From Halobacteriota archaeon (GTDB taxonomy: Archaea > Halobacteriota > Halobacteria > Halobacteriales > Haloferacaceae), in the NCBI GenBank assembly GCA_051747545.1, contig JBNJGG010000034.1:1-20579 (forward strand): a stretch of DNA of 20,579 nucleotides, given 5' to 3'. Every line of letters starts with the position of its first letter. Positions within the stretch are counted from its first letter, which is position 1. Positions 1 to 20,579 of this stretch are shown here, one piece after another. The translations under genes were made by a program, and so were the position numbers. Below the pieces are notes generated by a model. It made no database searches, was not told the DNA's origin, and saw only the letters and a list, made by a program, of their open reading frames with translations.

Positions 1-340
1 CACGGGCGGGTCGATTAGACACGCCCGTGTCGGCGATGTCGTCGATGACGAGGACGTTCTTGCCCCGAACGCTTCCCTCGGGCATCGGGTACCGAATCTC
101 GGGGTTGCCAGACTTCTCGGCGGTGCCGACGTAGTGTTCGACCTTGAGGCTCGTGAGGTCGTCCAACCCGAGAAAGTCGCAGAGACACCGCCCGGCGAAC
201 CACCCACCTCTGGCGAGGGCGACGACCACGTCCGGCTCGAACGACGACGCCTTCACCTGGTTGCTTACGTCCCGGCAGAGTCCGTAGATGTACTCCCAGT
301 TGGTGATCGTGCACGTGAACTGGTCGGGGAGGTCGCTCAT
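1..340 (-). CDS. Purine-type phosphoribosyltransferase (PRTase), partial; C-terminus lies beyond the window start
   Basis: Reverse-strand translation from the ATG at 340-338 reads MSDLPDQFTCTITNWEYIYGLCRDVSNQVKASSFEPDVVVALARGGWFAGRCLCDFLGLDDLTSLKVEHYVGTAEKSGNPEIRYPMPEGSVRGKNVLVIDDIADTG. The VLVIDDIADTG segment is the classical PRPP-binding loop of type I PRTases. It is not in the ORF track because it runs off the window edge. The track ORF 15..314(-) is the wrong frame. Confidence 0.7.
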   Translation of the reverse strand, partial: MSDLPDQFTCTITNWEYIYGLCRDVSNQVKASSFEPDVVVALARGGWFAGRCLCDFLGLDDLTSLKVEHYVGTAEKSGNPEIRYPMPEGSVRGKNVLVIDDIADTGVSNRPAR

Positions 341-366
341 CTCTGGTTGTGGGTCGCCGCGCGCGG

Positions 367-374
367 ATTATAAG
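367..374 (-). promoter_or_regulatory. TATA-like box (ATTATAAG) about 27-34 nt upstream of the PRTase start codon; leaderless-type promoter
   Basis: An AT-rich octamer in otherwise GC-rich DNA, at the spacing expected for archaeal TATA/BRE promoters of leaderless mRNAs. Confidence 0.35.
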
Positions 375-378
375 GGTT

Positions 379-447
379 TACAGGGCGGTTTCTGTTGCAT
401 ACCCGAACGTCATACAGGGCGGTTTCTGAATGCATACCCGAACGTCA
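379..447. repeat. Tandem direct repeat, 2 copies of a ~34-bp unit (tacagggcggtttctgttgcatacccgaacgtca / tacagggcggtttctgaatgcatacccgaacgtca)
   Basis: Read directly from the sequence: copy 1 is 379-412 and copy 2 is 413-447, differing by two substitutions and a 1-nt indel. It sits in the 427-bp divergent intergenic region between the PRTase and phzF-like genes. Confidence 0.8.
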
Positions 448-647
448 CCCGGTTTTCCAGTTCTCACGACACGTCGCGGAGGTGAGTTGACACGATTTCG
501 CAACCCTCCGAGGAGCCACAAAGCCCATCTACCCCCGTTTACATATCGTCTCGCGTATCGCCAGACAAGCACCCCGCTGGTGTGGACACAGTCAGCCACC
601 ACTAGACGCAGCGGGGCCCCATTCATCGACCGACGCCTCGACCACGT

Positions 648-679
648 GGCTCTTCTCAACACCAGGCTCTTCTCAACAC
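648..679. repeat. Direct repeat ggctcttctcaacac x2 with a 2-bp spacer
   Basis: Read directly from the sequence (648-662 and 665-679), about 90-120 bp upstream of the phzF-like start. Confidence 0.7.
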
Positions 680-767
680 GAGGCCCTTACCGTGACGAGA
701 TTGAGCCGACTAGTCTCGGGTGCCCCGGGTGCGTTGGTTTGATACGCCAGTCCGCAGAGTGTCCGCT

Positions 768-1670
768 ATGAACACCCGTCGTGCGCTTCTCGTCGACGCG
801 TTCACCGCCGACCCACTGTCCGGAAACGCCGCGGGCGTGATTCCCGACGCCTCGGGGTTATCGGTCGAGCAGATGCAGTCGATCGCCAGCGAACTGGCCG
901 TCAGCGAAACCGTCTTTCTGCTCCCGTCGGGCTCTGCCGAGCGCCGCGCGCGCTACTTCACGCCGACGCGGGAGGTCGACCTCTGTGGCCACGCCACCAT
1001 CGCTGCTCACGCGTTCCTCAACGAGGATGGGGCGATAGACGCGGGAACGCACACGCTGGAGACGAACGCGGGCGACCTCCCTGTCGCGGTCGAAGACGAC
1101 GGCGTCGTGTGGATGACGCAAGCGCCCCCGACCGTCGACCGCGTCGAACTCGAGTACGGTCGCGTCGCTTCCGCGCTCGGTCTCGACGAGGGGGCGTTCT
1201 CGGGGACGCGCGACGACTTGCCTCCGGCGGTGGCTTCGACCGGTCTGCCGTGGGTGTGTCTCCCCGTCGACTTCCTCGAACACCTCGGCGCTATCGACCT
1301 CGACGCCGGCGCTATCGCGTCGCTCTCGGACGAGTACGACGCGGTCGGCCTGTACGTCTTCACCTTCGACACGCTAGACGGCGAGTCGACGCTGCACGCA
1401 CGCGCGTTCGCTCCGGGTGCCGGCATCGAGGAGGACCCCGTAACCGGGACCGCGAGCGGAGCCTGCGGGGCGTATCTCCGTCACGTCGGCGCGTTCGACG
1501 CGATGCCCGAGGAGATGCGCTTCGAGCAGGGCCACTTCGTCGACCGGCCCGGTGTGGTTCGCGTCCGCGTCGGCACCGACGTTCGCGTCGGGGGACGTGC
1601 CGTGACGGTCCTCGACGGGACCCTCACTGTTCCCGACGCCGAGGAGGACGATGGCATCATCGAAGTGTAA
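768..1670 (+). CDS. PhzF-family (phenazine biosynthesis-like) isomerase
   Basis: The ORF track gives 720..1670. The ATG at 768 yields MNTRRALLVDAFTADPLSGNAAGV..., the canonical PhzF N-terminus (VDAFT...GNPAAV). The ~300 aa length is typical, and there is a second-half duplication with CGHATIAA in the first half and TGTASGACGAYL in the second. Confidence 0.8.
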   Translation: MNTRRALLVDAFTADPLSGNAAGVIPDASGLSVEQMQSIASELAVSETVFLLPSGSAERRARYFTPTREVDLCGHATIAAHAFLNEDGAIDAGTHTLETNAGDLPVAVEDDGVVWMTQAPPTVDRVELEYGRVASALGLDEGAFSGTRDDLPPAVASTGLPWVCLPVDFLEHLGAIDLDAGAIASLSDEYDAVGLYVFTFDTLDGESTLHARAFAPGAGIEEDPVTGTASGACGAYLRHVGAFDAMPEEMRFEQGHFVDRPGVVRVRVGTDVRVGGRAVTVLDGTLTVPDAEEDDGIIEV

Positions 1671-1850
1671 CCGGCCGCCCCTCTCGTGTCGACCGCTTCC
1701 TTTGGCGTCCCCCTTCGATGGTTTCTCGACCTCTCGACGTACGTTGTCGCGGCGGGCGTAAAACGGCTCACTCGCCTTCGAGTGAACGCTTTTCGACGTT
1801 GCTCGCTTCGGAAGCTTCTTAATCACTCTTGGTGACCGTCCGAATACGAA

Positions 1851-4127
1851 ATGGCTGTACTTTGGCTGGATGAGGTACGCGCCGCCGACCTCGCCACAGT
1901 CGGTGGCAAAGGCGCCTCGCTCGGTGAACTCACGGCAGCTGGACTGCCGGTCCCGCCCGGATTCGTCGTCACGGCCGGCACCTATCGGGAGTTCATCGAG
2001 GAGGCAGGAATTGACGAGGAGTTGTTCGACGCCGTCGACGTCGACTCCGAAGACTCCGCCGCGCTCGCTGCCGCCGAGGAACGGGCGCACGAACTCATCC
2101 TCGGGACGGAGGTTCCCGAAGAGGTACGTGAGGAGATTCTCGAAACCTACGACACGCTCGGTGACGGCGAAGCGTTCGTGGCGGTTCGTTCGTCGGCGAC
2201 GGCCGAGGACCTCCCCGACGCGTCCTTCGCGGGCCAACAGGAAACGTTTCTCAACGTCACCCGCGAGGAACTCATACAACGCGTCAAGGAGTGCTGGGCC
2301 TCGCTGTTCTCTCAGCGGGCAATCTACTATCGGAATCGACAGGGCTTCCCACACGAGGACGTGGACATCGCGGTGGTCGTCCAGCAGATGGTCGACGCCG
2401 AAAAGAGCGGCGTCATGTTCACGAGCCACCCCTCGACGGGCGAGCCTCGAATCATCATCGAGGCCGCGTGGGGCCTCGGCGAAGCGGTCGTCTCCGGCTC
2501 CGTCTCCCCCGACAACTACGTCGTCGACAGAGCAACCGGGGCCGTCGACGAGGTCACCGTGGCCGACAAGAAGATGATGATGCTGAAGGACCCCGAGACG
2601 GGCAAGACCGTCGAGCGCGACGTCTCCGACGACCGTCGAACCGAGCGGGTGCTCTCGGACGAGGAAATCGCCAAACTGGTCGAACTCGGCGAACTGGTCG
2701 AAGACCACTACGACGCGGCGCAGGACGTCGAGTGGGCGATTGCCGACGGTGAGACCTACATGCTGCAATCTCGACCGATTACTACCATCAGTGGCACGAG
2801 CGGCGTCGACGCGGCCCCGGGGGCGTCCAATGGCGACCCCCAGGCGTCCGCCAACGGTGACGTCCTCCTGCGTGGACTCGGTGCGAGCCCCGGCATCGCC
2901 TCCGGCAAGGTCCGAATCGTGACGAAACTCGACCACCTCGACCAGGTGGCCGAGGGCGACATCATCGTGACCGAGATGACGATGCCGGACATGGTGCCCG
3001 CGATGAAGCGTGCCGCCGGCATCGTCACTGACGAAGGTGGAATGACCTCCCACGCCGCCATCGTCTCGCGGGAACTCGGTGTCCCCGCAGTGGTCGGCAC
3101 CGGCAGTGCCACCGACAAACTCGAAGATGGACTCGTTATCACTATCGACGGCGACAAGGGAACCATTCGCGAAGGTTCCACGGAACCGGTCGAGCAGACA
3201 GAGCCAATCGAAGATGCCCGTCCGAAGACGCCCGTCAAACCCATGACTGCGACCGAAGTCAAAGTCAACGTCTCGATTCCGGAGGCGGCCGAACGGGCCG
3301 CGGCGACCGGCGCAGATGGCGTCGGCCTGCTCCGAATCGAGCACATGGTGCTCTCGCTCGGACAGACGCCAGAGCGGTACATCGAGGAGAACGGTGAGCG
3401 AGCCTACGTCGACGAAATCGTCGATGGCGTTCGCACCGTCGCCGAGGAGTTCTACCCCAGGCCCGTTCGCGTCCGAACGCTCGATGCGCCGACCGACGAG
3501 TTCCGACAACTGGAGGGCGGCGACAACGAACCCCACGAGCACAATCCGATGCTCGGGTACCGCGGCATCCGCAGGAGCCTCAACAACCCCGAGGTGTTCC
3601 GTCACGAACTCGAAGCGTTCCGTCGGCTCTACGACATGGGATACGACAACGTCGAAATCATGTTCCCGCTCGTAAACGACGCCGAAGACGTGCTGGCAGC
3701 GAAACGGCACATGGTCGATGCGGGTATCGACCCGAACAAGCGCGACTGGGGCGTGATGGTAGAGACTCCCGCCAGTGCACTCCGCATCGAGGACCTCGCG
3801 TCTGCGGGTATCAAGTTCGCCTCGTTCGGAACAAACGATCTCACTCAGTACACGCTGGCGGTCGACCGCAACAACGAGAACGTCGCCGACCGCTTCGACG
3901 AACTCCACCCGGCGGTGCTCGAACTCATCGGGTCGACCATCGAGACGTGCCGCGAACTCGGCGTCAAGACCAGCATCTGCGGACAGGCCGGCTCGAAGTC
4001 TCGGATGGTTCAGTTCCTCGTCGAAGAGGGAATCAGTTCCATCAGCGCGAACATCGACGCCGTTCGCGACGTTCAGCACGAAGTCAAGCGCGTCGAGCAG
4101 AAACTCATCCTCGATTCGATTCGGTAG
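1851..4127 (+). CDS. ppsA: Phosphoenolpyruvate synthase (pyruvate, water dikinase)
   Basis: A 758-aa ORF. It has an N-terminal ATP-grasp-like region (VGGKGASLGEL), a central phospho-His mobile domain (GGMTSHAAIVSRELGVPAVVGTG), and a C-terminal PEP-utilising TIM-barrel domain with ICGQAGS. The antisense 901-aa ORF 1374..4079 is a GC artefact. Confidence 0.9.
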   Translation: MAVLWLDEVRAADLATVGGKGASLGELTAAGLPVPPGFVVTAGTYREFIEEAGIDEELFDAVDVDSEDSAALAAAEERAHELILGTEVPEEVREEILETYDTLGDGEAFVAVRSSATAEDLPDASFAGQQETFLNVTREELIQRVKECWASLFSQRAIYYRNRQGFPHEDVDIAVVVQQMVDAEKSGVMFTSHPSTGEPRIIIEAAWGLGEAVVSGSVSPDNYVVDRATGAVDEVTVADKKMMMLKDPETGKTVERDVSDDRRTERVLSDEEIAKLVELGELVEDHYDAAQDVEWAIADGETYMLQSRPITTISGTSGVDAAPGASNGDPQASANGDVLLRGLGASPGIASGKVRIVTKLDHLDQVAEGDIIVTEMTMPDMVPAMKRAAGIVTDEGGMTSHAAIVSRELGVPAVVGTGSATDKLEDGLVITIDGDKGTIREGSTEPVEQTEPIEDARPKTPVKPMTATEVKVNVSIPEAAERAAATGADGVGLLRIEHMVLSLGQTPERYIEENGERAYVDEIVDGVRTVAEEFYPRPVRVRTLDAPTDEFRQLEGGDNEPHEHNPMLGYRGIRRSLNNPEVFRHELEAFRRLYDMGYDNVEIMFPLVNDAEDVLAAKRHMVDAGIDPNKRDWGVMVETPASALRIEDLASAGIKFASFGTNDLTQYTLAVDRNNENVADRFDELHPAVLELIGSTIETCRELGVKTSICGQAGSKSRMVQFLVEEGISSISANIDAVRDVQHEVKRVEQKLILDSIR

Positions 4128-4209
4128 GGAGATTCTCCCTCACCGAACCGTCTGTCTGATGCGATTCACAACGGAACCGATATACCCGGTCGTTCCGTAG
4201 TGGGCCGAT

Positions 4210-5292
4210 ATGCAGCGGGCTGCCCCGCAAGAGTTTCACCGCGTTCTCTCCTCGATGTGTACGGAGCCCCACCCCGTCGCCAGCGAGGCCGCGACGCGGT
4301 TTATGGCTACGAATCCAGGGGACCCGGAAACGTATCAGGAAGTCGCCGCGTTGGAAGCCGAAGCAGTGGAACTGCTCGGTGAGATGACCGGGCTTTCGAA
4401 CCCGGCAGGCTACGTCGCCAGCGGTGGAACCGAATCGAACATTCAGGCGATTAGAGCCGCTCGCAACCGTAGTGACACCGACCGGCCGAACGTGGTCGCC
4501 CCCGATAGCGTCCACTTCAGCTTCCAGAAGGCTGCGGAGGTGCTAGACGTCGAGTTACGGCTCGTACCGGTCGCAGACGACCTTCGCGCGGACCCCCACG
4601 CGATGGCCGACCGAATCGACGACGACACGATTTTACTCGTCGGAATCGCGGGTACCACGGAGTACGGACGTGTCGACCCGATTCCGGCGCTGTCCGACCT
4701 CGCGGCCGACGCCGGGGCGTTCTTCCACGTCGACGCCGCGTGGGGTGGGTTCGCACTCCCGTTTACCGACCACGAGTGGCATTTCGGTCACGCAGAGATA
4801 GATTCTATGACTATCGACCCGCACAAGCTCGGCCGTGCCGTCGTCCCCGCGGGTGGCTTTCTCGCCCGCGAACGGGCCACGTTGGACGCTCTCGCCGTGG
4901 ACACGCCGTATCTCGAATCGACGTCGCAAGCGACGTTGACCGGCACTCGGAGCGGAGCCGGCGTCGCCAGCGCTCACGCCGCGTTGACGGCCCTGTGGCC
5001 GGACGAGTATCGCTCGCAATTCGAGCGTGGACAGGCCAACGCGACCTGGCTCGCCACGGCGCTCGATGCTCGCGGCTTCGACGTCGTCGACCCGGTGTTG
5101 CCTCTCGTCGCCGCCTCGCTCCCAGACGACCTATTCGACGCCCTCCGGGCTCGGGGGTGGCGACTGTCTCGAACCGAGGCGGGCGAACTGCGTGTGGTCT
5201 GCATGCCACACGTCACCCGCGAGTCGCTCTCGGCGTTCGTCTCCGACATCGACGCGCTTCGGAGCGCCGTAGACGGCTTCGAATCGAGTTAA
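4210..5292 (+). CDS. mfnA: PLP-dependent group II decarboxylase, archaeal MfnA type (L-tyrosine/L-aspartate decarboxylase)
   Basis: 360 aa. It carries [13 protein letters not shown] (the MfnA ILSSMCT.PHP signature), [14 protein letters not shown], and the PLP-lysine motif TIDPHKLG. Confidence 0.75.
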
Positions 5293-5415
5293 TCACCATT
5301 CCGTTTCGAGACGCGCCCGTTCGCTTGACAACCGCCTAACTATCAGTTCAAAACCATCTTTGCCACTCCGGCCGGAACCTGAACGTTTACGTCGTCACCG
5401 CGGAGAGTAGCCTGT

Positions 5416-5976
5416 GTGTCCCCCGCCGTCTCGCTCCTCCTGGCCGGGTCGGGTGTCTGGCCGGAGTTCGCGTGGCTCGAAGGTCTCGTCCACACCGCGA
5501 CCGGTTGGGTCGGTCTCGTCATCATCTTCGTTTACTCGTTTCTCATCGCGTTTGCGCTTCCCGGCGTGAGTGAAGTCGTCCTCCTCGCACCGCTCAACCT
5601 CGGCGTTCCTCAGTCGGTGACGACGGCGCTCATCATCGTTACCAGCGGGGTCGGCAAGGCCGCCGGGAGCGTGTTCGCGTTCCACATTGGCCAGGAGGCG
5701 AAAGACTCCGGCTACATCATCGGACTGCTGCGGCGCTCACGGTTCGATATCATCGGCTGGTCGCAACGCCAGACCGTCCAGGTCGCTCAGCGCTACGGCT
5801 ACGCGGGGCTCGCACTCGCACTTTGCGTCCCCGGCTTCCCCGACACGCTGTCGATTTACGCCTTCGCCGTCCTCGAAGAGGACTACTTCAAGTTCGCGCT
5901 GTCGACGTTCGTCGGGAGCGTCGGTCGGTTGCTGGTGTGGTTGGCCGGTGGGCAGGCCATCCTGTTCTTGTTGTAG
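5416..5976 (+). CDS. YqaA/DedA (SNARE-associated)-family small integral membrane protein
   Basis: A GTG start. It has hydrophobic helices and the family-typical FALPGVSEVVLLAPLNLG stretch, and is about 186 aa. Confidence 0.6.
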   Translation: MSPAVSLLLAGSGVWPEFAWLEGLVHTATGWVGLVIIFVYSFLIAFALPGVSEVVLLAPLNLGVPQSVTTALIIVTSGVGKAAGSVFAFHIGQEAKDSGYIIGLLRRSRFDIIGWSQRQTVQVAQRYGYAGLALALCVPGFPDTLSIYAFAVLEEDYFKFALSTFVGSVGRLLVWLAGGQAILFLL

Positions 5977-6287
5977 CAGCCGTTATTCTCGTCGCCCGTT
6001 CTAATCGTCGCGTTCACTACTCGGCGTTTCGACTCGTTCGTGAGCACGCTCGTCGCGGGGGCGAGCAGACGGCACACGTGGTCGACGGTAGTCACCGACG
6101 TCCGCCCGACGCGAGGTAAGATGCCGTACCCGAGGGGCGACGGCCCTCGTTCGGGTGGTTTCACCCGCGTGACACCCCGCGGCGAATTTCAGGTCACGGA
6201 GGTGTCTGGCCTCGGATTCGTACTTGAATCTTGGCACGACCAGAAACCACGAGTCTTTAGGCCCGTATCGACTGATTCACACATACT

Positions 6288-8417
6288 ATGAGCCACGAGG
6301 AGTTTCCTACCGACTATCCCGCGGTGGTGACTTGTGGGTTGCCCTACGCCAACGGCGACCTGCACATCGGTCACCTCCGGACGTACGTCGGCGGCGACGT
6401 GTACGCCCGCGCGCTGCGAAAACTCGGCCAGCAGACCGCGTTCGTCAGCGGGTCGGACATGCACGGCACGCCCGTCGCCGTCAACGCCGAGAGAGAAGGC
6501 GTCACGCCCGCGGAGTTCGCACTGCGCTGGCACGAGCAGTATCAGGAGACGTTCCCCCGATTCAACGTCGAGTTCGACAACTACGGTCACACCGACGACG
6601 CGACGAACATCGAAACGACGCTTGACATCGTCAACACGCTCGACGAGGAGGGGTACATCTACGAGAAGGACATCATGGTCGCCTACGACCCCGACGAGGA
6701 CCAGTACCTCCCGGATCGGTACGTCGAAGGAACCTGTCCGTACTGTGGCGAGCACGCCCGGGGCGACGAGTGCGACGAGGGCTGTGGTCGCCACCTCGAA
6801 CCCGGCGAAATAGAGAACCCGACGAGTACGGTCACGGGTAATCCCGCCGAGTACCGCGAGCGGACGCACAAGTTCTTCCGCGTCTCCGAACTGCAGGACT
6901 ACCTGCGCGAGTTCATCGACCGCCTCGAGGGGACGGCGAACGCGCGCAACCAACCCCGCGAGTGGATCGAGGGGGAACTGCGCGACTGGTGTATCACCCG
7001 CGACATGGACTGGGGTATCGACTACCCCGGCGAGGGAGCAGACGACCTGGTCCTCTACGTGTGGGTCGACGCCCCGATCGAGTACATCTCCTCGACGAAG
7101 CAGTACACAGAACGCGTCGGTCCCGACGTGTACGACTGGGAGGAGGCGTGGCGCGAGGGCGGGGTCTCCGAAGCGTCCGGTTCGGAGGCTCGCCCGACGG
7201 AGGCTGGCGGTGATGTCGTCCACATCATCGGCCGCGACATCATCCAGCACCACACCATCTTCTGGCCCGCGATGCTCCACGCCGCCGGATACACCGAACC
7301 GCGGGCGGTCATGGCCAGCGGCTTCATGACGCTCAACGGCAAGGGCTTCTCGACGAGTCGGAACCGCGCCGTCTGGGCGCGAGAGTACCTCGACGAAGGG
7401 TTCGATCCGGACCTGATTCGCTACTACCTCGCCACGAACGGCGGGTTCCAGCAGGACGTGGACTTCTCGTGGGAGCGCTTCCGCGAGCGCGTCAACAACG
7501 AACTCGTCGGTACCGTCGGGAACTTCCTCTACCGGTCGCTGCTCTTCGCGTTTCGAAATTACGAGGGTACGCCAGACACGTCACTGTCCGACGAGGTCCG
7601 CGAGCGAATCGAGGAGGCCATCGACGAGTTCGCCGCGGGGATCAACGACTACTCGGTTCGCAAGCCCGGCAACGCCGCCGTTCGACTCGCACAGTTCGGC
7701 AACGAGTACATCCAGCGCAACGAACCGTGGAAGCTCACCGACGAGGACCCCGAGGCGGCCGCACGGGTCATCCGCGACTGCGTCCAGATCGCGAAGGCCG
7801 TCGTCGTCCTCTTCGAACCCATCACACCCGGTGCGAGCGAGCGCGTCTGGTCCGAACTGAACGAATCGGGGTCCGTCCACGACGTTGGCGTCGACGCCGC
7901 GCTCGAACCGCCGGCTGCGACGTTCGACGAACCCTCGGAACTGTTCGAGAAGATCCCCGACGAGCGCGTCGAAGAACTCAACGAGAAACTGGCCGACCGA
8001 GTCGCAGCGGCGAGCGCCGCAGAGGGCGGTGCTGACGACGGAACCGACGGGGACGAAGAGGACGAAGTCGCGGATATCGACCTCGACCCGCTCCTCGACG
8101 ACCGCATCAGCTTCGAGCAGTTCCAGGACCTCGACATCCGGGTCGGCGAAATCCTCTCGGCGGAGGGAATCGAGGGCGCGGACAAGTTGGCGAAACTCCG
8201 CGTCGACATCGGCCTCGAAGAGCGCCAAATCGTCGCCGGAATCAAGCAACTTCACGACCTCGAGGACCTCGTCGGCAAGCGAATCGTCGTCGTCGCCAAC
8301 CTCGAAAAGGCCGAGCTGTTCGGCGTCGAGAGCGACGGCATGTTGCTCGCGGCGGGCGAGGCCGCCGACATCCTCACCACTTACGGCGACGCCGTCCCTG
8401 GCGAGCGCGTTCGGTGA
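6288..8417 (+). CDS. metG: Methionyl-tRNA synthetase with C-terminal EMAPII/Trbp111-like tRNA-binding domain
   Basis: 709 aa. The HIGH motif sits in PYANGDLHIGHLRTY. There is a Zn knuckle CPYCGEHARGDECDEGCG, an anticodon-binding region, and a C-terminal OB domain (DIRVGEILSAEGIEGADKLAKLRVDIG). Acidic inserts typical of halophiles are present. Confidence 0.92.
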   Translation: MSHEEFPTDYPAVVTCGLPYANGDLHIGHLRTYVGGDVYARALRKLGQQTAFVSGSDMHGTPVAVNAEREGVTPAEFALRWHEQYQETFPRFNVEFDNYGHTDDATNIETTLDIVNTLDEEGYIYEKDIMVAYDPDEDQYLPDRYVEGTCPYCGEHARGDECDEGCGRHLEPGEIENPTSTVTGNPAEYRERTHKFFRVSELQDYLREFIDRLEGTANARNQPREWIEGELRDWCITRDMDWGIDYPGEGADDLVLYVWVDAPIEYISSTKQYTERVGPDVYDWEEAWREGGVSEASGSEARPTEAGGDVVHIIGRDIIQHHTIFWPAMLHAAGYTEPRAVMASGFMTLNGKGFSTSRNRAVWAREYLDEGFDPDLIRYYLATNGGFQQDVDFSWERFRERVNNELVGTVGNFLYRSLLFAFRNYEGTPDTSLSDEVRERIEEAIDEFAAGINDYSVRKPGNAAVRLAQFGNEYIQRNEPWKLTDEDPEAAARVIRDCVQIAKAVVVLFEPITPGASERVWSELNESGSVHDVGVDAALEPPAATFDEPSELFEKIPDERVEELNEKLADRVAAASAAEGGADDGTDGDEEDEVADIDLDPLLDDRISFEQFQDLDIRVGEILSAEGIEGADKLAKLRVDIGLEERQIVAGIKQLHDLEDLVGKRIVVVANLEKAELFGVESDGMLLAAGEAADILTTYGDAVPGERVR

Positions 8418-8506
8418 GTCGATCGAGGGAACCCGGAGCGGTCGACGCCGTGCTCGGAGCCGACGCTCGTCGTCTGTGGCTTTGTGACTGACCCGTCGCC
8501 CGCGGC

Positions 8507-8514
8507 TTTTTCTT
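8507..8514 (+). terminator. T-run (tttttctt) downstream of metG; possible archaeal oligo-T terminator
   Basis: The only T-rich run in the metG-pyk spacer. Archaeal termination uses oligo-T tracts. Confidence 0.3.
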
Positions 8515-8536
8515 CGACTCACTCGTAGCGGCGAGC

Positions 8537-10291
8537 ATGAGAAAGGCGAAAATCGTCTGCACGCTCGGCCCGGCGTCGGACGACCGAGCGACGATTCGGG
8601 CGCTCGCCGAGGCTGGGATGAGCGTCGCTCGACTCAACGCCAGCCACGGAACGGTCGCGGAACGCGCCGCCACCATCGACCGGATTCGCGCCGTCGACGA
8701 CGTCGTCGAGACGCCGCTGGCGGCGATGGTGGACCTGCAGGGCCCCGAGGTCAGAACCGCAACCCTCGACGAGCCGATTCACCTCGAAACCGGGTCGACC
8801 GTTCGGTTCGTCGTCGGTGACACCGCCACCCCGGAGGAGGTGGGCCTGTCGGTCGCAATCGACGCGGCCGCTCCCGGCGACAGAATCCTGCTGGACGATG
8901 GCCACATCGAAGCCACGGTCGAGGCCATCGAGGGCGAGACCGTCCTCGCTCGCGTCGACTCCGGCGGCGAACTCGGCGGGCGCAAGGGCGTCCACGTCCC
9001 TGGTGTCGACCTCGACGTCGACCGCATCACCGACACCGACTACCGTGACCTCGAAGTCGCGGTCGAGCGGGATGCGGACTTCGTCGCCGCGAGTTTCGTC
9101 CGCGACGCGAGCGACGTGTACGCCGTCAGCGACGCACTCGGCGCGCTCGGCGGCGACATTCCGGTCGTCGCCAAGATAGAGCGGGCCAGCGCCGTCGCCA
9201 CTCTCGACGCAATCGTCGGGGCGGCCGACGGCGTCATGGTCGCCCGCGGTGACCTCGGCGTCGAGTGCCCGCTCGAGGAGGTGCCGATGATTCAAAAGCG
9301 CATCATTCGGCGGTGTCAGGCCGCCGGCGTCCCAGTCATCACGGCGACCGAGATGCTCGACTCGATGGTCCACGCCCGTCGCCCGACGCGCGCGGAAGCC
9401 TCCGACGTTGCGAACGCGGTTCTCGACGGGACCGACGCGGTGATGCTGTCCGGTGAGACGGCCGTCGGTGACCACCCCGTCCGAGTCGTCGAGACGATGG
9501 ACCGAATCGTCGACGAGGTCGAAGCCAGCGAGGAGTACGCCGAGAGCCAGGCCCAGCACGTTCCCATCCCGGCGGCCGACTCGCGCACGGAAGCACTGGC
9601 TCGGTCGGCCCGATCGCTGGCCCGAGACATCGGAGCCGCGGCCATCGTCACCGCCAGCGAGTCCGGGTACACCGCCCGCAAGACGGCGATGTTCCGTCCG
9701 ACGGTCCCCATCGTGACCACGACGCCCAGCGACGCGGTTCGTCGCCAACTCGCGCTGACGTGGGGCGTTCGCGCCCAGTACGCCCCGTACGCCGAGGGGA
9801 TCGACGCCGTCGTCGAGAGCGCGGTCACGGCGGCCCTTGACGCTGGCGTCGCCGAGAGCGGCGACACGGTCGTCGTCCTCTCGGGGATGATGACCGAACT
9901 CGAAGGGACGAACACGACGAACATGCTCAAAGTCCACGTGGCCGCCGAGACGGTTGCAGTCGGTCGAAAAATCGTCGGCGGGCGCGCGGTTGGTCCGCTC
10001 GCCCGCGCTCCCGACGGTGACCTGACGACGCTTCCAGACGGGGCGATACTCGCCGTCGACACCGACTTCGACGGGGAGTTCACTGGCGACGTGAGCACAC
10101 TCGGTGGTATCGTCGACGCCCATTCGGGGCTGACCGGCTACCCGGCACTCTTCGCACGGGAACTCGACGTACCGATGATAAGCGACGCGCCGATTCCCGA
10201 CGCTCTCGCCGACGGGACGACGCTCACGCTCTACGCCGAGCGCGGCGTCGTCTACGAGGGTGACGTCCTCAAACACGAGCGACCCGCGTGA
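8537..10291 (+). CDS. pyk: Pyruvate kinase, long form with C-terminal PEP-utiliser mobile-domain extension
   Basis: 584 aa. The N-terminus is MRKAKIVCTLGPAS (the PK signature), followed by the PK barrel and C-domain. An extra ~100-aa C-terminal domain (GGIVDAHSGLTGYPALFARELDVPMISDA) resembles the His mobile domain of PpsA/PPDK. Confidence 0.9.
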   Translation: MRKAKIVCTLGPASDDRATIRALAEAGMSVARLNASHGTVAERAATIDRIRAVDDVVETPLAAMVDLQGPEVRTATLDEPIHLETGSTVRFVVGDTATPEEVGLSVAIDAAAPGDRILLDDGHIEATVEAIEGETVLARVDSGGELGGRKGVHVPGVDLDVDRITDTDYRDLEVAVERDADFVAASFVRDASDVYAVSDALGALGGDIPVVAKIERASAVATLDAIVGAADGVMVARGDLGVECPLEEVPMIQKRIIRRCQAAGVPVITATEMLDSMVHARRPTRAEASDVANAVLDGTDAVMLSGETAVGDHPVRVVETMDRIVDEVEASEEYAESQAQHVPIPAADSRTEALARSARSLARDIGAAAIVTASESGYTARKTAMFRPTVPIVTTTPSDAVRRQLALTWGVRAQYAPYAEGIDAVVESAVTAALDAGVAESGDTVVVLSGMMTELEGTNTTNMLKVHVAAETVAVGRKIVGGRAVGPLARAPDGDLTTLPDGAILAVDTDFDGEFTGDVSTLGGIVDAHSGLTGYPALFARELDVPMISDAPIPDALADGTTLTLYAERGVVYEGDVLKHERPA

Positions 10292-10328
10292 GAGCGAGGT
10301 CCGAGGACATCGACCACTCGCAGCCGAG

Positions 10329-10344
10329 TTATCTCAGCTGATAA
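10329..10344. promoter_or_regulatory. Near-palindrome TTATCTCAGCTGATAA (TTATC...GATAA arms around CAGCTG) upstream of the TATA box; candidate operator
   Basis: Read directly from the sequence. It would be a perfect palindrome but for one inserted T. Confidence 0.35.
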
Positions 10345-10356
10345 TTGGGTGTGTAA

Positions 10357-10365
10357 TTTTTTATA
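10357..10365 (+). promoter_or_regulatory. Strong archaeal TATA box (TTTTTTATA) for the surface-protein operon
   Basis: The most AT-rich 9-mer in the window. It lies about 65 nt upstream of the ATG at 10430. Confidence 0.5.
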
Positions 10366-10368
10366 CCG

Positions 10369-10411
10369 GTGTCGGGAACAATCGGCAACCACCGGGCAGG
10401 TGTCCCGACAC
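10369..10411 (+). promoter_or_regulatory. Inverted repeat GTGTCGGGA...(25 nt)...TCCCGACAC spanning the predicted TSS/5'UTR
   Basis: A 9-bp perfect stem read from the sequence. It could be a 5'UTR hairpin or a DNA operator overlapping the TSS. Confidence 0.4.
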
Positions 10412-10429
10412 ACCGTGCCGCGCTCCCTC

Positions 10430-12178
10430 ATGAGACGGTCGCTTCACCTCGCGCTGACGTTCTCCGTGGTGGTGACGCTCGTCGCTGCCACGCCGACGGC
10501 CGTCGTCGCGGCTGGCGTCTCGGAGCCGACGCACGCGGCACTCGAAACTGCTCCCGCTGCCGACCAGAGCGGGTCGCCCTCGTTCGTCAACAACACGGTC
10601 ACGGTGACTCGCGGCGACGTCGCCGAAATCACCGTGTCGCACTCGAAGGCTGCCCGGGTCCACGTCGGCGGTCCGGGCTTCGGCTACCACCTCGAAATCG
10701 TCCTCAATGGGTCGGGAACGGACACGATTACGCTCGACACGTACAACTCCACGGGCCCGGCAGAGAGTCACGTCACCGGCGGTAACGCCACGCTTCACAC
10801 GCGCTCTCTCGACAGGCCGCTCGTCCCGTCCCGGTACCTGATGAACGTGACCGTCGACGGGGTCGAACAGGATCTGGGTACGCTCGAAATCGAGGAGCGT
10901 TCGACGGTCACGACCGCGGTATCGGTCGCTCCCGGGACGTCCGACCTGGACGAACTCGACGCCGACGAGTTGGCGGCGCTTCTCACCCACCGCGAACACG
11001 TCGCCCGAGGCGACCTGGCTGTCGTTCGACTCGACGGGAGCGGGTTGGAATCGGCGTTCGACGCCGAGGACCTCTCTGGAGGGCCGAACGCAGAGGGGAT
11101 TCGCGTGCGCTTTCGAGACACCACTCACCGCCAGAACAGAGCGCCCCGGTCGTTCGTCGCCACCGAGGAGACGAACGTGACGGTCCTCACCGAGTTCGAG
11201 GACGACGCCGTGCTCCTCGTGTGGGACACGAGCGACGTCTCGCTGTCCCGCGGCAACGTCACGTACGAAGTCGTCGCCGAGTTGGTGGCCGACCACAACG
11301 ACCTGGTCGTAGAGGACGAACTCCTCGCCCGCACGAACGTGACCGTGGTCCCCCCCTCGGTAACGCTGGAGGCAACGCCCGGGTTCGCGCTGTATCCGTG
11401 GCGCGGATCGAACCTCTCGGTCACCGGGCAGACGAACATCGCACCTGAGACGCCCCTCGACCTCCGCGCGCGCTCGACGGGACCGGACCCGTTCCTGCAG
11501 CGCGAACTCGTGACCGTCGACGGAAGCGGAAGCTTCCGGGCGCGGTTCGACTTCGGAACCGTCGAGCGCGGGACTTCCTTCCCGCTCTGGGTGCTGAACT
11601 ATCGGGACGAGTCGGTCACCACCGTCTCGCTCCCGTCGCAGGCGGCGAACCTGACGTTCCGCGACCAGCGTCTCGACGACGATGCGGTGACGCTCCGTTC
11701 GGTCAGCCTCCCGATGGACGGGTTCGTCCGAATCGAGCGTGAAGACGGCTCGACCATCGGCCAGACCGACCATCTCGTCGCTGGCGACCACGACAACGTG
11801 ACGGTGTCGCTCGACACCGCTTTGCTCTCGAACCAGACGCTCGCTGCCGTCGCCCACGTCGACCGTAATCTCGACGGCTCGTTCGACCCACGTCGCGACC
11901 CCGCGTTCGCGCCATCGGGCGTGCGCGTCGACTCGGAGGCCTTCGTCACGGTCTCCGAGTCGCCCCGACCCGCGCCATCGACGACCCCGTCGTCGTCGTC
12001 GACGGCAACGCCCACGCCGACTGCGACGCTCGAACCAACCTCCGCCCGGGCGACTGCGTACCCGGTCGTGTCTCGAACGCCGCTGGCTCCACGGACGCAG
12101 ACGCGTATGGACTTCTCTGTGCTCCTGACGATTCTGTCCCTGTTCGCGACCGGCCTGCTGCTCGCGAGGCGGCGATGA
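10430..12178 (+). CDS. Secreted, heavily N-glycosylation-sequon-rich cell-surface protein with Tat-like signal and PGF-CTERM-like C-terminal anchor
   Basis: The track ORF 10349..12178 has an implausible N-terminus. The ATG at 10430 gives MRRSLHLALTFSVVVTLVAATPTAVVAAG, a twin-arginine-type signal. There are 12 N-x-S/T sequons, a beta-rich body, a Thr/Ser/Pro linker SPRPAPSTTPSSSSTATPTPTATLEPTS, and the tail MDFSVLLTILSLFATGLLLARRR-stop. Confidence 0.7.
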   Translation: MRRSLHLALTFSVVVTLVAATPTAVVAAGVSEPTHAALETAPAADQSGSPSFVNNTVTVTRGDVAEITVSHSKAARVHVGGPGFGYHLEIVLNGSGTDTITLDTYNSTGPAESHVTGGNATLHTRSLDRPLVPSRYLMNVTVDGVEQDLGTLEIEERSTVTTAVSVAPGTSDLDELDADELAALLTHREHVARGDLAVVRLDGSGLESAFDAEDLSGGPNAEGIRVRFRDTTHRQNRAPRSFVATEETNVTVLTEFEDDAVLLVWDTSDVSLSRGNVTYEVVAELVADHNDLVVEDELLARTNVTVVPPSVTLEATPGFALYPWRGSNLSVTGQTNIAPETPLDLRARSTGPDPFLQRELVTVDGSGSFRARFDFGTVERGTSFPLWVLNYRDESVTTVSLPSQAANLTFRDQRLDDDAVTLRSVSLPMDGFVRIEREDGSTIGQTDHLVAGDHDNVTVSLDTALLSNQTLAAVAHVDRNLDGSFDPRRDPAFAPSGVRVDSEAFVTVSESPRPAPSTTPSSSSTATPTPTATLEPTSARATAYPVVSRTPLAPRTQTRMDFSVLLTILSLFATGLLLARRR

Positions 12179-13224
12179 TCTCCGAGATGAACCCGTCGGC
12201 GTTCGTGAACTTTCTCGCGGACATCTGGACGATCAACGGGTGGCGGACGACGGTCCACGAACGCGAGCAGGATGGGTGGCTCATAGCCGGTGAGCGACGT
12301 GGAAGGCGCGGCTTACTGCTCGCACTTCCGAACGCCGACCAGCGGGTGACCGGCCAGCACCTCCAGCGGTTCGTCTCGACCTGCGCAGAGCGGAACGTGA
12401 ACCACCCCGTCGTCGCGACTCGGGGGACCTTCAGCGACGATGCCGAGCGAATCGCCGCCGCAAACGGGGTCCACGTCATCACCTCGGAGGACGTCTCTAA
12501 CACGGTGAAGGTGGGCGGGTTCGAGGAGATTCTGGAACAGCACTCCGACCAGAAGAGTTCTGCCGAAGGGATTGCGTCGGTAGTTGCGTCGCTCCGTCGC
12601 GTCCTGCCGAACGTCGCCGACGCGAGTGCTGTCCTCCGGCGGGTCGGGACCGCACGCTCTCCGGGCGGCCTCGACCGCTCGAAGCTCACGCGGGTGGCGG
12701 CACTCGTCTTCGTCGTCGTCCTCGGGGTCGGCGGCACCGTCGCCCCCGGTCTGGCCATCCCCAGCGTGAGCGTCCCCGGTTCGTCGTCTGACGACATCGC
12801 CGTGTCGGCCGTTTCGGCGACCGGCGTCGCTGACGCCTCGCTGGAGGTGGCGTGGCGTGCACGCACCGGCGCGACGGTCACCACCGGAAACGACACGACG
12901 TACGCCGCCCCGACCGGCGAACAGTTCGTCGTCCTCCACCTCGACGTCACGAACACCGGGTCGACGCCGACGACGCTCGATGCCGATCAGGTGCTCGTCG
13001 AATCCGAGGGTCAGCGATACGCACACCAACCCCTCCAGGGCGTCTCCGGGTTCGAAGTGGGAATCCTCGACCCGAACGAGTCGACGTCGGCGTGGCTCGC
13101 GTTCTCTGTCCCGAGAGCGTCGACCAGCGCGACGGTCCTCGTCCATCCAACGGACTCCTCTTCGCGACCCAGCGTCAGGTTCGTCCACGACCACTCGGTC
13201 TCGGCGAGCGTCTCGACACGCTGA
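12175..13224 (+). CDS. Membrane protein with three parts: N-terminal cytoplasmic Mrr-type restriction-endonuclease-fold domain, single TM helix, extracellular DUF4352-like beta-sandwich domain
   Basis: The start overlaps the upstream stop (ATGA at 12175-12178). Residues ~10-110 (FVNFLADIWTINGWRTTVHEREQDGWLIAGE...VVATRGTFSDDAERIAAANGVHVITSEDV) follow the Mrr_cat topology. The TM helix is LTRVAALVFVVVLGVGGTVAPGLAI, preceded by the basic RSKLTR. The C-terminal ~110 aa (QFVVLHLDVTNTGSTPTTLDADQVLVESEGQRYAHQ...SAWLAFSVP) looks like DUF4352. Confidence 0.6.
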   Translation: MISEMNPSAFVNFLADIWTINGWRTTVHEREQDGWLIAGERRGRRGLLLALPNADQRVTGQHLQRFVSTCAERNVNHPVVATRGTFSDDAERIAAANGVHVITSEDVSNTVKVGGFEEILEQHSDQKSSAEGIASVVASLRRVLPNVADASAVLRRVGTARSPGGLDRSKLTRVAALVFVVVLGVGGTVAPGLAIPSVSVPGSSSDDIAVSAVSATGVADASLEVAWRARTGATVTTGNDTTYAAPTGEQFVVLHLDVTNTGSTPTTLDADQVLVESEGQRYAHQPLQGVSGFEVGILDPNESTSAWLAFSVPRASTSATVLVHPTDSSSRPSVRFVHDHSVSASVSTR

Positions 13225-13478
13225 AGTGATCGGTCACCTGCGCAACCGGTCGGTCGCGGTGACGTCGCTCGCCACGTGTGGCTCTCGGGAGTCTGCTCCC
13301 GTGTTCGGTTCGTGGACCGAGCCGACAGTCCTTTGCGCGTCGGACGGCTACGACCTGGTATGAACGACGTGCCCGAGGACGCGCCGATGGGCGCGCGCCC
13401 CCGGACTCGGCCGGTCGGGAGTTCAGCCACCTGTCGGCGACCGAATCGTCCGCTAATTTCGCCGACTCACGCGGGCAG

Positions 13479-13718
13479 ATGGCCGACACAGATAGACGGA
13501 TGACCGACACAGACGACACAGATAGACGGATGACCGACACAGACGACACAGATAGACGGATGGCGGACACAGACGACACAGGTGGAGAGGCGACGGACGA
13601 GGACGCGTGGATACTCGAGGAGCCACCAATCGAACCTGGCTCGCCATCCGCCGAAAATACGCTCTTCGTCCTTCTCGGGGCCGTCATGACGTTGGTCCTC
13701 CTGTTCGGGTCCCTGTAA
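13479..13718 (+). CDS. Small (79 aa) C-terminally membrane-anchored protein built from acidic tandem repeats (MTDTDDTDRR)x3
   Basis: The track ORF 13278..13718 has an Arg-rich, unhalophilic N-terminus. The in-frame ATG at 13479 gives MADTDRRMTDTDDTDRRMTDTDDTDRRMADTDDTGGEATDEDAWILEEPPIEPGSPSAENTLFVLLGAVMTLVLLFGSL. A TAATTT element sits ~22-27 nt upstream. The gene ends 38 bp before nfeD. Confidence 0.45.
   Translation: MADTDRRMTDTDDTDRRMTDTDDTDRRMADTDDTGGEATDEDAWILEEPPIEPGSPSAENTLFVLLGAVMTLVLLFGSL
13481..13582 (+). repeat. 30-bp tandem repeat, ~3.5 copies (tgaccgacacagacgacacagatagacgga), in frame within the small CDS
   Basis: Read directly from the sequence: 13501-13530 and 13531-13560 are identical, with partial copies on both flanks. 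Confidence 0.85.
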
Positions 13719-13756
13719 TCACTAACCCTTAACCGGCGGCACTCCCAATCAGTGGT

Positions 13757-14341
13757 ATGGCAGGGTGGCTCCTGGCGGTGGCGCTCCAGCTGGACCTCGT
13801 CGGCCCGGAGATGCTTCCTCTGTTGCTCATCGTCGCCGGTCTCGGGTTGTCGTTAGCCGAGGCCCTCGCACCGGGAGCGCACTTCATCGTCCTGGGCGTC
13901 GCCCTCCTGGCCGCCGGACTGGTCGGGTTGCTGTTGGGTCCGTTGGCCGGTCCCATCGTCCTCGCGGTACTCGTCCTCGTGTTCGGTGCGGCCGCTCTGT
14001 ACGGGTACCGCGAACTCGACATCTACGGCGGGAAGGGGTCCGGACGGACGAGTGACTCCGATTCGCTCCGGGGAAAGACCGGTCGGGTGACCGAACGGGT
14101 GACGCCCACGACCGGTGAAATCAAACTCGACGAGGGTGGCTTCAATCCGTACTACGTCGCTCGCTCGGTCCACGGCGAGATTCCCGTAGATGCCGAGGTC
14201 ATCGTGACCGATCCCGGTGGCGGAAACGTCGTCACCGTCGAGTCGCTCGACGCTATCGACGACGAAATCGACCGCGAACTCCGGCGGAGTCGCACGGCCG
14301 AACGAGAGCGGCAACCCGAGACCGAGTCGGGTCGGTCCTGA
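13757..14341 (+). CDS. NfeD-family (stomatin-operon partner, short form) membrane protein with C-terminal OB-fold
   Basis: 194 aa. The N-terminus has 2-3 hydrophobic helices. The C-terminal region is the NfeD beta-barrel (GKTGRVTERVTPTTGEIKLDEGGFNPYYVARSVHGEIPVDAEVIVTD). It lies immediately upstream of the SPFH gene. Confidence 0.8.
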   Translation: MAGWLLAVALQLDLVGPEMLPLLLIVAGLGLSLAEALAPGAHFIVLGVALLAAGLVGLLLGPLAGPIVLAVLVLVFGAAALYGYRELDIYGGKGSGRTSDSDSLRGKTGRVTERVTPTTGEIKLDEGGFNPYYVARSVHGEIPVDAEVIVTDPGGGNVVTVESLDAIDDEIDRELRRSRTAERERQPETESGRS

Positions 14342-14488
14342 CGTCGCTGGGTCTCGCTCGCTGTCCGTCCCGTTCTCCGCATTTGGTGGGAATTTCGGAA
14401 ATACTGTCGTTTCAGAGGCTCTCTCGCCAGCTGAAGACACACTCTCTCGGGGCGAAGCCTTATCAGAGTGACAACCTAACTGCCGCGT

Positions 14489-15739
14489 ATGGACCCCGTA
14501 CTGTTGCAGGCAGGACTCGGCATCAGCGCGTTCGCCGTGGGGTTGTTAGTCCTGTTGCTGGCTGTCGTCACCGTCTACCAGATGGTCGAAATCGTCGACG
14601 CCTACGAGAAGAAGGCGCTCACGGTGTTCGGTGAGTACCGGAAACTGTTAGAGCCGGGTATCAACTTCATCCCACCCTTCGTCTCTCGGACGTACGCCTT
14701 CGACATGCGGACGCAGACGCTCGACGTTCCCCAGCAGGAGGCCATCACGCGCGATAACTCCCCCGTGACGGCCGATGCCGTCGTCTACATCAAAGTGATG
14801 GACGCCAAGAAGGCGTTTCTCGAGGTCGACGACTACAAACGGGCCGTCTCCAATCTAGCGCAGACGACCCTCCGGGCCGTGCTGGGCGACATGGAACTCG
14901 ACGAGACGCTCAACAAGCGGCAGGAGATAAACGCTCGCATCCGCAAGGAACTCGACGAACCCACCGACGAGTGGGGCGTCCGCGTCGAATCAGTCGAGGT
15001 CCGCGAGGTGAACCCGAGCGCCGACGTTCAGCAGGCGATGGAGCAGCAAACCTCTGCGGAACGCCGTCGCCGAGCCATGATTCTCGAAGCGCAGGGTGAA
15101 CGCCGCAGTGCCGTCGAGAAGGCGGAGGGTGAAAAGCAGTCGAACATCATCCGCGCACAGGGTGAAAAGCAGTCGCAGATTCTCGAAGCGCAGGGTGACG
15201 CCATCTCGACGGTGCTTCGCGCGAAGTCTTCGGAGTCGATGGGCGAGCGAGCTATCATCGAGAAGGGCATGGAGACGCTCGAATCTATCGGGCAGGGCGA
15301 GTCGACGACGTTCGTCCTGCCGCAGGAACTGTCCTCTCTGCTCGGTCGGTACGGCAAGCAACTCACCGGGAGCGACGTACAGGAGATGGCTGGACTGGAG
15401 AGTCGGCAGTTCGACGAGGAGACTCGCGCGCTGCTCGGCCTCGACGACATCGACGAAATCCTCGGCCAGATAGACGAGGCCGCCGAGATGGACGTCGAGG
15501 AACTGGAGAAGGCGGCCCAGGCGATAAAGTCGGGCGAGAGCGTCGACATCAAGAGTTCTACGGAGGTCATCCGAGAAGCGGAGGCGGCCGACGACGAGGC
15601 TGCGGAAGCCGAGGCGTCCGTCGAGGGCGACGCGCCGCTCGAAGAAGACCGAACGGCCGCGGGGCCGTCCTCGGCCTCGCCGGGTGAAGAGTCCTCCTCG
15701 GGTGACGGCGAGATGCAGTTCGACAAGGAAGTCGAGTAA
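14489..15739 (+). CDS. SPFH/band-7 (stomatin-like) protein with long coiled-coil and acidic C-terminal tail
   Basis: 416 aa. It has an N-terminal TM helix and an SPFH core (LTVFGEYRKLLEPGINFIPPFVSRTYAFDMRTQTLDVPQQEAITRDNSPVTADAVVYIKV). After the core come the repeats EAQGERRSAVEKAEGEKQSNIIRAQGEKQSQILEAQGD. Confidence 0.88.
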   Translation: MDPVLLQAGLGISAFAVGLLVLLLAVVTVYQMVEIVDAYEKKALTVFGEYRKLLEPGINFIPPFVSRTYAFDMRTQTLDVPQQEAITRDNSPVTADAVVYIKVMDAKKAFLEVDDYKRAVSNLAQTTLRAVLGDMELDETLNKRQEINARIRKELDEPTDEWGVRVESVEVREVNPSADVQQAMEQQTSAERRRRAMILEAQGERRSAVEKAEGEKQSNIIRAQGEKQSQILEAQGDAISTVLRAKSSESMGERAIIEKGMETLESIGQGESTTFVLPQELSSLLGRYGKQLTGSDVQEMAGLESRQFDEETRALLGLDDIDEILGQIDEAAEMDVEELEKAAQAIKSGESVDIKSSTEVIREAEAADDEAAEAEASVEGDAPLEEDRTAAGPSSASPGEESSSGDGEMQFDKEVE

Positions 15740-15932
15740 GTCGTCGCCAGCGACGGGTTCGGCCTCGCCGTAGACGCGGGACCTCGAACGTCGCCGACGC
15801 GGAATTCTGGTTGGGACGGGAACGCCCCTCGCCACGGAATCCGACTCAGACGGGGGACCGTTTTCGAACTCGATTCCTGCCAGATTTCCACTCGTTCGTT
15901 TTCTCGAACCGAAACTCGGCCGCAAGCCAACG

Positions 15933-15940
15933 CTTTTAAT
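15933..15940 (+). promoter_or_regulatory. TATA-like box (CTTTTAAT) 25-32 nt upstream of the regulator start; leaderless promoter
   Basis: An AT-rich element at canonical spacing. Two copies of GTTTTCGAAC / GTTTTCTCGAAC lie further upstream (15860-15911). Confidence 0.35.
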
Positions 15941-15964
15941 CGCTGGCCGTCGTACCTCCACTCG

Positions 15965-16579
15965 ATGCCCGAACGAGGGGTCGACGAGGAGAAACGCGCG
16001 ACGCTTCGGCGGTTTGCCGCCCTCGGAGCGACGACCCCGCTCGTCGGCTTAGCGGGTGGCGACCGCTCTCGCAGCGACGTTCGCGACGCAATCGTCGGCT
16101 ACCTCGCAGCCACACCGGGTGCGCACTTCTCGAAAGTCCGCGACGACCTCAAGCTCGGAACCGGCGAGACTCAACACCACCTGCGTCGCCTCCTCGACGA
16201 GGGGGCCATCGAGTCCCGACGCGACGGCGATTACCGGCGATTGTTCCCCGCTGGGCGGTTCTCGCCGTTCGAACAGACGGCGCTGGGGTACCTTCGGCGT
16301 CAGACCCCACGCGGGATGCTCGTCGAATTACTCCGCAATCCCGCCGCGACGGGGACCGACCTCGCCGACGCCCTGGACGTCTCGCGTGCGACGGTGAGCA
16401 CGTACGCGGGGGAACTCGATGCCGCAGGACTTCTCTCCCGCGAGGACGGCTACGCCGTTCGAGAACCCGAGACGCTCATCACGCTCTTGCTCCGGTACGC
16501 GGAGTCCTTCGACGCCAACGTCGTTGCGTTCGCCGACGAGGCTACGGACCTCATCAGGTTCGACCCTCCCGGTGACTAA
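15965..16579 (+). CDS. Winged helix-turn-helix transcriptional regulator (two wHTH-like modules) with twin-arginine-like N-terminal segment
   Basis: 204 aa. The N-terminus is KRATLRRFAALGATTPLVGLAGG. The wHTH patterns are DAIVGYLAATPGAHFSKVRDDLKLGTGETQHHLRRLLDEGAIE and MLVELLRNPAATGTDLADALDVSRATVSTYAGELDAAGLL. Confidence 0.6.
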   Translation: MPERGVDEEKRATLRRFAALGATTPLVGLAGGDRSRSDVRDAIVGYLAATPGAHFSKVRDDLKLGTGETQHHLRRLLDEGAIESRRDGDYRRLFPAGRFSPFEQTALGYLRRQTPRGMLVELLRNPAATGTDLADALDVSRATVSTYAGELDAAGLLSREDGYAVREPETLITLLLRYAESFDANVVAFADEATDLIRFDPPGD

Positions 16580-16743
16580 TTTCGCGCGCCGTCCCGACGA
16601 CCTCCCAACTTCAGGGGTTCCCCCCGTCGCATCCCCGGCGGTGTCCGTCGCGTCGTTCCCGGACGTGCTAAGCCGACGCGCTCGACGCTATCGGAGTCGA
16701 CGAGTTCGACGGCGTCAGAACGAACTCGGCTTGGTACGCCAAC

Positions 16744-16980
16744 CTAGACGCTGACCATCCACGTCGTCCCCGAGGAGTATCCCCACTTTTCGACAGTCAG
16801 GTCGCAGTCCCCGTTCCGAATGGCTCGCATGTTCGCGCCGACCTCCTTCGCCGTGAGGTCCAGGTCGTCGGCGATGAGCCTCGACTTGAAGTACGTCTGG
16901 GTACTCGCCCGCTCTTTGAGGTACGCCAGGATTCGTTGTTGCTTGTCCGTGAGGGTCGTCGTCTGTGCTGCTGCGCTCAT
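16744..16980 (-). CDS. Small (78 aa) winged-helix DNA-binding protein
   Basis: The track ORF 16744..17055(-) has a Cys-rich spurious N-terminus. The ATG at 16980 gives MSAAAQTTTLTDKQQRILAYLKERASTQTYFKSRLIADDLDLTAKEVGANMRAIRNGDCDLTVEKWGYSSGTTWMVSV. The pattern is HTH-like (QQRILAYL...IADDLDLTAKEVGANMRAI). It is divergent from the GT2 gene. Confidence 0.5.
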   Translation of the reverse strand: MSAAAQTTTLTDKQQRILAYLKERASTQTYFKSRLIADDLDLTAKEVGANMRAIRNGDCDLTVEKWGYSSGTTWMVSV

Positions 16981-17182
16981 ACCTACGAAGAGGACGATTA
17001 TTCCCTTGAGAGGTTTGGTACAGCAACTTAACACGGCGTTTGCGTTCGATTTCACCGTCTGGTCCCCGGCGGATTCTCACCTGAGTGAGCCGAGTACGGA
17101 TACCCATATACGTGCCAATAACCCGACACGGTCGTTGCGTGGAGACAGAAGGTACTTACCTCACTCTGGACAAGGAACGGTG

Positions 17183-19048
17183 ATGAATCGGCAGGTCGAT
17201 TCGGTGTCCTCCGCATCAGCGACTCCCGAGGTGAGCGTCGTCCTCCCGGCGTACAACGAGGAGCGAACCATCGAAGGGACCGTATCGACCACCATCGAGA
17301 CGCTCGAATCGTTTCTGCCGCCCGACGCCTTCGAAGTCGTCATCGCCGAGGACGGGTGTGACGACCGCACGCCCGAACTGGCCGAGGAGTTGGCCGCGGC
17401 CGACGCTCGCGTCGGACACTTCCACAGCGACGAGCGCCTGGGCCGCGGTCGCGCGCTCGAACAGGCCTTCCGCGCGGCTACCGGTGACACGCTGGTCTAC
17501 TTCGACACCGACCTGGCGACCGACATGTCGCACCTCGAAGAACTCGTCGAGCGGGTTCGCTCCGGCGAGGCCGACGTGGCGACGGGGTCGCGGTGGATGG
17601 CCGGGCACGTCGCAGACCGGCCGTCGAAACGCGGCGTCCCGAGTCGGGCCTACAACGTCCTCGTTCGGCTCTTGCTGCGTTCGACCCTCCGGGACCACCA
17701 GTGTGGGTTCAAGGCCGTGAGTCGGGCGGCGTTCGAGACGCTCGTCGACGACATCGAGGACAACCACTGGTTCTGGGACACCGAACTGCTCGTTCGTGCC
17801 CAGCGGTCCGGACTGCGCGTCGCCGAGTTCCCCGTCGACTGGACGCCCAAGGGCGACACCAAGGTCGACCTCGTCCGCGACGTGTTCGGGATGGGCAGTC
17901 AGATTTTCCGCCTCTTCTGGCAGTTGTCGGTGCGTCCGCGCGCGACTCGGGGGGTGACGCTCGGGGCCGGCGTCCTCTTCACGCTCGTCGCGCTCGGCCT
18001 CATGACACTCTACATCGACCCGACGAACGTCTGGAACGCTCTCACGGGTGCCGACCCCGCCCTCGTCGTGGCCGCTGCGCTCGTCTATCTCGTCTCGTGG
18101 CCGTTGCGTGGCGCGCGCTACCGCGACATCCTCGCCGAACTCGGCTACTACGAGCGCGTGGGCTTCCTCACGGGGGCGGTGTTCATCAGTCAGACGGGAA
18201 ACCTCGTCTTCCCCGCCCGGGCCGGCGACGCCGTCCGCGCGTACGTCGTGAAAGCTCGTCGGAACATCCCGTACCCGTCTGGATTCGCCTCGCTGGCGAC
18301 CGAGCGCGTGTTCGACCTCCTCACCATCACGGCGCTCGCCGGGACCGTGTTGGCCGGCCTCGTCGTCACCGGCGGCGTCGGTGACCTCGCCACTGCCATC
18401 TCCGAGGGCGTTCCCGGCGTCGACCCGGCGAGTATCCGAACCGCCGTCACCGTCGCCGCGGGCGTCGGCGTCGCCGCCGTCGTCGCCCTCGCCGCCATCG
18501 TCGTCTCCGCGCGCTCTGACCGCAACTTCGTCCGCGCGGCCATCTCGCGTGTCAGTTCGGACTCGTACGCCGACACGCTCGCCAACCTCGTCGAGCAGTT
18601 CGTCCGCGGCGTCCAGACGTCCGCGGGGAACCGCCGCGCCTTCTCGCGCATCGGACTCTCTAGCGTCGCCATCTGGACGCTCGACGTGATTACGGCTATC
18701 GTCGTCCTCCTCGCCCTCGACGTGTCGCTACCGCTCCCGTTGCTCGTCTCCGTCGGCTTCTTCGCCGTCAGCGTCGGCAACCTCGCGAAGGTGCTCCCGC
18801 TGTCGCCGGGCGGTATCGGTCTCTACGAGGCCGCGTTCACCGCCATCGTCGTCAGCCTCACGCCGGTCGGTGCCCCCGTGGCGTTCACCGCCTCGGTCCT
18901 CGACCACGCAGTCAAGAACGTCGTCACCATCGCCGGGGGCGTCGTCGCCATGCTCTCGCTCAACGTCTCGCTGACGACCGCTGTCGACAAGGGAGCGGCC
19001 GGCCGTCATCCCGCTACTGACAGCCTCGAAGACGGTGTACAGGACTAG
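17183..19048 (+). CDS. GT2 dolichyl-phosphate hexosyltransferase (AglD-like) fused to C-terminal UPF0104/MprF-like multi-TM (flippase-like) domain
   Basis: The track ORF starts at 16820, overlapping the divergent gene. The ATG at 17183 gives MNRQVDSVSSASATPEVSVVLPAYNEERTIEGTV..., the GT-A N-terminus. It has the DXD-type segment VVIAEDGCDDRT and YFDTDLATD. The C-terminal ~330 aa hold 7-8 TM helices with the LPG-synthase-TM-like pattern. Confidence 0.8.
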   Translation: MNRQVDSVSSASATPEVSVVLPAYNEERTIEGTVSTTIETLESFLPPDAFEVVIAEDGCDDRTPELAEELAAADARVGHFHSDERLGRGRALEQAFRAATGDTLVYFDTDLATDMSHLEELVERVRSGEADVATGSRWMAGHVADRPSKRGVPSRAYNVLVRLLLRSTLRDHQCGFKAVSRAAFETLVDDIEDNHWFWDTELLVRAQRSGLRVAEFPVDWTPKGDTKVDLVRDVFGMGSQIFRLFWQLSVRPRATRGVTLGAGVLFTLVALGLMTLYIDPTNVWNALTGADPALVVAAALVYLVSWPLRGARYRDILAELGYYERVGFLTGAVFISQTGNLVFPARAGDAVRAYVVKARRNIPYPSGFASLATERVFDLLTITALAGTVLAGLVVTGGVGDLATAISEGVPGVDPASIRTAVTVAAGVGVAAVVALAAIVVSARSDRNFVRAAISRVSSDSYADTLANLVEQFVRGVQTSAGNRRAFSRIGLSSVAIWTLDVITAIVVLLALDVSLPLPLLVSVGFFAVSVGNLAKVLPLSPGGIGLYEAAFTAIVVSLTPVGAPVAFTASVLDHAVKNVVTIAGGVVAMLSLNVSLTTAVDKGAAGRHPATDSLEDGVQD

Positions 19049-19104
19049 TTTGGAGACGGGACGGAGTCGTGGAAGACGGGGCCGGTCGCTGGTGACGCCA
19101 CCCG

Positions 19105-19857
19105 CTAGCCGTGGATGGCCTCGGCGACTGCCTCGATACCGTCGAGCAGGTTCGGACTCGGCTGGTTCAACAGCGAGTCGTCGACGACGTGGACCTCGGC
19201 GTCGAGGTCCCAGTCGCGGTCGGTGACGACGGCGGGGTCGACACGGTCGCCTCGACCGCAGATGTTGAGGACGACGTGGTCGGGGGCCTCGGCCGAGACG
19301 GTCGACGCATTCACGGCGCGAGAGCGCTCACCGGGGTCGACGAAGGGGTAGCTCCCCCCCGCGACCTCGACGACTTCTGGCACCCAGTTCCCGGCGGCCA
19401 TCGGCGGGTCTGACCACTCCTCGCAGTAGACGGTCGGACGCTCGACCGGGGCGTGTCGGTCACGCAGTACCTGGACGCGCTCACGACTCGACTCGCACAG
19501 CGCGGCCCCCTCGTCGGCGCACCCCACTGCCCGCCCGAGCGTCTCGAACGACTCGAAGACGGCTTCCAACGTCGTCGGGGCCGTGTGACAGACGCGGTGG
19601 CCCCGATCGCGCAACTCGTCTCGGACGGGTGCCTGCAGGTCGTCACTGGTGCAGACGAGGTCCGGGTCCAGCGCGTCCACGCGGTCGAACGCCGGCGTCA
19701 CCCACCCGCCGAGTCGAGGGAGGTCAGACGGGGCGTCGCAGTGTGTCGACACGCCGACCAGACGGTCGCCCGCACCAACGGCCCGGAGCGTCGCCGTCGC
19801 GCTCGGGGCGAGCGAGACGACGCGGGTCGGTGGGTCGGCCGAGCGTTTCTCGCTCAT
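19105..19857 (-). CDS. BtuF/TroA-fold (cobalamin/siderophore-type) substrate-binding protein without signal peptide
   Basis: The track ORF 19105..20367(-) is over-extended. The ATG at 19857 gives MSEKRSADPPTRVVSLAPSATATLRAVGAGDRLVGVS..., which matches the BtuF N-terminal motif (RIVSLSPSNTELLFALGAGDQLVGVS). It is 250 aa, and no signal peptide or TM helix is evident. Confidence 0.6.
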   Translation of the reverse strand: MSEKRSADPPTRVVSLAPSATATLRAVGAGDRLVGVSTHCDAPSDLPRLGGWVTPAFDRVDALDPDLVCTSDDLQAPVRDELRDRGHRVCHTAPTTLEAVFESFETLGRAVGCADEGAALCESSRERVQVLRDRHAPVERPTVYCEEWSDPPMAAGNWVPEVVEVAGGSYPFVDPGERSRAVNASTVSAEAPDHVVLNICGRGDRVDPAVVTDRDWDLDAEVHVVDDSLLNQPSPNLLDGIEAVAEAIHG

Positions 19858-19904
19858 CGCCTCCGACCAGGAACTCCCGTCGCATGAACGCATCGAGCCT
19901 GCAA

Positions 19905-20000
19905 CGATGATATATAAATAATGTGGAATGTGTCCACAGACGGCCGCATTACCCACGGATACGGCTCGTTCCCATCCGTACACCAATCGATTTATATGTG
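19905..20000. promoter_or_regulatory. AT-rich divergent promoter region with two TATA-like elements (tatataaata 19911-19920; tttatat 19991-19997)
   Basis: The lowest-GC segment of the window. It lies between the divergent BtuF-like and tfb genes. Confidence 0.35.
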
Positions 20001-20077
20001 CTCGCCCCGTCGGGAAGCTAACGGAAGGCTCTGGGCTTTTTCGGTTTGGTCGCCCCCAGAGCGCCGCCGTCACACCA

Positions 20078-20579
20078 ATGAGCGAAAAGACCGAGACGAG
20101 AACGATAGCAACCGAGACCGAACGAATCCGGTCGGAACACGTCGACCAGCGAGAAACACTTCGGTGTCCCGAGTGCGGCGGCAACGTCGTCACCGACGAG
20201 GGCCACGGTGAAACGGTGTGTGCCGACTGCGGGTTAGTCGTGAGCGAGGACTCCGTCGACCGAGGGCCGGAGTGGCGTGCCTTTAACTCACACGAGAGGG
20301 ACCAGAAGTCCCGCGTCGGTGCGCCGACGACGAACACGATGCACGACAAGGGGCTCTCGACCGACATCGACTGGCGAAACAGGGACGCCTACGGCAACGC
20401 CCTCGGCTCTCGGCAACGCGAGAAGATGCAGCGACTGCGCAAGTGGAACGAGCGGTTCCGCACCCGCGATTCGAAAGAGCGCAACCTGAAGCAGGCGCTG
20501 GGCGAGATCGACCGCATGGCCAGCGCGCTCGGCCTCCCCGAGAACGTCCGCGAGACCGCCACGGTCATCTACCGACGCG
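20078..20579 (+). CDS. tfb: Transcription initiation factor TFB (TFIIB homolog), partial; runs off the window end
   Basis: Manual translation gives MSEKTETRTIATETERIRSEHVDQRETLRCPECGGNVVTDEGHGETVCADCGLVVSEDSVDRGPEWRAF...NLKQALGEIDRMASALGLPENVRETATVIYRR. This covers the Zn-ribbon (CPECGG...CADCG), the B-reader/linker (GPEWRAF) and the start of the first cyclin fold. Confidence 0.85.
   Translation, partial: MSEKTETRTIATETERIRSEHVDQRETLRCPECGGNVVTDEGHGETVCADCGLVVSEDSVDRGPEWRAFNSHERDQKSRVGAPTTNTMHDKGLSTDIDWRNRDAYGNALGSRQREKMQRLRKWNERFRTRDSKERNLKQALGEIDRMASALGLPENVRETATVIYRR

Follow-up and report, generated by a model that had tools for sequence, protein, structure and literature searches.

The question raised by this locus is whether two adjacent genes of a Halobacteriota archaeon, one encoding a surface glycoprotein (gene A) and the other a membrane protein that joins a restriction-endonuclease fold to an extracellular domain (gene B), form a defence module or belong to the ordinary equipment of the cell. 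Both genes lie on the same strand of the 20,579-nucleotide stretch of DNA that was analysed (the window; Table 1). A first-pass annotation of the sequence favoured a trans-envelope sensing or defence module over a housekeeping role, with a nuclease-fold domain wired to an extracellular sensor, a dedicated surface glycoprotein as its partner and a position at the start of an accessory segment. That account is partly supported: the observation from which it started holds, but most of its interpretation does not.

Table 1. Features of the A–B unit; positions are counted from the first nucleotide of the window
Feature	Position	Strand	Basis
Near-palindrome TTATCTCAGCTGATAA	10329-10344 (upstream element 10329..10345)	+	Sequence
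TATA-box-like TTTTTTATA, putative promoter of the A–B unit	10357..10365	+	Sequence
Gene A, 582-aa surface glycoprotein	10430..12178	+	ORF
BGTF / halo_surf_dom surface domain of A	11417..11602	+	NCBIfam NF045517, E 1.5e-12, 47.5 bits (cut-off 40)
DUF7282, most membrane-proximal domain of A	11645..11935	+	Pfam PF23951, E 3.7e-21
Disordered Ser/Thr/Pro-rich stalk of A	11966..12115	+	pLDDT <50, residues 513-562; sequence
C-terminal hydrophobic anchor and basic tail of A, MDFSVLLTILSLFATGLLLARRR	12116..12175	+	Hydropathy; predicted helix 563-581
ATGA overlap, A stop / B start	12175..12178	+	...CGG CGA TGA / ATG ATC TCC
Gene B, 349-aa single-pass membrane protein, N-terminus inside	12175..13224	+	ORF
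Mrr-like (PD-(D/E)XK fold) cytoplasmic domain of B, catalytically degenerate	12175..12549	+	Pfam, AlphaFold, Foldseek, alignment
Low-confidence, variable cytoplasmic linker of B	12550..12687	+	pLDDT 45-72
Single transmembrane helix of B, ~residues 172-198	12688..12768	+	Hydropathy
Extracellular DUF4352 beta-sandwich of B on a short Gly/Ser stalk	12787..13221	+	Pfam, AlphaFold, Foldseek

Both domain assignments in B are confirmed above the Pfam cut-offs. Mrr_cat (PF04471) is matched over residues 3-107 (E 9.8e-8, 32.6 bits, cut-off 21) and DUF4352 (PF11611) over residues 236-327 (E 3.2e-10, 40.8 bits, cut-off 25.9), and within the B family the two models match 22 and 20, respectively, of 23 members. 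The AlphaFold model of B has a mean pLDDT of 82, with values of about 90 or above in the Mrr-like and DUF4352 domains. Foldseek searches return Mrr-like nuclease folds, of the alpha/beta restriction-endonuclease type, for the N-terminal domain (AF1548 1y88, MspJI and EndoMS) and Ig-like, DUF4352-type beta-sandwiches for the C-terminal domain (YxkC 9a4z, 5bxg, YcdA 4r4g, YjhA 3cfu and MPT63). A single hydrophobic segment is present in 23 of 23 family members, and the distribution of lysine and arginine residues flanking the transmembrane segment, 47 N-terminal and 1 C-terminal to it, indicates a cytoplasmic N-terminus, with the Mrr-like domain inside and DUF4352 outside as had been proposed. 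The intervening cytoplasmic linker ranges from about 25 to more than 100 residues across the family.

The reading of the N-terminal domain as a working nuclease, in contrast, is contradicted by its active site. When 62 N-terminal domains are aligned, with 25 catalytically intact haloarchaeal sister proteins and 22 full-length B-family members, each of the catalytic columns E, D, D, Q and K is conserved at 100% in the sisters and at 0% in the B members. The active clade keeps the motifs E, D..G.D and IQxKRY at 100%; the corresponding columns of the B family hold V/A/P/G, V/I/A, L/Y/W, a deletion and P, the last being a conserved proline in place of the deleted lysine column. No conserved acidic or lysine column is found in the core of the B-family domain in this alignment. 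As judged by sequence, the Mrr fold of B is a pseudo-nuclease, and since the entire active site has been lost B is most likely to be cell-envelope equipment rather than an antiviral nuclease. Its orthologues are annotated in databases as 'restriction endonuclease' or 'homolog to restriction system mrr', and the former designation is almost certainly functionally wrong.

Comparison with Mrr itself, a type IV restriction endonuclease, shows the same fold, similarity in sequence (at the Pfam score given above) and the shared core motifs W..GW.T and T.G.F...A, but B has substitutions or deletions at E, D, D, Q/E and K of the catalytic site, lacks the Mrr_N DNA-recognition domain and is membrane-anchored with an extracellular domain. 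Closest in sequence, outside the B family, are the N-terminal domains of uncharacterised haloarchaeal proteins of the P0080, P0113 and P0062 type, which come from the same phylum and have the Mrr_cat–TM–DUF4352 architecture of B in Pfam. Unlike B, these proteins keep D.GID...IQxKRY and score 93-104 bits against Mrr_cat (33 for B), and their DUF4352 domains are too distant from that of B for phmmer. P0080 adjoins a phage-type integrase and, unlike most B loci, has no A-like gene nearby. B may descend from such membrane-anchored Mrr–DUF4352 proteins with an intact active site, which are still present in Halobacteria.

A signal peptide opens the product of gene A (start taken as the ATG at 10430, with alternative in-frame GTG codons at 10349 and 10400); beta-sandwich domains of the Ig-like type, four to five in number, come next, and a Ser/Thr/Pro stalk leads to the transmembrane anchor at the C-terminus. 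The protein carries 12 NxS/T sequons for N-glycosylation. Its AlphaFold model is all beta, with pLDDT >90 over residues 48-512, and Foldseek relates it to multi-Ig proteins. Besides DUF7282, Pfam gives a weak match to DUF7827. The BGTF domain is found in 8 of 8 A orthologues scanned; DUF7282 is confined to a long subtype and is missing in the short A of loci L005, L006, L011 and L012. The S-layer glycoprotein model NF041335 is matched in part (85.5 bits, positions 403-764 of 862), far under its equivalog cut-off of 1100 bits and with no full-length match. Gene A and the C-terminal (membrane-proximal) half of the S-layer glycoprotein are paralogous, but A is not the S-layer protein itself. With the ArtA-dependent S-layer glycoproteins (NF041335; the Haloferax volcanii HVO_2072 family) it has in common the BGTF domain, a heavy potential for N-glycosylation, a stalk rich in Thr and Ser and a hydrophobic anchor at the C-terminus, but it lacks their N-terminal half, has DUF7282 in addition and, in this copy, is without PGF.

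The first-pass description of this anchor as PGF-CTERM-like is correct for its layout, a Ser/Thr-rich linker followed by a C-terminal hydrophobic helix and a basic tail ending in RRR, but not for its motif: MDF stands where PGF is expected, and the PGF_CTERM model TIGR04126 finds no match in this gene A at E<=1. Short-subtype orthologues pass the same model at 31-36 bits (L011 35.7 and L012 31.3; cut-off 24.5). Tat secretion, the other export feature proposed, has weaker support than was stated. The signal peptide begins MRRSLHL, to be compared with the Tat motif S/T-R-R-x-F-L-K, but a twin arginine is found in 0 of 11 orthologue N-termini examined, which makes Sec the likelier route.

The pairing of A with B is real. 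Of the 14 loci with readable upstream DNA, 12 have a homologue of A immediately before B (the window, L001, L002, L004, L005, L006, L007/8, L010, L011, L012, L013 and L014), covering Haloferax, Halobellus, Halanaeroarchaeum, Halomicrococcus and several metagenomic lineages, and searches seeded with A recovered B downstream in both cases (2/2). At least four different neighbourhoods host the pair, including PK...NfeD-SPFH, Rio2/Cys-Met enzyme...L15e, DnaJ...EF-Tu-like GTPase and DNA ligase. The subtypes also go together, short PGF-CTERM A with the B subclade 'VAxQR...GLIWA' and long DUF7282 A with the subclade 'F.VxGD...GLxLVxP'. The linkage implied by the idea of dedicated partners is therefore present, but the pairing is not obligate: B occurs without an adjacent A in H. 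volcanii, where it is HVO_0803 (ADE04334.1, from the same neighbourhood; locus tag deduced from gene order), and in one metagenome-assembled genome (L009), which implies a function of B that is independent of A, or at least of an adjacent copy. The literature searched contains neither a description of the pair, as had been supposed, nor experimental data for HVO_0803, and A–B is a conserved but unstudied haloarchaeal gene pair.

Upstream of A is a conserved putative promoter. The TATA-like box and the near-palindrome noted earlier are both present, and in an alignment of seven loci TTT(A) is invariant at the box and TGAT is invariant 17-18 nt upstream of it (7/7). Within the near-palindrome, conservation between genera is limited to the right half, TGATAAT (10339-10345), the left arm recurring only in the Halobellus locus L002. 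The ATGA overlap is likewise confirmed in the sequence, and a 4-nt overlap also appears in the gene calls of L002 and L007/L008. The overlap is of the ATGA type in only three lineages, and gaps of 31-112 nt separate A and B at the remaining loci; translational coupling is not supported as a general property of the pair.

The surroundings of the pair are those of a core genome. From the PEP synthase to the GT2/LPG-synthase gene, the order of genes is that of Haloferax and Halobellus chromosomes, and the neighbourhood is common to Halobellus rufus, two Haloferax species and GCA_046097085.1. Synteny with Haloferax and Halobellus is as good for the downstream genes (NfeD-like, SPFH, HVO_0163-type HTH, GT2/LPG synthase and binding protein) as for those upstream, and the GC3 of A and B is 0.84, equal to that of the neighbours, indicating native composition; the start of an accessory segment is not seen here. 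B is present across the genus Haloferax and its position is conserved throughout, consistent with vertical inheritance. Mobile or defence genes are found near A–B in none of the loci, the flanks being housekeeping genes, and a defence-island location is not indicated.

Our reading, held tentatively and with chances a little short of even, is that A and B together form a membrane-anchored cell-envelope complex of Halobacteria, chromosomal and vertically inherited, and not a restriction or defence nuclease. A would be exported, probably by Sec, N-glycosylated and held at the membrane by its C-terminal anchor; short-subtype A has a genuine PGF-CTERM for this, and the long DUF7282 subtype present here an ordinary transmembrane helix. 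The DUF4352 ectodomain of B, just outside the membrane, may bind those domains of A that lie nearest the membrane; in a species without A, such as H. volcanii, its partner may instead be the S-layer glycoprotein or some other protein with a BGTF domain. On the cytoplasmic side, the dead nuclease domain could serve for docking or oligomerisation, and co-transcription from the one conserved promoter, together with translational coupling in this genome, would keep A and B in proportion. That a DUF4352 domain can make contacts in the envelope has a precedent in YxkC, the best structural match, for which there is a model of the complex with the penicillin-binding protein DacA (PDB 9a4z). The Bacillus DUF4352 lipoproteins YxkC, YcdA and YjhA resemble B in having this beta-sandwich fold at the outer face of the membrane, but they are bacterial and lipid-anchored, have no cytoplasmic domain and share 10-15% identity with B.

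A rather unlikely arrangement is that A and B are envelope proteins with a common promoter that do not touch each other, their adjacency reflecting co-regulation or common descent; B would then serve a purpose of its own, as it must in H. volcanii, with A as a further S-layer-like glycoprotein. The solitary B genes of H. volcanii and L009 fit this arrangement, as do the lack of conservation of the overlap, with intergenic gaps at most loci, and the many haloarchaeal BGTF/DUF7282 surface proteins besides those linked to B. It accounts less readily for adjacency kept in at least four unrelated neighbourhoods and several haloarchaeal genera, for the co-variation of A and B subtypes and for the recovery of B by both A-seeded searches. 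The topology of B, with a cytoplasmic N-terminal domain, one transmembrane helix and an outside domain, also recalls ToxR/CadC-type regulators, and B could be a membrane-tethered one-component sensor in which the DUF4352 ectodomain senses the state of the envelope or of A and the dead Mrr fold acts as a non-cleaving DNA-binding domain at the TGATAA element upstream of A. Nuclease folds without catalysis can retain DNA binding, and Pfam contains an inactive restriction-endonuclease family, NA-iREase1; the TGAT(AA) element keeps its distance from the TATA box in the seven loci, and the linker between the Mrr-like domain and the membrane is long and flexible. We nevertheless regard such a sensor as improbable. 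The likeness to ToxR/CadC is one of topology alone, B having no cytoplasmic winged-helix DNA-binding domain (no HTH or wHTH model matches it); the alignment contains no conserved basic residues in the N-terminal domain; and the link between TGATAA and B is putative. In contrast to the HTH protein in the window, the N-terminal domain of B is in many members markedly acidic, with a net charge of -12 to -22; across the family the charge runs from -22 to +6, a range that neither supports nor excludes nucleic-acid binding.

Still less probable, in our estimate, is a trans-envelope antiviral module in which B, as a membrane nuclease, would destroy incoming viral DNA and A would serve as a surface sensor or receptor mask. 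Its model would be Mpr (multicopy phage resistance) of Mycobacterium smegmatis, a small membrane protein that protects against phage D29; its N-terminal region, reportedly an exonuclease, is followed by a transmembrane segment and a DUF4352 domain reported to drive oligomerisation (PMC12596739). [quoted passage not shown] Such a module would also be favoured by the sister haloarchaeal proteins with an intact Mrr site, transmembrane segment and DUF4352, one of them beside a phage-type integrase, by the match of the DUF4352 domain of B to the phage protein family phrog_806 (E 3.7e-6) and by a weak match to the Mrr-like domain of ZorD. The ZorD match is the only one in PADLOC-DB v2, is marginal and at domain level (E 9e-4), and neither protein matches a known defence system there. 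Against an antiviral role stand the absence of all catalytic residues from every B member, the native composition and genus-wide conserved position of core-genome loci flanked by housekeeping genes, and the results from mobile elements: phage genomes contain no homologues and plasmids give only marginal matches restricted to DUF4352. The earlier preference for defence or sensing over housekeeping is not borne out by these results.

The size of the B family speaks against the envelope complex that we favour. The family comprises 116 representatives, of which about 23 are full length, and falls into about 25 clusters at 50% identity; such sparseness suggests that its role is probably dispensable or confined to a niche. 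Several B members have in common an NxS/T sequon at the position of residue N239 of the protein encoded in the window.

Pfam analysis of gene B, which encodes a 349-residue membrane protein, identifies an Mrr_cat domain in residues 3–107 (E = 9.8e-8, 32.6 bits against a cut-off of 21) and a DUF4352 domain in residues 236–327 (E = 3.2e-10, 40.8 bits against a cut-off of 25.9), in agreement with the first-pass annotation. An identical protein is already present in public databases. A word-indexed homologue search with B recovered two proteins only and an exhaustive profile search 116 representative proteins, approximately 23 of which contain the full architecture; among 23 full-length relatives, Mrr_cat matches 22 and DUF4352 matches 20. 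B contains a single hydrophobic segment (approximately residues 172–198), as do all 23 relatives. The 15-residue flanks of this segment in the relatives hold 47 lysine and arginine residues on the N-terminal side and one on the C-terminal side, so that the positive-inside rule places the Mrr-like domain in the cytoplasm and DUF4352 outside, the topology originally proposed. An NxS/T sequon common to the ectodomains of several family members agrees with this orientation. The AlphaFold model of B, calculated with the family alignment as input, has a mean pLDDT of 82; both globular domains exceed 90, and definition is poor in the linker and the membrane segment. In a Foldseek comparison with PDB structures, the C-terminal domain resembles DUF4352-type sandwiches (YxkC in the YxkC–DacA model, CD630_09570, YcdA, YjhA and MPT63), whereas Mrr-like nuclease folds (AF1548, MspJI, EndoMS/NucS and Cdn1) are the matches of the N-terminal domain; searching the PDB with the sequence of B yielded nothing but chance matches to ribosomal protein S16.

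The conserved residues of this nuclease fold predict that it is catalytically dead. An alignment of the N-terminal domains of 62 search hits was used to compare 25 sequences of a sister clade of haloarchaeal membrane proteins, which keep the helix glutamate, D-x-G-x-D and I-Q-x-K-R-Y without exception (100% for each), with 22 members of the B family. In all 22 the glutamate is replaced by Val, Ala, Pro or Gly, the catalytic aspartate by Val, Ile or Ala and the glutamine by Leu, Tyr, Trp or Met, while the lysine column is deleted and the tyrosine has become a conserved proline. These 22 domains have no conserved acidic or lysine column in their core, and the residues that are conserved (Trp18, Gly22, Trp23, Thr25, Thr82, Gly84 and Ala94) form the structural core. 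The sisters score 93–104 bits against Mrr_cat, compared with 33 bits for B. With the active-site residues replaced or deleted in all members compared, B is almost certainly not the nuclease effector that had been suggested; rather, its DUF4352 sandwich lies outside the cell near the membrane, and a predicted dead Mrr fold faces the cytoplasm.

Some of the sisters (P0080, P0113 and P0062) also possess a transmembrane helix and a DUF4352 domain. Judged by its residues, one architecture occurs in intact and degenerate versions, the window carrying the degenerate one. If a membrane-bound nuclease acts on incoming DNA, the candidates would be these proteins and not B. B may exemplify the evolution of a nuclease fold into a non-catalytic cytoplasmic module, and catalytically intact relatives with its architecture persist. 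The P0080 gene adjoins a phage-type integrase gene, preceded by a 59-residue ORF. Two further relatives (P0075 and P0096) combine a degenerate Mrr-like N-terminal domain with a very long Gly/Pro-rich linker, a transmembrane helix and an archaeal-flagellin/pilin-like domain; the fusion of degenerate Mrr-like domains to differing ectodomains suggests that the dead domain is a general-purpose cytoplasmic module.

The 582-residue product of gene A matches Pfam DUF7282 (E = 3.7e-21), weakly DUF7827, the NCBIfam BGTF surface domain and, partially, the S-layer glycoprotein model (85 bits over positions 403–764 of 862), and contains 12 N-glycosylation sequons. Its AlphaFold model (pLDDT 81.5) consists of a disordered signal region, all-β domains in residues 48–512, a disordered Ser/Thr/Pro stalk (513–562) and a terminal helix (563–581); its structural neighbours are generic multi-Ig proteins. 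A is thus an Ig-repeat surface protein, predicted to be glycosylated and C-terminally anchored, that is encoded together with a single-pass membrane partner. Two details of the first-pass description are not borne out. The twin arginine of the window protein, taken as a Tat signal, is present in none of 11 orthologous N-termini, so that Sec export is more likely, and the C-terminus of the window protein, MDFSVLLTILSLFATGLLLARRR, has no PGF motif and no match to the PGF_CTERM model. Canonical PGF-CTERM sequences characterize a short subtype of A (420–480 residues, no DUF7282), for example at the two Halomicrococcus loci (35.7 bits at L011 and 31.3 bits at L012; cut-off 24.5); the long subtype that includes the window copy (560–620 residues, with DUF7282) has only a degenerate V/L-P-F/L remnant. 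An A orthologue (P0137) is also found in Halobacterium zhouii. Two Arg-Gly-Asp strands in A, TRGD and ARGD, are notable in a surface protein; Arg61, Gly62, Ala192, Gly194 and Asp195 are (nearly) invariant across 27 homologues, and the sites are probably structural turns of DUF7827-type domains.

The genes for A and B are kept together across Halobacteria. B is immediately preceded by a co-oriented A homologue in the window, in Halobellus rufus (L002), Halanaeroarchaeum (L010), Halomicrococcus (L011 and L012), Haloferax sp. DFSO60 (L013) and GCA_046097085.1 (L014), and at loci L001, L004, L005, L006, L007 and L008; four loci were reached by using a five-sequence alignment as the query, and a single-protein scan of genome contigs gave no match. 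The surroundings differ: pyruvate kinase and NfeD–SPFH genes in the Haloferax/Halobellus-type loci; Rio2 kinase and a Cys/Met-metabolism enzyme with ribosomal protein L15e; TrmB with L15e and ETF genes; rhodopsin, ZIP, aldo-keto reductase and DnaJ with an EF-Tu-like GTPase; or DNA ligase. Both searches that started from A recovered B downstream, and the subtypes covary, short A accompanying one B subclade and long A the other. The two exceptions are a metagenome-assembled locus (L009), with a divergent TrkA-like gene before B, and Haloferax volcanii, in which B occurs without A. The stop–start overlap reported for the window is confirmed and recurs in Halobellus, L007 and L008 as a 4-nt overlap; at other loci the genes are separated by 31–112 nt.

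Coordinates of features in the window and at related loci (prefixed by locus)
Feature	Position	Strand	Remark
PhzF-like, PEP synthase, PLP-dependent decarboxylase, VTT-domain protein, methionyl-tRNA synthetase and pyruvate kinase genes		+	Before gene A, in this order
Pyruvate kinase gene	8537–10291	+	
TGATAAT element	10339–10345	+	Conserved
TATA-like element	10357–10365	+	Conserved
Gene A	10430–12178	+	Directly after pyruvate kinase
TRGD strand of A	~10604–10618		Residues 59–63 (ATG numbering)
ARGD strand of A	~11000–11014		Residues 191–195 (ATG numbering)
ATGA overlap of A stop and B start	12175–12178		
Gene B	12175–13224	+	Directly after gene A
Small DUF7312 protein, NfeD-like, SPFH/stomatin, HVO_0163-type HTH protein and GT2/LPG-synthase fusion genes		+	After gene B
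DUF7312 gene	13479–13718	+	Probable start ATG 13479, stop 13718
Tandem repeat in DUF7312 gene	13484–13581		30-bp unit, 3.3 copies, 97% identity
NfeD-like, then SPFH/stomatin gene	13757–15739	+	
Periplasmic binding protein gene		-	Last of the gene order, after the GT2/LPG-synthase fusion
Non-coding stretch, H. volcanii	L015 6578–7000		Between HVO_0805 and HVO_0803
P0080 gene	L016 509–1633		
Phage-type integrase gene	L016 2254–2850		
Histidine-kinase gene, Halobellus	L002 9273–11039		After B
Histidine-kinase gene, GCA_046097085.1	L014 3600–4700		Before pyruvate kinase

The setting of the pair is that of a core genome. The window is haloarchaeal chromosome (~65% GC) with an unbroken composition profile; all genes downstream of B and most of those upstream are syntenic with Haloferax or Halobellus. 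The GC3 of A and B (0.84) lies within the range of their neighbours (0.76–0.85), the one outlier being the short, repeat-rich DUF7312 gene (0.69). On the basis of synteny and GC3 we reject horizontal transfer or an accessory island, and with it the earlier view that an accessory segment begins after the housekeeping genes. At none of the loci is A–B bordered by an integrase, a transposase, a toxin or a known defence gene, and tRNA and Rfam scans of the whole window gave no match. The sole PADLOC match is to the Mrr-like domain of ZorD (E = 9e-4), the PHROGs match is at the domain level to DUF4352, tblastn searches found no homologue in 50,697 phage genomes, and marginal plasmid matches are limited to DUF4352 on two Halocatena records. 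On present evidence the pair is not a new defence system; it remains a conserved, uncharacterized pair of envelope genes and a clear case of a pseudo-enzyme, comprising an S-layer-glycoprotein paralogue and a dedicated single-pass membrane partner. To our knowledge, little is known of the membrane proteins that touch the S-layer and its paralogues.

The putative promoter described for the pair is conserved in part. Seven aligned loci, drawn from several lineages, all have TGAT 17–18 nt upstream of TTTA, but the full palindrome regarded as an operator recurs only in Halobellus. The TGAT/TTTA spacing is also kept in H. volcanii, immediately downstream of HVO_0805; there, pyruvate kinase is followed in turn by DUF7312, a non-coding stretch of ~420 nt, B, NfeD-like and SPFH. 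This GC-rich non-coding stretch occupies the place of A elsewhere and starts with the conserved TGATAAT...TTTATGT element; tblastn detected no trace of A at the locus. In the rows covered, the published transcription-start table lists HVO_0806 (585 residues), HVO_0805 (82 residues), HVO_0803 and HVO_0802 (200 residues), with no HVO_0804, and includes an internal start-site sequence that translates to the B-family linker; from this order, these sizes and this sequence the B orthologue is deduced to be HVO_0803. The same rows give no further site from the HVO_0803 antisense site to the HVO_0805 start, so that transcription of HVO_0805 may continue into HVO_0803 under standard conditions. Literature searches for the H. 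volcanii orthologue (ADE04334), its locus tags or DUF7282 found no paper, and the glycoproteomics supplement has no entry. B is present throughout Haloferax, labelled 'restriction endonuclease' or 'homolog to restriction system mrr'. As the active site is gone, the 'restriction endonuclease' label is misleading; this misannotation, which includes HVO_0803 and its Haloferax orthologues, is widespread in Haloferax and other haloarchaeal genomes and misleads surveys of restriction–modification and defence. The pair is tractable, B alone being present in H. volcanii and both genes in Haloferax sp. DFSO60 and Halobellus rufus.

Of the trans-envelope sensing or defence module first envisaged, the domains, topology and linkage stand, but not the nuclease effector, defence role or accessory region. 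We tentatively favour, at a little less than even chances, an envelope complex in which the B ectodomain would contact those domains of A that lie nearest the membrane, or their counterparts in the S-layer glycoprotein in genomes without A, and the pseudo-nuclease would serve as a docking, oligomerization or possibly nucleic-acid-binding module. That A and B are independent envelope proteins under shared regulation is rather unlikely; the occurrence of B alone in H. volcanii speaks for this reading and the covariation of subtypes against it. The closest published analogue of B in architecture is mycobacterial Mpr, whose N-terminal region, reported to be an exonuclease, is joined by a transmembrane helix and DUF4352 (PMC12596739). 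The comparison depends above all, however, on an active nuclease, which B is predicted to lack, and a comparable defence function is very improbable.

A ToxR-like membrane-tethered regulator, with a cytoplasmic Mrr-like domain that would act at the TGATAA element before A, is improbable. The net charge of the N-terminal domain, taken as a proxy for DNA binding, ranges from -22 to +6 across the family and points neither way. It is similarly improbable that B, as a domesticated pseudo-nuclease whose ancestor may have been a mobile membrane-bound Mrr–DUF4352 nuclease, now connects the glycoprotein surface layer with the cytoplasm. In that role it could bind DNA or the nucleoid while tethered to the membrane, or regulate in the manner of ToxR from the conserved TGATAA element; it could equally be a cytoplasmic docking site that reports or organizes envelope assembly. 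If true, domestication would represent a new kind of archaeal trans-envelope coupling device, with HVO_0803 as a way in.

Neither set of neighbouring genes considered as additional components was retained: DUF7312 is adjacent solely in Haloferax/Halobellus-type loci, and NfeD–SPFH solely in the Haloferax/Halobellus lineage, L15e or an EF-Tu-like GTPase following B elsewhere. The DUF7312 protein is small and C-terminally membrane-anchored, with TDTDDTDRRM peptide repeats in its acidic N-terminal part; its gene lies upstream of A/B in Haloferax and Halobellus and downstream in the window. The NfeD-like and SPFH/stomatin genes form a classic pair, although the 194-residue NfeD-like protein of the window has no Pfam match and its L014 orthologue only a faint NfeD match. 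The pyruvate kinase has a C-terminal PEP-utilizers mobile domain (residues 500–570) that is also found in its Haloferax and Halobellus orthologues. Histidine-kinase genes at different places in Halobellus and GCA_046097085.1 indicate that the A–B region tolerates insertions despite its conserved backbone.

Follow-up and report, generated by a model that had tools for sequence, protein, structure and literature searches.

The locus and its two-gene unit

The window, meaning the whole 20,579-nucleotide stretch of DNA analysed here, has a G+C content of 65% and a gene content typical for a haloarchaeon. The segment flagged in the initial annotation, 12196-12510, encodes residues 8-112 of the ORF at 12175-13224 on the forward strand. 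Its 349-aa product is identical to the GenBank entry 'MAG: DUF4352 domain-containing protein [Halobacteriota archaeon]' (P0001). The start codon at 12175 is supported because the orthologue N-termini match (MISEM, MFDEM and MIREM). Three ORFs antisense to it on the reverse strand, 11946-12956, 12313-13194 and 11599-12258, have no Pfam match and were treated as high-GC artefacts.

The features of the unit, all on the forward strand, are the following.

10357..10365, forward: TTTTTTATA, TATA-box-like element read from the sequence, putative promoter of the two-gene unit
10430..12178, forward: upstream partner gene for an S-layer-glycoprotein-like surface protein, its stop overlapping the target start (ATGA)
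12175..13224, forward: whole target gene, 349-aa ORF for a predicted single-pass membrane protein
12175..12549, forward: N-terminal domain, residues 1-125, predicted cytoplasmic, with the Mrr_cat / PD-(D/E)xK fold but none of its catalytic residues
12550..12684, forward: linker, residues 126-170, variable, pLDDT 44-72
12685..12759, forward: membrane helix, residues about 171-195, from the hydropathy scan, flanked N-terminally by Arg and Lys
12787..13194, forward: beta-sandwich ectodomain, residues about 205-340, predicted extracellular, with DUF4352 at 236-327

Pfam finds two domains only, Mrr_cat and DUF4352, each above its curated threshold, and no NCBIfam model matches the target or its orthologues. 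From Pfam, hydropathy and the structural model together, the protein runs from the apparently dead Mrr domain through the linker and the membrane helix to the DUF4352 ectodomain. The membrane helix, the ectodomain and the coupled surface-glycoprotein gene were absent from the initial annotation, yet they define the protein.

The word-index homologue searches returned one homologue only with the full-length query and only four short proteins with the N-domain profile. An exhaustive HMMER search with the N-domain profile against 1.84 billion representatives gave 514 matches at E ≤ 1e-3, of which the 150 best were retained. The clade of the target is counted below either as 27 representatives or as 31 sequences, which are these 27 and four locus-encoded orthologues. 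Of the 27, 23 follow a single body plan and the other four are fragments. The plan begins with about 120 residues of N-domain, continues with the linker and one membrane helix, and ends in an ectodomain of about 155-170 residues.

Among the orthologues, the linker is between about 30 and 120 residues long. In the full-length model the membrane helix spans 169-184, and the linker and the helix have low confidence whereas the N-domain is confident. By the positive-inside rule the topology would be N-in and C-out, with the Mrr domain in the cytoplasm and DUF4352 outside.

The ectodomain matches DUF4352 (PF11611) with an E-value of 3.2e-10 and 40.8 bits against a cutoff of 25.9, and its model is all-beta with a pLDDT of about 90. 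Foldseek relates it to YxkC, CD630_09570, YcdA, MPT63 and YjhA (3cfu), which are envelope proteins of Firmicutes and Actinobacteria. A clade HMM recognises the ectodomain as homologous in every full-length member (E 1e-47 to 1e-61), whereas the Pfam DUF4352 model finds it in only 13 of the 27.

The partner is a protein of about 580-609 aa with a DUF7282 domain (Pfam), a BGTF surface domain, a Ser/Thr/Pro-rich stalk and a C-terminal hydrophobic anchor. It scores 47.5 bits with the NCBIfam model halo_surf_dom (cutoff 40) and partially matches an ArtA-dependent S-layer glycoprotein (E 2.4e-24). Its orthologues in Halomicrococcus carry a bona fide PGF-CTERM signal. Mechanically, the partner ORF opens at a GTG at 10349, but translation more likely starts at the ATG at 10430.

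A genome scan with a six-sequence alignment gave four loci. A partner orthologue lies directly upstream in seven of the eight other loci (L001, L003, L004, L005, L006, L007 and L008), and L002 has no partner gene upstream of the target orthologue. At the orthologous junctions the two genes either overlap or are joined by GGAGGTGA, which is Shine-Dalgarno-like. Both the membrane architecture and the operon thus appear highly probable.

The fold and its catalytic positions

The Mrr_cat family (PF04471) matches residues 3-107 with an E-value of 9.8e-8 and 32.6 bits. The match is not by chance because the score exceeds the curated gathering threshold of 21, and all 27 clade members match the family. 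Modelled with AlphaFold2 from the 27 clade sequences, residues 1-125 reach a mean pLDDT of 95.2. The elements of the model are a helix at 7-20, strands at 24-29, 35-41 and 44-51, a helix at 60-72, a strand at 77-82, a helix at 88-96 and a strand at 100-102. Their alpha-beta-beta-beta-alpha-beta order is that of the PD-(D/E)xK core, so the model that the initial annotation had proposed to build returned the expected fold. Foldseek matches the domain model to MspJI, AF1548 and EndoMS, and sequence searches of the PDB with the single domain or the clade profile gave nothing significant.

Among the 151 closest relatives, aligned by domain with MAFFT, 101 have E, D, D, Q and K at five columns and 50 are without this signature. 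The canonical text of the motifs is 'yeFEhfvADlW ... DrGIDviA ... lIQaKRY'. The sole invariant residues among the 101 canonical relatives are F13, E14, D36, D40, Q56 and K58. In the target the corresponding sites are the following.

12205..12207, forward: V11, site of the helix-1 catalytic Glu of the 'FE' motif, with D or E in 0 of 31 sequences
12274..12282, forward: G34-W35-L36, start of strand 2, site of the catalytic Asp of D-x-G-[IV]-D
12319..12330, forward: L49-A50-L51-P52, end of strand 3, where the canonical relatives have Q-x-K-R

The hhalign alignment of the target clade with the 101 canonical relatives covers all 125 columns with a probability of 99.8% and an E-value of 2.8e-30. In it, V11 stands opposite the helix-1 Glu, L36 opposite the catalytic Asp, L49 opposite the Gln and L51 opposite the Lys. 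Helix 1 and strand 3 align identically when hhalign is run against a single canonical protein (99.2%, E 3.6e-19) and in MAFFT, but the Asp then falls at G34 and at W35, respectively. The register of strand 2 is thus fixed only to within one or two residues (G34/W35/L36), yet in none of the alternatives does a catalytic position receive an acidic residue or a Lys. The profile-profile alignment suggested in the initial annotation leaves the target with none of D, E or K in the catalytic columns.

The column counts extend this to the clade. At positions 35-37, D or E occurs in 0 of 31 sequences, position 35 being aromatic in 97% and position 36 aliphatic in 84% of the clade. This fits the earlier reading of GWLIA as lacking the second acidic residue of the GID element. 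At positions 47-52, D, E or Q occurs again in 0 of 31, with Lys once and Arg three times at 51. This agrees with the earlier reading of LLLALPNAD as a triad site with neither Gln nor Lys. P52 is found in 24 of 31, where the canonical relatives have the Arg that follows the Lys. One claim failed: the Asp of DGW (D33) had been taken for a retained catalytic residue, but only 8 of 31 orthologues have an acidic residue at position 33, whose canonical counterpart is the R or G of D-R-G-I-D.

Hence the Glu, Asp and (Q/E)-x-K signature of a functional Mrr-type (Type IV) endonuclease is missing, and a DNA-modification reader domain (Mrr_N or SRA) is not found by Pfam beside Mrr_cat and DUF4352. The REase fold is kept and its catalytic residues are lost family-wide, in line with the concept of the inactive REase folds. 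The profile-profile alignment, the clade column counts, the confident model and the fold matches to the Mrr-type nucleases all favour the initial view of a Mrr-like PD-(D/E)xK domain that has degenerated catalytically. From the alignments and the model, we hold with strong confidence that the domain is catalytically dead throughout the clade. As the whole catalytic set is now hydrophobic, DNA cleavage by the family's metal-dependent mechanism should be impossible.

In some PD-(D/E)xK enzymes the catalytic residues have migrated to other elements. The domain could then still be a nuclease with a relocated or unorthodox active site, such migration being known across the superfamily (reviewed in PMC3424549). 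The loop 31-33 just before strand 2 is often acidic, and D76 and D88 are conserved. However, positions 31-33 are variable, a conserved Lys occurs nowhere in the domain, and positions 11, 35-37 and 47-52 are uniformly hydrophobic in the 31 sequences (the Lys and Arg at 51 aside). The conserved polar residues T25, D76, T82, G84, T/S87, D88 and D103 are all of the scaffold and common to the active relatives, D76, D88 and D103 being conserved there too. Judged by conservation rather than pocket geometry, a moved active site is unlikely, and we give a surviving nuclease of any kind very little credence.

The loss of the catalytic residues might otherwise mean that the N-domain is a decaying relic of no function, or that the gene is a pseudogene. 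The weaker Pfam score of the clade points the same way, 32.6 bits for the target against up to about 92 in the active relatives. Against this, the ORFs are intact across several genera, namely Halobellus, Halodesulfurarchaeum, Halanaeroarchaeum, Halomicrococcus and Halorussus. The N-domain is as conserved as the ectodomain (mean identity 35.5% versus 32.9%), and the model reaches a pLDDT of 95 from only 27 sequences. Moreover, the substitutions are specific and conserved, as with the aromatic residue at 35 and Pro at 52. Decay is accordingly a most improbable account of the domain.

RefSeq calls clade members 'restriction endonuclease', WP_049985790.1 and WP_310553307.1 for example. The name is misleading because every catalytic residue is lost and the product is a membrane protein beside a surface glycoprotein gene. 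The annotation is corrected here, and the counts of haloarchaeal restriction and defence genes are inflated by such entries.

Origin, synteny and possible function

Mrr_cat is N-terminal in 89 of the 101 canonical relatives, and membrane helices follow the domain in 50 of these 89. Active-site-intact haloarchaeal proteins share the layout of Mrr_cat, membrane helix and optional DUF4352: P0058, P0088 and P0091, all three with the DUF4352 ectodomain, and helix-bearing relatives such as P0034. They differ from the target in keeping the E-D-D-Q-K set and in lacking the S-layer-like gene as a partner, which none of P0058, P0088 and P0091 has beside it. P0058 adjoins a phage integrase. These intact proteins are probably the ancestral type. 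A second dead clade has multi-pass or archaellin-like C-terminal parts.

The neighbours in the window include the genes for MetRS, pyruvate kinase, NfeD/SPFH and similar products. In the Halobellus rufus contig (L006), in a complete chromosome (L007) and in the window alike, pyruvate kinase is followed by the pair and then by NfeD and SPFH, with DUF7312 nearby. Where the stretch shown extends far enough, as in L006, MetRS before and the HTH gene after also match the window. The proteins of L006 and L007 are 60-88% identical to those of the window for the neighbours, but only 39-47% for the partner and 37-42% for the target. The pair therefore forms a surface module that evolves fast but is inherited vertically, within a housekeeping region.

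Its history is most simply read as the loss of catalysis by a membrane-anchored Mrr nuclease, which was then fixed as an envelope gene. It would make a clean example of exaptation: the intact proteins of the same layout persist, one of them beside a phage integrase, and the dead form is inherited vertically with an S-layer-like glycoprotein.

A classical or a Type IV restriction system was rejected since the catalytic set is missing. The initial annotation had likewise denied a classical R-M system, arguing from the absence of a methyltransferase nearby. Its conclusion stands on the dead site, the housekeeping synteny and the lack of a defence match, but its argument is irrelevant. To our knowledge, the Mrr-type enzymes are modification-dependent Type IV enzymes that never need a methyltransferase, so its absence is uninformative.

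The rapid divergence of the pair, 37-47% identity against 60-88% for the neighbours, could also mark the pair as a module for antiviral defence or surface conflict, with the target serving where viruses enter, as a sensor, a decoy or a regulator. The target would then be comparable to Mpr, the mycobacterial multicopy phage resistance protein, which has the same layout and whose DUF4352 oligomerisation is needed for phage resistance (PMC9262609, PMC12596739). The integrase near the active-site-intact relatives would fit as well. However, rapid evolution is expected of any surface protein, and the surroundings of the gene are of the housekeeping kind and vertically inherited, not a defence island. 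PADLOC gives no defence-system match but a faint domain-level hit of 15 bits (E 9e-4) to the Mrr-like nuclease domain of ZorD. A nuclease effector is exactly what was lost. We consider a defence role improbable.

Our preferred explanation, to which we assign a probability of roughly 0.6 as a whole, is that the target is a haloarchaeal envelope protein with a domesticated, non-catalytic Mrr domain, coupled to a surface glycoprotein. The N-terminal cytoplasmic domain would descend from a membrane-anchored Mrr-type nuclease, with the fold kept and the catalytic set lost. The flexible linker and one membrane helix would join this dead domain to the extracellular DUF4352. The gene would be co-transcribed, and probably translationally coupled, with the S-layer-glycoprotein-like gene.

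Functionally, the ectodomain may engage the co-encoded surface glycoprotein or the envelope, and the dead fold may serve as a cytoplasmic module for docking or oligomerisation, possibly still binding nucleic acid. Such a specific role as an envelope adaptor is tentative, falling somewhat short of even odds. The repurposing for binding or signalling, first suggested in the initial annotation, is consistent with the evidence, namely the conservation of the domain on a par with the ectodomain, the uniform architecture and the conserved synteny.

Signalling could take the form of a transmembrane transducer: DUF4352 would sense a cue from the envelope or from outside, and the dead fold would either bind DNA as a membrane-tethered regulator, in the manner of ToxR and CadC, or detect a cytoplasmic ligand, as the N-domain of YqgP does with Mn2+. 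However, the metal sensing of YqgP uses acidic residues (D50) and the equivalent site here is hydrophobic. A conserved target gene or regulator partner was not seen apart from the surface glycoprotein. The domains are mostly acidic. Their net charge averages about -8 in the dead clade and the same in the active relatives, and it gives no specific sign of DNA binding because the two groups are equal. The transducer is thus unlikely.

In a bolder form of the envelope reading, the membrane-anchored Mrr nuclease became a core envelope protein of Halobacteria, and its dead fold would still grip DNA or a cytoplasmic partner and so physically join the S-layer-like glycoprotein to the cell interior. 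We rate this form as a long shot. If true, the cell surface would have a transmembrane link to the cytoplasm or the chromosome, which might play a part in DNA uptake, in cell fusion (mating) or in virus entry. The pair in any case presents an uncharacterised two-gene envelope module in Halobacteria and a genetically tractable question.

Comparison with known systems

The literature searched contains nothing on this family, its architecture or its operon, nor on DUF7282. The inactive REase folds are already known as a theme, so what is new here, as far as that literature goes, is the family, the architecture and the operon.

With the Mrr_cat (PF04471) Type IV nucleases, of which AF1548 (PDB 1y88), AspBHI and MspJI are the nearest structures, the target shares the fold and the order of the secondary structures. 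The scaffold motifs ADxW..GW.T.V, VD..vv.T.G.F(T/S)..A and v.L(I/L)D are also common to the family. The target differs in having neither the catalytic residues nor a reader of modified DNA, in its N-terminal placement on a membrane protein and in its housekeeping context.

Mpr is the only functionally studied membrane-anchored DUF4352 protein, and there DUF4352 is reported to mediate the oligomerisation (PMC9262609, PMC12596739). Mpr has the layout predicted for the target, N-in with a single membrane helix and an external DUF4352. However, Mpr is bacterial and defence-related, it lacks an Mrr fold and has only about 32 residues ahead of the membrane helix, and the two N-terminal regions are not homologous. 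Mpr also has a reported nuclease (exonuclease) activity in the membrane-helix region, to which the target has no counterpart.

The N-domain of Bacillus subtilis YqgP (PDB 6r0j) senses Mn2+ via acidic residues such as D50, whereas the corresponding site of the target is hydrophobic. YqgP is a multi-pass rhomboid protease, unlike the single helix and beta-sandwich of the target, and no sequence homology is detectable between them.

Three inactive REase folds serve as precedents. The RPB5 N-domain matches the target in fold, although the clade profile reaches only an E-value of 0.087 with RPB5 and Rpb5_N gives no Pfam hit at E ≤ 1. NA-iREase1 (PF22722) was rejected as a family for the target because its HMM finds nothing there at E ≤ 1, nor is there a NACHT gene in the window. 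Oddly, weak matches to PF22722 occur in 98 of the 101 active relatives. The third is the iREase inserts in the Orc/Cdc6-like defence ATPases (PMC10853773). These precedents belong to the conflict systems or to a polymerase, whereas the present domain belongs to a membrane protein encoded in an envelope operon.

Surroundings of the Mrr_cat-TM-DUF4352 gene with the dead nuclease domain

The target, the 349-aa protein with a catalytically dead Mrr_cat N-terminal domain (window 12175-13224, +), is flanked by the following features.

10349-12178, +: gene of the partner surface protein, mechanical ORF
13278-13718, +: small DUF7312 gene, downstream of the target
13484-13581: tandem repeat inside the DUF7312 gene, 30-bp unit, 3.3 copies, 97% match
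13757-15739, +: NfeD-like gene, then SPFH/Band 7 (stomatin-type) gene, just downstream
15965-16579: HVO_0163-type HTH regulator gene, after the SPFH/Band 7 gene

The mechanical ORF of the surface protein starts with GTG at 10349, and its N-terminal extension of 10349-10430 contains a TATA-like TTTTTTATA at 10357-10365. The in-frame ATG at 10430 begins a signal-peptide-like sequence (MRRSLHLALTFSVVV…) and, judged from the sequence, is probably the true start. At the other end, the protein's hydrophobic anchor (…TRMDFSVLLTILSLFATGLLLARRR) lacks the PGF motif. Its Halomicrococcus orthologues, at 4505-5941 of locus L004 and 4517-5935 of locus L005, carry a long poly-Thr stalk followed by the canonical PGF-CTERM (GGLPGFEA…; TIGR04126, 35.7 bits).

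The DUF7312-gene repeat codes for (DTD)RRMTDTD units. In the Halobellus rufus contig (L006) and a complete chromosome (L007), this gene lies on the upstream side of the surface-protein gene rather than after the target orthologue, and its differing placement in the window therefore indicates local rearrangement. The NfeD-like, SPFH/Band 7 and HVO_0163-type HTH genes are syntenic with the pair of partner and target in both of these loci.

Dead and intact relatives

Some members of the target's clade are named 'restriction endonuclease' in the public records: the RefSeq entries WP_049985790.1 (Halobellus rufus) and WP_310553307.1 (Halodesulfurarchaeum sp. HSR-GB), together with P0152/P0153. One partial member sits in a Nanohaloarchaea MAG bin, a placement that could result from mis-binning or transfer.

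Mrr-like N-terminal domains without any catalytic residue also make up a second clade, which comprises P0028, P0030, P0032, P0033, P0036, P0037, P0052, P0074, P0075, P0079, P0084, P0087, P0100, P0107, P0111, P0114, P0122, P0135 and P0142. Their C-terminal parts differ, with 2-4 membrane helices, archaellin-like (PF01917) domains or bacterial PH domains. Catalysis may have been lost more than once among the membrane-linked Mrr domains.

The active site is intact in three Mrr_cat-TM-DUF4352 proteins from hypersaline metagenomes, P0058, P0088 and P0091 (loci L012-L015), which may be membrane-anchored nucleases. The P0058 gene follows a conserved 59-aa ORF and has a phage integrase beside it.

Comparison with known inactive folds

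The Pfam model NA-iREase1 ('NACHT-associated inactive restriction endonuclease 1') weakly matches 98 of the 101 relatives with the intact E-D-D-Q-K signature (alignment A7), and does not match the truly inactive target. Inactivity is not predictable from a match to this model.

When the dead-clade profile (A3) is compared with PDB sequences, its top match other than designed proteins is the RPB5 N-terminal domain, spanning target residues ~36-93 at a non-significant E of 0.087. This domain is an inactive REase fold too, and was also matched in the fold search. Within the match, both have Pro straight after strand 3 (…MFVFFPE… and …LILVLPG…). The match may be convergence.
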